Shown one piece after another: positions 1 to 64,000 of a stretch of DNA of 64,000 nucleotides. Location of the stretch: positions 1,056,001 to 1,120,000 of the forward strand of contig CAVYTA010000006.1 in NCBI GenBank assembly GCA_963771355.1, written 5' to 3'. The number at the start of each line of letters is the position of its first letter. Within the stretch, counting starts at the first letter, position 1. The DNA comes from an uncultured Candidatus Rokubacteria bacterium (GTDB lineage Bacteria; Methylomirabilota; Methylomirabilia; Rokubacteriales; CSP1-6). Below the pieces are notes generated by a model. It saw only the letters and a program-made list of their open reading frames with translations, was not told the origin of the DNA and did no database searches. The translations under genes were made by a program, and so were the position numbers.

Positions 1-796
1 GAAAGGCATGGCCAGGGCTAGATAGGGACCGACGTTGTCGAGCGCGCCCATCCACGCGAGGGTCGGCCACGGCAGCGCGAAACGCAGGCCGGCCAACGGC
101 GCGGCCAGCACGTCCGTCGCCCCCGCCCCACCGAGGAGCGCGCGCCCCCAGAACACCAGGGTGCCCGCCAGCACCGCCGCGAAGGCGCCGGGAAGGCCAC
201 CGGGCAGCCGCACGCGGCCGACGAGCGTCACCAGCACGACCGTGAGCGAGATCAGCCCCACCAGTGGATCGCCGAACACCTTGAGCGCGGGCAAGAACGC
301 GATCAGGAGCGTCGCCACCCCGGCGATGGAGCCGAGCAGCGCCGCGCGGGGCACCACGCGTCGCGCCCAGTCTCCCGCAAAGGCGAGCGCCAGCTTGAAC
401 AACCCCATGGCGATGGTGACCGCCATGCCGATCTTCCAGGCCAGGACGGCATCGCCGGTGACGAGCTTGGCCGGGCCCAGCACGCCGAACACCATGCCGA
501 AGAGGGACGGTGTGTCGATCCCGAACGGCATGGCGGTGACGTCGGCGCGGCCCGTCCGCCGCATGAGCGCGCGCGCGAGCCAGGTGTAGGTGAGGTCGCC
601 GAGGAGGACTCCCGCCGCGGTGCCCGGCACCATCACGTAGAGCACGAGGTCGGCGGGAAAGCCGAACACCCCGATGAGGAGGCTCGACAGGATGACCAGC
701 TGGGTCAGGTTGTCGAGGGCGAGACCGAAGAACGCGTTCCAGTCGCCGGGGGCATACCACCGTATCCGCTCGTCTCGCCGCTCGACGCGCGCTCAT
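1..796 (-). CDS. NCS2/AzgA-like (xanthine/uracil/vitamin C family) permease, 3' end off-window; start region disturbed
   Basis: Manual minus-strand translation gives RIRWYAPGDWNAFFGLALDNLTQLVILSSLLIGVFGFP...DVTAMPFGIDTPSLFG..., a multi-TM protein not shown in the ORF track. The likely ATG at 796 is one base out of frame. Confidence 0.75.
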   Translation of the reverse strand, partial: MSARRAARRADTVVCPRRLERVLRSRPRQPDPAGHPVEPPHRGVRLSRRPRALRDGAGHRGGSPPRRPHLHLARARAHAADGPRRRHRHAVRDRHTVPLRHGVRRAGPGQARHRRCRPGLEDRHGGHHRHGVVQAGARLCGRLGATRGAPRGAARLHRRGGDAPDRVLARAQGVRRSTGGADLAHGRAGDARRPRAAARWPSRRLRGGAGGHPGVLGARAPRWGGGDGRAGRAVGRPAFRAAVADPRVDGRARQRRSLSSPGHAF

Positions 797-858
797 CTCG
801 CCGAACTCGACGCCCGCTCGTCTCGCCGCTCGACGCGCCTCATCTCGCCGAGCTCGGA
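766..858. repeat. Tandem repeat, 4 x ~24 bp (2 x 48 bp), over the permease start
   Basis: Units ccgctcgtctcgccgctcgacgc (766, 814) alternate with gc(g)ctcatctcgccga(a/g)ctcg (789, 837). Confidence 0.85.
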
Positions 859-901
859 TCCCGCTTGTGGCGCCAGTCAGGCGGGCGTGGCGCGGGGCGG
901 G

Positions 902-1219
902 TCACGCGGAGCGACGCTCCTCACGCTCCTCGGCGATGAGCCCGCGCGCCAGCTCGCGCACCCGGCGGGCGAGCGCGTCGCACCACGCCAGGTCCCCGCG
1001 ATGCGCGGAGCCATCCGCGAAGTCGAGCTCCAGGGGCGGTGCCCCGGGCGGCGGGAGCACCCGCTTCCCCAGCCGCAGCCGCACCCCGTAGCTCCGGTTC
1101 TCTCGCTCGCCTTCCGCCTCCACGATCGCCTCCACCCGCGGGCTCTCGCGCTTGGCGTGCGAGGTCACGAAGTTGGCGAGCCAGCGTGCGACTTCCCCGT
1201 AGTCACCGCCTGAGAACAT
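902..1219 (-). CDS. Hypothetical protein (105 aa)
   Basis: ORF with an upstream GAGGAG RBS-like sequence, co-oriented downstream of nrdJ. Confidence 0.65.
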   Translation of the reverse strand: MFSGGDYGEVARWLANFVTSHAKRESPRVEAIVEAEGERENRSYGVRLRLGKRVLPPPGAPPLELDFADGSAHRGDLAWCDALARRVRELARGLIAEEREERRSA

Positions 1220-1231
1220 TGCCGGGCTCCT

Positions 1232-1380
1232 CTCGCCTTACCTGCGGCTCGCCCCGCTCGCTCCGCTCGCAAAGCATCTTCGTTTCCGCTCGCCTCGCCT
1301 TCGGCTGCGGCTCGCCCTCGCTCGCTCCGCTCGCAAAGCACTTTCGTTTCCGCTCGCCTCGCCTTCGGCTGCGGCTCGCC
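1232..1380 (-). repeat. Dispersed 61-bp element, locus A (two full units at 1256-1316 and 1320-1380 plus a partial unit)
   Basis: Near-identical direct repeats with 64-bp period, beginning 2 nt after the nrdJ stop. Confidence 0.9.
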
Positions 1381-1382
1381 AA

Positions 1383-3692
1383 TCAACATTCGTTGAAGCC
1401 GCAGGAGACGCACTTCTTGCAGCCTTCCTCGTAGATGAAGGTGGCCTGACCGCACTCGCGGCAGAGATCGCCGATCAACCGGCGGGGGCTCGACGACACC
1501 GAGGGGCCCGACGTCGCCCGCTCCCCCACGTGCTCGCTCAAGGTGCGCGCGAGAGCGTCGGGCAGCGAGAGGATCTTCGAGGCGCCGAAGCCGGTCGGCT
1601 GGCCGCCGCCGATTCGCGAGAGCTGGCTCACCACTTCGTCGACGCGGCGGCGCGGGGACAGCGGCGAGGGCAGCCGTAGGATCAGCGACACGAGCCGGCC
1701 CAGCGCCTCGGCCACCGCCATGGTGTCCGTGCCCGCCTTGCCCACCTGGACGAAGACCTCGAAGGGATCACCGCCCGGGGTGTCGTTGACGGTGATGAAC
1801 GCGGTGCCGATGGGCGTCTCCATCCGATAGGTCGCGCCGGGAAGGCTGTGCGGCCGCGGCTTGACCACGCGGTCCGGCGGCCCGGCGGCCCCCGCCTCGC
1901 TCTGCCCCACCCCCACGTGCAGCACCTGGCTGCCCTTGCTCCCGTCGCGGAATACCGTGATCCCGAGACAGCCCTCCTGCCAGGCGAGGAGATAAGCCTG
2001 CGCCACGTCGTCCTCGGTGGCGTCGTGCGGGAGATTGATGGTCTTGGACACCCCGTTGTCCGTCTGCTTCTGGAAGGCCGCCTGATGCCGCACGTGCCAG
2101 CGATAGTCGATGTCGTGGGCGGTCTTGAAGACCGCGCGCACCGACTCGTCGATGCCGGGGACGTCCTGCACCGAACCGTGCCGCACCACCTCCGCCATGA
2201 GCGCGTCGGAGTGGAACCCCCGCGCGCGCGCCAGGCGCTCGAAGGTCTCGCTGACGAAAGGCAGCACCCGCTCGCCTTCCGGACCCGGCACCCGGTGCTC
2301 GAAGGCCAGCGCGAACAGGGGCTCGATGCCCGACGAGCAGCCGGCGATCATCGAGATGGTACCGGTGGGCGCGATGGTGGTGACGTTGGAGTTCCGAAGC
2401 GGGCGGCCCGCGCGGTAAATCGACCGCGGGAAGTTCGGGAAGGGGCCGCGCTCCTCTGCCAGCCGCGCCGACTGGTCATGCCCCTTCTCCTGGATGAACC
2501 CCATGAGACGCTCGGCCAGCGCGAGCGCTTCCTCGCTGTCGTACGGGATGCTCAGCAGGAAGAGCAGGTCCGCCCAGCCCATGATGCCCAGGCCGATCCG
2601 GCGATTGGCCTTCACGGTGGCGGCGATCTGCGGCAGCGGGTAGGGATTGACCTCGATCACGTCGTCAAGGAACCGCACCGCCAGCCGCACCACCCGCTCG
2701 AGCTCGTCCCAGTCGATTTCGGGGCGGCTGCCGGCGGGGGCCTCGCGGACGAAGCGCGCGACGTTGATCGACCCGAGATTGCACGCGTCCCAGGGCGGCA
2801 AGCTCTGCTCGCCACACGGATTGGTCGCCTCGATGTTCGTGAGCTCCGGGGTGGGATTGGCCGGGCTCGCGTTGATGCGGTCCAGGAACACGAGCCCGGG
2901 ATCTCCCGTGCGCCACGCGGCGCGGACTATTCGCTGGAAGACGTCGCGCGCGGCGAGTCGGCCCGCCACCTGCCCGTCCCGCGGGTTCACCAGGTCGTAG
3001 TCGCCGCCCGCGATCAGGGCGTCCATGAAGGCTTCCGTCGCGCCGACCGAGATATTGAAGTTGCTCACGCCGCCCTCGAGCTTGCACTCGATGAACTCGA
3101 GGATGTCGGGATGATCCACGCGGAGCACGCCCATGTTGGCCCCGCGGCGCATTCCGCCTTGGCGCACCGCCTCCGTGGCCGCGTTGAACACGCGCAGGAA
3201 TGACACCGGCCCGGAGGCGCGCCCGCCCGTGGAACGGACGATGTCGTTCTTCGGCCGGAGCCGCGAGAAGGCGAAGCCGGTGCCGCCGCCCGACTGCTGG
3301 ATGATGGCGGCGGCCTTGATGGACTCGAAGATCTCCTCCATCGAGTCGCCGACGGGGAGCACGTAGCAGGCCGAGTACTGGAGGTGGTTCCCCTTGCCCG
3401 CGTTCATCAGGGTGGGCGAGTTGGGGAGGAAGTACCCATCGACCATCATCTCGTAGAATGCCGTGGCGATCTCGCGCTGGGCCGCGGCGGTTCGTCCGAA
3501 GCGTCCCTCCGCCTCGGCGATAGCGCGCGCGACCCGCCAGCACATCTCCTCGGGGGTCTCGATCACCTCCCCCTGCTCACGGGTCAGATACCGCTCCCGC
3601 AGCACCCGGAGCGCCGCCTCGCTCCAGCGACCGGTCCGGGCGGGGCGTGACTCGTATCCCAGTGTCTTCTCTACCACTGTCGTCTCCTCCAT
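1383..3692 (-). CDS. nrdJ: Class II adenosylcobalamin-dependent ribonucleotide reductase
   Basis: Motifs PNSPTLMNAG, SACYV, TNPCGEQ and TIAPTGT; C-terminal TSCPD-type domain and Cys-rich tail CRECG...CKKCVSCGFNEC. Start reassigned to MEETT (ATG 3692). Confidence 0.93.
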   Translation of the reverse strand: MEETTVVEKTLGYESRPARTGRWSEAALRVLRERYLTREQGEVIETPEEMCWRVARAIAEAEGRFGRTAAAQREIATAFYEMMVDGYFLPNSPTLMNAGKGNHLQYSACYVLPVGDSMEEIFESIKAAAIIQQSGGGTGFAFSRLRPKNDIVRSTGGRASGPVSFLRVFNAATEAVRQGGMRRGANMGVLRVDHPDILEFIECKLEGGVSNFNISVGATEAFMDALIAGGDYDLVNPRDGQVAGRLAARDVFQRIVRAAWRTGDPGLVFLDRINASPANPTPELTNIEATNPCGEQSLPPWDACNLGSINVARFVREAPAGSRPEIDWDELERVVRLAVRFLDDVIEVNPYPLPQIAATVKANRRIGLGIMGWADLLFLLSIPYDSEEALALAERLMGFIQEKGHDQSARLAEERGPFPNFPRSIYRAGRPLRNSNVTTIAPTGTISMIAGCSSGIEPLFALAFEHRVPGPEGERVLPFVSETFERLARARGFHSDALMAEVVRHGSVQDVPGIDESVRAVFKTAHDIDYRWHVRHQAAFQKQTDNGVSKTINLPHDATEDDVAQAYLLAWQEGCLGITVFRDGSKGSQVLHVGVGQSEAGAAGPPDRVVKPRPHSLPGATYRMETPIGTAFITVNDTPGGDPFEVFVQVGKAGTDTMAVAEALGRLVSLILRLPSPLSPRRRVDEVVSQLSRIGGGQPTGFGASKILSLPDALARTLSEHVGERATSGPSVSSSPRRLIGDLCRECGQATFIYEEGCKKCVSCGFNEC

Positions 3693-3729
3693 GGGCCTCT
3701 GCCCGGCCACTACGGGCGGCAGTGTCTGT

Positions 3730-3759
3730 AGAATAACACACGGCCTATGGGGGTGGGAA
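3730..3759 (-). promoter_or_regulatory. Candidate sigma70 promoter for nrdJ
   Basis: Minus strand TTCCCA-N18-TATTCT with an extended -10 TG, in an AT-rich intergenic region. Confidence 0.35.
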
Positions 3760-3886
3760 CGATTTTTCCTAGGAATAATACTACTTTGCGCGCGTCTGAA
3801 GAACCGATAGAATGCGACGTTATGGTCCTCAGGCACGCGCCGAATCCCGTCGTGTTCTCGGGTTCGCGACGGAGAATCGCACCGCC

Positions 3887-4387
3887 ATGCAAGGCCTGAG
3901 ACGCTACCGCGTCGGTCTCGCGCTGGTCGTCCTCGCGGTGGTCTTGGGCTTCCTGGTCTTCTACCGCCTCAAGGATCAGCAAGCGCGCGCCGTCCAGCAG
4001 GCCGCGATCTTCTCCAAGGTTTCCGGTTATATCCGGCGGGTGCCCGCGGACCGCGGCGACTTCGTCAAGGAGGGCCAGCTTCTCGCCGAGATCGACGACC
4101 AGGAGCTTCAAGCCCAGGTCGAGCAGGCGCGCGCCGGGCTCCTCACGGGCCAGGCCAGCCATCAGATGGTTCGCTCCACCCTGGACGGCAATCGGGCCAA
4201 TCTCGAGAATGAGCGGGCCTACCTCGTCAACGCTCGGGCCGTGGCCGCGGTGATCGGCGGCCTCGCCCTCTCGACCGTCTTCACCCTCATCCTCATTCCC
4301 ACGCTCTACGTCATGGTGGAGACGCGCTTCCCGCGTCGCGTGGAGACCCGGGAGCTCTCGCTCACGCCTCAAGGAGAATCCGCATGA
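3887..4387 (+). pseudogene. In-frame chimera of an efflux membrane-fusion protein N-terminus and an RND (AcrB-type) C-terminus
   Basis: TM anchor plus IFSKVSGYI...GDFVKEGQLLAEID (MFP lipoyl half), then an abrupt switch to AVIGGLALSTVFTLILIPTLY (RND last TM helix). Stop overlaps the TolC ATG (ATGA). Confidence 0.75.
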
Positions 4388-5811
4388 TCAGCCTTGCCTC
4401 GCGCATCCTGGCGGCCTTCGTCCTCGCGGCGCAGCTGTTGCCCGCGTCGGCGACGGCCCAGCCCACCGCTGCCGACCCCATGGCGCCGCGGCAGCCGCTC
4501 ACCGCGCCCGGCGCTATCCGGGCCTTTCCCACGCCGGTGGAGGTCTCCACCCGCGAGCTCTCCCTGGGCGAGGCGGTCCGCATCGCGCTGGACAATGCCC
4601 CGGTGATCATCCAGCGGTTCGGGGAATACGCGGCGGCGCAACAGCGTATCGATCAGGCCTTCTCGGCCATGCTCCCGCAGCTGGGCTTCTTCGGCCAGGT
4701 GAATCGGTCCGACGAGAGTGCGCGCGTGTTCAGAGGTTCCGGCTCCTCGACCAGCACCAGGACCGACACCCCCGCGCCCGGGAGCGCACGACTCAGCCTC
4801 TCGCAGATGCTGTTCGATTTCGGGCGCACCTGGGCCGCCACCGACGCCGCCAAGGCCAACTCGGATACCGCCCGGGAGCAGGTGGAGCTGCAGAAGGACC
4901 TGATCGTCCTCACCGTGAAGGAGCAGTACTTCCTGCAGCTGCTCAGCGGCCGTCTGGTCGTCGTCAGCGTCCAGGCGGTGGACCGGGCGGAGCTGAACCT
5001 CAAGAGCGCCAAGGGCTTCTACGATGTAGGCACGCGCCCCAAGTTCGACGTGACCCGCGCGGAGGTGGACGTGGCCAATGCCCGCGTCAACTTGATCCGG
5101 GCCCAGAACGCGGTGAGCCTGGCCCGCATCGGCCTCAACCAGGCCATGGGCATCGCCATCAATGCCCCCACGCGCGTCAAGGACATCCTCGGCTACGAGG
5201 CGGTGACGTTCGACCGCGAGACCCTGGTGTCGGAGGCGCTCAAGCAGCGGCCCGAATACAAGCAGGCCCGGCTCCAAGCCGAGGCCGCCGAGGCCACGGT
5301 GCGGCAGACCTTCCGTGACTTCTTCCCGAATCTCTTCGGGGTCACCTCGGCGGGGGCGGGGCGCTCGGACGTCGACTCCCGGGGATCCATCCTCAACCCC
5401 AACGGCAATTCCACCCTCGAGTCCAAGGACTGGCAGATCGGGCTCGAGCTCCGCTGGAACATCTTCGACGGCGGCAACAAGATCGCCCGGTACCGGGAGA
5501 CCAAGGCTCTCCTGGAGGCCGCGCAGGCGGGGGTGCGGGACACCGAGCTCCAGGTCTGGCAGCAGGTCGAGCAGGCGCACGTCAACGTGGTGGAGGCAGA
5601 GGAGCGCATCGGCGCCGCCCAGAAAGCGGTGGAGTCGGCCCAGGAGAACTTCCGGCTCAGCCAGGGACGTTTCGACGCCGGCGTCGGGACCATCATCGAG
5701 CTGACCGACGCCCAGCTCGCGCTGACCCAGGCCCAGGCCACCGAGGCGCAGGCGCTCTCCGACTACAAGATCTCGATCGCCCGGCTCGAGCGCTCTCTCG
5801 GGCGCCGCTAG
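4384..5811 (+). CDS. TolC-family outer membrane efflux protein
   Basis: Signal peptide and two OEP repeats; ends RFDAGVGTIIELTDAQ...LERSLG. Confidence 0.92.
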   Translation: MISLASRILAAFVLAAQLLPASATAQPTAADPMAPRQPLTAPGAIRAFPTPVEVSTRELSLGEAVRIALDNAPVIIQRFGEYAAAQQRIDQAFSAMLPQLGFFGQVNRSDESARVFRGSGSSTSTRTDTPAPGSARLSLSQMLFDFGRTWAATDAAKANSDTAREQVELQKDLIVLTVKEQYFLQLLSGRLVVVSVQAVDRAELNLKSAKGFYDVGTRPKFDVTRAEVDVANARVNLIRAQNAVSLARIGLNQAMGIAINAPTRVKDILGYEAVTFDRETLVSEALKQRPEYKQARLQAEAAEATVRQTFRDFFPNLFGVTSAGAGRSDVDSRGSILNPNGNSTLESKDWQIGLELRWNIFDGGNKIARYRETKALLEAAQAGVRDTELQVWQQVEQAHVNVVEAEERIGAAQKAVESAQENFRLSQGRFDAGVGTIIELTDAQLALTQAQATEAQALSDYKISIARLERSLGRR

Positions 5812-5872
5812 CGCCCGCCTCCGCGGGGGAATATCCTGTAAACATGGGCGCCTGGGGGTACGTCTCACCGGT

Positions 5873-7552
5873 ATGAAGCGACGGCTGGTCTGGATGGCGC
5901 TGGTCCTCGTGCTCGCGGCAGGCCTGACCGGGGCCTATCTCTACAGCCAGAGCGGCGGGAGCGCACCGCGCTTCCGCACCGCCCCCGTCAGCCGCGGCCC
6001 CGTCACCGCGTCCATCGCCACCACCGGGAATCTCAACGCGGTGATCACGGTCCAGGTGGGCTCCCAGGTCTCGGGCCAGGTCCGGGAGCTGTTCGCGGAC
6101 TTCAACTCCGAGGTGAAGCGCGGCCAGCTCATCGCGCGCATCGACCCCGCCACCTTCGAGGCCAAGGTGGCCCAGGTGCGGGCGGAGCTGGATTCGGCAG
6201 AGGCCACCGTGCTCAACCAGCGCGCCCAGGTGGAGCGCGCCCGCGCCGATGTCGACAACGCGCGGGCGGCCCTGGCGAGCGCGCATGCCCAGACGGCCAA
6301 GTCCAGCTCCGCCCTCCTCGAGGCGCGCCGGGACCTCGCGCGCAAGAACGATCTGTTCCGCCAGGAGCTGATCGCCCGCAGCGACCTCGACACCGCCCAG
6401 GCCGTGCACGACCAGGCGTCGGCGCAGCTCGAGTCGGGCCGGGCGCAGGAGCAGGCGCTGGCCTCCGCGATCAAGGCCTCCGAGGCCCAGCTCAAGGTCA
6501 CCGAGGCCCAGGTCAAGAGCGCGGAGGCGGCGGTGCGCCAGAAGCAGGCCGCGCTCCAGCAGTCGCAGGTGGACCTCGAGTACACGTCCATCCGGGCGCC
6601 CGTGGACGGCACCGTCATCTCGCGGACCGTGGATGTGGGCCAGACGGTAGCGGCGAGCCTGCAGGCACCCACGCTCTTCACCATCGCCCAGGACCTGACC
6701 AAGATGCAGATCGACACCAACGTGGACGAGGCCGACATCGGCCGCACCCAGGTGGGCCAGCGGGTGACGTTCACGGTGGACTCGTTCCCGAACGAGACCT
6801 TCAACGGTCAGGTGGTGCAGATCCGGAAGGCATCACGCACCGTGCAGAACGTGGTCACCTACAACGTGGTGATCGCGGTGGCCAACCCCGAGCTGAAGCT
6901 CCTTCCGGGTATGACCGCCAACGTCCGCGTGGTCACCAGCACCCGGCCGGACGTGCTCCGCGTGGCCAACGCGGCGCTCCGCTATCGCCCGCCGGGCGAG
7001 GAGCCCGCGCCCACCGGCGCCGCCGCGCCCACCGGCCCCGGCGGGACGCCCTTCCAGCGTCCGCCCCCGCCCTCCCTCGAGGAGACCAAGGCGCGGCTGA
7101 CCAAGGAGCTCAAGCTCACCGACGAGCAGCAGAAGAAGCTCGAGCCCATCCTGGAGGAGTCGCGGTCGCAGTTCACTTCGCTGAACCGCGTCCCCCAGGA
7201 GCAGCGGCGTGCCGCCGCCACGCGCATCCGGGAGGAATCGCGCCAGAAGATTCGCGCGCTGCTCACGCCCGAGCAACAGGCGATCTTCGACCAGCTGCCC
7301 CAGGGGCAGTCCGGGCGCGGCGGAGGCCAGGCGGGGCGCGTCTGGGTGCTCGGCCCCGATGGCAAGCCGACCGCAGTGTCCATCCGCCTCGGGATCAGCG
7401 ACGGCAATGCCACGGAAGTGGTGGGAGGGGAGCTGAAAGAAGGCCAGGAAGTGCTGGTGGGCACGCTCGCCGCGGGCAACGCCGGCGCTCGCCCCTCCGG
7501 GCCGGCCTCCCCGCCGCCGCAACCGCAGACCGGCCCCCGCATGCGCCTCTAG
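5873..7552 (+). CDS. MacA-like periplasmic adaptor (MFP) with an inserted LTxxQ helical domain
   Basis: VQVGSQVSGQ, IRAPVDGTVISRTVDVGQTVAASLQAPTLF, LLPGMTANV. Confidence 0.92.
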   Translation: MKRRLVWMALVLVLAAGLTGAYLYSQSGGSAPRFRTAPVSRGPVTASIATTGNLNAVITVQVGSQVSGQVRELFADFNSEVKRGQLIARIDPATFEAKVAQVRAELDSAEATVLNQRAQVERARADVDNARAALASAHAQTAKSSSALLEARRDLARKNDLFRQELIARSDLDTAQAVHDQASAQLESGRAQEQALASAIKASEAQLKVTEAQVKSAEAAVRQKQAALQQSQVDLEYTSIRAPVDGTVISRTVDVGQTVAASLQAPTLFTIAQDLTKMQIDTNVDEADIGRTQVGQRVTFTVDSFPNETFNGQVVQIRKASRTVQNVVTYNVVIAVANPELKLLPGMTANVRVVTSTRPDVLRVANAALRYRPPGEEPAPTGAAAPTGPGGTPFQRPPPPSLEETKARLTKELKLTDEQQKKLEPILEESRSQFTSLNRVPQEQRRAAATRIREESRQKIRALLTPEQQAIFDQLPQGQSGRGGGQAGRVWVLGPDGKPTAVSIRLGISDGNATEVVGGELKEGQEVLVGTLAAGNAGARPSGPASPPPQPQTGPRMRL

Positions 7553-7561
7553 CGCGGCGCC

Positions 7562-8326
7562 ATGCTCATCGACGTCCAGGATCTGGCCAAGGACTATCGG
7601 ATGGGCGCCCAGACCGTCCACGCGCTCCGCGGGGTCACGCTCACAATACGGGCCGGGGAGTTCGTGGCGGTGATGGGCCCCTCGGGCTCCGGGAAGTCCA
7701 CCTTCATGAACCTGCTGGGCTGCCTGGACGGACCCACCGCGGGCCGCTACCTCCTGGACGGCCAGGACGTCTCCGGGTTGGGCGCCTCCGCGCTCGCCCG
7801 CGTCCGCAACCAGAAGATCGGCTTCGTCTTCCAGGGCTTCAATCTGCTCGCCCGGACGAGCGCGCTGGAAAACGTGGAGCTCCCCCTCCTGTACGGCAGC
7901 CTGTCCTCGGCGGAGCGCCGAGCCCGGGCCAACCACACCCTCGAGGCGGTGGGACTCAGCGATCGCGCCGACCACCAGCCCAGCCAGCTCTCGGGCGGCC
8001 AGCAGCAGCGGGTGGCCATCGCCCGCGCCCTGGTGAACACGCCGGCCCTCATCCTGGCTGACGAGCCCACCGGCAACCTCGACACGCGGACCAGCGTCGA
8101 GATCATGGCGCTGCTCCAGACCCTGAATCGCCAGGGCATCACGGTCGTCCTGGTCACGCACGAGCGCGACATCGCGGAGTACGCCACCCGCGTCATCTAC
8201 TTCCGCGACGGCCGACTGCAGCGCGACGAGCGGAATGCGCAGCCCCGCGACGCCCAGGCCGAGCTGCGAGACCTGCCGCCCGCCGACGATGAGGCGGCCT
8301 CCCCGGCGTCGGAGGCGGCGGCATGA
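7562..8326 (+). CDS. MacB/LolD-type ABC transporter ATP-binding protein
   Basis: Walker [10 protein letters not shown], signature LSGGQQQR, Walker [12 protein letters not shown]. Confidence 0.95.
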
Positions 8327-9556
8327 ACCTCCTCGTCTGCGCTCGGGTCGCCCTGCGCGCCCTGCGCGTGAATCCCCTGCGGAGCGCGCTCACCATGCTC
8401 GGCATCATCATCGGGGTGGGCGCGGTCATCGCCATGGTCTCGGTCGGCGCGGGCGCCCAGGCCCGCGTGGCCGAGCAGATCCGCGCCCTCGGCTCCAATC
8501 TCATCCTCATCCTGCCCGGCAGCGTGGCCACCACCGGGGTGCGGCTGGGCTTCGGCACCCGGCCGAGCATCACCCAGGAGGACGCCGTCGCCATCGCGCG
8601 CGAGGTGGGGTCCATTCAGGCCACCGCGCCGAGCGTGCGCGGCCGCGACCAGGTGATCTGGGGCAATACCAACTGGTCCACCGCCATCCAGGGCACCACC
8701 CCGGACTACGAAGAGGCCCGGCAGTGGCTGGTAGCCTCGGGCCGGTGGTTCAACCAGGAGGAGGCCGACGGCGCCGCCAAGGTTGTCCTCCTGGGCCAGA
8801 CCGTGGCGGAGAACGTCTTCGGCGGCGCCGACCCCGTGGGCGCGGTGGTGCGCGTGGCGGGCGTCCCGCTCACCGTGGTGGGCGTGCTCGAACGCAAGGG
8901 CCAGTCGAGCTGGGGCCAGGACCAGGACGACGTGGTGTTCATTCCCATCTGGACCGCCAACAAGCGGGTGCTGGGCCCGACCAAGCCGTCCGCCACCTCG
9001 GTGAACGCGATCACCGTCCGCGTGCGTGACGGCGAGAGCATGAAGGTGGCCGAGCAGGAGATCCGCGACCTTCTCCGCCAGCGGCACAAGCTGCAGGGCT
9101 ATCAGGAGGACGATTTCTGGATCCGCAACCTGTCCGAGATGCTCCAGGCCGAGGAGGCCTCGTCGCGGGTGCTCACCATGCTGCTGGCGGCGATCGCCTC
9201 GGTGTCCCTCATGGTGGGCGGCATCGGGATCATGAACATCATGCTGGTCTCGGTCACCGAGCGCACCCGTGAGATCGGCCTCCGCATGGCGGTGGGCGCC
9301 CGCGGCCGGGACATCCGGACCCAGTTCCTCGTGGAGGCGGTCACCCTCTCCCTCACCGGCGGCCTCATCGGCATCGCCATCGGGCTCGGCGGGATCCTAC
9401 GCCATCGCCTACTTCGCCGAGTGGCGGATCCTCATCAATCCCGAGGCCATCCTCCTCGCCTTCGGCTTCTCCGCCACGGTGGGCATCTTCTTCGGCTTCT
9501 ATCCCGCGCAGAAGGCCTCGCAGCTCAACCCCATCGAGGCCCTGAGATACGAATGA
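8323..9556 (+). CDS. MacB/FtsX-type ABC permease 1 (+1 frameshift near 9391)
   Basis: [13 protein letters not shown]...[16 protein letters not shown]. The conserved C-terminus ([21 protein letters not shown]) is in another frame. Confidence 0.85.
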
Positions 9557-9599
9557 CGGGACGCCGCCGTCGTTCCCGCGGGGCGCCGGGGCTCGCGGC

Positions 9600-10832
9600 G
9601 TGATCGTCCTCTCCTCGATTCGCATCGCGCTCCGCGCCCTGCGGGTGAATCCCCTCCGCAGCTCGCTCACCATGCTGGGCATCATCATCGGCGTGGGCGC
9701 GGTCATCGCCATGGTGTCGGTGGGCGCGGGCGCCCAGGCCCGCGTGGCCGAGCAGATCCGCGCGCTCGGCTCGAACCTCATCCTCATCCTCCCCGGCTTT
9801 TCCAATCAAGGCGGCGTCCGGCTGGGCTCGGGCACGCGCCCCACCATCACCAGCGAGGACACCGCGGCGATCCTCCGGGAGATCCCCTCCGTGCAGGCGG
9901 CGGCGCCCTCGGTGCGGGGCCGCGATCAGGTGATCTGGGGGAACACCAACTGGTCCACCAATATCCAGGGAACCAATGTCGACTACGAGGAGGCGCGCCA
10001 GTGGCCCGCCGCCTCCGGCCGCTGGTTCACGGTGGAGGAGTTCGAGGCGGGCGCCAAGGTGGTGCTGCTCGGCCAGACGGTGGTCGAGAACGTCTTCAAC
10101 GGCTCCGATCCCGAGGGTGCCGTGATCCGTGTCGCGGGCGTTCCCCTCACCGTCATCGGCGTGCTCGAGCGCAAGGGCCAGTCGAGCTGGGGCCAGGACC
10201 AGGACGATGTGATCGTCATCCCGCTCACCACCGCCAACCGACGGGTCATCGGCCCGCGCCAGCCGCTACCCACCTCGGTGAACGCCATCTCGGTCCGGGT
10301 GCGTGACGGCGAGAGCATGAAGGTCGCCGAGCAGGAGATCCGCGACCTTCTCCGCCAGCGGCACAAGCTGCAGGGCTATCAGGAGGACGACTTCTGGATG
10401 CGCAACCTGTCCGAGGTGCTCCAGGCCGAGGAGGCCTCGTCGCGGGTGCTCACCATGCTGCTGGCCGCCATCGCGTCGGTGGCGTTGATGGTGGGCGGCA
10501 TCGGGATCATGAACATCATGCTGGTCTCGGTCACCGAGCGCACCCGCGAGATCGGCCTCCGCATGGCGGTGGGCGCCCGCGGCCGGGACATCCGGACCCA
10601 GTTCCTCGTGGAGGCGGTCACCCTCTCCCTCACCGGGGGAATCGCGGGCATCGGGACCGGGCTCGCCGCCTCCTATGCCATCGCGTACTTCGCCGAGTGG
10701 CGGACCCTCATCCATCCCGAGGCGATCCTCCTCGCCTTCGGATTCTCCGCCGCGGTGGGCGTCTTCTTCGGCTTCTATCCCGCCCAGAAAGCCGCGCAGC
10801 TCAATCCCATCGAGGCCCTGAGGTACGAATGA
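9600..10832 (+). CDS. MacB/FtsX-type ABC permease 2
   Basis: Intact paralog of permease 1, ending [10 protein letters not shown]. Confidence 0.93.
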   Translation: MIVLSSIRIALRALRVNPLRSSLTMLGIIIGVGAVIAMVSVGAGAQARVAEQIRALGSNLILILPGFSNQGGVRLGSGTRPTITSEDTAAILREIPSVQAAAPSVRGRDQVIWGNTNWSTNIQGTNVDYEEARQWPAASGRWFTVEEFEAGAKVVLLGQTVVENVFNGSDPEGAVIRVAGVPLTVIGVLERKGQSSWGQDQDDVIVIPLTTANRRVIGPRQPLPTSVNAISVRVRDGESMKVAEQEIRDLLRQRHKLQGYQEDDFWMRNLSEVLQAEEASSRVLTMLLAAIASVALMVGGIGIMNIMLVSVTERTREIGLRMAVGARGRDIRTQFLVEAVTLSLTGGIAGIGTGLAASYAIAYFAEWRTLIHPEAILLAFGFSAAVGVFFGFYPAQKAAQLNPIEALRYE

Positions 10833-11224
10833 TCCCACGCTCCGTCCGTTCCACCGCGACGCTGCTCGTCGCCCTCGCTCTCGGTGCGCCGCTTCTCGCG
10901 CCGCCCGTCCTCGCGCAAACCTATACGCCCCAGTCCGCCGCCGCGCTCAGCGTGACCTTCTCGGTCGAGCGCGTCGGCGGCGGACGGGTCATCCTCTTCG
11001 GCGATGTGCGCAACGGCTCCTCGTCTTCCTACGAGCGGGTGGTGCTCCTCGCCGAGGGGCTCGACGAGCAGGGCGCGGTGGTGAGCCGCGGGCGCGCCTA
11101 TGTCAGCGGCGTGGTGCCGGGGCGGGGCGCCGCGCCCTTCGAGGTCCGGATCCCGTCGGGCGGACGCGAAAAACGCTTCCGGGTCACCGTCGAGGCGTAC
11201 CAGATCGCCGGGCAGAGCCCCTGA
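10829..11224 (+). CDS. Secreted hypothetical protein (FxLYD-like beta-sandwich)
   Basis: ATGA overlap with the permease stop; signal peptide; pattern G-x-VRN...V-x-L...GLD-x-x-G...PF-x-V. Confidence 0.6.
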   Translation: MIPRSVRSTATLLVALALGAPLLAPPVLAQTYTPQSAAALSVTFSVERVGGGRVILFGDVRNGSSSSYERVVLLAEGLDEQGAVVSRGRAYVSGVVPGRGAAPFEVRIPSGGREKRFRVTVEAYQIAGQSP

Positions 11225-11234
11225 CCGGGGCGGT

Positions 11235-11759
11235 GTGACGCGCCGGCGCGCGAGCAAGCGTTCCCGGACTGCCCGGGTTCCCCGGCGCCGTCGACCTCTG
11301 CCCCCCGTGCCCCCTGTGCCGCTCGCGCCCGCCGCGCCCCCCGCCGCCAAGGTCGAGGAGCGGGCGCTCCCCATCGTGCGCGAGCTCGCGCGGGTCGCCC
11401 GCAGCGGCGATGCGCCGATCGTGAAGCTGGAGGGCGCCCTGGAGGTGCTCTTCGGCGCCTATGGCGAAGGCGATCCTCATCTCTCCGAGCTCCTGGTGGA
11501 CGGCTGGTCGCGCGCGCGCGACGACAAGCAGTTCCGCCTCACCATGGCCTGGCTGCGAGAGCAGAGCCGGCTGTCGCTCGAGGAGATCCTGGAGGAAGGC
11601 ATGGCGGAGGGCGCCTTCCAGGCCGGGCTCGACACCGGCGCGGTGGCGGCGACCATACTCGGCGCGGCGGAGGGCTGCCTGCTCCAGGCGCCGAGCTCCG
11701 GGGGCCCGGTGGCGCCGTCCCGGCTGGTTCGCACCTTGCTCGCGCTGGTGCGGGGATAG
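11235..11759 (+). CDS. TetR C-terminal-like domain protein lacking an HTH
   Basis: ILEEGMAEGAFQAGLDTGAVAATILGAAEG resembles TetR C-terminal domains; the N-terminus is Arg/Pro-rich. GTG start is uncertain. Confidence 0.55.
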   Translation: MTRRRASKRSRTARVPRRRRPLPPVPPVPLAPAAPPAAKVEERALPIVRELARVARSGDAPIVKLEGALEVLFGAYGEGDPHLSELLVDGWSRARDDKQFRLTMAWLREQSRLSLEEILEEGMAEGAFQAGLDTGAVAATILGAAEGCLLQAPSSGGPVAPSRLVRTLLALVRG

Positions 11760-11767
11760 CTCGCGCG

Positions 11768-12139
11768 TCAGCGGGGCTTGAGCTCGATCAGGTAGCCGTC
11801 CGGGTCCCGGAGATAGAGCGAGGGCCCGGTTCCGAACGCGCCCCGCCGGGTCACCACGCCTCCTTCCAGCGCCACCCCTCGGGCTCGGAGGCTCTCGGCG
11901 AGCGCGGGCAAATCGTCGCACCGGATGGACAGGCAGAAGTGGTCCATTCCCTCGGGGCCGCGCTCGCCGGGCAGGAGATCGATGAGGTTGGCCCCGAAGC
12001 GGAGCTGCACCAGCCGGATGGGCTCGTTGACGTGGTCCAGGGTGCAGCCCAGCACGCCGGTGTAGAAGCGCTGCGACGCCGCCTGATCGTGCACGCGGAG
12101 AACGACGTGATCCAGCCCCAGCGGCTCGAACCCGGTCAT
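11768..12139 (-). CDS. VOC/glyoxalase family protein
   Basis: LDHVVLRV...FYTGVLG...DHFCL...LYLRDPDGYLIEL. Confidence 0.88.
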   Translation of the reverse strand: MTGFEPLGLDHVVLRVHDQAASQRFYTGVLGCTLDHVNEPIRLVQLRFGANLIDLLPGERGPEGMDHFCLSIRCDDLPALAESLRARGVALEGGVVTRRGAFGTGPSLYLRDPDGYLIELKPR

Positions 12140-12609
12140 GGGACCTCCCGGCTGCCGCGCGCCTCGAGCGCCAGCAGCACGGCCCCCGACATCATGATCG
12201 CGAGGCCGGCCATGGTGGAAAGCCCGTGCACGCGCCCGAAGCGGACGGCTTCCGGCGCGTCCGGTGTCCCCGCGGCGCGCGCCGCGAGTGCCCGGTCCCG
12301 GAGCGCCGCCGCCTCGGGCATGAGCCCGAACAGGGACCACGCGGTGAGGGCCAGCATGAGCAGCACAAGGACCAGCGGCAGCCGATCCGTCCAGCGGGGC
12401 GCGCGCCGGCGCCCGCGGGCGACGATGCCCGTTACGGCCAGCAGCCCCAGCGCCAGGCCCACCCAGTAGGAGCGCGACAGCACCGCCGTGACGAGCCGCG
12501 CGGCACTGGGTCGGTCCAGGGTGGCGAATGCCGCCGGCGCCACCACAAAGACGAAGAACCCCAGCATGCCCAGCCACAGCGCGATTGACACGAGGGTCAA
12601 GGTTCTCAT
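12136..12609 (-). CDS. DUF4149-like membrane protein
   Basis: LWLG...FVVAPAAFATL...FGRVHGLS pattern with 4 TM helices; ATGA coupling to the VOC gene. Confidence 0.75.
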   Translation of the reverse strand: MRTLTLVSIALWLGMLGFFVFVVAPAAFATLDRPSAARLVTAVLSRSYWVGLALGLLAVTGIVARGRRRAPRWTDRLPLVLVLLMLALTAWSLFGLMPEAAALRDRALAARAAGTPDAPEAVRFGRVHGLSTMAGLAIMMSGAVLLALEARGSREVP

Positions 12610-12660
12610 CGACCGGGATGGCTCTCCGTGAGAGGTCGCTGGAGATGGTAGCATGGGCCC

Positions 12661-13404
12661 GTGCGCGCCGTCCTCCTGCTCGTGGCCACGTTGCTCGCGC
12701 CGCCCGCGGGCGGGACCGCGCAGGCGCAGTCTCCCCTCGCCGCCGAGCTCCGCGCCTTCGCGTCCCGCTATCACGAGGACCCGCCGCGGCTCGACACGCT
12801 CTACACGGGGCTCACCGAAGCGCTCAAGACGGACTCTCACCTCGACAACTTTCTTGCCCTCGCGCAGGCCGCCTTTCTCTGGGGCGACATCCGCGCCCGC
12901 ACCGTGGAGGACAAGCTGGCGGCCTATGAGCGCGGCCGGCAGGCCGGCCAGCGCGCCGTCGAGCTCGCGCCGCGGAACGCCCTGGCTCACCTCTGGCTGG
13001 CGGTCAATGCGGGCCGATGGGGGCAGACCAAGGGCGTGCTTCGCTCGCTGTTCCTCCTCCCCACCGTGCGCGAGCACATGGAGGCGGCGCTGGAGCTGGA
13101 TCCCCGGCTGGTCCCCGCCTATACGCTCGCGGGCACGGTGTACGCGGAGGTGCCCGGACTCTTCGGGGGAGACTTGGAGAAGTCGGAAGCGCTCTTCCGC
13201 AAGGGGCTCGCGCTGGACCCTCGCTGGACGGGCGCCCGGGTCGGCCTCGCGCGCACCCTGCTCAAGCGCGGGCGCCGCGACGAGGCCCGGCGGGAGCTGG
13301 AAGCAGTGGTGGCGGAGCGCGCGCCCCGCAACCTCGCCGACTGGACGCTGAAGGACTCCCGCGACGCGCGCGACCTCCTCGCCGCCCTGGCCAAGGCTCA
13401 ATGA
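12661..13404 (+). CDS. Secreted tetratricopeptide-repeat protein
   Basis: Signal peptide and TPR-like repeats (AVELAPRNALAHLWLA, ALELDP, GLALDP). Confidence 0.75.
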   Translation: MRAVLLLVATLLAPPAGGTAQAQSPLAAELRAFASRYHEDPPRLDTLYTGLTEALKTDSHLDNFLALAQAAFLWGDIRARTVEDKLAAYERGRQAGQRAVELAPRNALAHLWLAVNAGRWGQTKGVLRSLFLLPTVREHMEAALELDPRLVPAYTLAGTVYAEVPGLFGGDLEKSEALFRKGLALDPRWTGARVGLARTLLKRGRRDEARRELEAVVAERAPRNLADWTLKDSRDARDLLAALAKAQ

Positions 13405-14081
13405 TACGGGGTCGCCCCGCGACGAACGCGCGTCCGGTCATCGGGCGTCTCATCGCGCGGCTGCGCCGAGAGCAGCCGGGCTGGCGAACCACTTCCCTCG
13501 CGGAGGTGGCGGCCGAACGCCGCGACCCGTTCCACGTGCTGATCGCCTGCGTGCTGTCGCTCCGTACCAAGGACGAGACCACGGGGCCCGCCGCCGCCCG
13601 CCTCTTCCGCCTCGCCGACACCCCCGAGGCCATGGGGCGCCTGGCGCGGCGTCAGATCGAGCGCGCGATCTATCCGGTGGGCTTCTATCGCACCAAGGCG
13701 CGCGTCATTCTCGGCATCTGCGCCGATCTCCTCGCGCGCTACGGGGGGCGCGTGCCCGACCGCATCGACGATCTCCTCACGCTGAAGGGCGTGGGGCGAA
13801 AGACCGCCAACCTGGTGGTGACGGTGGGCTTCGGCAAGCCGGGGATCTGCGTGGACGTCCACGTCCATCGGATCTCGAACCGGTGGGGCTTCATCCAAAC
13901 CCGGACGCCCGAGGAGAGCGAGCGGGCGCTCCGGGCGCGCCTGCCGCGGCGCTACTGGATCGGCTACAACGACCTGCTGGTGGCCTTCGGCCAGAACATC
14001 TGCCAGCCCGTGTCGCCGCGCTGCTCCACCTGCCCCGTGGCCGTCGCCTGTCCGCGCGTGGGGGTCACGCGCTCCCGCTGA
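13401..14081 (+). CDS. nth: Endonuclease III
   Basis: HhH LKGVGRKTANLV, VDVHVHRI, and 4Fe-4S motif CQPVSPRCSTCPVAVAC. Confidence 0.93.
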   Translation: MIRGRPATNARPVIGRLIARLRREQPGWRTTSLAEVAAERRDPFHVLIACVLSLRTKDETTGPAAARLFRLADTPEAMGRLARRQIERAIYPVGFYRTKARVILGICADLLARYGGRVPDRIDDLLTLKGVGRKTANLVVTVGFGKPGICVDVHVHRISNRWGFIQTRTPEESERALRARLPRRYWIGYNDLLVAFGQNICQPVSPRCSTCPVAVACPRVGVTRSR

Positions 14082-14088
14082 GCCGCGC

Positions 14089-14751
14089 TCACGCGTCCAG
14101 GGCCCGCTCGAGGGAAGCGAGCTCGTCTCGCACCCGCCGCAGCCGCCGCGTGAGCGCCGGGCCCCGCGGGCGCGTCCGCAACAGCCCGCCCTCCAGCACG
14201 GAGAGGAAGGCCGCCGAGATCTCCTCGGCGCCCCACCGGCCGGCCGGGTTGTACCACTTGTAGAGCCAGTTCAGCATGCCCAGCATCCCAAACACCACCA
14301 GCCGCGCCGGCACGTCGCGGAACACGCCCCGGCGCACCCCTTCCGTGACGAGCGCCTCCACCCCCTTGTCGTAGCGGTCCTTCTGGGCGGCCAGCAAGCG
14401 CGCGAACCGCGGCGGCAGGTTGGCCTCCTCGCTGAAGAACACGGTGAGGAATGATCGGTTGGCGATCACGAAGCGCACGTGCTGCCGGACCACGCGCCGC
14501 AGCTTCTCCTCGGGGGGGAGATCGGAGCGCAGCACCAGCCCCAGCTCGCGGGTGAAGCCCTCGATGGTCTCCCGCGAGATGGCGGCCAGCATCTCCTCCT
14601 TGGCGCGAAAATAAGCGTAGAGGGAGGCCTTGGACATGGCGAGCCGGCGGGCGATGTCGTCCAGGGTGGAGGCGCGGTAGCCGCGCTCTCGGAAGAGGTC
14701 GGCGGCGGTCCGGAGGATCTGGTCCCGCACCGCCTGGCGCCGCGGCTTCAT
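14089..14751 (-). CDS. TetR/AcrR family regulator (KstR2-like C-terminus)
   Basis: HTH LDDIARRLAMSKASLYAYF; GMLNWLYKWY. Confidence 0.92.
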   Translation of the reverse strand: MKPRRQAVRDQILRTAADLFRERGYRASTLDDIARRLAMSKASLYAYFRAKEEMLAAISRETIEGFTRELGLVLRSDLPPEEKLRRVVRQHVRFVIANRSFLTVFFSEEANLPPRFARLLAAQKDRYDKGVEALVTEGVRRGVFRDVPARLVVFGMLGMLNWLYKWYNPAGRWGAEEISAAFLSVLEGGLLRTRPRGPALTRRLRRVRDELASLERALDA

Positions 14752-14764
14752 GGAGGCAGTCTAC

Positions 14765-14826
14765 TTGACCGGCGGCGGAGCCTCGTGGTAAAAACTCGTA
14801 AGTCCAGTTTCCCGACTTTCGAGTTT
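14765..14826 (+). promoter_or_regulatory. Candidate promoter and inverted-repeat operator between TetR and the diiron gene
   Basis: TTGACC at 14765; arms AAACTCGTAAGTC (14792-14804) and GACTTTCGAGTTT (14814-14826) with 1 mismatch. Confidence 0.6.
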
Positions 14827-14853
14827 CCACCCCCGGGTACAGGAGAGGCCCCC

Positions 14854-15837
14854 ATGAGCGACGCCATGGATCGCCGCGTGATTCCCAGCACCCTCGACAC
14901 GGTGTTCGAGTTCGACTACACCGTCCAGGCCGAGGACATGCGCGGCCTGTACGAGAAGGCCAAGCGCGACCAGTGGAACGCCAGCCGCGACATCGCCTGG
15001 GCCACCCCCGAGCCCTCCGACGGCCGCGTCCTCGCCGATGAGCTGGTGGACATCCACGGGAGCCCCCTCTGGGAGCGCCTCAGCGAGAAGGACCGCGTGG
15101 AGCTGAACCGCCGCATCACCGCGTGGCGGCTCTCCGTGCTGGTGTACGGGGAGCAGGGCGCCATGCTCGCCTGCAGCCAGCTGGTGGACACCGTAGCCGG
15201 CGCCGACGCCAAGTTCTTCCAGGCCACCCAGGTCATGGACGAGGCCCGGCACAATGAGGTACTCGAGCGCTACATCCAGCATCGGCTGGGCGGGCTGCAC
15301 TACCCCATGCCCGAGAACGAGCGCTTCCTCTTCGACGCCATCCTCACGGACTCGCGCTGGTACATCAAGACCATCGCGCTGCAGCTGGTGGCGGAAACCT
15401 TCGCGGTCTCCATGTTCCGGATGATGCAGGAGTGCGCCGTCGACCCGCTGCTGGGCGAGGTGTGCGGCCGCATCCTCCAGGACGAGTCGCGGCACATGGG
15501 CTTCGGCATGCTGGCTCTACCCGCCATCGTGAAGGAAGCGAGCGCCCGGGAGCGCGAGGAGATGGAGGACTTCACCTGCACCGCGGTGGAAAAGGTCCTC
15601 ACCGGATTCTTCCCCATCGACGTCTACCGGGATATGGGGTTCTCGCCCGCGCAGATCGCCGAGGTCCAGACCTACCGGCGGGGCGTGGCGGCGCGAAACG
15701 ACTACGCCGTGTTCCGGAAGCACTTCCGGCGCGAGATGCACGCCGCCATGGTCACGAACCTCGCGCGCATCGGGCTCCTCACCGAGCGGGTGCGGCCGCG
15801 GCTGGCCGCGCTGGGGATCACGCTGCCCGCCGTCTAG
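14854..15837 (+). CDS. Ferritin-like diiron protein (AurF/N-oxygenase-like)
   Basis: Diiron ligand spacing GEQGA...DEARH...E...DESRH; RBS AGGAGA. Confidence 0.8.
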   Translation: MSDAMDRRVIPSTLDTVFEFDYTVQAEDMRGLYEKAKRDQWNASRDIAWATPEPSDGRVLADELVDIHGSPLWERLSEKDRVELNRRITAWRLSVLVYGEQGAMLACSQLVDTVAGADAKFFQATQVMDEARHNEVLERYIQHRLGGLHYPMPENERFLFDAILTDSRWYIKTIALQLVAETFAVSMFRMMQECAVDPLLGEVCGRILQDESRHMGFGMLALPAIVKEASAREREEMEDFTCTAVEKVLTGFFPIDVYRDMGFSPAQIAEVQTYRRGVAARNDYAVFRKHFRREMHAAMVTNLARIGLLTERVRPRLAALGITLPAV

Positions 15838-16307
15838 CCCAGCAGCACCCGAAGACGCATCTCGCGGTGGGCGAAGGCGGCGACGAGGCGCCGCTCGCCC
15901 CCCAGGCCGTGCAGGGCATTCCCCAGCGCGCCCCCCGGCAGCCGGTACGTCACCCGGTCCTCCACCCACGTGCCCGCCCGCGCGGTGGGGAGGTCCTCCT
16001 CGGGCCCCTCCAGGAATCGATGGCGATGCTCCCAGCGCGCGAAGGGACCGCGGACCTGCGCGTCCACGAAGCGATAGGGCGCGTCCCACTCGCGCACCAC
16101 CATCCTCCACCGGGTGGGCACCCCGAAGATGGAGAGGCGGAAGTCGAGCACCGCGCCCGCCCCGAGCGCCGGCGGCGGGACCAGCCAGCGCAGGCGCGCG
16201 CGCGGGGGGCTCACGCGCTCGAGGTGATGGGGATCGGCGAAGAAGGCGAAGACCTCGGCACGTGGTCGGGGCAGCCAGAATCGCGTCTCGAGGACGTGGT
16301 CGGCCAT
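15834..16307 (-). CDS. SRPBCC/START family protein
   Basis: VFAFFADP...FVDAQVRGPFARWEHRHRF...DRVTYRLP. Confidence 0.85.
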   Translation of the reverse strand: MADHVLETRFWLPRPRAEVFAFFADPHHLERVSPPRARLRWLVPPPALGAGAVLDFRLSIFGVPTRWRMVVREWDAPYRFVDAQVRGPFARWEHRHRFLEGPEEDLPTARAGTWVEDRVTYRLPGGALGNALHGLGGERRLVAAFAHREMRLRVLLG

Positions 16308-16330
16308 GCGCGACGGGCTATCATACGCAG

Positions 16331-17263
16331 GTGCCGTCCGGCCGTCAAACCCGTCCCTACCTGATCCTGAGCCTGATCGCCGCCCTCTGGGGCTCCTACC
16401 CCGTCTTCGCCAAGATCGCGCTCGTCCACTTCCCGCCCTACGTGCTCGTCGCGCTCCGCACCAGTCTCGCCTCCGCCTTCCTCGCCGTGCTGCTCTTCCG
16501 TCGGGGCTTCGATGATTTCCGCGCGCTGTCCTGGGGGGACCTGCGCGTCTTCGCCCTCCTCGGCTTCACCGGGATCTTCGTGTCCACCGGCGGGACGTAT
16601 CTCGGCATCGCCTTCACGACCGCCTCCAGCGCGGCCCTGCTCCAGGCGGCCTCGCCGGTGATGGTGGCGATCGGGGCGTGGCTCTATCTGAGCGAGCGGC
16701 TACGCCGGCGCCAGTGGGCGGGGGTGATCCTGTCGGCGCTGGGGGTGCTCCTGGTGGTGACGCGCGGGAGCTGGCGGGCCATCGTGCACTTCGAGCTCCT
16801 GCCCGGCGACTTCATCCTCCTGCTGAGCCAGGCCGGCTGGGCCGTGTACACCGTGTACGGCAAGCGAGTGCTCGCCGTGCACTCACCCGCCGTCGCCACC
16901 ACCGCGGCCTATGTCCTGGGCTCGCTGATGCTGCTGCCGGTGCCCTTCATCACCGCGCGGTTCTTCCCCGCCCCCGACTGGGGTTCACCGGTGGCCTGGA
17001 GCGTGGTGGCCATCCAGGGTGTCCTGGGCGCGATCGCGCATGTGTGGTGGTACGAGGGGGTGCACCGCGTGGGCGCGAGCCGCGCCGCGATCTTCATGAA
17101 CCTGCAGCCGGTGGTGGGCGTCCTGCTCGCATGGCTCATGCTGGGAGAGACCATCGAGCCCGCCGAGATCGTGGGCGGGCTCGCCGTGCTCACGGGCGTG
17201 GGGCTGACGACCCGGGCGGGGCAGCGGGCGACGGGGCCCACCCCGCCCCGCCCCGCCACCTAG
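16331..17263 (+). CDS. DMT/EamA family transporter
   Basis: About 10 TM helices; two EamA halves; FMNLQPVVG. Confidence 0.9.
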   Translation: MPSGRQTRPYLILSLIAALWGSYPVFAKIALVHFPPYVLVALRTSLASAFLAVLLFRRGFDDFRALSWGDLRVFALLGFTGIFVSTGGTYLGIAFTTASSAALLQAASPVMVAIGAWLYLSERLRRRQWAGVILSALGVLLVVTRGSWRAIVHFELLPGDFILLLSQAGWAVYTVYGKRVLAVHSPAVATTAAYVLGSLMLLPVPFITARFFPAPDWGSPVAWSVVAIQGVLGAIAHVWWYEGVHRVGASRAAIFMNLQPVVGVLLAWLMLGETIEPAEIVGGLAVLTGVGLTTRAGQRATGPTPPRPAT

Positions 17264-17727
17264 CCGATCTTCTTGACCTGCGCCAGGATCTTGTCGGGAT
17301 CGGGCAGCTCACCGCGCGCGTAGCGCTCGACGAAGCGCACGATACCCTGCGAATCCACGATGAAGGTCGCCCGAACGTTGGCGTTCCAGTCCGGCCAGTA
17401 CACGCCGTAGTCCTTGGCTACCGTCCGGTGCGCGTCGGACAGCAGCGGGTAGTGCGAGATGCCCACGGACTTGGCCCAGTTCTCGTGGCTGAAGGGGCTG
17501 TCCGTACTGATACCCAGCACCTGGGTATTCGCCGCCTCGAAATCGCTCACACGTTGATCGAAGGCGGGCATGCACTTGGATCAGCCGGGCGTCCAGTCCA
17601 GCGGGTAGAACAGGAGCACGACGTTCTTGCCCCGCAAGTCCCGGAGACTCGTCTCCTTGAGCCCGATGCCCTTGAGCGTGAAATCGGGGGCGGGGTCTCC
17701 CACCGCGAGGGTCTTGTCTTCGCTCAT
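17260..17727 (-). CDS. Selenocysteine-containing peroxiredoxin (AhpC/TSA family); TGA at 17581-17583 read as Sec
   Basis: Continuous frame GDPAPDFTL...LLFYPLDWTPG-TGA-SKCMPAF...VLGISTDSPFSH...PLLSD...RATFIVD. The TGA occupies the peroxidatic Cys position of PxxxTxxC. Confidence 0.88.
17532..17567 (-). promoter_or_regulatory. Candidate bacterial SECIS hairpin
   Basis: CCGCCUUCGAUC...GAUUUCGAGGCGG stem starting about 13 nt after the UGA. Confidence 0.55.
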
Positions 17728-18671
17728 CGTCCCATCCCTCCCTTCGCCTTGCGATACGGTCGGCGCTCGAGCTCCGGCTCCGAGAGGCGCCGACCCAGGG
17801 GGCGGCGCGGCAGCGCGCCGGCCGGCTTGCGCTGCGCGCTCCAGAGCGCCCGGCGCTGCGTCTCGAGCGGCGTATCGGCGAGCCCAAGGAAGCCCGCCGC
17901 CGTCACCACCTGGCCCGTATCCCACAGCCGCCGGAAGCGCTCGCGGTAGTCTGCCTTCCGTACCGCGTGATGATCCATGATCACCCGGCAGCCGGTGCGG
18001 TCGATGATGCGCAGCAGATGCTCCACCCCCTGCTCGATGAAAGCGTGGCCCAGCCGATGCTCCAGATACGCGGGCGCGCCCGACAGATAGAGGAGGCTCG
18101 GCCGCTCCCGCGCGAGATAGGCGGCGGCGACGGGCGACAGCGGACCCTGGACATCGGAGGCGTGCACGAAGCGACGCCCCGAGCGCCGGTCGGTGACGGT
18201 CAGCGCCACCACGTAGCCCAGACCGGACATCTCCGCGCCGTGCGGCAGCGGCGGCGAGGCGGTCAGGATGCAGTCCGGTGTCTCCACGCATCGGCCGTCG
18301 GCGGAGTCGAGCCGCGCCCGGCTCTCGGTCTCGAGCCAGAACTGGCGCGCCCGCTCCGCCTGGGTCCCCGAGACCATGCGCTGGGGATCCTTGGCGAGCA
18401 CGCCTCGGTCCGCGTAGAAGGCGGGGTCGTGGCGATAGTGCTCGTCGTGGTAGTGGCTCACGAAGATCCAGCCCGCGCGCTCGGCGTAGGCGGCGATGCG
18501 GTCATTGGCACGGCGCAGAGCCTCCCACTCCGCCTCCGCCGGCGGCAGGCCGAAACGCGCGGCCCCGAGCGCCGCGCCGGGGTCGATGAGCAGACGCGTC
18601 CCCCCGCATTCGACGTAGGTCGCCATGGATCGCACCCCGAGCGAATCCGCCGCCAGTGGGACGACGTTCAT
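17724..18671 (-). CDS. UPF0282-like metallo-beta-lactamase-fold protein
   Basis: PLAADSLGVRSMATYV, IDPG, SHYHDEH, HASDVQGP, MDHH. Confidence 0.8.
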   Translation of the reverse strand: MNVVPLAADSLGVRSMATYVECGGTRLLIDPGAALGAARFGLPPAEAEWEALRRANDRIAAYAERAGWIFVSHYHDEHYRHDPAFYADRGVLAKDPQRMVSGTQAERARQFWLETESRARLDSADGRCVETPDCILTASPPLPHGAEMSGLGYVVALTVTDRRSGRRFVHASDVQGPLSPVAAAYLARERPSLLYLSGAPAYLEHRLGHAFIEQGVEHLLRIIDRTGCRVIMDHHAVRKADYRERFRRLWDTGQVVTAAGFLGLADTPLETQRRALWSAQRKPAGALPRRPLGRRLSEPELERRPYRKAKGGMGR

Positions 18672-18705
18672 CTCATCAGTCCTTGCGCAGATGCACGGGG
18701 CGGGC

Positions 18706-19467
18706 TCAGATGCATCGGCCGCCATCCACCTCGAGCGTCGTGCCCGTGATCATCGCCGCGTCGTCCGAGGCCAGGAAGAGCGCCGCCCGCGCGAGGTCCT
18801 CCGGCTGGTTGAGCCGGCCCAGCGGCACGGTGCTGCGATATCGGGCCATCCCTTCGTCGTCCACCTTGTCCTTGCCCATGAACGCCGGGAGCATCGGCGT
18901 CTCGGTGGCCACGGGGGCGATCGCCACCACGCGCACGCCGAAGGGCGCCAGCTCCAGGGCCAGGCTCTTGGCCAGGACGTGCACCGCCCCCTTGGACGCC
19001 GAATAGCACTGCACGCCCGGCCGCGGCCGCACCGCCGAGGTGGAGCCCGTGATCAGGAACACGCCGCTCCGCTGTCGCTTCATGACCGGCGCCGCGTACT
19101 TGGCGCCCAGGAATGGCCCCTTCACGTTCACCGCCATGATGCGGTCGAAGGTGGCCTCGTCCACGTCCTCCACGGGGGTGGGGCGCTCGGGCACCCCCGC
19201 GTTCGCGTAGAAGATGTCGAGCCGGCCCCAGCGCGCCACGGTCTGCTCCACCGCGGCCTGGTTGTCGGCCGACCGGCTCACGTCGGCGCGCAGCGCGAGG
19301 GCCTGGCCACCCGCGCGCTCGATCTCCTGCGCGGTGGCCTTGGCCGCCTCTTCCCGCACGTCCACCACCGCCACCCGCGCGCCCTCGCGCGCGAAGAGGA
19401 GGGCGGTCGCCTGCCCGATGCCGGAGCCCGCGCCCGTGATCAACGCCACCTTGTCCTTGAGCTTCAT
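18706..19467 (-). CDS. SDR family oxidoreductase
   Basis: TGAGSGIG, NAG, YSASK. Confidence 0.93.
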   Translation of the reverse strand: MKLKDKVALITGAGSGIGQATALLFAREGARVAVVDVREEAAKATAQEIERAGGQALALRADVSRSADNQAAVEQTVARWGRLDIFYANAGVPERPTPVEDVDEATFDRIMAVNVKGPFLGAKYAAPVMKRQRSGVFLITGSTSAVRPRPGVQCYSASKGAVHVLAKSLALELAPFGVRVVAIAPVATETPMLPAFMGKDKVDDEGMARYRSTVPLGRLNQPEDLARAALFLASDDAAMITGTTLEVDGGRCI

Positions 19468-19955
19468 GGTCGGCCTCCCCCTCCCGGCGGGTCCTGCTTG
19501 ACGTCGGCCACGGTGCCGCCTGTCCCCTGCACGAGCTCGTCCAGCGTGAGCGGGAACACGCACTCCGGCACGCCCGCCGCCGCGTAGATCAGGTCGTGAC
19601 GGCCCAGATCCGCGTCGATCCAGATCGGCAGCTTCGAGGCGTGCCCGAAGGGTGGGATGCCCCCGATGGCGAAGCCCGTGGCCTGCCGCACGACGTCCGG
19701 GTCGGCTCTGTGGACGATACCACCGGCCAGCCGGCCCACCTTGCCCTCGTCCACCCGGTTCACTCCCGACGCCACCACCATGATCGGCGCGCCGTCGACG
19801 GTGAACACCAGGGACTTCGCGATCTGCGCAACCTCCACTCCCAGCGCCTCCGCGGCCTCCCGCGACGTGCGCGCGGTCTTCTCCAGCTCGATCACCCGGC
19901 GATCGAGGCCCCGCTCGGCGATGGCGGCCTGCACGCGCTCGACGGCGGGCTTCAC
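19464..19955 (-). CDS. YbaK/EbsC aminoacyl-tRNA editing family protein
   Basis: AQIAKSLVF...TGFAIGGIPPFGH. Confidence 0.9.
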   Translation of the reverse strand: MKPAVERVQAAIAERGLDRRVIELEKTARTSREAAEALGVEVAQIAKSLVFTVDGAPIMVVASGVNRVDEGKVGRLAGGIVHRADPDVVRQATGFAIGGIPPFGHASKLPIWIDADLGRHDLIYAAAGVPECVFPLTLDELVQGTGGTVADVKQDPPGGGGRP

Positions 19956-19962
19956 CGGAGGC

Positions 19963-20991
19963 TCAAAGGGTCAGCTCCGCCATGAGGCGCAGCGCCTCCG
20001 GCGATTTGGCCCCACAGATCAGCGTGGTGATACCCGAGGTCTTCCAGGCGTCCAGCCGCTCGCGGATGCGCTCCTTGGGGCCGCACAGCGCGATCTCGTC
20101 GACGAGCGCGTCGGGCACCGCGGCGGCGGCCTCCTCCTTCTTGCCCGCGAGGTAGAGATCCTGGATGCGCCGGGCCTCGCCCTCGTAGCCGTAGCGCGAC
20201 ACGAGATCGTTGTAGAAGTTCTTCCCGCGCGCCCCCATGCCGCCCACGTACAGGGCCAGCCGCGGTTTGATCTCGGCGCGGCACCGATCCACGTCGGCGC
20301 CCGGCACGATGGCCACCGTGGGTGCCACGTCGAACGTGGCCAGCGACTTTCCCCCGCCCGCGGCCCGGAAGCCCGCGTCGAGGTACTCGCGGAACACCGG
20401 CATGCGCTGGGCCGAGAAGAAGATGGGCAGGAGGCCGTCCGCGATCTCCGCCGCGAGGGCTACGTTCTTCGGGCCGATGGCGGCGAGGTAGATCGGGATG
20501 TCGGGGCGCCCGTGAAGAATGGACTTGAGCGGCTTACCCAGCCCGGTGGCATCCGCCCCGCGATAGGGGATCTGATAGTACTCGCCCTTGAATTCCACCG
20601 GCCGCTCCCGGCGCCACACTGATCGGATCACCTCGACGTACTCGCGCGTACGCGCCAGCGGCTTCCCGAAGGGTACGCCATGCCAGCCTTCCACCACCTG
20701 CGGCCCCGAAACACCCAGGCCCAGCAGGAAACGCCCGCCGGAGAGCTGGTCCAGGGTGAGCGCAGTGGTGGCGGTGAGCACGGGGGTGCGGCCCGCGATC
20801 TGCATGATGGCGGTCCCCACGCGGATGCGCTCCGTGCGCGCGGCCACCCAGGTGAGAGGGGTGACCGCGTCGGAGCCATAGGCCTCGGCCGACCACACCG
20901 AGTGGAAGCCGAGCCGGTCCGCCTCCTGGACCAAGGTGAGGTCCATGCCCATGGCGGAGCCGGAATAGCCGAGATTGAGCCCGAGTCGCAT
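19963..20991 (-). CDS. LLM-class, probably F420-dependent, oxidoreductase
   Basis: [42 protein letters not shown]. Confidence 0.88.
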
Positions 20992-21005
20992 CGCGCCTCC
21001 CCCGC

Positions 21006-21350
21006 TCAGAGCCGATCGAGCGCGGCCAGCCGGAGCCGGCGCACCCGTCGCGAGCCCGTCCATCGGTACCGGTCCAGCGCGAGCCGTCCGCGCCGAACGG
21101 TCACCCCTTCCTGCTCCAAGAGAATTCGCTGCGTGAGCATGCTCCCCACGTTCCCCCGCACGCTGATGCCGCCCCGCGCGTTCACCACGCGGTGCCACGG
21201 CAGCCCCCCCGGGCAGTGTCGCATGGCCTGGCCCACCGCGCGCGCCGCCCGGGGGGCGCCGAGCAGGGCCGCGATCTGCCCGTAGGTCACCACCCGGCCG
21301 CGGGGGATGGTCCGCACGAAGCCGTACACCGCCCCCTGAAACCGTTTCAC
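21006..21350 (-). CDS. Alkyltransferase-like (ATL/MGMT family) protein
   Basis: [13 protein letters not shown]...ARAVG...PWHRVV (Trp in place of the catalytic Cys). Confidence 0.9.
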
Positions 21351-23149
21351 GCCGTCTCCCGCCCGAACTGCAGCTCGTACAGCCGCGCGTAGATGCCGCC
21401 CGCCGCGAGCAGCGCCGCATGCTTTCCCGACTCGCGCATCCGCCCCTTGTGCAGCACGAGGATCCGATCCGCGTTCTGGATGGTGGACAGCCGATGCGCG
21501 ATGATCAAGCTGGCCCGCCCCTCGAGCAGCGCCATCATCGCCGCGCGAATGAGCGCCTCCGACTCCGGATCGACGCTGGAGGTCGCCTCATCGAGGGCGA
21601 GGACTCGAGGATTATAGATGAGGGCACGGGCGATGGCCAGCAGCTGTCGCTGCCCGTGGGACAGATTGACGCCGCGCTCCCGGACCTCCGCGTCGAGGTC
21701 CTGCGGCAGGGCGGCCACGAAGCGCGCCGCCTGGGCCCGCTCGAGCGCCCGCGCCAGCGCTTCGGCCGACACCGCCCCGTCACCGGCGAGCACGAGATTC
21801 TCGCGAATGCTGCCCGCGAAGAGAAAGGCCTCCTGCGGCACCAGCCCCACATGGCGGCGCAGCGCGCGAAGATCCCACTCGCGCACGTCTACGCCCCCCA
21901 CCAGCACCTGCCCCTCCGCGACCTCGTAGGCGCGGATCATGAGGCGCGCGATGGTGGACTTGCCCTCGCCAGTGGGGCCCACCAGCGCCACCCGCTCGCC
22001 CTCGCCGATGGTGAACGAGCAGTGGCGGAGCACCCAGTCCCCGCCCGGGTAGGCGAACGACACGTCCCGAAACTCCACCGCGGGGACGGCGGCCACACCC
22101 CGAGCGCTGGATGCGGGCCCGGCCGATGACAACGGGGGGGAGGTGATGGCCGGCGGCGTGTCGAGCAGGCCGAAGACGCGCTCGGAGGAGACCATGGCGG
22201 CCTGCATCACCGTGTACTTGGCGCCCAGATCCCGGATGGGCAGGAAGAAGCGGCTCGTGTACTCGATGAACGCCACCAGGCCGCCGAAGGTCAGCGCCCC
22301 CGCCAGGACCTCCCCGCCCCCGTACCAGAGGAGCAGCGCCACCGCCGCCGAGCCGATGGCCTCCACCGCCGCGTACAGCGACGCCTCGTAGACCGTGGAC
22401 CGGAACTGCGCCGCCCGGAGCCCGCCGTTGAGGCCCGCGAAGGCGGCGGCTTCCTGAGGCTCGCGGGCGAAGAGCTGGATCACCGTCATCCCCTGGAGCG
22501 ACTCCTGGAGGAAGGCGTTCAGCCGGGCCAGCTGCCGGCGCACCGCGCGATAGCTCTCGCGAGCGCGGAGCCGGAAATAGGCGGCGCCCACCACGAGCAC
22601 CGGCACGAGGGCGAAGGTCACCAGGGCGAGCTTCCAGTTCAGCGAGAGCAGGATGATGACGACCCCGGTGAGGGTGACCACGTCTCCCACGATGGCCACC
22701 ACACCGCTCGTGAACAGCTCGTTGATGGCCTCCACGTCGTTCAGCACGCGGGTCATGAGCCGGCCCACGGGATTCCGGTCGAAGAACGCCGAGTCCTGCC
22801 GCTGGAGATGCGCGAAGAGCGCCTGTCGCAGATCATGCATCACCCGCTGCCCGGTGAGCTGGGTCACGTAGGCCAGGGCGGCCCGGAGCGCGTAGAGCAC
22901 CACCAGGGTGAGCAGAAAGAGCCCGGCGATCCGGCTGAGGCCGCTCCAGTCTCCGGCGAGGATGTGGTGGTCGATGGCGACCTTGATGAGGTAGGGCTGC
23001 AGGAGCTCGGCGGCGGCGGTGAGCGGGAACAGCACGAGCGAGACGAGGACCAGCCGCTTGTGCGGCCGCGTCACCGCCCACAGCCGCGCCATCAGCCGGG
23101 CGTCGTAGGCCTTCCCGAGGATCTCGTCGTGGTCGTCAGGCCTGGTCAA
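21347..23149 (-). CDS. ABC exporter fused TMD-NBD, subunit B
   Basis: GKAYDARL N-terminus; [25 protein letters not shown] start inferred. Confidence 0.88.
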
Positions 23150-24893
23150 GCTCGGCCTCGATCTGCTGCGTGCGCCAGAGCCGCGCGTAGAGCCCTCCGG
23201 CCCGAGCGAGCTCCTCGTGGGTGCCCTCCTCGACCACCCGCCCCGCGTCCAGCACCACCACCCGGTCGGCGGTCTCCGCGACCCGGAGCCGGTGCGTGAT
23301 GGCCAGCGTGGTGCGTCCCCGGAGCGCGCCTCCCAGGCTCCGCAGGATCTCGGCTTCCTTGCCCGGATCCACGGAGGCGAACACGTCGTCGAGGACGAGG
23401 TAGGCGGGGTCGCCCAGGAGCGCCCGCGCGAGAGCCGCCCGCTGGCGCTGGCCGCCCGAGAGCGTGAGGCCGCGCTCGCCCACCACGGTGTCCCAGCCCC
23501 CGGGGAGGGCCTCGACTTCCTCGGCCAGCCCCGCGGTGACGGCCGCCGCGCGCACGCGCTCGTCGGGCGCGTCGTCGTCCGCCAAGCGGAGATTGTCCCG
23601 CAGCGAGCGCGAGAAGAGGAACGCCTCCTGCGGGACATAGCCGATGCTCCGGCGCAGCATCGCCGCCGGCTGGTCGCGCACGTCGACACCGCCCACGAAC
23701 ACCGTGCCGCGCGGCGGCTCGTGCAATCGGCAGACCAGCGCGCCCAGCGTCGACTTGCCGCTGCCCGTCGGTCCCACCACCGCCACCACGCTCCCGGACG
23801 GGACCGTGAACGAGACGTCGCGCAGCGTGGGCTCACGGCCGGGGTAGGAAAAAGTGAGGCTCCGGAACTCGAGCGCACCGGAAGGAAGGAGAGCGGGCGG
23901 GGCCGTCGCGGCCGATCTCTGGTCCGGCCGATCGGCCGCCCCGGACACCGAGTCCAGGACCTCGGCGATCCGTTCCATGGACGTCATCCCGCGGCGCACG
24001 ATGGCCAGCGTCCAGCCCAGCGCCACGGTGGGCCAGGCCAGATAGGCCAGGTATCCGTTGAAGGCCACGAAGGAGCCGAGCGTGATGCGGCCCTCGACCA
24101 CGGCCCGCCCACCGAGCCAGAGAATGATCAGGCTGCCCAGCCCCGCCACCAGGCCCATCAGAGGCCAGAAGCCCGCCTGAGTGCGGGCCAGGCGCAGGCT
24201 GCGCGTCATGTACTCGGCGTTGAGCCGGCCGAAGCTCTCGATCTCCCGCGTCTCCATGGTGTAGGCGCGCACCACCGGCATGCCGGTGAGGTTCTCCTGC
24301 ACCTTGGCGGAGAGCACGCCCAGCTGCTCCTGGACGGCGACGGACTGCTCGTCCACCGCGTGGCTGAAGCGCTTGGTCGCGAGCACGAGGAGGGGCGACG
24401 GCGACAGCGCCCAGAGGGTGAGCCAGGGATCGATGGTCCACATGGCGGCCAGCGTGCCGGCGAAAGCGAGCGTGGTCGCCACCAGCATGGTGCCGCCGAA
24501 GCCCGCCAGCGCGCGCACGTTGCTCACGTCGCTGGTGGCGCGCGACATGAGATCGCCGGTGCGATGCGTCTGGTAGAAGGCGGGCGGGCGGCGGAGGAAG
24601 GACGCATAGAGGTCCCGGCGGATGTCGTGCTCCACCCACTGTCCGGCGCCGATCATGGCGAAGCGCGAGCCGAGGCGGGCGAGGCCGTGCAGGACGGCCA
24701 GGGCCAGGATGAGCAGGGCGAACACGCCCAGCGCGTGTCGGTCCGTGCCCGCGGTGAGCGCGTCCACCGCGCGCTTCACCGTCCAGGGAATGGCCAGCGA
24801 GAACGCGGTGGCGAAGACGAGGCACGCCACTCCCACGAGATAGCGGGTGAGATAGGGACGGAGATAGCCAAGGAGTCGCCGGACCGGGGACAT
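23136..24893 (-). CDS. ABC exporter fused TMD-NBD, subunit A (degenerate Walker B LDD)
   Basis: RTGDLMSRATSD; GPTGSGKST; LSGGQRQR; LVLDDVFASVD. MdlAB-type heterodimer. Confidence 0.9.
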   Translation of the reverse strand: MSPVRRLLGYLRPYLTRYLVGVACLVFATAFSLAIPWTVKRAVDALTAGTDRHALGVFALLILALAVLHGLARLGSRFAMIGAGQWVEHDIRRDLYASFLRRPPAFYQTHRTGDLMSRATSDVSNVRALAGFGGTMLVATTLAFAGTLAAMWTIDPWLTLWALSPSPLLVLATKRFSHAVDEQSVAVQEQLGVLSAKVQENLTGMPVVRAYTMETREIESFGRLNAEYMTRSLRLARTQAGFWPLMGLVAGLGSLIILWLGGRAVVEGRITLGSFVAFNGYLAYLAWPTVALGWTLAIVRRGMTSMERIAEVLDSVSGAADRPDQRSAATAPPALLPSGALEFRSLTFSYPGREPTLRDVSFTVPSGSVVAVVGPTGSGKSTLGALVCRLHEPPRGTVFVGGVDVRDQPAAMLRRSIGYVPQEAFLFSRSLRDNLRLADDDAPDERVRAAAVTAGLAEEVEALPGGWDTVVGERGLTLSGGQRQRAALARALLGDPAYLVLDDVFASVDPGKEAEILRSLGGALRGRTTLAITHRLRVAETADRVVVLDAGRVVEEGTHEELARAGGLYARLWRTQQIEAELDQA

Positions 24894-24936
24894 CCTGTCA
24901 GTATAGACGCCGCCCCGCGCCGGAGCGGGAACGCGA

Positions 24937-25870
24937 TCAGCCGACAGCTTCGCGGGGGCGGCCGTCGCGGTATGGGCGCAGGGCCGCATAGAGCGCGGCC
25001 AGCGCGGGCGTGGGAATGCCGTGCCGCTCGCCCAGGCGCACCGCATGGCCTTGCAGCGCCTCCAGCTCCAGGCGCTTCCCGTGGGCGAGGTCGAAATGCA
25101 GCGAGGAGAAGGCCCCGGGTCCGAGGGTGTCCAGCCGGCCGAGGACCGCCTCGGTCAGCGTGTCGTCGATGGCGACGCCCCCTGCCGCGGCCCACCCGCA
25201 CCAGCTCCTCGAAGAGGCGCCGGTACATGGCGCGCGTCTCCGGCAGCGCGCGAAGCACGCCGACCGGGCACCGCGTCAGCGCGGTCATGCCGGACTGGGC
25301 GACGAGGAACACATACTTCTCCCACAGCATCCGGAGAGGATCCGCGGCCAGCTCGGCGGGGATACCGGCCCCCCCGCAGGCAGCGAGGAACGCCCGCACG
25401 CGCTCGGACTCCTTCCCGCTCATCTCGCCGAAGCGCAGCCGGCCCAGGAGCCCGTGGCTGATCACGCCGGGCGCCTCGATGGTGGCGAACACCTCCGCGA
25501 TCCCCGCGATCACGTGGCCCGGCCCCAGGATGGCCGCCAGCTTGTCCTCGTTGTCGACGCCGTTCTGGATGGAGAGCACGCCGGTGTCCGGGCCCACCAC
25601 CGGCCGGATGACGTCGGCGGCCGCCTCGGTGTCGAACGACTTCACGCAGAAGAGCACGAGATCGGCCGGCGGCGCCTCGTCGAGGCGCTCCACCGCGGGC
25701 GCGCGGACGGTGAACTCGCCCTCCAGAACCGACTTCACGCGAAGTCCGCCCGCCTGGATGGCGCGGAGGTGCTCGCCCCGCGCCACGAAGGTGACGTCCT
25801 CCCCCGCCCGCGCGAGCTTGGCGCCGAAGAAGCCCCCCGTGCCCCCGCTCCCCATGATCACGATCCGCAT
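24937..25870 (-). CDS. panE: 2-dehydropantoate 2-reductase (+1 frameshift near 25185)
   Basis: GSGGTGG, VKSFD, QNGVD, WEKY. The C-terminal SSLHFDLAHGKRLELEAL...GIPTP is in a shifted frame ending at TGA 24937-24939. Confidence 0.8.
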
Positions 25871-26862
25871 CAGAGCCACCCCGCGCGCTTGAATCGCCAG
25901 TAGAGCCCCCCGCAGACCGCCACCATCAGGCCGAGCGCGAAGGGGTAACCGAGCCACCACTCGAGCTCGGGCATGTGCTGGAAGTTCATCCCGTACACCC
26001 CCGCGATCATGGTGGGCACCGCGATGATGGCGGCCCACGCCGCCAGTTGCTTCATGGAGTCGTTCTGGGCCACCGCGATCAGCGAGAGATTGGCCTCCAG
26101 CGCGGAGGTGAGGAGCTCGCGGAGGCTGTCCACCGTCTCGTTGATCCGCACCGAGTGATCGTAGACGTCCCGGACATAGGGACGGACCTCCTCCGGCACG
26201 AGGTCGATGTCGAACCGCACCAGCCGGTTGCAGATGTCGATCAGGGGGGAGACCGCCCGCTTCAGCTCCAGCAGGCTGCGCTTGAGGTTGTAGATGGCCT
26301 CGGTGGTGTCCCGGCTGAACTGATCCCCGAAGATGGCCTCCTCCAGCCGCTGGAGCTCGGACTCCAGCTCGTCCACCACCGGGAAGTACTGGTCCACGAT
26401 GAAGTCCATGATCGCGTACAGCACGAAGCCGGGCCCCATCTTGAGCAGCCGCGGGTTCGTCTCGCAGCGGGCGCGGACGGGCGCGTAGGAGAGGGAGGCC
26501 CCGTGCCGCACCGACACGATGTAGCGCGGGCCGACGAAGAGGTGGGTCTCGCCGAACTCGGCGGCCTTCTTCTCGTGACTCATCTGAGCGGTACGCAGGG
26601 CCATGAAGAACGAGTCGCCGTAGCGCTCGAGCTTGGGCCGCTGATGGGCGAGGAGCGCATCCTCGATGGCCAGCTCGTGCAGGCCGAACTCCTCCTTCAC
26701 CTTCTGCAGGAGCTCGGGTCCCGGCTCGTACAGCCCGATCCACACGAACTGGTCGGAGAGCTTGAGGACCTCGCTGATGTCCTCGATGGCGACGTTGGCC
26801 ACGCGGCAGCCGCCCGCATAGGCCACGCAGTTCACCACCCCGGGCTGAGTCTTCGTTTCCAT
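25870..26862 (-). CDS. corA: Magnesium/cobalt transporter CorA
   Basis: LHELAIEDAL...QRPKLE; YGMNF; MPEL. Confidence 0.93.
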   Translation of the reverse strand: METKTQPGVVNCVAYAGGCRVANVAIEDISEVLKLSDQFVWIGLYEPGPELLQKVKEEFGLHELAIEDALLAHQRPKLERYGDSFFMALRTAQMSHEKKAAEFGETHLFVGPRYIVSVRHGASLSYAPVRARCETNPRLLKMGPGFVLYAIMDFIVDQYFPVVDELESELQRLEEAIFGDQFSRDTTEAIYNLKRSLLELKRAVSPLIDICNRLVRFDIDLVPEEVRPYVRDVYDHSVRINETVDSLRELLTSALEANLSLIAVAQNDSMKQLAAWAAIIAVPTMIAGVYGMNFQHMPELEWWLGYPFALGLMVAVCGGLYWRFKRAGWL

Positions 26863-26958
26863 GATCGTCCCGCGCCCACTGTGCCGAGCGACGCCGATGG
26901 TTGTCAAGGCGCGCGAGGAGCCGGGCCGCGCCCCGGCCCCGTGCTACGCTCGAGGCCC

Positions 26959-27765
26959 ATGAGCGAGGCGTTCCGGGACGTTGCCGTCGCGGCGGCGAGG
27001 CGCGCGGGAGCTTTTCTCCGGGCCCATCGCGGCGGTGCCCGCGCCATTTCCACGAAGTCGAGCCCCATCAACCTCGTCACCGAGATCGATCGCGGGGCGG
27101 AGGCGCTCGTGGTCGAGACCATTCGCGCCCGCTTCCCCGACCACTCGATCCTGGCCGAGGAAGGCGGCGCTCAGCGTCGCTCCCCCACCCATTGCTGGGT
27201 GATCGACCCTCTGGACGGGACTACGAACTTCGTCCACGGGCTCCCTCTCTACTCGGTCTCCATCGCGCTCGAGGTGGAGGGCCGCGCCCTGGTCGGGGTG
27301 GTCTACGATCCGAACCTCGACGAGTGCTTCGTGGCCGAGCGGGGTACGGGCGCCTTCCTCGAGGGGCGGCGCCTGGCGGTCTCGGCCACCACGAGCCTCG
27401 GCGCCAGCCTGCTCGCCACCGGCTTTCCGTACGATGTGCGGGACACCGCGGACAATAACCTCGCCGAATACGCCGCCTTCACCCGTCGCAACCGGAGCGT
27501 GCGCGAGCTGGGCTCGGCGGCCATCACCCTGGCCGCCGTCGCGGCCGGACGCCTCGACGGCTACTGGGAGCTGGTCCTGGGGCCCTGGGACGCGGCGGCG
27601 GGGGCTTTGCTCGTGGAGGAGGCGGGCGGGCGGGTTACCGCGCTCGACGGCGGGCCGCTCGACCGCGCGGCCCCCGCCCTGGTCGCGTCGAACGGCCGCA
27701 TCCATCCCGAGATGATCGCCCTCCTCACCGAGGTCCGCGCCCAGCGTCGGGCGCCGCAGCAATAG
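26959..27765 (+). CDS. suhB: Inositol monophosphatase family protein
   Basis: WVIDPLDGTTNF; WDAAAG. Confidence 0.9.
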   Translation: MSEAFRDVAVAAARRAGAFLRAHRGGARAISTKSSPINLVTEIDRGAEALVVETIRARFPDHSILAEEGGAQRRSPTHCWVIDPLDGTTNFVHGLPLYSVSIALEVEGRALVGVVYDPNLDECFVAERGTGAFLEGRRLAVSATTSLGASLLATGFPYDVRDTADNNLAEYAAFTRRNRSVRELGSAAITLAAVAAGRLDGYWELVLGPWDAAAGALLVEEAGGRVTALDGGPLDRAAPALVASNGRIHPEMIALLTEVRAQRRAPQQ

Positions 27766-27769
27766 CCCC

Positions 27770-28234
27770 TCAGCGGCGCTCCACGCGGGGGATGATCCAG
27801 CGCCGCGGACCGAGGACGAGCGCCGCGCTCCCGCTTTCCGGGTCGTCCTCCAGGCGCTGGAGGAGCTGGTAGGCGGCGGCGCGAGAGAAGCGCGCCTGGA
27901 AGCGCCCCTCCTTCACCGTCGCGTATGGGATCTCGCCCGGCCCCAGCCGCAATGTCTCGGGTCGGAGCGGCTCGCGGCTGCCATCATTGAGGATGACGGC
28001 CAAGCCTTCCCCATCGGCCTCGACGCGGACCACCACCAGCGGAGCATCGTCCACCTCCACCGGTACGCGTACCGGGCCGATCTGGAGGTAGTGCCCGTCG
28101 GCATCGCGCAGGAGGCCGTCCCGCAGGCTGGCGAGGATGCCCTCGTGGGTGACCTCCGCGTCCTCGTGGTACCAGAGCCCGTCGCGGTCGATGCGGAGCC
28201 GCGGGAGCTTCCACGTGGACGGATCAGTAGCCAT
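27770..28234 (-). CDS. DUF1285-like protein
   Basis: LRIDRDGLWYH...VEVDDAPL...ARFSRAAAYQL. Confidence 0.7.
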   Translation of the reverse strand: MATDPSTWKLPRLRIDRDGLWYHEDAEVTHEGILASLRDGLLRDADGHYLQIGPVRVPVEVDDAPLVVVRVEADGEGLAVILNDGSREPLRPETLRLGPGEIPYATVKEGRFQARFSRAAAYQLLQRLEDDPESGSAALVLGPRRWIIPRVERR

Positions 28235-28255
28235 GAGGCCGCCGTGGTTCCGCGC

Positions 28256-29677
28256 TCAGGAAAACGCCGCCGCGCAGAAGCTGACCGTCCCCTCGGGGTC
28301 GGGCCACTGGCGGTAGCGGAGGAGGCGGCCGGGCGCTCCCGGGAGCACGCGAAGAAACGTGTAGATGGGGGAGAGCCCGCAGATGCGCCGCGCGTCGCCA
28401 TCGGCCGCCACCGACGCGAAGAAGGCGGGGGCGTCCGCGGCGATGACCGTCTCGAGCATGGCGCGATCCTCCCGCTCGACCTCGGCGAGGAAGGCCGACG
28501 TATTCGGCTCGGCGTCGCCGAAGCGCGGCCCCACGTGGGCCAGGTCCACCCCGCCCACCACGCAGACGCGGCGCGGAGAGGCAGCGAGCGTCTCGGCCAG
28601 GGCGCCGAGGAATCGCGGCACGCGCCCGTCGGCCTCGGCGCCCTTCCCCGTCCACACCGCCTCGTGCAGAAACGAGGCGAGCAGCGGCACCATGGTGAAG
28701 GGCCGGTCGCCGAGCGCCCAGCGCAGCATCACCGCCTGGAACTCGATGGAGTGCTCGACGCGATGCGCGCCTTCCGAGGCGAAGAGATCGCCGCCGTAGC
28801 GGCGGCCCAGCGCGTCGAGGAACTCGCGGTCCGCCGGCACCGGGCCCAGCGGCGTCTCGAAGGCCTTCACCGTGGCCGCGAACGGCTCCATCATGCCCGC
28901 GTGGCAGGTGCCCAGGACCACGAACAGGTCGGCATCGCATCGCTCCAGCACTTCCCGGTATGCCCACGCGTACACCGGCCCACCCCGGTGAAAATCAATA
29001 TGCGGCGCGAGGAGCCCGCGCAGTTGCGGGCTCCGAAGCCTCCCTATAGAGGTCGCCCCTTGGGGCGACCGTAGATCAAATCCAGGAGTTGCCGCCAACC
29101 CTTCCCGCGACGACGTCGGATCAAATCCAGGAGTTGCCGCCAACCCCTCCCACAACGACCCCGGATCAAATCTCCGAGTCGCCGCCGACTCCTCTCGCAA
29201 CGACGTCGGATCAAATCCCCGAGTCGCCGGCAACCCGTCGGGCGCCGATCCAGGCCCGTCGGCATCGGCGAAAAACCCCGCGATCTGCTCCCGCAGGGCC
29301 TCCGACTCGCCGGCATACGCCCCGCCCGCATGGGCCGCGGGCCGGGTGGGACTGGCCGCGAAGTCGGACTCGATACGCCGGCGGCGCTCGGCGAAGCGGG
29401 GGCTATCCAGGAAGCCCGCCTCGTCCAGTCGCTCCGCCACCGCGAGCACGTCCCCGGCGGTGAGGCCCCCGCCGTGCCGGGCGGCCACGATGTCGCGGAT
29501 CTCGTCGATCGCGTGATCGCCGTCGAACAGTGAGATCACGTCGAGAAGCGGCATGGGCAGCACCGCCACCTGGTCTGTGAAACCGGACGGATCGCGGAGG
29601 CCGATCATGCGCTGCCCGTCCTGCTGGAAGGGAAACGCCTCGAGCGAGCGAAGACGCGGCCGCTCGGGGAGGGTCAC
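28256..29677 (-). CDS. Memo-family (AmmeMemoRadiSam protein B) protein with N-terminal PqqD-like domain and internal repeat insertion
   Basis: HAGGAY, APHID, EHSIEFQ, DLAHVGPRFGD, ICG. Confidence 0.85.
   Translation of the reverse strand: MTLPERPRLRSLEAFPFQQDGQRMIGLRDPSGFTDQVAVLPMPLLDVISLFDGDHAIDEIRDIVAARHGGGLTAGDVLAVAERLDEAGFLDSPRFAERRRRIESDFAASPTRPAAHAGGAYAGESEALREQIAGFFADADGPGSAPDGLPATRGFDPTSLREESAATRRFDPGSLWEGLAATPGFDPTSSREGLAATPGFDLRSPQGATSIGRLRSPQLRGLLAPHIDFHRGGPVYAWAYREVLERCDADLFVVLGTCHAGMMEPFAATVKAFETPLGPVPADREFLDALGRRYGGDLFASEGAHRVEHSIEFQAVMLRWALGDRPFTMVPLLASFLHEAVWTGKGAEADGRVPRFLGALAETLAASPRRVCVVGGVDLAHVGPRFGDAEPNTSAFLAEVEREDRAMLETVIAADAPAFFASVAADGDARRICGLSPIYTFLRVLPGAPGRLLRYRQWPDPEGTVSFCAAAFS
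29044..29238. repeat. REP-like palindrome plus 4 x 45-bp tandem repeat, in frame inside the Memo gene
   Basis: GGTCGCCCC-TT-GGGGCGACC at 29051-29070; GATCAAATC recurs at 29074, 29119, 29164 and 29209. Confidence 0.9.
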
Positions 29678-30906
29678 TATCCTTCGAGGTAGTTGAGAGC
29701 CGATGCGGCGTAAATCTTCGCCGCGTCAATCAATTCGAGAACCTCTACGTACTCGTCCACCTGGTGGGGAATCTGCCGGTTTCCGGGCCCGCACGTCACG
29801 ATGGGCAGCCCCAGCTCCATGCGCAGGATGGTCCCGTCGGTGGAGCCCGGCACCCCACCCCAGCGCGGGGCACGCCCCGTGGCTCGACGGACGCCCGCCA
29901 TCATCGCCTGCACGAGAGGCTCGGCCTTGTCCACCTTGGTGGCGAGGCGAAAGGCATTCACCGGCTCCCACTCCACCTTGACGCCCTCGACCGCGGCCTC
30001 ACCGGCACGACACAGCGCCTCGAGCTCGGCATGCAGCTCGTCCTCGCCCACGCCCGGCGTGACCCGGACGTCGAGCGTCATCTCTCCTAGCGCCGGGATC
30101 ACGTTCGACTGCGGCACGCCCACACCGCGGGGCGGTGCCTGGACGATGGTGGGCGTCACGGTGGGCGGCCTGAGATAGGGGCTCTTCTCGCAGCGGCGGC
30201 GCAGGCGGCGCTCGAAGGCCGGCACCTCGTCCAGGATGGCCCCGAGCGCGGTGATGGGGTTGAGCCCCGCCTCGCGGATCGCCCCATGCGCCATCTTGCC
30301 GCGCACGCGGAAGCGGGCCCAGACCACGCCGCGCTGGACCAGGCAGAGCTCGTTCTCCTCGGGCTCGCAGATGATGGCCGCGTCCAGCTCACGACCCACC
30401 GCGGTGGTGACGAGGTGGCGGGCGCCGAGCATCCGGTCTTCCTCGTCCACGAGCGCGCCCACCACGAGCTTCCCCGGGGGCTCCACGCCGGCGCGACGAA
30501 AGGCGGCCGCGGCCACCATGGCGGCGGCCAGCCCACCCTTCATGTCGGCGGCCCCGCGCCCGTAGATGCGCCCGTCCACGAGCTCGGCGCCGAACGGCGG
30601 CCGGCTCCACGCCGCGGGATCGCCCTCGGTGACCACGTCGGTATGGCCCTCGAGGAGCAGGCTTCGCGTGCCGTTCCGCTTCTCGCCGAGCGTGCCGATG
30701 ACATTGGGCCGGCCGGGCGCGACGTGCTGGATCTCGACCGCGAAGCCTTCCCGTCGCAGCCAGGCCTCGACATGAGCCGCCACCTCGGCCTCGGTGGCAT
30801 CGGGAACGTCGGGGCGGTATACGCTGGGAATGCGGACGAGGGTGCGGGTGAGCTCCACCAGCTCGTCGGCGTCGATCTTGGCGAGGATGCTCTTGAGCGC
30901 GCTCAT
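29677..30906 (-). CDS. M20 family metallopeptidase (ArgE/DapE-like)
   Basis: GHTDVV, GRGAADMKGG, DEE, CEP, HQVDE. Confidence 0.92.
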   Translation of the reverse strand: MSALKSILAKIDADELVELTRTLVRIPSVYRPDVPDATEAEVAAHVEAWLRREGFAVEIQHVAPGRPNVIGTLGEKRNGTRSLLLEGHTDVVTEGDPAAWSRPPFGAELVDGRIYGRGAADMKGGLAAAMVAAAAFRRAGVEPPGKLVVGALVDEEDRMLGARHLVTTAVGRELDAAIICEPEENELCLVQRGVVWARFRVRGKMAHGAIREAGLNPITALGAILDEVPAFERRLRRRCEKSPYLRPPTVTPTIVQAPPRGVGVPQSNVIPALGEMTLDVRVTPGVGEDELHAELEALCRAGEAAVEGVKVEWEPVNAFRLATKVDKAEPLVQAMMAGVRRATGRAPRWGGVPGSTDGTILRMELGLPIVTCGPGNRQIPHQVDEYVEVLELIDAAKIYAASALNYLEG

Positions 30907-30913
30907 GTGATGA

Positions 30914-31636
30914 CTATAGGGCCCGCCTCGCCCAGTCCGCAAGGAAGCGGCGGGGAGCCAGCGAGATCCAGCCGTCCTCCGTCGCACCGACGCGCGTGTC
31001 CCAGCCCCGCACCGCCGCCCGCGCGGTGAGCGCGCAGACGGCGGCGGCACGCTCGTCGCGCTGACGCAGCTCCGCCAGCGCGGCCACGATCGCCGCGGCG
31101 CCGCGCGGGAAGAGGCGCGCGACGAGCCGGTCCAGCGCGCCCTCGCGCAGACAGCACGCCCAGTAGACCTGGCTCTTGTCTCCGCGCGGCACGCGGCCGG
31201 GACGGTGCTCGGGCAGCAGCGTGCGAAGAAACGCGGTCGGAAACGCCTCCACGCGGAGTGCCTCCGGATGGGCGCGGGCCAGTGCGCGCGCGATCCGGGT
31301 GGCTTCCGCGTGCAGACGCTGCCCCACCGGGGCGGTGACGGAGCCGGGCCGGCAGCGAAGGTGGAAGGGCGCGCACGTGAGGCGACGCTCGCACTCGCGG
31401 CCCGAGCGCAGGCGCCGGAGATCCGGGCGCAGCGGGCCGTCGATACCGATGCCGACCAGGCGCGCCCCGCCCAGCAGCACGTGGGCGGCGTGAAGTGTCT
31501 CCGACGCGCGCACGTGGACACTGCGGACGGGCACGGCGGCGGTGGGATCGATCAGGCAGAGGCCGGTGGTGGGACGCGAATGGGAGTAGCCGATGTCCAC
31601 GCCGAGCAGGACGCCGGCGGCGAGGCGGGGAGCCAG
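30914..31636 (-). CDS. DUF429-like RNase H-fold putative nuclease
   Basis: LLGVDIG...TGLC...IGIDGPL...R.CERRL...VEAFP...D..AAAVCAL. Start uncertain, possibly CTG at 31636. Confidence 0.7.
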   Translation of the reverse strand: MAPRLAAGVLLGVDIGYSHSRPTTGLCLIDPTAAVPVRSVHVRASETLHAAHVLLGGARLVGIGIDGPLRPDLRRLRSGRECERRLTCAPFHLRCRPGSVTAPVGQRLHAEATRIARALARAHPEALRVEAFPTAFLRTLLPEHRPGRVPRGDKSQVYWACCLREGALDRLVARLFPRGAAAIVAALAELRQRDERAAAVCALTARAAVRGWDTRVGATEDGWISLAPRRFLADWARRAL

Positions 31637-31644
31637 GGGAGCGG

Positions 31645-31947
31645 CTACTCCAGGGGAAAAGAGAGGATGACGGCGTCGAGCCGGATCACCCGGTGCTCTT
31701 CACCGCCGATGTAGAAATAGTGGCCCTCGACCTCCTCGGGGTTCTCCTCGAAGGCGACCACGGAGCGCACGGGCGGCATCTCACGGAACGCGTTGGCGCC
31801 CTCGTCGAACCCGTCGCCGCGGTTCACCACCTCGCCGTAGCGGATGGGAGAGCCCTTGGGACAGTGCACACGGACATCCGCGGGCGGCTCGGCCAGGAGA
31901 CGGACGAGAAGATTGATTCCGAAGACCTGGAACTGGATGTCACTCAT
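31645..31947 (-). CDS. Hypothetical protein (100 aa)
   Basis: ORF with host-like codon usage inside the operon. Confidence 0.7.
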   Translation of the reverse strand: MSDIQFQVFGINLLVRLLAEPPADVRVHCPKGSPIRYGEVVNRGDGFDEGANAFREMPPVRSVVAFEENPEEVEGHYFYIGGEEHRVIRLDAVILSFPLE

Positions 31948-31959
31948 ATCGTTATCGTA

Positions 31960-33159
31960 TCACAGCGGCTCGACGCCGGGCTCGGGGGGGAGCAGCGATT
32001 GCTGGGCGTCCCGGCCTTCGGCGGCCCGCCCGATGGCGCCGAGCTTGGCCTCGAAGCGCGCCAGCGCCCGCTCCGCGTCGGTGTACTGCTTCTGCGCGTT
32101 TCCCAGGTGCGCGCCCAGCTTGCCCATGTGCTCCTGCATGCGCCCGAGGTCGACGGTGAGGCGCGCCAGGTCGTCCTGGATGTCCCGGGCATTGGCCTCG
32201 ATGCGCAGGCCCCGCAGCCCGAGCACGATCACTTGAAGGTAGGCGTAGAAGCTGTTGGGCGACACCGGAATCACCCGGCGGGCCAGCGCGTAGGACGAGA
32301 TGGGCTCCTCGTCGCCCTCGTCGGGACTCACGATGATCTCGTAGTACACGTTCTCGGCGGGCACGTACATGAGCGCGAAGTCGAAGGTCCCCTCGTCGGC
32401 CAGGATGTACTTCTTGGCGATCTCGTCCACGCGCTGCTTGACGTCCCGGCCGAACGCCTTGCGCAGCGGACGGCGCTTGTCGTCCTCGGGCTCCTCCAGC
32501 ATGCGCCGGAAGTTCTCGAGGGGGAACTTGGCGTCCACCGGAACCATGCGGCCGCCCACCAGGACCACCGCGTCCACCCGTTCGCCGGAGCGGAAGCCGT
32601 ACTGCAACGACCAGTGCTCGCGGGGCAGCATCTGGGCGAGCACCTGCTCGAGCAGCGTCTCGCCGAGGCCGCCGCGGATCTTGGGCGAGCGGAGCACCTG
32701 CTCGAGCCCCTGGAGCTCGCGGCCCACGTCGGCCACGCGCTGGGTCGCCTCGCCCAGCTTGCCCAGGCTCCCCTGCACCTCGCCCACCACCTGCGCGGCG
32801 CGGTCGAGGCGATCGCCCATGGTGGTCTGCGCGGACTGGAACAATCGCATCCCGTCGGAGAGCTGCCGCGTCACCTCGGCGCTGACCCCTTTGAGCTCGC
32901 CGGCGAGCGCGAGGCGCAGCGCCCCCAGCTCCTCGCGAACGCGGCCACCCAGATCGCCGACCTCCTGGCGCAGGCCGTCCTGGCCCGCGCGGCCCTCCGT
33001 GCGCACGGCCTCGATCTGCCGCTGCAGCAGCTCGGCCACGGGATCGGGTCCCGGCCGGCGGGCAGCGTCGAGGTCCCGCCGCACCCCCGCCAGCACCCAC
33101 GCGAGAGCGACCAGCCCCCCCACCAGGACGACGACGAGCGCGACCTCGAGCGGCGTCAT
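31960..33159 (-). CDS. rmuC: DNA recombination protein RmuC
   Basis: N-terminal TM plus coiled coil; RGGLGE; VDAKFPL; DFALMYVPAE. Confidence 0.92.
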   Translation of the reverse strand: MTPLEVALVVVLVGGLVALAWVLAGVRRDLDAARRPGPDPVAELLQRQIEAVRTEGRAGQDGLRQEVGDLGGRVREELGALRLALAGELKGVSAEVTRQLSDGMRLFQSAQTTMGDRLDRAAQVVGEVQGSLGKLGEATQRVADVGRELQGLEQVLRSPKIRGGLGETLLEQVLAQMLPREHWSLQYGFRSGERVDAVVLVGGRMVPVDAKFPLENFRRMLEEPEDDKRRPLRKAFGRDVKQRVDEIAKKYILADEGTFDFALMYVPAENVYYEIIVSPDEGDEEPISSYALARRVIPVSPNSFYAYLQVIVLGLRGLRIEANARDIQDDLARLTVDLGRMQEHMGKLGAHLGNAQKQYTDAERALARFEAKLGAIGRAAEGRDAQQSLLPPEPGVEPL

Positions 33160-34076
33160 GCCGGGCGGTCCAGGGGGCGCCAGCCGCGCCAGTGCACGCA
33201 GACCGGCCGGAGACCGCAGGGCGCGCAGACCACAGCGTCCCGCCGGCCCGGACAGTCACCCGACATGCGCTTGTGGCAGAGCGCGAAGTCGTACTTCACC
33301 GGGTCGGCGGGATCCAGCAGCCGGAGCCGACTCGTGATCTCCTCCGCCATGACCCAGTTGCGGGTCCGGCGGCGGGTGAGCCCCACCGCGCGCGCCATGT
33401 GCTCGATGTGCGTGTCCACGGGGATGACCAGGGCCGCCGGCGGGACCCGCGTCCACAGCCCGAAGTCGGGCGGCTCCCGGCGAATCATCCAGCGGAGGAA
33501 CAGCAACAGGCGCTTGCACGCCCCTCCGGTGGAGGGACGCGGGAACAAGTGCTGGTACCCATACGAAAAGCGGCCGCGAGGGAACAGCGCCGCGATCCTC
33601 GGCGAGCGGAACTCGCCCACGAAGCGCTCCAGCGCGGGCCCCACCGTGGCGTCCTCCGGGGAATAGCCGGCCGTGAAGAAGGCGCCCAGCGAGTCGTGGG
33701 CGCGCAGGATGCCGCCGGCGGCCGCGCAGAAGGCGACCAGATCGCGCGGACGGTTGAACCGATAGTGGAAGCCGGCGAAGGCATCGCCCTGCCGGGCGGC
33801 GTCGAACTCGAGGGTGAACCGGTGCGGGGACGGGCCCATCCGCTCGAGCGCCCACGCCACCCACGGACCGAAAAGGCTCACGCGGCCGTAGGCGAGGCAC
33901 GCGGCGAGAAGCGCGACCACTTCCCGGTCTCGCGGGTCGGCGTAACCGAGGGGATAGCGGATGGCGTCGGCGGGCGTGCGGACGGCCCAGTCGAACTCCC
34001 GGTACAGGCGCTCCAGCGGGGACTTGAGGCGGTCGGGCGTGCGGAGCGGGCGGCGGTGCGACGAAGCCATCGACAT
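33156..34076 (-). CDS. TIGR02757/DUF2400 family protein
   Basis: ACKRLLLFLRWMIR, DFGLW, IPVDTH, DPVKYDFAL. Confidence 0.88.
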   Translation of the reverse strand: MSMASSHRRPLRTPDRLKSPLERLYREFDWAVRTPADAIRYPLGYADPRDREVVALLAACLAYGRVSLFGPWVAWALERMGPSPHRFTLEFDAARQGDAFAGFHYRFNRPRDLVAFCAAAGGILRAHDSLGAFFTAGYSPEDATVGPALERFVGEFRSPRIAALFPRGRFSYGYQHLFPRPSTGGACKRLLLFLRWMIRREPPDFGLWTRVPPAALVIPVDTHIEHMARAVGLTRRRTRNWVMAEEITSRLRLLDPADPVKYDFALCHKRMSGDCPGRRDAVVCAPCGLRPVCVHWRGWRPLDRPA

Positions 34077-34154
34077 CGCGATTCTAGCATGGGCCCGCGC
34101 CGAAATTCCTTGACTCGGCCTTCGCCGCCGCTGTATTGCGGACTGGAGACGCGC

Positions 34155-35987
<1,833 letters not shown>

Positions 35988-36211
35988 TGCATTCGCGAGC
36001 GGAGCGAGCCCGGCGAGCCGCCGCCCGCAGTGGGAGCCGCAGCCGGAGGCGAGGCGACCCGCCGGTGATCGAGGCGAGCGGATACATGATGCATTCGCGA
36101 GCGGAGCGAGCGCCCGCCGGAGCCTGAACGCGCTTGCCGCGGGCGCGCGCCCGCTGCTATCATGTGGCGGCTTCCACGGCCCACACCGTTCGTTCAGCGG
36201 AGGCGACACCC

Positions 36212-37162
36212 ATGCGCAAGGTCACGATCCTCGTGTCTCTGGCCGCCATTGTTCTCACCGCGGCCTCCACCCTGCCCGCCGCCTATCCCGACCGCCCGGT
36301 GAAGCTCATCGTGCCGTGGGCGGCCGGCGGCGACACCGACAACATCTTCCGCCCCTTCGGCCAGCCCTTCCAGAAGGCGCTGGGCGCCACCGTCGTCATC
36401 GCCAACGTGGGCGGGGCGTCGGGGACGGTGGGCGCCCGCGAGGCGAAGGGCTCGCCACCGGACGGCTACACGCTCTACGCCGTGCATGACTATATCCACT
36501 CGACCTACTACACGGGGGTGTCGGACGTCGCGTACACGGACTTCGAGCCCGTGTGCCTGATCTCCTCCACGCCGTCCGTACTCACCGCCAGCCCCAAGAC
36601 CAAGTGGTCATCCTGGCAGGAGCTCCTCGGCGACGCCAAGGCGCGCCCCGGCCAGATCACGGTGGGGGCGACGCTCGGCTCCACCAGCCACTTCTTCCCC
36701 GCCCTCGTCGAGAAGGCCGCGGGCATCAAGTTCAAGTACGTCTCCTACGAGGGGCTGGCGCCGCGGATGAATGCCATCCTGGGCGGGCACATCGACCTCA
36801 CCGACAGCAACCTCACCCAGAAGGGCAAGGTGGACGCAGGGCAGCTCAAGTTCCTCGCCATCGCCACCGAGAAGCGGAGCCCCGATCTGCCCTCCGTGCC
36901 CACCCTCAAGGAGCTCGGCCTCAACGTGGTGTTCTCGGTGGAGCGCGGGATCATGGCGCCGAAGGGCACGCCGGGGGACGTGCTCGTCAAGCTCGAGGGC
37001 GCGTGCGCGCAGGCGGTCAAGGATCCCGCCTTCGCCGACTCGATGAAGAAGCAGGGGACGGATGTCCGCTTCCTCGACCGGAAGGGCTACACCGCCTACC
37101 TCGAGAAGCTCGACACGCTGAACAAGGACCTGGCACGCGACCTCGGGCTCCTCAAGCGGTAG
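36212..37162 (+). CDS. tctC: Tripartite tricarboxylate transporter substrate-binding protein
   Basis: YPDRPVKLIVPWAAGGDTD...PPDGYTL...VPTLKELG. Confidence 0.9.
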   Translation: MRKVTILVSLAAIVLTAASTLPAAYPDRPVKLIVPWAAGGDTDNIFRPFGQPFQKALGATVVIANVGGASGTVGAREAKGSPPDGYTLYAVHDYIHSTYYTGVSDVAYTDFEPVCLISSTPSVLTASPKTKWSSWQELLGDAKARPGQITVGATLGSTSHFFPALVEKAAGIKFKYVSYEGLAPRMNAILGGHIDLTDSNLTQKGKVDAGQLKFLAIATEKRSPDLPSVPTLKELGLNVVFSVERGIMAPKGTPGDVLVKLEGACAQAVKDPAFADSMKKQGTDVRFLDRKGYTAYLEKLDTLNKDLARDLGLLKR

Positions 37163-37169
37163 CGCCCGG

Positions 37170-37655
37170 ATGCTCGGGCGCGACGGCGTCGCGGGGCTCG
37201 CGTGCCTCGCGGGAAGCCTCTGGCTCCTCGCGCTGACGCGCGGCCTCCCGCAGCCGGCTCTCGTGCCCGTGGGGCCGGGCTTCTATCCCCGCATCGTTCT
37301 CACCGTGACCGCAGTCCTGAGCGCGGTGCTGGTCGCCGTCGATCTCCTCGCTCGCCGCCGCGCCCGGGGCGGCGCGGGCGCGCCGGCCGCACCCGCGGGG
37401 GCGCCCCGCAACGCGCGCCTGGTGGCGGTCACCTTCGCGGTCTTCGCGGGTTACGTGGTGCTCATGCCCCTCGTCGGCTTCCGCCCTTCCACGGCACTCT
37501 TCGTGCTGGCGCTCCAGGCCGCCCTCGAGCCCGAGCCCCGCCGCCACTGGCTCCGGATCGTGCTGGTGGCGGCGATCAGCGTCTGGCTCACCCATCTGGT
37601 CTTCGAAGGCTATCTCTCCGTGCTCCTGCCCCGTGGCCGCTGGACGGGGTTCTAG
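37170..37655 (+). CDS. tctB: Tripartite tricarboxylate transporter small permease
   Basis: GPGFYP; 4 TM helices; LLPRG end. Confidence 0.85.
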   Translation: MLGRDGVAGLACLAGSLWLLALTRGLPQPALVPVGPGFYPRIVLTVTAVLSAVLVAVDLLARRRARGGAGAPAAPAGAPRNARLVAVTFAVFAGYVVLMPLVGFRPSTALFVLALQAALEPEPRRHWLRIVLVAAISVWLTHLVFEGYLSVLLPRGRWTGF

Positions 37656-37657
37656 GG

Positions 37658-39187
37658 GTGTTCGAGCTGCTCGGGGCGAGCCTCCTGGACGTCGCCCAGC
37701 TCAAGTACCTCGTCCCGCTCTTTCTCGGCACCCTCGCCGGCGTTATCGGGGGCGCACTGCCCGGCGTCACCATCACCATGACCATCATCCTGGTGCTGCC
37801 GTTCACCTTCGGGCTCGACCCCCTCCAGGGGCTCGCCGCCATGACCGGCGTGTACGTCGGCGGGGAATGCGGCGGGCTCATCACCGCCTGCCTGATCGGG
37901 ATCCCGGGGACACCCTCGGCCATCGCGACCATGTTCGACGGCTTCCCCATGGCCCGGAAAGGCGAGCCGGGCCGCGCGATATGGCTCGGGGTGTGGGCGT
38001 CGGTCGCGGGCGGGCTACTCGGCGCGATCTTCCTCATCGCCGCCACCGGCCCCCTCGCCGCTTTCGCGCTCGAGTTCGGCCCCTGGGAGTACTTCTCCCT
38101 CTTCATCCTCGCCCTCAGCATGGTGGCGGGGCTGACGGAGGCCTCCCTGCTCAAGGGCCTCCTCGCCGGGGCCATCGGCATGGTCATCACCATCGTCGGG
38201 GCCGATCCCATCATGGCGGTGCCGCGCTTCACCCTGGGCACGGAGTTCCTGCGCGGAGGCTTTCCCTTCCTCCCCGTCCTCATCGGCATCTTCGCCTTCG
38301 CCCAGATCATCGCCGACGTCGAGAAGATGGGGCCGGCGGGCGGGGCCGTGCCCACGCCCGTGGCCGCCCCGAGCCTGGCCGTGTCCCACCTCGCCGTCAT
38401 CGGCGAGATCGTCTCGCGGCCGGTCCTGCTCCTCTGGTCCACTCTCATCGGCCTGCTCATCGGCGTCCTCCCCGCCATCGGCGGCAGCGCGGCGAATATC
38501 ATGGCCTACGACCAGGCCAAGAAGTTCTCCAAGCACCCCGAGCGCTTCGGCACCGGCATACCGGAAGGCATCATCGCCTCCGAGTCGTCCAACAACTCCA
38601 ACGTGGCGGGCTCGCTGGTGACCATCATGGCCTTCGGCATCCCCGGCGACGCGGTCACCGCGGTCATGCTCGGGGCCATGATCATCCACGGCATCCAGCC
38701 GGGCCCGCTCTTCATCTCCCAGGAGCCCCGGATCGCCTACGGGATCTTCGCCGCCTACCTCCTCGCCCATCCGCTCGCGGTGGTGATCATCGCGCTCGGA
38801 ACCCGGATGTTCCTTCGAATCGTGACCGTGCCCAAGTCCGCCCTCATCTCGGTGGTGCTCGTGCTCTGCACGGTGGGGGCCTACGCGCTCAACAACATCA
38901 TGGACAATGTGTGGGTGCTCTTGATCTTCGGGCTCTTCGGCTACGCGCTGGTGAAGTTCGGCTTTCCGCTGGCGCCGCTCATCCTGGGGGTGATCCTGGG
39001 CGACCAGATCGAGGTGAACCTGGTGCGCGCCATCATGACCGACGCGAACCCGTGGCTCTTTTTCACCCGCCCCATCTCGGGCGCTCTGATCGCGCTGTCC
39101 GTCGCCTCCGTGGTCCTGGCCGTCTGGCAGCACCACCGCACCCAGTCCCGCCTCGCCAAGGCCCCCGAAGTCGACGTAGACTTCTAG
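37658..39187 (+). CDS. tctA: Tripartite tricarboxylate transporter large permease
   Basis: GALPG, IPGTPSAIATMFDGFPMA, ESSNN, GIPGD, PGP. Confidence 0.92.
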   Translation: MFELLGASLLDVAQLKYLVPLFLGTLAGVIGGALPGVTITMTIILVLPFTFGLDPLQGLAAMTGVYVGGECGGLITACLIGIPGTPSAIATMFDGFPMARKGEPGRAIWLGVWASVAGGLLGAIFLIAATGPLAAFALEFGPWEYFSLFILALSMVAGLTEASLLKGLLAGAIGMVITIVGADPIMAVPRFTLGTEFLRGGFPFLPVLIGIFAFAQIIADVEKMGPAGGAVPTPVAAPSLAVSHLAVIGEIVSRPVLLLWSTLIGLLIGVLPAIGGSAANIMAYDQAKKFSKHPERFGTGIPEGIIASESSNNSNVAGSLVTIMAFGIPGDAVTAVMLGAMIIHGIQPGPLFISQEPRIAYGIFAAYLLAHPLAVVIIALGTRMFLRIVTVPKSALISVVLVLCTVGAYALNNIMDNVWVLLIFGLFGYALVKFGFPLAPLILGVILGDQIEVNLVRAIMTDANPWLFFTRPISGALIALSVASVVLAVWQHHRTQSRLAKAPEVDVDF

Positions 39188-39207
39188 CAACCCGCGAGGA
39201 GGGTCCA

Positions 39208-39984
39208 ATGCTCAAGGTAGGCATCGTCGGCATGGGCGTCATCGGCCAGGCCATCGCGAAGGCGGCGAGCGGCGACATTCCGGGCGTGACGCTGGCGGGC
39301 GTCACCGTGCGCAACCCCGCCACCGCTGCCGGCTATCCCGCCTATCCGCTCGACGCGCTCCTCGGCCGCTGCGATCTGATCGTGGAGGCGGCCACGCAGG
39401 CAGCGCTGCGCGAGTTCGGCCCGGCCGTGCTCGCCGCCGGGAAGCACCTCATGGTGCTCTCGGTGGGCGCGCTGATCGGCGTGCTCGACGAGTGGGCGCG
39501 GCTGGCCGAGAAGCATGGCGGCCGCATCCTGGTGCCCTCGGGCGCCATCGCGGGGCTGGACGGCGTGAAGGGCGCGCGCGAGGGCGCCATCACCAGCGTC
39601 ACCATGGAGACGCGCAAGCCGCCGCGTGGGCTCGCGGGCGCGCCCTATGTCGAGGAGCGGGGCATCGATCTGGGCGCGATCCGGGAGGAGACGCTGATCT
39701 TCGAGGGCCCCGCCACCGAGGCAGTGAAGGCCTTCCCCGCCAACGTCAACGTGGTGGCCGCCCTCTCGCTCGCCGGGGTGGGACCGGAACGGACCCGGAT
39801 CAAGCTCTTCGCAGTTCCGGGCCAGCAGCGCAACCAGCACCGGATCACGGTGGAGGGCGAGTTCGGCCGGCTCGCCATCGAAGTGGAGAACATCCCCTCC
39901 GCGAACCCGCGGACGGGGAAGCTGTCGTACCTTTCCGCCATCGCGATGCTCCGAGAGCTCGGCGCTCCCGTCCGCGTCGGCTAG
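39208..39984 (+). CDS. nadX: L-aspartate dehydrogenase family protein
   Basis: GMGVIG, SVGAL, PSGAIAGLD, FPANVNV, NQHRI, NPRTG. Confidence 0.88.
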   Translation: MLKVGIVGMGVIGQAIAKAASGDIPGVTLAGVTVRNPATAAGYPAYPLDALLGRCDLIVEAATQAALREFGPAVLAAGKHLMVLSVGALIGVLDEWARLAEKHGGRILVPSGAIAGLDGVKGAREGAITSVTMETRKPPRGLAGAPYVEERGIDLGAIREETLIFEGPATEAVKAFPANVNVVAALSLAGVGPERTRIKLFAVPGQQRNQHRITVEGEFGRLAIEVENIPSANPRTGKLSYLSAIAMLRELGAPVRVG

Positions 39985-39990
39985 CCGGTC

Positions 39991-40932
39991 TCAGTGCTCG
40001 GAGTGGTTCGCCTCGAGGTAACGCTCGGCCTCCAGCGCGGCCATGCAGCCCGTGCCCGCGGCGGTCACCGCCTGCCGGTACGTGAAGTCCTGAACGTCAC
40101 CCGCGGCGAAGACGCCCGCCACCGAGGTCCGCGTCGTGCCCGGCTCGACCTTGATGTAGTTGTTCTCGTGTAGCGCGACCTGGCCCTTGAAGACGGCGGT
40201 GTTGGGCTCGTGCCCGATGGCGACGAAGAGACCGTCCACCTGGGTCTCCCACCGGGCCCCGGTCTTGAGATTGCGCAGCCGCACGCCGGTCACCTTCCCC
40301 GCCGCCGGGTCCATGACGTCCTCGACCACGCTGTCCAGGGTGAAGGAGATCTTGGGGTTCTTCAGCGCCCGCTCCTGCATGATCTTCGAGGCGCGCAGGC
40401 TGTCCCGGCGGTGCACGACCTCGACCTTGCGCCCGAGGCGGGACAGATAGAGCGCCTCTTCCATGGCGGAGTCGCCGCCGCCCACCACCATGATGTTCTG
40501 ATCCTTGAAGAAGAAGCCGTCGCAGGTGGCGCAGGTCGAGACGCCCCGCCCCATGAGCTTGGCCTCGTTGGGCAGTCCGATGAGCTTGGCGGTGGCCCCG
40601 GTGGCGATGATGACGGTGTGCGCCTCCATGGTGATGGCGTCGGCGGTGACGCGGAAGGGGCGCTTGGAGAAGTCCACCTCGGTCACGTCCTCGGCCAGCA
40701 TCTCGGTGCCGAACCGCTCCGCCTGCTTCCGGAAGTTCTCCATCATCGGCGGCCCGTCGAGGCCCTCGACAAAGCCGGGGTAGTTCTCCACCAGCGTGGT
40801 GAACATGAGCTGCCCGCCCGGCTGGATGCCCGTGAACATCACCGGGGCCAGATTGGCCCGGGCGGCATAGATAGCGGCGGTGTAGCCGGCCGGCCCCGAG
40901 CCGATGATGATCACCTTCCGTGTCGTCGCCAT
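39991..40932 (-). CDS. trxB: Thioredoxin-disulfide reductase
   Basis: GSGPAG, CATCDG, GGGDSA, HRRD, AAGDV. Confidence 0.96.
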   Translation of the reverse strand: MATTRKVIIIGSGPAGYTAAIYAARANLAPVMFTGIQPGGQLMFTTLVENYPGFVEGLDGPPMMENFRKQAERFGTEMLAEDVTEVDFSKRPFRVTADAITMEAHTVIIATGATAKLIGLPNEAKLMGRGVSTCATCDGFFFKDQNIMVVGGGDSAMEEALYLSRLGRKVEVVHRRDSLRASKIMQERALKNPKISFTLDSVVEDVMDPAAGKVTGVRLRNLKTGARWETQVDGLFVAIGHEPNTAVFKGQVALHENNYIKVEPGTTRTSVAGVFAAGDVQDFTYRQAVTAAGTGCMAALEAERYLEANHSEH

Positions 40933-40985
40933 CGTCCGTCTCCCCGATTGGTCAGCGTTGCCCTTTGGATGCCGCGCGGCCGCCC

Positions 40986-41741
40986 CTAGGTGCAGAGCAG
41001 CCGGGGCAGCTCCCCAAGATCGCGTATTTCATGGTCGGGCGCCGGCGCGCCCGCGGGCAACGCCTCTCCGTCCCGGTTGATCCACACCGCCCGCATGCCC
41101 ACCCCCTGGGCCCCCGCCACGTCGATGTCGGCCCGGTCCCCCACGAAGAGCGCGGCGCCCGGCGCCAAGCCCATCGCCTGGAGCGCCTGCTCGAAAATCC
41201 GGGGAGCGGGCTTACGCCAGCCTACCGCGTCCGAGACGAGAATGGTCTCGAAGAGATGGGCCACCCCTTCCCGCTCCAGCACCATCCGCGCGGTGGGTGT
41301 GTAGTCGAAGTTCGACACCACCGCCAGGCGATGGGTGCGTCTGAGCTCCTCCAGCACGCTCCGGTGATGGGCCGGGAAGACGACCGCCTTGGACAGCTCG
41401 CGCATATGAGTGGCGAGGAGAAGGGGCAGCGCCTCGCGTTCCATGGCCGCCGTCTCGAACCCGAGCCGACCGAACAGCATGCCGAACCGCTCCTGGGCGG
41501 ACACCTCGCGATGCGTACCGCTCCGGATCTTCTCCGCCTCCTGCCAGCTCCAGAACAAGGCTCCCGCGAAATCACCCAGCGAGAGCGCGGGCGCGAACGG
41601 TCGGAAGGCCTCATGGAGATGCCCGGCCGTCGAGCGCACCACGCGGCCGTTGATCTCGATCTCCGGCAGGCGCTCGCGCTGGAAGAGGACGAGGGTGTCG
41701 AAGAGATCGAAGAGGACAGCGTCACAGGCGGTGGCGGTCAT
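40986..41741 (-). CDS. HAD family hydrolase
   Basis: DLFDT, SN, KP, GDRADID. Confidence 0.88.
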   Translation of the reverse strand: MTATACDAVLFDLFDTLVLFQRERLPEIEINGRVVRSTAGHLHEAFRPFAPALSLGDFAGALFWSWQEAEKIRSGTHREVSAQERFGMLFGRLGFETAAMEREALPLLLATHMRELSKAVVFPAHHRSVLEELRRTHRLAVVSNFDYTPTARMVLEREGVAHLFETILVSDAVGWRKPAPRIFEQALQAMGLAPGAALFVGDRADIDVAGAQGVGMRAVWINRDGEALPAGAPAPDHEIRDLGELPRLLCT

Positions 41742-42154
41742 GGCAGCGGCTTGCGCTGGGCATAGCCCTCGTCGAACCCATGCCAAAAGCGGACGGCGGT
41801 CTCACCGAGCTTCCAGCACAGGTTGACGGGCTCGTCCCCGCCTGCGCCCGGGACCAGCCCCGGAAAGTCCACCAGCCCCTGTTCCAGGTCTTTCACCGAG
41901 CCCCCGAGGGCGGCGACCTCCTCCAGCGCCGCGCGCACCTCGATGGTGAGGCCGTCGAGGCGCTCGGCGCGGGCGCGCCAGTCACGCTGGTCCACCGACG
42001 CCCCGCCCGAGGTGCGGATGCGCTCCTTCGCGGCCCGGATCGCCTCTGCGAGCGCCTGGGCCTGGTCGTGGCGCTCCAGTGCGGCGCCCATCAGCTCTGC
42101 CAGCTTTGGGATGAGGGCATCCACCTCCGCGGTGGTGAAGAGCCGCGGGGTCAT
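41738..42154 (-). CDS. DUF2203 family protein
   Basis: FT..EV.ALIP...KDLEQGLVDFP...LCWKLGE...WH...GY..R.P. Confidence 0.85.
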   Translation of the reverse strand: MTPRLFTTAEVDALIPKLAELMGAALERHDQAQALAEAIRAAKERIRTSGGASVDQRDWRARAERLDGLTIEVRAALEEVAALGGSVKDLEQGLVDFPGLVPGAGGDEPVNLCWKLGETAVRFWHGFDEGYAQRKPLP

Positions 42155-42891
42155 GCCGGCCCGCTCAGGGTGTCCACGAACACCGCGTGTACCTCCTTGG
42201 GCCCGTGCACGCCGCGCGTGAGCGTGAGCTCGATGTCCGCGGTGCGCGAGGGACCGGTGATGAAGTTGATCATGCCGCCCGGCACCCGCGCCCCGCCGTC
42301 AGCGTGCATCGCCTCGAGCAAGATGCCCACCTGCTCCAGCGATTCGACCAGATGGCCGGGCCCGAACACTGCCACGTGGGTGTCCGGCAGCAGCGAGGTG
42401 GAGCGGGGGCGGCCCGGGCCCGAGGCGAGAATCAGGGTGCCCGTCTCCGCGAGCGCCCAGTCCACCCCGGTGACCCCGAGCGGCGCACGGGCCGCCTCCT
42501 CCCGGTGCCGCCGGCGCTCCGCGTCGCCGTCGCCCGCCGGCGCGGGCAGGACGGTCAGGCCATGTCGCGCCAGCGCGGCGGAGAGATCCCACCCCAAAGC
42601 GCCCGCCTCCCAGCCCACCACCTCGCGCGCATGCTTCTCGGCGGCGATCCGCGCCAGGAGGGCCGGCAGCTCGGCCAGCGACGGCACCCGGTGGAACACG
42701 CCCGCGACGCGCTCGAACTCCGCGCGGAAACGCTCCAGCGCCTGCGGCCAGCGCTCGGCGAGCTGCCGCCGGACGAGCTCGGCGGCCTCCCGCGGATTCC
42801 CGGGCCGCGGCGCGGGCATGGCAGGAAAGAGGCCGCGCGTCTTCGCCATCTCGGTGCGGACGCGGCCCAGGAACTCCGCGCGCGTGGTCAT
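42151..42891 (-). CDS. lutC: Lactate utilization protein C (LUD domain)
   Basis: AETGT...SLLP..H...ITGPSRTADIE...GVHGP. Confidence 0.88.
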   Translation of the reverse strand: MTTRAEFLGRVRTEMAKTRGLFPAMPAPRPGNPREAAELVRRQLAERWPQALERFRAEFERVAGVFHRVPSLAELPALLARIAAEKHAREVVGWEAGALGWDLSAALARHGLTVLPAPAGDGDAERRRHREEAARAPLGVTGVDWALAETGTLILASGPGRPRSTSLLPDTHVAVFGPGHLVESLEQVGILLEAMHADGGARVPGGMINFITGPSRTADIELTLTRGVHGPKEVHAVFVDTLSGPA

Positions 42892-44300
42892 GGCTTGGCG
42901 ATTTCCTTCCAGCGCTCCGAGAACGTCTTCGCCGCCACCGCGGGAAGATCCCGCGTGGCCGTCCACTTGCCGAAGAAGAGTGGCAGCCGGCGGAGCCGGC
43001 CCTCGTGGAGAAAGGGCCGCTGGAGCAGCCGGCCCATCCGCGCGCCGAGCCGGAACAGCGCGGGCGACTGCATGCCGCGGCGGGCCGCGCGGAAGACCAT
43101 CCGCTCGCTCCAGGGCGCGATGCGGCCCCGGTCGAGCTGCTCACGCAGGTCCACCAGCATACGCGGGATGTCGATGCGCACCGGGCACACGTCCTTGCAG
43201 GCGCCGCAGAGCGTGGACGCATGCGCCAGCTCCTTCACCGAGCGGTCACCCTTGAGCATGGCGGTGAGGAGGATCCCGATGGGCCCGGGATAGGTATGCC
43301 CGTAGGCGTGGCCGCCGATCTGCCGGTACACCGGGCAGACATTGAGACAGGCGCCGCAGCGCAGGCAGTACAGCGCCTCCCGCAGGGGGCCCGCCACCTG
43401 GCGGACGCGTCCATTGTCCATCAGGATGAGATGCAGCTCCTCCGGTCCTTCGAGCTCGCCCGGACGGCGCGGTCCGCGGACCAGGGTGGTGTAGGAAGAG
43501 AGCTTCTGCCCCGTCGCGCTGCGGGCCAGGATGGCCAGGAACACCATGAGATCGGTCATGCTGGGGATGACCTTCTCCATCCCCATCACCGCCACGTGCA
43601 GCCGCGGCAGCGAGGTCACCATGCGACCGTTGCCCTCGTTGGTCACCAGCACCAGGGTGCCCGTCTCCGCCACCGCGAAGTTGGCGCCGGTGATGCCCAG
43701 GTCGGCCTGAAGAAACTTCTGCCGGAGCTCCTTCCGCGCTACCGCGGTGAGCACCTCCGGATCGGCGGCGAAGCGCCCGTTGAGCTCTCGGGAGAAGAGC
43801 TCCGCCACCTGCCGCTTGGTCTTGTGGATGGCGGGGGCGATGATGTGCGACGGCTTCTCGTGGGCGAGCTGGATGATGTACTCGCCCAGGTCGGTCTCGA
43901 TCGGCGTCACGCCCGCGTGCTCCAGGGCCTCGTTGAGGTCGATCTCCTCGGTGGCCATGGACTTGGACTTCACCGCCATCTTGACGCCGCGGTCGCGGCA
44001 CAGCCGCAGCACGATCTCGCGCGCCTCCTCGGCGGTGGCGGCCCAGTGCACGTGCCCCCCCAGACGCTCCACGTTGTCGGCCAGCAGGCCGAGGTAGTGG
44101 TCGAGACGCTGCAGCGTCGCCTCCTTGATGCCCCGCGCCCGGTCGCGGAGGGCGTCACCCTGGGGAAAGCCCTCGAAGGCCTCTCGGCGCAGGTCGATGA
44201 ACTTGGTGGTGGCGATGGTGAGCGCTTCCTGGAGAAAGGCGTCCTTGAGCGCCGCGCCGGCGCGCTGGGGAAACGGAACCCGGAGCAGGTCCTCGCTCAC
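42888..44300 (-). CDS. lutB: Lactate utilization protein B (Fe-S)
   Basis: KSKSMATEE, ETDLGEYI, PSHIIAPAIH, CLRCGACLNVCP. Confidence 0.92.
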   Translation of the reverse strand: MSEDLLRVPFPQRAGAALKDAFLQEALTIATTKFIDLRREAFEGFPQGDALRDRARGIKEATLQRLDHYLGLLADNVERLGGHVHWAATAEEAREIVLRLCRDRGVKMAVKSKSMATEEIDLNEALEHAGVTPIETDLGEYIIQLAHEKPSHIIAPAIHKTKRQVAELFSRELNGRFAADPEVLTAVARKELRQKFLQADLGITGANFAVAETGTLVLVTNEGNGRMVTSLPRLHVAVMGMEKVIPSMTDLMVFLAILARSATGQKLSSYTTLVRGPRRPGELEGPEELHLILMDNGRVRQVAGPLREALYCLRCGACLNVCPVYRQIGGHAYGHTYPGPIGILLTAMLKGDRSVKELAHASTLCGACKDVCPVRIDIPRMLVDLREQLDRGRIAPWSERMVFRAARRGMQSPALFRLGARMGRLLQRPFLHEGRLRRLPLFFGKWTATRDLPAVAAKTFSERWKEIAKP

Positions 44301-45034
44301 GGCCGGCCCCCGGCGAGGAGCTGAGCGAGGTGCAGCGGCCGCACGCGGGACGCGCGGCGCGACAACCCCCCGCCCATCTGCATGAGACAGCCCGCGTCGC
44401 AGGCCACTAGGCAGCCGGCGCCGGTGGCTTCCACGTTGCCCAGCTTCTTGTCGAGGATGGCGGTGGAGACCTCGGGCAGCCGCACCGAGAAGGAGCCGCC
44501 GAAGCCGCAGCACTCGTCCGAGCCGGACAGCTCGACCAGGTCCACGCCCGGAATATTCCGCAGCAAGGTGCGCGGGCTCCGCGACTCGCCCAGACCCCGC
44601 AGGAGATGGCAAGAGTCGTGGTAGGTCACCTTCCCCGCGAAGTCCGACTCCACCCGCGTCACCCCCAGCACCTCCACGATGAACTGGGACAGCTCGCGCG
44701 TGCGCGCGGCCAGCGAGTCCGCGGCGGCCTTCAGCGTGGGATCGTGCTTGAGAAGTCCCGGGTACTCGGTCTTGACCATCCAGGCACAGGATCCCGAGGG
44801 CACCACCACGTGCTCGGCTTCCCCGAAGAGACGCACCGTCCGCTCGGCCACCCGTGCCGCCTCGTCGTGATAGCCGGAGTTGAACAGCGGCAGGCCGCAA
44901 CATGTCTGCCCCGCCGGAAAGTCCACCGTCACGCCGAGGCGGCGCAGCACCGTCACCATGGCCTCCCCGACCTCGGGAAAGAAGAGATCGCCGAGGCAGG
45001 TGATCATGATGGACGCCTTCACGCCGGATGCCAT
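44297..45034 (-). CDS. lutA: Lactate utilization protein A (CCG domains)
   Basis: QTCCG, SGSC, HDSCH, ECCGFGG. Confidence 0.9.
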   Translation of the reverse strand: MASGVKASIMITCLGDLFFPEVGEAMVTVLRRLGVTVDFPAGQTCCGLPLFNSGYHDEAARVAERTVRLFGEAEHVVVPSGSCAWMVKTEYPGLLKHDPTLKAAADSLAARTRELSQFIVEVLGVTRVESDFAGKVTYHDSCHLLRGLGESRSPRTLLRNIPGVDLVELSGSDECCGFGGSFSVRLPEVSTAILDKKLGNVEATGAGCLVACDAGCLMQMGGGLSRRASRVRPLHLAQLLAGGRP

Positions 45035-45051
45035 CAGGCTCTCGCGTGCGC

Positions 45052-45390
45052 TCAGTGGCCCGCGGCCTTGGCGTGGGGCGGGGGCGGCGTGACGACCACC
45101 AGTACGAGCAGCGGGGCCTCGCCCTCGTTCACGAGCCCGTGCTCAACGCCCGCGGGCGCCACCAGGGCCTCTCCCGCCTCGAGGCGCTCGCTCTCCGCGC
45201 CCAGGGTGAAGCGGCCAGCGCCTTCCAGCACGTAGTAGATCTTGTCCTGATCGCCGTGGACATGGGGCTTCTGGGCCTGCCCGGGCGCCACGCAGTAGAG
45301 ATCGAGCTGGGCGCGGGAGGTCGTGGCCAGCGCCACCTTGGCCATGCGCTCCCGGTCCTGCGTGACATGCTCCCGGATCCGGATCTTCAT
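45052..45390 (-). CDS. Cupin domain protein
   Basis: HVH...YYVLEG...PAGVEHG. Confidence 0.88.
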   Translation of the reverse strand: MKIRIREHVTQDRERMAKVALATTSRAQLDLYCVAPGQAQKPHVHGDQDKIYYVLEGAGRFTLGAESERLEAGEALVAPAGVEHGLVNEGEAPLLVLVVVTPPPPHAKAAGH

Positions 45391-46664
45391 CCCTGCGCCC
45401 CTTTCCCGTCACGCAGGGCGCGGCCGAGCAGCTCCACCGGGTGGAGCACCTCGAGCTCGAAACCCTGCCGCCGGCTCTCCTGCGCGATCTGCAGGAGGCA
45501 GCCGGGGTTGCCGCTCACCACCGTCCGCGCGCCACTCTCCCGGATCCGCTCGACTTTTCGTCTGGCCAGCTCGCCGGCCATCTCCGGCTGCTGCACATTG
45601 TAGATCCCCGCGCTGCCGCAGCAGAGCTCGCTGTCCGCGAGCTCGAGCAGGCGCAGCCCGGGAATCCGCCGCAAGAGCGCGCGCGGCGGGAATTTCACTC
45701 CCTGCCCGTGCACGAGGTGGCAGGGGTCGTGATAGGTCACCGTCACCGGCAGCGGAACCAGATCCAGCTCCGCCTCCGCCAGCACCTCACTGACGTCGCG
45801 CACCTTGGCCGCGAACGTGTCCGCCTCGCCCCCGGGAAGCCAGTGGCCGTATTCCTTGAGCGCGGAGCCGCAGCCGGCGGCGTTGGTCACCACGAAGTCG
45901 ACGTCGGCGGGAAACGCCGCCACCAGGGGCCGCGCGAGCGCCCGGAAGTCGGACAGCCGTCCCGCGTGCAGGTGCAGGGCGCCACAGCACCCCTGCGCGC
46001 GCGGCACCACCACATCCCAGCCCGCGGCGGACAAGAGGCGCGCCGTCTGCGCGTTGACGTGGGGGAAGAACACGCTCTGCACGCAGCCGGTGAGGAGACC
46101 GACGCGCCCCCGCCGCGCCCCCCGCGCGGGCGTCACCTCGGGGAGCGGGGCCCCGGCACCGGCGGGAAGCGCCGGTAGCAGCGCCTCCAGCGCCCGGAGC
46201 CGCTGGAAGGGCGCGAGGAGATCGAGCCCGCGCACCGCGGCCTGGAGCCCCGTTCTCTGGTAGAGCCGGAGCGCCCGCAGCAGGATACGCAGCCGGTCGG
46301 GGCGCGGGAACAGCGCGAGCAAGAGCCGAAGCGTACCGCGATTGGCCCCGGGCGCGCGCACACCCGCGCGCTCGAGCTGGCCGCGCGTGGCCTCGAGCAG
46401 CTGGCCGAAGGGCACGCCGGAGGGGCACGCGGTCTCGCAGGCGCGGCAGCCCAGACAGAGATCCAGATGATGCGCGAGCTGGGGCGTGAGCGCGGTGCGC
46501 CCCTCGGCGGCGGCGCGCATCAGGTAGAGACGGCCGCGCGGCGAGTCCATCTCCTCGCCCAGGACACGGTACGTGGGGCACTGCGGAAGGCAGATCCCGC
46601 AGTGCACGCAGGCTCGCAGCCCGTCCATCGATGGCGGATCGGTGGCGTCGAACGCGCTCTTCAC
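45387..46664 (-). CDS. glcF: Glycolate oxidase Fe-S subunit
   Basis: CVHCGICLPQCPTY, DSPRGR, CLGCRACETACP, two CCG motifs. Confidence 0.9.
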   Translation of the reverse strand: MKSAFDATDPPSMDGLRACVHCGICLPQCPTYRVLGEEMDSPRGRLYLMRAAAEGRTALTPQLAHHLDLCLGCRACETACPSGVPFGQLLEATRGQLERAGVRAPGANRGTLRLLLALFPRPDRLRILLRALRLYQRTGLQAAVRGLDLLAPFQRLRALEALLPALPAGAGAPLPEVTPARGARRGRVGLLTGCVQSVFFPHVNAQTARLLSAAGWDVVVPRAQGCCGALHLHAGRLSDFRALARPLVAAFPADVDFVVTNAAGCGSALKEYGHWLPGGEADTFAAKVRDVSEVLAEAELDLVPLPVTVTYHDPCHLVHGQGVKFPPRALLRRIPGLRLLELADSELCCGSAGIYNVQQPEMAGELARRKVERIRESGARTVVSGNPGCLLQIAQESRRQGFELEVLHPVELLGRALRDGKGAQG

Positions 46665-48007
46665 AGGCCCCCCGCGAAGCGGCCGGGATTGAGGATCCCG
46701 GCGGGATCGAACTCGTGCTTGAGGCGGCGCATGACGTCGAGGACCTCCGGGCCCACGGGCCCCCAGACGTCCAGCGTCTCCTTGACCGCCCGCGGCGCGC
46801 GCTCCACGACGAGGCTGCCGCCTTCGGGTGCCAGCGCCGCGCGCAGCCCGGCCACCGCTCCCGCCAGCCAGGTGCCGGAGGGCAAGCCGTCTTTCCCTGG
46901 CGCGCGGAGCGCCGCGCGGAGCACGCCGCTGCCGGCCTCGCCGACGGCGATGAGCCCGACGCCGCCATCGCGCGCGACGTGCTCCAGCTGCCGGACCCAG
47001 TGACCGATGCGCGCCGGCTCGCCGGCGAGCTTCAGCGTCACCGGGCTGACGAGCGCGGCACCGAGCCGGCTCCAGAAGCCACCGGCGAGATCGAAGCCGC
47101 GACCGCCGGGCACCGCGGCCAGTCGCTCGAGGAGCGCCGTCTGGGCCCGCACCGCCTCGGCGGTGCTCGCCACCGACACCGCCACCGCGGCGCCGTCCGG
47201 CGGCACGTCGGCCGGACCGTCCGGCACCGCGTCGCGCACGGCGTGCAGCGCGCCCGCGCCGAGCAGCACCAGCCGCTCCGGCTGCAGCGTGGAGTCGATG
47301 ACGGCCGCGACAAAGGCCGCCGCGCCCGCGACCGTGTCGAAGGTCCAGAGGCGGGCGCCCCAGGCGGGCGGGATCGGATGGAGTCGGAGCGTGGCCTCGG
47401 CGAGCACGCCGAGCGTTCCCAGCGAGCCCACCATGAGCTTGGGCACGTCGTAGCCCGTCACCGACTTGACCACGCGCGCGCCGCCCCAGGTCACCACGCC
47501 GTCGGCCTGGACGAAGCGGACGCCGAGAAGCAGGTCGCGCCCCGTGCCGTAGCGAAAGCGGAGCGGGCCCGCCGCCGCGGTGGCGAGGACGCCGCCCACG
47601 GAGCGCCCGCCCCCCGGGGCAGGATCGAGGGGCAGGCGCTGGCCGTGCTGGCCGAGGCGCGCCGCCACCGCGTCGAGCGTGATCCCGCACTGCACGCTGG
47701 CCACCATGTCGTCGGGGACGTACTCGAGCACGGCGGTGAGCCGACCCAGGTCCAGCACGAGGTCGAGCCGCCGGGGGGGATTGCCGAGCGCGAGGTTCGA
47801 GCCGCTTCCCCGGGGGGTCACCGCGAGCCCCTCGGCGGAGGCCAGCACCATGACCTGGGCAACCTGCTCGACGGTGCCCGGGCGCACCAGCCAGCGCGGG
47901 ACCATCCCATCCACCGCGACCGCGGCCAGCGCGGTGGGATCGGCCTGCACCTGGCCGCGCCCGGCGATCTCCTCGAGGGCATGCGCCACCGCCGCAGAGG
48001 CCGACAT
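46661..48007 (-). CDS. glcE: Glycolate oxidase FAD-binding subunit
   Basis: GGARVVKSVTGYD; KHEFDPAGILNPGRF. Confidence 0.85.
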   Translation of the reverse strand: MSASAAVAHALEEIAGRGQVQADPTALAAVAVDGMVPRWLVRPGTVEQVAQVMVLASAEGLAVTPRGSGSNLALGNPPRRLDLVLDLGRLTAVLEYVPDDMVASVQCGITLDAVAARLGQHGQRLPLDPAPGGGRSVGGVLATAAAGPLRFRYGTGRDLLLGVRFVQADGVVTWGGARVVKSVTGYDVPKLMVGSLGTLGVLAEATLRLHPIPPAWGARLWTFDTVAGAAAFVAAVIDSTLQPERLVLLGAGALHAVRDAVPDGPADVPPDGAAVAVSVASTAEAVRAQTALLERLAAVPGGRGFDLAGGFWSRLGAALVSPVTLKLAGEPARIGHWVRQLEHVARDGGVGLIAVGEAGSGVLRAALRAPGKDGLPSGTWLAGAVAGLRAALAPEGGSLVVERAPRAVKETLDVWGPVGPEVLDVMRRLKHEFDPAGILNPGRFAGGL

Positions 48008-48018
48008 CGCGGTCGCGC

Positions 48019-49479
48019 TCAGATCCAGGCTCCCTGCGGCAACGCCGGGCGCGCGGGACGGAAGCCTTCGCCACAGGCGGGGTGGGACGGCAAGAGCTTT
48101 CCGGGATTCATGATGCCGTCGGGATCGAAGACACGGCGCAGCCGGGCCATGAAGTTGAGGTCGGCCTCGCCGAACTGATGGGGCAGGTTCTTGGCCTTGT
48201 CCAGGCCCACCCCGTGCTCGCCGGTCACCGTCCCCCCCAGCGCGAGACAGGCGTGCAGCAGCTCCTCGTTCACCTGCTTGGCGCGCTCCAGCTCGCCGGG
48301 CTTCTGCTCGTCGTAGCAGATGATCGGATGCAGATTGCCGTCGCCCGCGTGGAAGACATTGGCCAGGACCAGCCCGTGCCGCCGGCCGATGGCAATCATC
48401 TCGCGCATGATCTGCGGCAGGCGCGACCGCGGCACCACCGCGTCCTGCAGCAGCCAGTTAGGCGTGAGACGGCCCACCGCGCCCGCCGCCTCCTTGCGGC
48501 CCTTCCAGAGCAGCGCCCGCTCCGCCTCGTCGGCGGCCACCCGCACCTCGAGCGCCGCGTGCGACCAGCAGATCTCCTCGATACGGGCCGACTGCGCCTC
48601 GATCTCGGCCAGGGGCCCGTCCAGCTCGATGAGGAGGACGGCCCCCGCGTCCTTGGGATACCCCGCGCCCACGCCCTCCTCGATCGCGCGCACCATCACC
48701 TCGTCGATCATCTCGAGCGCGGCGGGAATAATTCCGGCGGCGATGATCGCCGATACGGCCTCCGAGGCGTCCTCCATCGCGGCGAAGGAGGCGAGCAGCG
48801 TCTTCACCCCCTCCGGCAAGTGGGTGAGGCGCACGGCGACCGCGGTGAGGAGGCCGAGCGTGCCTTCCGAGCCCACCATCACCCCGGTGAGATCGTAGCC
48901 GGGCCGCTCGTGCACCTTGCCGCCCAGCCAGATCAGCTCCCCCGCCCCCGTCACCACCTGGAGGCCGAGGACGTGGTTCACGGTGATCCCGTACTTCAGG
49001 CAGTGGGGACCCCCGGCATTGGTGGAAGCGTTGCCGCCGATGGTGGAGACCATCTGGCTGGAGGGGTCGGGCGCGAAGAACCAGCCGCGCTCGCGGGTGG
49101 CGTTGGACAGCCACAGGTTGATGAGGCCCGGCTCGACCACCGCGCAGCGGTTTGGCAGATCCACCTCGAGGAGCCGGTTCATCCGCGTCATGGACACCAT
49201 GACCCCGCCCACCGGCGCCATGGCGCCCCCGATGAGGCCGGTTCCCGATCCGCGCGGCACCACCGCCACCGCGTGCGCCCGGCAGAGCCGGACGATGGCC
49301 GCCACCTGGGCCGCCGACTCGGGCAGCACCACCACGTCGGGTGCCCCCTTGTAGAACGTGTGCATGTCGCACTCGTAGGTCAGGCGCCCCTCGGGACTCG
49401 CCACCACGCCACGCCGGCCCACGATTCCCTCGAGCTCGCGAAGGAAGGAGGCGTCGGGCGTTCTCGGCTCTGCGGTCAT
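48019..49479 (-). CDS. glcD: Glycolate oxidase subunit
   Basis: PDPSSQ, NAGGPHCLKYG, HAGDGNLHP, GEHGVG. Confidence 0.9.
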   Translation of the reverse strand: MTAEPRTPDASFLRELEGIVGRRGVVASPEGRLTYECDMHTFYKGAPDVVVLPESAAQVAAIVRLCRAHAVAVVPRGSGTGLIGGAMAPVGGVMVSMTRMNRLLEVDLPNRCAVVEPGLINLWLSNATRERGWFFAPDPSSQMVSTIGGNASTNAGGPHCLKYGITVNHVLGLQVVTGAGELIWLGGKVHERPGYDLTGVMVGSEGTLGLLTAVAVRLTHLPEGVKTLLASFAAMEDASEAVSAIIAAGIIPAALEMIDEVMVRAIEEGVGAGYPKDAGAVLLIELDGPLAEIEAQSARIEEICWSHAALEVRVAADEAERALLWKGRKEAAGAVGRLTPNWLLQDAVVPRSRLPQIMREMIAIGRRHGLVLANVFHAGDGNLHPIICYDEQKPGELERAKQVNEELLHACLALGGTVTGEHGVGLDKAKNLPHQFGEADLNFMARLRRVFDPDGIMNPGKLLPSHPACGEGFRPARPALPQGAWI

Positions 49480-49590
49480 GTCGTCCCGTCGAAAAACGAC
49501 CGCCGGCCTCTGGGGAGGAGGCCGGCAGTCGCGGTCAGCACGGTCACGGCGTCCGCGCCGCCGTCGGGCGGCGCGCGGAGCGGCGGCGCG

Positions 49591-52499
<2,909 letters not shown>

Positions 52500-52666
52500 G
52501 TCCTCGGTCCTTTCCTCATGCCAGCCATCACACACCCGTCCCTATCATCGGACGGACGCGAGCGTTTTCTGTTCCCCACTCTGGATTTCCCTGACTCCAG
52601 GACGGAGCGGACCCCCGGCGTGTGCCTCCCCGGGGAACCCTTCGGACGGTGTCAGAGCCCTTGTCC

Positions 52667-52695
52667 ATGCTAACCAAAGGGCAGTAGTTTGGCAA
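52667..52695 (-). promoter_or_regulatory. Sigma70-like promoter for korAB
   Basis: Minus strand TTGCCA-N17-TAGCAT. Confidence 0.6.
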
Positions 52696-52749
52696 GGTTA
52701 TCCGCGGTCTGACCGTCGGGCCGGAGCTCCCTCGCCTCCGCATCGCGGC

Positions 52750-53787
52750 TCAGGCGCCTCGACGGGCCTCGTAGCGAATCACGGGATTGTTCTCCCGAGT
52801 CACGTCCTCCAGGTTCGCGATGCGCAGCTCACCGCGCTGGAAGAGATATTCCACGTGGGCGCCCGCCTCTTCGAGGGCCAGGAGACGCGTGTAGCCCACC
52901 CGGGGACCGAACAGCCGCTTGGACACCTCCACCAGCGCCAGCGGCTCATGGCAGATGTCGAGCACCTGGCTGAGCCGCCGCTGGTGATGGCCCACGATGC
53001 CCGCGATCCGGCCGTCGAGGTCCTCGATGGGCGCTTCGTGGCCGGGGAGCGAGACGCGGATGCCCTCGAGCCCGCGCACCTTGTCGAGCGACTGGAGATA
53101 GAGCTCGAGCCCGCAGAAGGGCGTGATCGCGGCCGGCGACTGATGCGGCGTGATCCGCGACAGCACGTGGTCCGCGGTGAAGAGGAGGTCATGGACCTCG
53201 AGGCAGATCTGCCCTGGACAGTGCCCGGGGGTGTGGTGCACGCGATACCCGTTGATGATTCGGTCGCGGTCCCGTACCAGGTGGTCGATCTCCACCGACT
53301 TGAAGAAGTTCTTGGACCAGCGGTACGCTTCCTCGATCTCGGTCCGGAGCTCCGGCTTGACGCCCGCCCGCTCCATGAAGACGCGCAGGTCCTTGGAGGC
53401 GAGCACGATGCGCTCCTCGAAGTTCACCAGCACGCGGGCGTCGAGCTCGTGCACGTACACCGCCGCGTCCGACTCGCCGGTGAAGCGCCCCACCCACCCG
53501 AAGTGGTCGATGTGGGCGTGACTGATCACCACGTGCTGGACGGAGGCGAGCGTGACGACCTCCCCGAAGCGCTCGCGCACCTCGGCCATCCGGCGCTCGA
53601 GCCCCTCGTTGGAGTCGGGGAGGCCGGAGCCCACATCGAAGAGGGTCACCACGTCGCCGTCGAGGATCAGGTAGATGTTGTTCACGTGCCCGGGGAAGGT
53701 CTCCACCGGCATCTGATACACGCGGGCGCCGCCGCGCGTCTCGAACTGCGTCACCGTCATGCCAATCCCGTCAGGGGTCACCGCCAT
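52750..53787 (-). CDS. MBL-fold metallo-hydrolase with C-terminal winged helix
   Basis: SHAHIDH, TPGH, DH, LPGH. Confidence 0.88.
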   Translation of the reverse strand: MAVTPDGIGMTVTQFETRGGARVYQMPVETFPGHVNNIYLILDGDVVTLFDVGSGLPDSNEGLERRMAEVRERFGEVVTLASVQHVVISHAHIDHFGWVGRFTGESDAAVYVHELDARVLVNFEERIVLASKDLRVFMERAGVKPELRTEIEEAYRWSKNFFKSVEIDHLVRDRDRIINGYRVHHTPGHCPGQICLEVHDLLFTADHVLSRITPHQSPAAITPFCGLELYLQSLDKVRGLEGIRVSLPGHEAPIEDLDGRIAGIVGHHQRRLSQVLDICHEPLALVEVSKRLFGPRVGYTRLLALEEAGAHVEYLFQRGELRIANLEDVTRENNPVIRYEARRGA

Positions 53788-53805
53788 GCCATCACCGTCA
53801 TGCGG

Positions 53806-54765
53806 CTACCGTACCACGCGGCCGGCGGCGGGCCGGGCGCCGGCAGCCGCGGCACCGGGCACCGGCGCAGCCGCCGCGGGGCGGGCGTCGTCGTCCCGGA
53901 GCTGGGCGATGAAGCGCGAGACGGCGGCGGTGAGGTGGCGGCCTCGCCGGTGGATGATGGCCACCGGACGCACGAGGCCCGGCAGCGCCAGCTCCACCGC
54001 GGCGAGGGTCTTGATCTCGCTCTCCTTCTGGACCGTGGGCGCGGGCAGGATGCTGATGCCGGCCGCGATGCCGATGGCCTGCTTGATGGTCTCGACATTG
54101 TCGAACTCCATCGCCACGTCCACCTTCACTCCGTGCTGCTTGAGCGCTCGGTCGATGGCGCGCCGGATCGGCAGGTCGTGGTCAAAGGCCACGAACCGCG
54201 CGCCGTCGAGGTCGGCCGGACTCACGCGGCGCCGCCGCGCCAGCGGATGGCTCGGGTGCGTCACCACCAGCATGGGCTCCTCCCGCAGCGGCAGCACCGC
54301 GAGCGCGCGGCTGGCGACGGGATAGGACAGGATGCCGAGATCGGCCTCGTCGTTGAGCACCGCGTCCACCACCTTGTGGGGGTGCAGGCACTCGAGCCGC
54401 ACGCGGGCGTTCGGGTAGGCCGCCATGAACGGCTGCATGTGACGGCTCATGTCGTGGAGGCCGACCGAGTAGATGGCGGCCACGCGGACGGTGCCCTCCA
54501 CCCGCTGCCGCGAGGCGGCGAGGTCGGCCCGCGCCTTCTCGAACCCGGCCAGCAGGCCTCGGCAGGCGTCGTAGAATCCGCGGCCCTCGGCGGTGGGCTC
54601 CAGCGGCCGGCGCGAGCGATCGAGGAGGATCGCGTCCAGCTCCGCCTCGAGCTGCTGGACCGCCTGGCTCGCGGCCGACTGGGACACTCCCCCGGCGGCC
54701 GCCGCCCGCGAGAAGCTCCGAAGGCGCACGACGTCGCAGTAGAGGCGCAGGGTGTCGAGATTCAC
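53806..54765 (-). CDS. LysR family regulator (GltC-like position)
   Basis: SFSRAA...SQSAASQ HTH; divergent from gltBD. Confidence 0.92.
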   Translation of the reverse strand: MNLDTLRLYCDVVRLRSFSRAAAAGGVSQSAASQAVQQLEAELDAILLDRSRRPLEPTAEGRGFYDACRGLLAGFEKARADLAASRQRVEGTVRVAAIYSVGLHDMSRHMQPFMAAYPNARVRLECLHPHKVVDAVLNDEADLGILSYPVASRALAVLPLREEPMLVVTHPSHPLARRRRVSPADLDGARFVAFDHDLPIRRAIDRALKQHGVKVDVAMEFDNVETIKQAIGIAAGISILPAPTVQKESEIKTLAAVELALPGLVRPVAIIHRRGRHLTAAVSRFIAQLRDDDARPAAAAPVPGAAAAGARPAAGRVVR

Positions 54766-54781
54766 GCTCCAACCCTAGCCC

Positions 54782-54796
54782 ATTAGCTTTGCTAAT
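54782..54796. promoter_or_regulatory. LysR box (T-N11-A dyad)
   Basis: Perfect dyad ATTAGC-TTT-GCTAAT between LysR and gltB. Confidence 0.7.
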
Positions 54797-54895
54797 ACAA
54801 TGAATTTTGAATTGTGGGCTTGGCTAATGCTCCGGAGTGGAGTAGATTCGTCCCTCAATCGTGGGACGCGCGCTGATGCCAAGGAGACGGAGTCA

Positions 54896-57800
54896 ATGAT
54901 GACGGGACCTGACGTCACCCCCGCGGGCTTGCCGCCCGCCCAGGGCCTGTACGACCCCGTCCACGAGCACGATGCCTGCGGCGTCGGCTTCGTGGTCGAC
55001 ATCAAGGGCCGGCGCTCGCACGCCATCGTGAGCCAGGCCCTGGAGGTGCTCAAGAACCTCCTCCATCGAGGCGCCTGCGGCTGCGAGGTCAATACCGGGG
55101 ACGGCGCCGGCATCATCATCCAGATGCCGCATACGTTCCTGCTGCGCGAGTGCGGGAGCCTGGGCATCCCGCTTCCCCGCCCCGGCCACTACGGCGCGGG
55201 GCTGGTCTTCCTCCCGCGGGATGCCGCCCAGGCCGCCGCGTGCGAGCGCATCCTCGAGGACATGATCCGGGAAGAGGGGCAAACCGTGCTGGGGTGGCGG
55301 GATGTCCCCACGGACTCCTCCGCGGTGGGGCCGAGCGCGCGGGCGGTGGAGCCCCGGTTTCGCCAGATCTTCGTGGGCCGGGCGGAGGGAGTGCCTGACC
55401 GGGCCGCGTTCGAGCGCAAGCTCTTCGTCATCCGCAAGCGCACGGAGCACGCGGTGGGACGCAGCGGGCTCGCGGAGCGGAAGTTCTTCTACGTCCCGAG
55501 CCTCTCGGCCAATACCCTCATCTACAAGGGCATGCTCTCGGCGGACCAGATCGAGGGGATGTTCCCGGACGTGACGGACCCCCTGGTGGATTCCGCGCTG
55601 GCGCTCGTGCACCAGCGCTTCTCGACCAACACCTTCCCGTCGTGGCCCCTCGCCCACCCGTACCGGATGATCGCCCACAACGGCGAGATCAACACGCTGC
55701 GCGGGAACATCAACTGGATGCACGCGCGCGAGGCGATCTGCCGGTCCTCCGTGCTGGGGGAGGATCTCAAGAAGATCATGCCGGTGGTGGTGGAGGGCGG
55801 CAGCGACTCCGCCGTCTTCGACAACGTGCTCGAGTTCCTCGTGATGGCCGGGCGGCCGTTGCCGCTGGCGGTGCTCATGATGATCCCGGAGGCCTGGGCC
55901 GGCCACGAGGGCATGAGCGAGGAGCGCAAGGCCTTCTACGAGTACCACGGCTGCCTCATGGAGCCCTGGGACGGACCCGCCTCCATCGCCTTCACCGACG
56001 GCACCGTGATCGGCGCCGTGCTCGATCGCAACGGGCTCCGTCCCTCGCGCTACTACGTCACCAAGGACGACATGGTCATCATGGCCTCCGAGGTGGGCGT
56101 GCTCGACATTCCCGCCGAGCGCGTGCTCCTCAAGGAGCGGCTGCATCCGGGCCGCATCTTCCTGGTCGACACCGCGCAGGGCCGGATCATCGACGACGCG
56201 GAGCTCAAGAAAGCCTACGCCTCCCAGCATCCGTACGGCGAGTGGCTCAAGACCCATATCCGGCCCATCGAGACCCTGCCCGTGCCGCCCTATGTGCCGG
56301 AGCCCAATCACGAGACGGTGCTCCAGCGCCAGCAGGCCTTCGGCTATACCCACGAGGACCTCCGCCTCCTCCTGGGCCCCATGGCCACCGCCGGTGAGGA
56401 GCCGGTGGGCTCCATGGGCACCGACACCTCACTGGCCGTGCTCTCCAACCGGCCGCGGCTCCTGTACGACTACTTCAAGCAGCTCTTCGCCCAGGTGACG
56501 AATCCGCCCCTGGACGGCATCCGCGAAGAGCTGGTGACGCAGATCGCGACCACCATCGGGCCCGAGGGCAACCTGCTGGAGCCGACCCCCGAGGCCGCGC
56601 GGCAGCTCAAGCTGCGGACGCCCATCCTCAACAACGAGGAGGTCGCGCGCATCCGTCACGCCGACCTCCCCGGCTACCGGTCGACCACCATCCAGATGGT
56701 CTACCCCGTGGCCGAGGGCGGTGCCGGCCTCGCGCGGGCCCTGGAGGCGGTGTGCGCGCAGGCAAGCCAGGCGGTGCGCGACGGCTCGACGTACCTGATC
56801 CTGTCCGACCGCGGGGTGAACGAGAAGCTGGCGCCCATTCCCTCGCTGCTCGCCACCGCGGGCATGCACCATCACCTCATTCGCGAGGGCAGCCGCGTGA
56901 AGGTGGGCCTGGTCATCGAGTCCGGCGACGCGCGGGAAGTGCATCACGCCGCGCTGCTGCTCGGGTACGGTGCGGGCGCCATCAACCCGTACCTGGCCTT
57001 CGAGACCCTGGACGACATGATCGGCCAGGGCCTGCTCCCGGGGCTGGACCAGGCCACCGCGGAGAAGCACTACATCAAGGCGCTCAACAAGGGCGTGCTC
57101 AAGGTGATCTCCAAGATGGGGATCTCCACCATCCAGTCCTATCGGGGCGCCCAGATCTTCGAGGCGATCGGGCTGGACAAGGCCTTCGTGGACCGCTACT
57201 TCACGTGGACCGCCTCGCGGATCGGGGGCGTGGGCATCGACGTCATCGCCGAGGAGACGGCGGCGCGCCACGCCCGGGCCTTCCCCGACCGGCCGGTGGG
57301 GGACGCCGAGCTCGAGTGGGGCGGCGAGTATCAGTGGCGGCGCGAGGGGGAGTATCACCTCTTCAACCCGGACACCGTGTTCAAGCTCCAGCACGCCACC
57401 CGCAGCGGCCAGTACCGGATCTTCAAGGACTACTCGCGCGCGGTGGACGAGCAGACCCGCAACCTCGCGACCTTGAGGGGACTCTTCACCCTCAAGCCGG
57501 CGGAGCGGGCCATCCCCATCGAGGAGGTCGAGCCGGTGGAGGCGATCCTCACCCGCTTCGCCACCGGCGCGATGTCCTACGGATCCATCGGTCTCGAGGC
57601 CCACGAGACGCTCGCCATCGCCATGAACCGCATGGGCGGCAAGTCCAATACCGGCGAGGGCGGAGAGGATTCTGCCCGCTACACGCGCGACGCCAATGGC
57701 GACTCGCGCCGGAGCGCCATCAAGCAGGTGGCCTCCGGACGCTTCGGCGTCACCAGCGAGTACCTGGTGAATGCCGACGACCTCCAGATCAAGATGGCCC

Positions 57801-59479
57801 AGGGGGCCAAGCCCGGCGAGGGCGGTCAGCTCCCCGGCCACAAGGTGTATCCGTGGATCGCCAAGGTGCGCTACTCCACCCCGGGGGTGGGACTGATCTC
57901 CCCGCCGCCGCACCATGACATCTACTCCATCGAGGACCTGGCGCAGCTCATCCACGACCTCAAGAACGCCAACCCGAAAGCGCGCATCAGCGTGAAGCTG
58001 GTGGCGGAGGTGGGCGTGGGCACGGTGGCGGCGGGCGTGGCCAAGGCGCATTCCGACGTGGTCCTCATCTCCGGCCACGACGGCGGCACCGGCGCCTCTC
58101 CCCTCACCTCCATCAAGCACGGGGGGGTGCCGTGGGAGCTCGGGCTCGCGGAGACCCAGCAGGTGCTCGTCCTCAACAAGCTTCGCGATCGCATCATCGT
58201 GCAGGCGGACGGCCAGCTGAAGACCGGCCGGGACGTGGTGATCGCGGCGCTGCTGGGCGCGGAGGAGTACGGCTTCTCCACCGCTCCCCTGGTGGTGATG
58301 GGCTGCATCATGATGCGGGTGTGCCACCTCAACACCTGCCCGGTGGGCATCGCCACCCAGGATCCGCAGCTCCGCGCCAAGTTCGCGGGCCGGCCCGAGT
58401 TCGTCGAGAACTTCTTCCGCTACGTGGCGGAGGAGGTGCGCGAGCTGATGGCCAGTCTTGGGTTCCGCACCATGGCCGAGATGATCGGTCGGTCCGACCG
58501 GCTCGATGTCCGGGACGCGGTGGAGCACTGGAAGGCGCGCGGGCTGGATCTCGCGCCCCTCCTCCACCGGCCGGCGGTGGGGCCCGAGGTCGCCATCCGC
58601 AAGGTCGTGGAGCAGGACCATGGGCTCGAGAAGTCCCTCGACATGACCACCCTGGTGCCGCTCTGCCGGGCCGCGCTCGAGCGTCGCGAGCCGGTGGACA
58701 TCCGCCTGCCCATCCGGAACGTGAACCGGACGGTGGGCACCATCCTCGGCTACGAGGTCACCTCGCGCCACGGCGCCGACGGCCTGCCCGACGACACGAT
58801 CCGTCTCCATTTCACGGGATCGGCGGGCCAGAGCTTCGGAGCCTTCGTGCCCCGCGGCATCACCCTCACCCTCGAAGGGGACGCCAACGACTATCTGGGC
58901 AAGGGGCTGTCCGGCGGCAAGATCGTCGCCTTCCCTCCGCGGGAGTCGACCTTCGTGCCGGAGGAGAACATCCTCGTGGGCAATGTGGTGCTCTACGGCG
59001 CCACCGGCGGTGAGGCCTACTTCCGCGGGGTCGCGGGCGAGCGCTTCGCAGTCCGGAACAGCGGCGCCGCCACCGTGGTGGAGGGCGTGGGCGACCACGG
59101 GTGCGAGTACATGACGGGCGGACGGGTGGTGGTGATCGGCGGCACCGGGCGAAACTTCGCCGCCGGCATGTCGGGCGGGATCGCCTACGTGCTCGACGAG
59201 GGGGGCGACTTCAAGCGCCGCTGCAACCTGGGCATGGTGGATCTCGAGCCCCTGGTGGACGTGGAGGACGTGGAGCAGGTCAAGGACCTCCTCGCCCGCC
59301 ACATCCGCTATACCCAGAGCGCGGTGGCCGCGCGATTGCTGGTGCACTGGGAGCGGACCCGCGAGCGCTTCGTCAAGGTCATGCCGCGCGACTACAAGCG
59401 GGTGCTGGCCGCCATCAAGAAGGCCCAGGAGACGGGCATGTCGGTGGACGAGGCCGTGATGGCGAGCGCCCACAACTAG
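54896..59479 (+). CDS. gltB: Glutamate synthase large subunit
   Basis: [36 protein letters not shown] domain. Confidence 0.97.
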
Positions 59480-59486
59480 GGCCGGC

Positions 59487-60935
59487 ATGGGCAAGGTCTC
59501 CGGCTTCCTCGAGTTCAAGCGCGACAAGCAGCCGTATCGCCCGGTGGAGGAGCGGCTGCGGGACTGGCGGCAGGTGATGCTGCCCTGGCCCACCGACAAG
59601 CTCCGCAAGCAGGGTGCGCGGTGCATGGACTGCGGCATCCCCTTCTGCCATCAGGGCTGTCCGCTCGGCAACCTCATCCCCGACTGGAACGACCTCGTCT
59701 ACCGGGACAAGTGGCGCGAGGCCGTGGACCGGCTCCATGCCACCAACAACTTCCCGGAGTTCACCGGCACGCTGTGCCCCGCCCCGTGCGAAGGCTCCTG
59801 CGTGCTGGGAATCAACGACGACGCCGTCACCATCAAGGCCATCGAGCTCGCCATCATCGACCATGCCTTCGAGGCGGGCTGGGTCCGACCTCAGCCCCCC
59901 AAGATACGCACCGGGAAAACCGTCGCGGTGATCGGCTCCGGGCCCGCCGGGCTCGCCGGCGCCCAGCAGCTCACTCGCGCCGGGCACGACGTCACCGTCT
60001 ACGAGCGCGCGGACCGCGTGGGCGGGCTCCTCCGCTACGGCATCCCGGAGTTCAAGATGGAGAAGCGCGTGCTCGAGCGGCGTCTGCGCCAGATGGAGAC
60101 GGAGGGCACCACCTTCGTGACCGGCGCCCACGTGGGCGCGGGCGTGGATCCGGGCGCGCTACGGGCGAAGTTCGACACGGTGCTCCTGGCCGGCGGCGCC
60201 TGCGCCCCGCGGGACCTGCCCATCCCCGGCCGCGAGCTCAGCGGCGTGGTTTACGCAATGGACTATCTCACGCTGCAGAACCGCCGCAACGAGGGCGACC
60301 GGATTCCCGACGCGGCCTTCGTCAGCGCGGAAGGCAAGCGGGTGGTCATCATCGGCGGCGGCGATACCGGCGCGGACTGCCTGGGCACTGTGCACCGGCA
60401 GCGCGCGGCCTCGGTGCATCAGTTCGAGATCCTGCCCCGCCCGCCGGACGAGCGGGCTGCGAGCAATCCCTGGCCTCTGTGGCCGAACATCTACCGGGTC
60501 TCCTCCGCCCATGCCGAGGGCGGGGAGCGCGTGTACGCGGTGTCGACGAAGCGCTTCATCGGCGGCGCCGACGGCCGCGTGACCGGACTCCAGGCCATCG
60601 AGGTGGAGATGAGCACCGAGGGCGGCCGGCCCGGCTTCCGCGAGAAGCCCGGCACCGAGTTCACGCTGCCCTGCGAGCTCGTCCTCCTGGCCATGGGCTT
60701 CGTGGGCCCGGAGCGCCCGGGGCTGCTGGAGACCCTGGGCGTGCGCCTCACCGACCGGGGCAATGTCTGGCGGGACGCGGACTGGATGACCAGCGTGCCC
60801 GGCGTCTTCACCGCGGGTGACATGCAGCGGGGCCAGTCGCTGATCGTGTGGGCGATCGCGGAGGGCCGGAGCGCCGCGCGGGGTATGGACCGCTACCTGA
60901 TGAAGGGCTCCGACCTGCCGGCTCCCCTCCAGTAG
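59487..60935 (+). CDS. gltD: Glutamate synthase small subunit
   Basis: [25 protein letters not shown]. Confidence 0.96.
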
Positions 60936-60969
60936 CCCGTCCGCCCCGCCCCGGAGTAGAATCGCCCGC

Positions 60970-61686
60970 ATGAAGGCTCTGACCCTCGCATCCGCGCTCG
61001 TTCTCGGTCTCCTGCTGAGCCCCTCGCCCGCCGCCGCGCAGCTCGATCGGCTCCTGCAGGGCCTGGGCCTGGGAGGGCTCTCCGACGCCAAGATCGGGTC
61101 CGGCCTCAAGGAGGCGCTCCGGGTCGGGACCGAGACCACCGTCAGCCTCACCGGCAAGACCGACGGCTACTTCGCCAATCAGGCGATCAAGATCCTCATG
61201 CCCTCCCAGCTCCAGACCGCCGAGAAGGGTTTGCGGCTGGTCGGGTACGGTCCCCAGCTGGACGAGTTCGTGCTCTCCATGAACCGCGCCGCGGAGGCCG
61301 CGGCCCCGGGGGCGAAGAAGATCTTCGGGGACGCCATCGGCGAGATGAGCATCGAGGACGCGCGGAAGATCTGGAGCGGGGGCGACAATGCCGCCACCCA
61401 GTATTTCCAGAGCAAGACCAGCGACCGGCTCACCGCCGCCTTCCGGCCGGTGGTGGACCAGGCCATGAATCAGGTCGGGGTCACGCGCCAGTACAAGGAG
61501 CTGCTGGGGCGCGCGCAGTCCATCCCCTTCCTCAAGACGGATTCACTGGACATCGACCGCTATGTGCTCGGCAAGAGCCTCGACGGGCTCTTCGTGGTGC
61601 TGGGGGAGCAGGAAAAGCAGATTCGTACCAACCCCGCCGCGCGCACCACCGACCTCCTCAAGGAAGTCTTCAGCGCCAGCAAATAG
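60970..61686 (+). CDS. DUF4197 family secreted protein
   Basis: [34 protein letters not shown]. Confidence 0.88.
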
Positions 61687-61690
61687 CAGG

Positions 61691-61711
61691 GGTAACCCCG
61701 TGTAGGTTACC
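61691..61711. terminator. Hairpin between convergent genes
   Basis: GGTAACC-N7-GGTTACC, with no clear U-tract. Confidence 0.35.
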
Positions 61712-61713
61712 GG

Positions 61714-61774
61714 CCTCGCTACGCTCGGCAACCCATTTTCGTATTGCTCGCCTCGCCTTCGGCTGCGGCTCGCC
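61714..61774 (-). repeat. Dispersed 61-bp element, locus C
   Basis: Divergent copy starting 3 nt after the moaA stop. Confidence 0.85.
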
Positions 61775-61777
61775 CGG

Positions 61778-62824
61778 CTAGCCACCTCTGGTGTGCATCT
61801 CCAGATGGGGGTCCCGCTTCAATTCCCCGATCTGGATGAGCGGCGAGCGGCCATCGGCCATGGCGAGCCGCTCCTCGGCGCCGCGGTCCCGGCGCGCCGT
61901 CCAGCCCGGCAGGATCAGGTCCCGGAGGGCGTCCCGTGACGCGCCCGCGCGGAGCGCCTTCCGCAGATCGGTGCCCTGGGTGGCGTAGAGGCAGAGGTAC
62001 CACATCCCGTCGGCGGTGAGGCGGCTCCGGTCGCAGTCCTGGCAGAAGGGCGCCGTGGTGGAGGCGATGATTCCGAACACATAGCCGTCGGGGAGCCGGT
62101 AGCGATCGGCGGGCGCGGAGCCCCCCTCGTTCAGGGGCTCGATGGCGCCGTAACGCCGGCTCAGCGTCTCCAGCATCTCGGCGCGCGAAACCACCCGCTC
62201 GCGGGTCCAGCGGGTGGCGCCGCCCACGTCCATGTACTCGATGAAGCGGATCTCGGCGGGCACCCCGCGCGCGTACTCGATCAGGTCCACCAGCTCGTCC
62301 TCGTTGGTGCCGCGCATGACCACGGTATCGAGCTTGGGCGCGGGGAAGCCCGCGCGGCCCACCGACGCGATCCCCTCGAGCACCTGCGGGAGCGCCTCCC
62401 GGCGGGTCAGCGCCTTGAAGCGGTCCGGTCGCAGCGTGTCGAGGCTCACCGTGACGCGATGGAGGCCGGCCCCGCGGAGCGCGGAGGCCCGCTCGGCGAG
62501 GAGGATGCCGTTGGTGGTGATGGCGAGGTCGCGGAGCCGCGGATGGGCGGCGAGGAGCCTCACCAGGCGCTCCAGCCCGTTGCGCAGCAGCGGCTCGCCT
62601 CCGGTCAGGCGCACCTTGTCCACCCCGAGATCGGTGAAGACGTCCACCAGGGCCGCCGCCTCCTCGAAGGTGAGGATGTCCTCGCGGGGGAGCCACACGT
62701 ACTCCTCCTCGGGCATGCAGTAGGAGCAGCGGAGGTTGCAGCGGTCGGTGACCGACAGCCGGAGATTCCGCAGCGGACGGCCGAGCGTGTCGCGCACGGG
62801 GATCACCGGCCCGGCCCCGCTCAC
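61778..62824 (-). CDS. moaA: GTP 3',8-cyclase (Moco biosynthesis)
   Basis: [13 protein letters not shown]...CLY, C-terminal GG. Confidence 0.95.
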
Positions 62825-63126
62825 GGCAGCTCCACGAAGATGCCGTCGTGCTCGACGGTCACCGGAAAGCGGGGTACCCGCACCGCGGGATTGTTGGCAT
62901 GCGCGCCGGTGGTCACGTCCCAGCGCCAGGCGTGCCAGGGACAGGACACCAGCCGACCCTCGAGATCGCCCTCGCCCAGCGGACCGCCCCGGTGCGGGCA
63001 GACATTGTCCAGACAGTGGAAGGCCCCTTCCACGTTGAAGAGCGCCAGCGCGCGCCCGTCCGCCTCCACCACGCGGCCTTCGCCCGCCGGCACCTCGCCC
63101 ACCGCCGCCACGCGCACCCGCGCCAT
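62821..63126 (-). CDS. Rieske (2Fe-2S) ferredoxin
   Basis: CPHRGGPL...CPWH; embedded in a longer spurious ORF. Confidence 0.9.
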
Positions 63127-63128
63127 GA

Positions 63129-64000
63129 CTACCCCGCCACCGGCGCCGCCAACTGCTCGGCCGCGGCGCGCATCCATTCCTTGGTGAGCCCCGCCTTCTT
63201 CACGCCCACGTCGAAGTGGTCCCAGGGCAGCACCTCGTCGAGCGCCCGCGCCCGGCGCGTGTAGAAGGCGGGATCGCCCTCCCACTCGCGGAGCGCGCGG
63301 CGCCAGTCGCCCCCATGCGCGGCGGCCAGCTCCACGAAGTCCGCCACGCGGCGGTCGCCGCGGGCGAGCAGGGCCTGGAGCCCCGCCTCGCGCGGATTCT
63401 CGTGCAGCACGCGGATGGTCGAGAGCCGGCGCGCCGCCCGCTTGATCGTGTCGAGCTTGTCTTCCAGCCCCCGCTGCTCGTCGAAGGGCGCCCACTGGAA
63501 CGGCGTCCAGGGCTTGGGCACGAAGGAGGAGATCGACAGCGTCAGCTTGCCGAAGGGATGGCCATCGGGACCCGGCACCTGCAGCCGCTCCAGGAGCCGC
63601 GCGGCCAGCTCGGGGATAGCCTCGATGTCCGCCGGCGTCTCGGTGGGCAGTCCGATCATGAAGTAGCACTTGAGATTGGGGATGCCGTAGCGCCGCACGA
63701 GATCGCAGGCGGCCAGGAGCTGCGCGTCGGTGATGGGCTTGCGCACCGCGCGCCGCAGCCGCTCCGTCCCCGCCTCCGGCGCCATGGTGAGCGTGCGGTG
63801 GCCGCCCCGCGCGAGCGAGGCCACGAGATCCTCGGTGAGGCTGTCCGCGCGCAGGGAGGAGATGGACACCTCCACGCCCTCCTCCTCGAGCATCTTCATC
63901 AGCTCGCCGATCCACGGATAGTCCGACACGCAGGCGCCCACCAGCCCCACCCGCTTGGACTCCTTCGCGATCTGCACCACGGACGCGCGGAGCGCCTCCA
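63129..64000 (-). CDS. Radical SAM protein, C-terminal part (5' end off-window)
   Basis: [41 protein letters not shown]. Confidence 0.8.

Follow-up and report, generated by a model that had tools for sequence, protein, structure and literature searches.

A REP-like miniature repeat in one family of Rokubacteria that may be read as a one-strand DNA hairpin with G·A pairs and a GNA triloop

Repeat units at three loci

The window (the whole 64,000-nt stretch of Rokubacteria DNA analysed here) carries a short repeat at three loci, adjoining genes identified with Pfam as a ribonucleotide reductase with a TSCPD domain, a sodium:solute symporter, and MoaA, in agreement with the nrdJ, SSS, and moaA neighbours of the original prediction. 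The four 61-nt units it described (1256–1316, 1320–1380, 35949–36009, and 61714–61774) were all found and share 47–59 of 61 bases, and the loops and the variant hairpin that it read at the third locus were confirmed. Locus A lies on the minus strand, where the core hairpin of copy 1 (1352–1379; GAA loop) has no mismatches to the commonest core. It is preceded by a 5′ leader remnant (1380–1385) that overlaps the TGA stop of the ribonucleotide reductase (1383–1385) and holds a conserved G at position −5 (1384), and is followed, within 1320–1351, by an A-rich spacer (1334–1351) and a GA/GA mini-hairpin at the 3′ end (1321–1333). A tandem second copy (1256–1316) repeats the core (1288–1315), spacer, and mini-hairpin (1257–1269), and a decayed third copy (1232–1252) retains the 5′ arm and part of the 3′ arm immediately ahead of the next gene.

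Locus B (plus strand; 35949–36009) consists of a core with a GCA loop (35950–35977) and a mini-hairpin (35996–36008). The unit had been placed at or after the symporter stop codon; it instead overlaps the end of the gene and supplies the stop itself, the core being read in frame as the final codons and the spacer giving TAA (35985–35987). A branched long variant follows (36013–36110) with an inner core (36032–36059; GGA loop) in which pair 2:27 is swapped to G-C, side inserts, and a mini-hairpin (36098–36110), and this variant was found again at other loci and in relatives. Locus C (minus strand; 61714–61778; core 61746–61773; mini-hairpin 61715–61727 with a GTA loop) sits between convergent moaA and DUF4197 genes, and its G at −5 is the final base of the moaA TAG.

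Extent and layout of the family

An iterated profile search of the host genome (5.53 Mb, 8 contigs, ~70% GC) returned 66 matches at 42 loci, of which 57 matches had E ≤ 1e-5 compared to none in the reversed genome; one weak match inside a gene (C6:1040083) was dropped as likely chance, leaving 41 loci. The core alone was found 60 times with ≤4 mismatches and never in the reversed genome, such that the repeat is a dispersed family far above chance. The copies of the proposed 61-nt unit are real, but conservation is concentrated in a 28-nt core, and many copies lack the 3′ hairpin. The unit of the family is this core with a variably shortened 5′ leader, an A-rich spacer, and an optional 3′ mini-hairpin, rather than a fixed 61-mer. 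The core (GC-GA-GCC-GCA-GCC-GNA-GGC-GA-GGC-GA-GC) has eight predicted Watson-Crick pairs, five predicted G·A pairs, and a C-GNA-G loop. The purine-rich spacer 3′ of it starts GRATA, and the mini-hairpin (C-GA-GC-GNA-GC-GA-G) was detected in 108 of 272 copies under a strict cut.

The leader varies in length, with 5′ ends of copies at preferred G positions (−18, −11, and −5). The longest form has GTCC as a block at −18 (in 13 of the 142 copies with long leaders), GYAG occurs at −11 in 32 of 181 first copies, and G occupies −5 in 177 of 181 first copies compared to 70 of 95 inner array copies. The letter at −4 covaries with core subfamily (p = 2e-6), which makes the leader, at least in part, a component of the element. 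Neighbouring cores ≤500 nt apart are arranged as head-to-tail arrays (22 direct, 1 inverted), and the tandem arrays carry duplicated flank letters.

Predicted fold and covariation

In 115 copies that were not selected by pattern, the four stem G·A steps hold in 107–114 copies, and the loop keeps its G (115/115) and its A (111/115) while N varies (A, 78; C, 24; G, 11; T, 2), as the original prediction of a GNA triloop had anticipated; across all core loops the GNA triloop is present in 254 of 262. Pair 6:23 is C-G in 81 of the 115 copies, G-C in 21, G·A in 11, and otherwise in 2, while pair 2:27 is G-C twice and T-A twice. Amongst 49 distinct cores, 95% of cells pair in the predicted register compared to 24–33% in slid registers, and 15 cells are changed on both sides compared to 4.5 in shuffled data, a value reached by none of 500 shuffles. 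The copies are non-independent kin and 12 of the 15 double-changed cells come from one pair, so that the covariation, mostly from one pair and a few lineages, represents few independent events. RNAalifold returns the same core register. Watson-Crick pairs take the place of the GA/GA step of the 3′ hairpin on both arms in 11 cases (9 + 2 copies), which indicates that the two GA dinucleotides face each other.

The covariation supports the predicted core and 3′ folds, in keeping with the proposed tandem G·A/GNA-triloop structure, but not the ‘middle stem’ that had been proposed to covary between them. This stem was rejected, as its bases also belong to the two hairpins, covariation was lacking across 86 distinct spacers (p = 0.23 and 0.76 on swapping partners), and it is no longer than stems formed with swapped partners. 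Energy-based folding as RNA or DNA on either strand (z = −0.9 to +2.0) gave no fold better than shuffled sequence, as expected for sheared pairs, and the predicted fold is invisible to palindrome finders and energy models alike.

The core would likely fold as single-stranded DNA, though it may instead fold as mRNA. The GNA loops alone form a very stable DNA mini-hairpin, the RNA counterpart of which is much weaker (PMC13037366), and tandem sheared G·A pairs within CGAG blocks have been shown in DNA by NMR (PMC10085684). Single-stranded DNA and RNA motifs are inseparable by sequence alone (PMC5737381), and the G·T wobbles at pairs 1:28, 2:27, and 7:22 and some GNRA tetraloop variants fit RNA equally.

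Position relative to genes and strand polarity

Genes were called with our own codon-model predictions and 78 flanking ORFs were scanned with Pfam. Of the 41 loci, 33 lie between genes (27 between co-directional genes, with 25 sense and 2 antisense, and 3 each at convergent and divergent junctions) and 8 lie inside called ORFs (5 sense and 3 antisense). The purine strand is the sense strand at 30 of 35 loci (p = 2e-5), a bias that persists after removal of the 13 stop-hugging loci (17 sense and 5 antisense of 22, p = 0.017) and that recurs at 80 loci in relatives (55 sense and 10 antisense, 55/65 sense; the remaining 15 convergent, divergent, or uncalled). Relative to the replichore, with strands assigned from GC skew, 21 loci are leading and 20 lagging. 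The purine strand follows transcription, not the replichore, and not always: the predicted sense orientation stands as a bias, but the claim that copies always follow a stop codon on the sense strand does not extend to the 5 of 35 antisense loci or to the 8 inside ORFs.

A stop codon is located within 4 nt of the element at 15 of the 41 loci. Among 63 loci with a clear upstream gene, the stop of that gene falls within 8 nt of the core at 31, where registers −4, −6, and −7 all place a G at −5, and the gene reads into or through the element at 20. The proximity to stop codons likely results from leader letters compatible with TGA or TAG around the near-invariant G, combined with selection against gene breakage. 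There was no notable enrichment at operon junctions, with 27 of 33 intergenic loci co-directional compared to a background of 65–76%. A ‘non-polar cassette’ in which a spacer ATG or GTG would restart the next gene was rejected as a rule (18 of 53 in frame; 20.7 expected), though at six loci there is no later start for the next gene than the one in the element spacer. At one locus (L213:2001–2100), the one start codon located in frame with the DNA polymerase III alpha gene lies in the spacer, and the gene gains a short element-encoded N-terminus in this genome (G000) and in two relatives (G002 and G005). Separately, 0.96 Mb around the inferred terminus (C6:1–960000) contains no copies compared to 7.1 expected (p = 4e-4, for a region picked post hoc), and sister repeat families do occur there.

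Constraint on the core at orthologous sites

At seven sites shared in 11 species pairs, 6 of 297 core positions outside the loop differ (2%), compared to 204 of 609 four-fold degenerate sites in the adjoining genes (33%). Because only copies with ≤5 mismatches were included, excluding decayed copies (e.g. two at the reductase site), and because the pairs share G000, this contrast is inflated, though large. The core is under constraint rather than simply junk. The loop base differs in 3 of the 11 pairs and the ungapped spacer at 36 of 110 positions, so that loop base and spacer drift at the neutral rate while the 28-nt core is nearly fixed. One core variant, which has a single copy in G000 that appears to lie in frame within a gene, persists at that site in G002, G003, and G005; this persistence speaks against simple homogenisation. 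The site-wise constraint is easier to reconcile with a host function than with a purely selfish element.

Distribution, gain, loss, and inversion

Exact core matches were searched across 185,579 species genomes and at least 116 stretches were found; among the 80 listed, the records were titled mostly Rokubacteria or Methylomirabilota. Records titled with other taxa accounted for 15 of the 20 loci checked, and all were Rokubacteria-like in protein identity (47–98% to G000); the 11 exact-match loci checked for GC content had 68–72%. These records are read as mislabelled Rokubacteria on the basis of this protein identity and composition. In a pattern search of 201 genomes of the phylum, the element occurred in 77 of 125 other genomes of the family (absent from 48), 3 of 18 from elsewhere in the order, and none of 57 outside it, with 0 to 67 copies per genome. 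The core had no match among 50,697 phage records, and 72,556 plasmids yielded just two 27-nt matches, at the level expected by chance. One 24-nt core match with a compensated pair (L265:1501–1524), the only one in IMG/VR, occurs among other GNA hairpins on an unrelated low-GC viral contig and may be due to chance. In line with the expectation of an uncharacterised family, Rfam gave no match at gathering score in the window (best E = 0.32, positions 1000–1600) and a single tRNA across 13 odd loci.

The empty orthologous sites that the original prediction had proposed to look for were found, and copies have been gained, lost, flipped, and tandemly amplified at orthologous sites. The reductase junction is intact in G000, G004, and G005, decayed in G001 and G003, and lacks the element in G006, G007, G010, and G011. 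At the moaA junction, G005 and G007 carry the element inverted, following the stop codon of the other gene, and in a single CtaA loop the copy is sense in G000 and G003 and antisense in G004 and G005, with G002 and G006 having none. In G000, the copies within hydantoinase, HPF, and CtaA preserve the reading frame, and empty orthologs of these genes exist; their insert junctions are ragged with some target bases replaced. An acyl-CoA dehydrogenase copy is in frame in G004, and in G000 the gene is split into two frames (L211:2001–2038), a split that may be an assembly error. Of 40 regions around the copies of relatives, 37 contained the core and 33 were syntenic, with 20 of these filled in G000 and 13 empty or decayed. 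The shared filled sites together with the empty, decayed, and inverted ones imply that copies are long-lived yet gained and lost. One comparison revealed a target duplication at 1 of its 13 empty sites; there was none at the reductase junction or at the intragenic filled/empty pairs. By adding short peptide inserts and new protein ends, the element matters for the annotation of Rokubacteria genomes.

Search for a mobiliser

The suggested link to HUH or RAYT enzymes was not borne out in the genomes and loci searched. No Y1 gene (PF01797) is present in G000 or seven congeners. Six of 31 relatives have such genes, as do 12 of 30 chosen carriers, and the element was found at none of 22 Y1 loci. 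Conversely, tblastn with three TIR-type Y1 proteins and an IS91 protein returned no TIR-type Y1 or IS91 gene at 238 element loci (516 kb). Neither IS110 (12 of 17 carriers and 11 of 17 non-carriers) nor IS91 (6 and 11) tracks the element, and no transposase families were detected among 78 and 147 scanned flanking ORFs (thresholds of 1e-8 and 1e-12). G000 has no reverse transcriptase, and its small GIY-YIG gene has no element copy beside it. An IS91-like Y2 transposase gene in G000 (L287; C7:796148–799819) was rejected as a mobiliser, as its end is a different repeat; this downstream end recurs ~12 times as a separate small repeat, mostly clustered on contig C7. Most of the Rokubacteria Y1 genes seen (L127–L135 and L290–L299) are solitary, encode ~300 aa, and are bracketed by GGGGTCAG inverted repeats, making them TIRtron-like in the sense used in PMC3733652.

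Comparison with known repeats

The element works like a REP but differs in tag, dimer, and RAYT association. As with GTAG REPs and BIMEs, it is a short, multi-copy, lineage-patchy hairpin near gene 3′ ends between co-directional or convergent genes, with stop-codon donation, intragenic copies, tandem amplification, and one-strand reading. In size and location it corresponds to a REP (28-nt core; 33 of 41 loci intergenic; 15 within 4 nt of a stop). Unlike GTAG REPs, however, GTAG is present at −5 to −2 in only 20 of 181 copies and GYAG in 42, rising to 67 of 181 with the −11 slot, which exceeds a background of 0–3 and is still a minority; 5 of the 13 pairs are G·A; the sense polarity is marked; the arrays are head-to-tail (22 compared to 1 inverted) where REPs are mainly inverted dimers; and no RAYT adjoins any copy.

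The gene-end location, TAG stop donation, and in-frame insertion are of an already known kind, having been reported for REP/RPE repeats, in which in-frame insertions occur in flexible protein loops (PMC3733652). The likeness to CGTC-tagged REP/RPE repeats includes in-frame insertions with empty orthologs and no known dedicated transposase (PMC3733652), and the longest leader starts with a GTCC block. In contrast to those repeats, CGTC lies within 12 nt in 1 of 181 copies, GTCC at −18 is confined to 13 of 142 long-leader copies, and there is no 8–9 bp Watson-Crick stem with a 4–5 nt loop (the G·A pairs break it), no CCA tail, and no head-to-head dimers. The element is set apart from the families in PMC3733652 by their description rather than by letter-by-letter comparison of consensus sequences.

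Its structural modules, a C-GNA-G loop and pyrimidine-GA-purine tandem mismatches, are shared with the GCGNAGC DNA mini-hairpins and CGAG blocks (PMC13037366, PMC10085684), and the frequency of its loop bases, with A commonest and T rarest, is the melting order of the mini-hairpins (PMC13037366). Those are described as structural motifs or single origin or promoter sites, whereas the element is a dispersed chromosomal family under site-wise constraint. In the literature outside subscription journals, no description of Rokubacteria repeats or of a G·A/GNA fold in a bacterial repeat was found. The present analysis adds a tested non-canonical fold, a replichore control, a nested leader, and site-wise constraint.

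Proposed mechanism and alternative readings

We give about an even chance to the reading of the element as a REP-like miniature repeat of one Rokubacteria family that acts as a one-strand DNA hairpin with G·A pairs and a GNA triloop. We infer that the purine strand does fold, that the hairpin is read as DNA and not at the mRNA level, that copies move by strand transfer, and that a protein binds them. The purine strand would fold once exposed, mostly as the non-template strand, and a putative enzyme would join a donor cut within the leader to a target sharing a few letters around the G. Such joining at short matches would leave ragged, duplication-free junctions and would allow the leader TGA or TAG to replace the native stop. 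Spread would likely occur as single-stranded DNA into the transcription-exposed sense strand near gene ends, with selection purging gene-breaking and probably many antisense inserts, slippage building and eroding arrays, and the core likely kept by a putative host or element protein that binds the fold. Precedents include single-stranded excision, variable cleavage sites, and R-loop single-stranded DNA proposed for BIMEs (PMC3333891), and recognition by TnpA-REP of one strand, a tag, and mismatches (PMC8266576). If the fold is read as DNA, the family would offer natural comparative evidence for chromosomal G·A-zippered single-stranded hairpins and point to a putative reader, and it is a compact test case for how REP-like repeats spread and persist without a RAYT.

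A hairpin acting in the mRNA after stop codons, as a nuclease barrier, processing site, or cause of ribosome stalling under host selection, with the GNA loop either protein-bound or a DNA relic, is possible though somewhat unlikely. The site-by-site constraint on the core, the sense bias that survives removal of the stop-hugging loci (17 compared to 5, p = 0.017), the upstream stops within 8 nt of the core at 31 of 63 loci, and the G·U-type changes at pairs 1:28, 2:27, and 7:22 would all suit it. The REPs of E. coli can work at the mRNA level; REPs within 15 nt of a stop are reported to stall ribosomes and REPs to stabilise mRNA (PMC12306157). Against such a role stand the antisense and intragenic copies, which retain the same core, and the 13 of 33 orthologous junctions where the element is missing or decayed. 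Selection on RNA usually yields GNRA tetraloops, whereas GNA triloops fill 254 of 262 core loops. A doubtful extension of the DNA reading is that the element is a host-maintained, G·A-rich single-stranded signal folding on the non-template strand at ~40 operon sites, read and spread by a putative non-RAYT protein together with sister repeats that share its 5′ GTCCG end and 3′ mini-hairpin.

The duplicated flank letters of the tandem arrays, the ragged junctions that replace target bases, and the failure of the searches above to find a mobiliser could also be accommodated by an enzyme-free repeat, driven by slippage and gene conversion, in which the cores would be alike through homogenisation and the polarity would come from selection against the C-rich strand, on which Rho would load. 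We consider this improbable, given that site-specific core variants and spacers persist across species, against wholesale homogenisation, that new sites in unrelated genes require a dispersal step, and that 5′ ends fall at preferred G positions (−18, −11, and −5). It is very improbable that the element is a MITE of a DDE transposase family that inserts at a short target (CTAG or a start/stop overlap, for instance) and duplicates it. One filled/empty pair (L456), at a junction that we take from its translation to be of the murA-hisG type, has the 5-nt start/stop overlap on both sides, but only 2 of 38 arrays have CTAG in the 20 nt on their 5′ side, both ends vary without terminal inverted repeats, the other filled/empty pairs have no duplication, and strong polarity is unusual for TIR elements. 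The CCGAAGG mini-hairpin of ssiA, which the core also contains (PMC13037366), raises a primase or primosome loading signal for replication restart (ssi/PAS type), to which we give hardly any weight, as the element has no replichore bias (21 leading, 20 lagging), is absent from 48 of 125 family genomes, and is lacking from the phage records and, chance-level matches aside, from the plasmids.

Sister repeat families

Three further repeat families were observed in the genome. A second family, present at six loci and in the window at 29030–29245, consists of a hairpin followed by a GTAGATCAAATC block and forms local 45-nt tandem copies; three of the other copies of this family terminate in a 3′ mini-hairpin identical or nearly identical to that of the element described above. 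The third (~13–19 loci; e.g. L234 at C5:650603) is a perfect G/C-rich hairpin that starts with the GTCCG block of the longest leader, and one copy bears the same 3′ mini-hairpin, such that end modules are shared across families. A fourth, longer hairpin family (~11–27 loci; e.g. C1:55195 and C5:125516) has, by eye, GA/GA mismatches in its stem and prefers convergent junctions.

Follow-up and report, generated by a model that had tools for sequence, protein, structure and literature searches.

Peroxiredoxins with selenocysteine (Sec) in a TxxU motif are a catalogued selenoprotein family (PMC13188914), represented by 253 GOS sequences (PMC2398784), to go by the parts of the two sources available to us. 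In this family, Sec occupies the peroxidatic position of a PxxxTxxU motif, and its insertion needs SelABCD and a SECIS element. In the PrxU of Eubacterium acidaminophilum (NF040737), Sec is likewise found at the peroxidatic position. The published SECIS model describes a loop led by a G, located 16–37 nt from the UGA, and some putative SECIS elements are reported to fail it; a Methylomirabilota genome, with 63 predicted selenoprotein genes, is reported to hold the record (all from the available part of PMC13188914). Sec peroxiredoxins have been published before, and so have Sec-rich Methylomirabilota.

Two further points from the peroxiredoxin literature, again as far as the available parts of the papers extend, bear on the protein described here. 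In AhpE, the glutamate at +3 from the peroxidatic cysteine takes part in a water bridge, Cys45-Glu48-Arg116, and lines the active site (PMC4965862). Resolving cysteines arose repeatedly, and five sites are recognised for them, at the termini and in helices 2, 3 and 5 (PMC4749874).

We analysed a window of 64,000 nucleotides from an uncultured soil bacterium, Candidatus Rokubacteria, which contains a gene for a putative Sec peroxiredoxin. It has the peroxidatic PxxxTxxU position in common with the TxxU family and with PrxU, and differs from what is described of them in the available sources by its 155 amino acids without a C-terminal extension, by a cysteine at +3 and by a likely SECIS loop at 60 nt.

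The gene and its place among the peroxiredoxins

The gene is on the minus strand and runs from an ATG (17725-17727) to a TAG (17260-17262), with a TGA at 17581-17583 as the sole internal stop. The following features are referred to below:

17260..17727, minus strand: peroxiredoxin gene, 155 codons plus TAG stop, with a peroxiredoxin fold in the predicted model and by Foldseek
17581..17583, minus strand: in-frame TGA (codon 49) that occupies the peroxidatic position and very likely encodes selenocysteine
17590..17604, minus strand: Pro42 to Thr46 of the PxxxTxx(U) motif, by alignment with the Prx1 motif
17572..17574, minus strand: Cys52 (TGC), the only Cys of the protein, at +3; candidate resolving thiol
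17371..17373, minus strand: Arg119, aligned with the catalytic Arg of Prx1
17531..17569, minus strand: hairpin H1, +14 to +52 from the U of the UGA; conserved lower stem, variable apex
17510..17528, minus strand: hairpin H2, +55 to +73; G-GUG-C loop (17518-17520) on a stem of 8 bp
17724..18725, minus strand: upstream coupled gene; weak match, below cut-off, to the hypothetical family PRK04286

The list of open reading frames contains one frame that ends at the TGA and a second piece, of 103 amino acids, that begins at Met53; read on the plus strand, the region is an open shadow frame. The read-through product is a 155-residue AhpC-TSA protein (Pfam PF00578, 140.3 bits against a cut-off of 26), which bears out the proposal of the first-pass annotation that a single peroxiredoxin had been split at this codon. 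Its predicted model has a pLDDT of 85, with TM-scores of up to 0.89 against solved peroxiredoxins. The translated context of codon 49 is FYPLDWTPG*SKCMPAF. In the alignment, P42-L-D-W-T46-P-G-U49 matches the Prx1 motif, the TGA falls on the peroxidatic cysteine of human Prx1 and Arg119, which is invariant across the ortholog alignment (A1), falls on its catalytic arginine.

Contigs of two DNA runs (X9 and X10) and one RNA run (X15) cover 17581-17583 and show no difference there. Since the contigs of three of the four sequencing runs carry the codon unchanged, the TGA is not an assembly error; the listed pieces of the fourth run, X16, do not reach it, and none of the other three runs is flagged as a possible source. 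RNA runs were used as contigs only and runs with a small share were left out. Databases hold mainly a piece of 102–105 amino acids (103 in the present case), which is without the active site, and the nearest named relatives are mostly labelled Rokubacteria or Methylomirabilota. The database relatives P0023 and P0024 include a form with Arg at the catalytic position and a form with Cys49 plus Ser at +3; the Arg possibly marks a dead copy or an error.

The start codon overlaps the TGA stop of the upstream gene in the sequence ATGA, and in 78 of 80 ortholog loci this neighbour lies no more than 2.5 kb away. SRPBCC-like (71), SDR (70) and EamA (63) genes are the other neighbours among the 80 loci, and no dedicated reductase gene is present among the conserved neighbours. 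The H-x-H-x-x-H motif of the upstream gene hints at a metallo-hydrolase. Elsewhere in the window, the first of two near-duplicate ABC permease genes (about 8323-9556, plus strand) runs into an off-frame tail, and an open reading frame at 9269-9556 separately carries a C-terminus matching the duplicate, which suggests a frameshift or an assembly error. Judged by the appearance of their sequences, two adjacent genes at about 21400-25046 on the minus strand (21347-23878 and 23136-25046) are ABC exporter-like, and the gene at 25870-26907 is CorA-like.

The PxxxTxxU motif, the catalytic arginine, the PF00578 match and the fold are all present, and by its sequence the protein belongs to the peroxiredoxin superfamily and to the selenoproteins of the TxxU type. 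None of the NCBIfam cut-offs is passed: scores are 78.2 against 270 bits for PrxU (NF040737) and 65.9 against 140 for PrxQ/BCP (NF006960); for Prx1/AhpC and Prx6 they are 71.5 against 272 (AhpC) and 82.7 against 211 (PRK13189), and with its 155 residues the protein has no C-terminal extension. The PrxQ signature P(K/A/R)(D/A)xTxGC is matched apart from a leucine that replaces K/A/R. The glycine before the catalytic residue and a G(V/I)SxD motif are also shared with PrxQ as described in the available part of PMC5302317. Of the AhpE signature, PxAF(T/S)xxC plus an invariant glutamate, the protein has PLDWT and Cys52 instead. AhpE of M. tuberculosis (1xvw/4x1u) and Bcp4 of Sulfolobus (3hjp) are of the same fold and length class, with TM-scores of 0.86–0.88 and 32–36% identity. 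At position 14 of the signature, in our mapping, AhpE has Glu, PrxQ has Glu or Gln and the present protein has Cys. As no NCBIfam cut-off is passed and neither signature is exact, we place the protein in a short PrxQ/AhpE-like clade of its own, where it is a candidate for an atypical 2-Cys type with Cys52 as the resolving residue.

The active site had been described in the first-pass annotation as UxxC. The cysteine at +3 is there, but the motif is not of the thioredoxin type. Prx-like thiol:disulfide oxidoreductases with UxxC (PF00578; available part of PMC13188914) belong to the same fold family and contain the same U-x-x-C string; their motif, however, is shifted by one turn relative to the peroxiredoxin and is a different site. 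The Trx-like UxxC paralogs have their Sec opposite Thr46 and their cysteine opposite codon 49, so the first CxxC position is a threonine here. The label 'UxxC' is therefore misleading: the motif is TxxU with an extra cysteine at +3.

In the helix-2 class of peroxiredoxins, the resolving site is at +5, not +3. In the predicted model, helix 2 starts at residue 49 and Cys52 is located one helical turn further. Among the 103 motif-bearing cluster representatives of the 150 listed, 70 have Glu and 29 have Gln at +3, and none has Cys there. Cys52 has one origin on the tree and is kept in all 168 distinct clade members (161 with Sec and seven with Cys at codon 49). No other cysteine follows the site in 157 of 160 UxxC forms, while 19 of the 22 UxxE sister forms carry a cysteine elsewhere. 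We give about even odds to Cys52 having taken over as the resolving thiol, with a Se-S bond formed after local unwinding.

Slightly below even we rate the alternative that Cys52 is a structural stand-in for the +3 glutamate in a peroxiredoxin of the 1-Sec type, which depends on an outside thiol for its recycling. The usual helix-2 resolving site is at +5, the change at +3 arose once and three of the 22 UxxE forms are without a second cysteine; furthermore, the glutamate lining the AhpE active site implies a non-redox role for this position (available part of PMC4965862). Against a stand-in speaks the retention of Cys52 in 168 of 168 clade members, which include the reverted Cys49 forms, in a clade with almost no other cysteine. 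A search at the level of titles and abstracts found no description of a resolving cysteine at +3, which does not establish its absence from print. Separately, five ortholog loci from family f7 (L277, L279, L280, L284 and L286) have Ala at +3, so the normally conserved +3 glutamate was lost a second time among Sec forms.

Two hairpins downstream of the UGA

The 84 nt from the UGA fold with a z-score of −2.0 (five of 200 shuffles are as good) and hold two hairpins, H1 and H2. The first-pass annotation had a single hairpin from about 13 nt downstream; a hairpin is indeed present, starting at 11 nt, but it is one of two. In this gene, H1 has an apical GUGA loop (17547-17550), 30 nt from the UGA, on an apical stem of 3 bp. 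The loop of H2 is 60 nt after the UGA, behind the conserved 39-nt H1.

Codon use was the first pointer to H2. Among 183 distinct Sec orthologs, Gly72 is encoded by GGT in 165, against 43 of 797 other glycine codons, and Asn67 by AAT in 147 of 149, against 32 of 617 other asparagine codons; the rare third bases of these two codons are pairing bases in H2. Columns +57 and +71 of H2 are A-U in 159 of the 183 orthologs, G-C in 16, G-U in six and unpaired in two, and a change of Thr68 to Ala is accompanied by a change of Gly72 to GGC. The stem of H1 covaries at two synonymous sites (C-G 148, G-C 21, U-G 3, U-A 3 and G-G 8). For the two-helix structure, 33 double-sided changes were counted in 50 diverse orthologs taken from 162, against 8.7 in shuffles, none of 500 shuffles reaching 33, and 89.8% of cells are paired, against 31–47% when the structure is slid. 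RNAalifold predicts H2 on the ortholog set, and H1 is absent from this prediction. On the tree, the two covarying pairs change six and five times. Independent-pair tests never point in the wrong direction and none is significant (median p of 0.125 with the pair in H2, 0.5 with that in H1 and 1 for Cys against broken H2). The loop and inner stem of H2 encode Q-V-L-G, a conserved peroxiredoxin strand, so its invariance is partly a protein constraint; as GGC is the preferred glycine codon, the G-C state may be partly drift. Taken together, the covariation and codon data show that selection acts on both stems.

Which of the two hairpins SelB would read can be judged against the consensus SECIS and against the other Sec genes of the genome. 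H2 has the G-led apical loop of the consensus, G-GUG-C, on a stem of 8 bp (4–16 bp in the consensus), and shares its N1-G[GU]-N-N2 loop pattern. Its loop at 60 nt is outside the 16–37 nt range, and the available part of PMC13188914 describes no layout with a loop at 60 nt behind a 39-nt hairpin. An [AG]GU loop is present in H2 in all 183 Sec orthologs, whereas in H1 only 72 show G[GU] at the apex. Three of the 183 have a G[GU] hairpin of at least 5 bp in the proximal place. Distal hairpins outnumber proximal ones by 181 to 3 in the 183 orthologs and by 29 to 1 in 30 paralog loci, and the distal hairpin also exists in seven of seven orthologs of families f8 and f13. Of the 183 Sec forms, 165 have a fully intact H2, compared with two of the seven Cys forms.

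At its threshold, a codon-score screen for Sec genes did not pick up this peroxiredoxin, and many of its hits were overlapping ends of genes; we therefore switched to a motif filter. It led to 34 hand-picked Sec genes, which are candidates only and from which four doubtful ones had been dropped before counting. A hairpin with a G[GU] loop, the loop at +20 to +29, follows the UGA in 27 of the 34; the proximal loops are mostly of the GGU, AGU or GGG type. Under a strict rule, five of the 34 are without a proximal hairpin, and the peroxiredoxin and one of its paralogs have no proximal G[GU] hairpin but a GGU loop at +63. A 7-bp hairpin at this position was found in five of 1000 Cys-codon controls. 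In family f7, 11 of 11 orthologs carry a UGGAG loop in a proximal place, at +23, and no more than two to four of the seven pairs of H2 are left in them. With H1 looped out, the 'effective distance' from the UGA to the H2 loop becomes 21–29 nt; a Cys-only control family in the same fold window gives 22–33 nt, with a much weaker H1 (−8.4 versus −18.8 kcal/mol), and because this distance is partly built in by the fold window it is not counted as support.

From these comparisons, H2 is probably the part bound by SelB and H1 a spacer. The hairpin originally named as the SECIS, H1, is conserved, but its role is probably another one. The opposite assignment would make H1 the true SECIS, of the ordinary sort but with a relaxed loop, and would give H2 an accessory role in slowing the ribosome, protecting the mRNA or stacking on H1; it seems unlikely to us. 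H1 could serve in this gene, since its GUGA loop at 30 nt fits the consensus and the published distance rule; its start 11 nt after the UGA resembles that of other SECIS stems of the genome, and the covariation at its two synonymous sites is also in its favour. Yet its loop is without G[GU] in 111 of 183 orthologs and reads ACUCUCCC in the peroxiredoxin paralog, the genome's own SECIS loops resemble that of H2, and H2 is absent where a proximal GG loop is present, as in all 11 f7 orthologs. A role of H2 in inserting a second Sec at +3 was considered and rejected, as no TGA is found at +3 in 190 loci. At title and abstract level, the literature yielded no description of a displaced bacterial SECIS; its absence from print is not established by this.

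Several other loci have similar arrangements. A Sec peroxiredoxin paralog (locus L054, G000:C6:1824335-1824796, minus strand; 35% identical, TKT-U-TEE) has a spacer-plus-distal-hairpin layout like that of H1 and H2 in 29 of 30 loci. The gene directly after it encodes a Trx-type UxxC redoxin; its TGA, at C6:1824098, is followed by a proximal hairpin of the normal kind. A Sec peroxiredoxin with the AhpE signature (PLAFTPV-U-QAE; loci L298, L303, L305 and L306), from another family of the class, has the GGU hairpin at +63 in four of four loci, with six of seven pairs. The candidate TGA at G000:C5:117453 (minus strand; HELKCS*PEGM) has no proximal G-loop hairpin and is followed by a 13-bp hairpin with its loop at +69; this could be a further case of a displaced SECIS, or the TGA could just end a gene.

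Decoding of codon 49

The genome searched for Sec machinery is 99.8% complete. Profile matches over cut-off were obtained for selA (555 bits), selB (367), selD (266) and tRNA-Sec (69), in agreement with the earlier supposition that the organism uses Sec. The selA, selB and selC genes are within 5 kb of each other on contig C7, and selD is on C4. The selD match sits in an open frame of 817 amino acids with a CGGC site, which we read as the Ndh-SelD fusion type (available part of PMC2398784). An unusual SelB is not supported, as the protein of 628 amino acids has normal domains, including the wing domains.

The peroxiredoxin was matched in 50 of 61 genomes, and because 49 of the 50 matches keep one TGA, its presence is not due to chance; the fiftieth is a contig-edge fragment without the codon 49 site. 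Across 190 ortholog loci, which overlap and were not deduplicated, codon 49 is TGA in 185 and TGC or TGT in five. This agrees with the proposed Sec at the peroxidatic site, and the alternation of Cys and TGA that had been suggested as a check is observed. On a tree built without codons 49–75, three changes between Sec and Cys are needed. An origin of the Cys forms in genomes without Sec machinery is not supported, since selB is over cut-off in three of the four genomes with a stop-free match; the fourth is 78% complete. Within the genome, 11 of 16 redoxin matches carry a TGA at the redox site. The first-pass annotation had named a lack of Sec machinery and a Cys codon in the reads as contrary outcomes; the machinery is present, and the spanning contigs do not differ at the TGA. 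Codon 49 is very likely decoded as Sec.

It is very improbable that the TGA is a true stop in a split or dead gene, with a restart at Met53. Such a restart would use an invariant ATG four codons after the TGA, and its product would resemble the 102–105-residue piece that the databases mainly hold; but in 49 of 50 genomes the two halves stay in one conserved frame and the TGA falls precisely on the catalytic residue, uninterrupted Cys forms exist, neither piece has an active site and the Sec machinery is present. A reading of TGA as Cys, Trp or Gly, through a general code change or a suppressor tRNA, would fit the TGAs in 11 of the 16 redoxin matches but has a negligible probability: TGA is the commonest stop, ending 1381 of the 2332 long coding frames of the genome, and is therefore not generally reassigned, tRNA-Sec is the sole tRNA with a UCA anticodon at the default threshold, and the TGAs occupy redox-Cys positions.

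The selenoproteome of the genome appears large, with about 30 candidates that add to the redoxin matches or overlap with them. By their motifs, we take these to include AhpD-like CxxU, UGSC, DsbA, glutaredoxin-like and rhodanese-like proteins and two formate dehydrogenase-like genes.

Proposed mechanism and its meaning

The reading that best explains the whole, to which we give a probability of roughly two in three, is a 155-residue peroxiredoxin with Sec49, recoding guided by H2, H1 as a spacer and Cys52 as the resolving residue. SelB would insert Sec at UGA49, likely guided by H2. H1 would begin where the mRNA leaves the ribosome and fold out 39 nt, bringing the H2 loop to the reach of about 24 nt that is usual for an ordinary SelB. 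The selenolate of Sec49, held by Pro42, Thr46 and Arg119, would then reduce the peroxide and be converted to the selenenic acid. Peroxidatic reduction of this kind is established peroxiredoxin chemistry, here transferred to a protein with Sec. The first turn of helix 2 would unwind, allowing Cys52 to resolve Sec49 as an internal Se-S bond, and a thioredoxin-like partner would reduce the bond between residues 49 and 52; to these last two steps, resolution by Cys52 and reduction by such a partner, we assign a one-in-two chance.

The selenoprotein itself is mostly an annotation fix, as the databases hold the inactive half of 103 amino acids. The enzyme is of a known kind; the new elements are the two-part signal and the cysteine at +3. 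If H2 is the site for SelB, the 16–37 nt rule of SECIS predictors has natural exceptions, and genes of this sort would be missed. It would also be a natural design for producing recombinant Sec proteins without rewriting the residues directly after the Sec, a rewriting that the available part of PMC10778597 gives as a known limit of the E. coli system. A resolving cysteine at +3, if true, would be a new position for peroxiredoxin chemistry. More broadly, we find it reasonably likely that Sec recoding in bacteria does not require its hairpin to stand right behind the UGA, that three peroxiredoxin lineages of the Methylomirabilota use a two-part SECIS, which frees the residues after the Sec to vary, and that the +3 cysteine may act in resolution.
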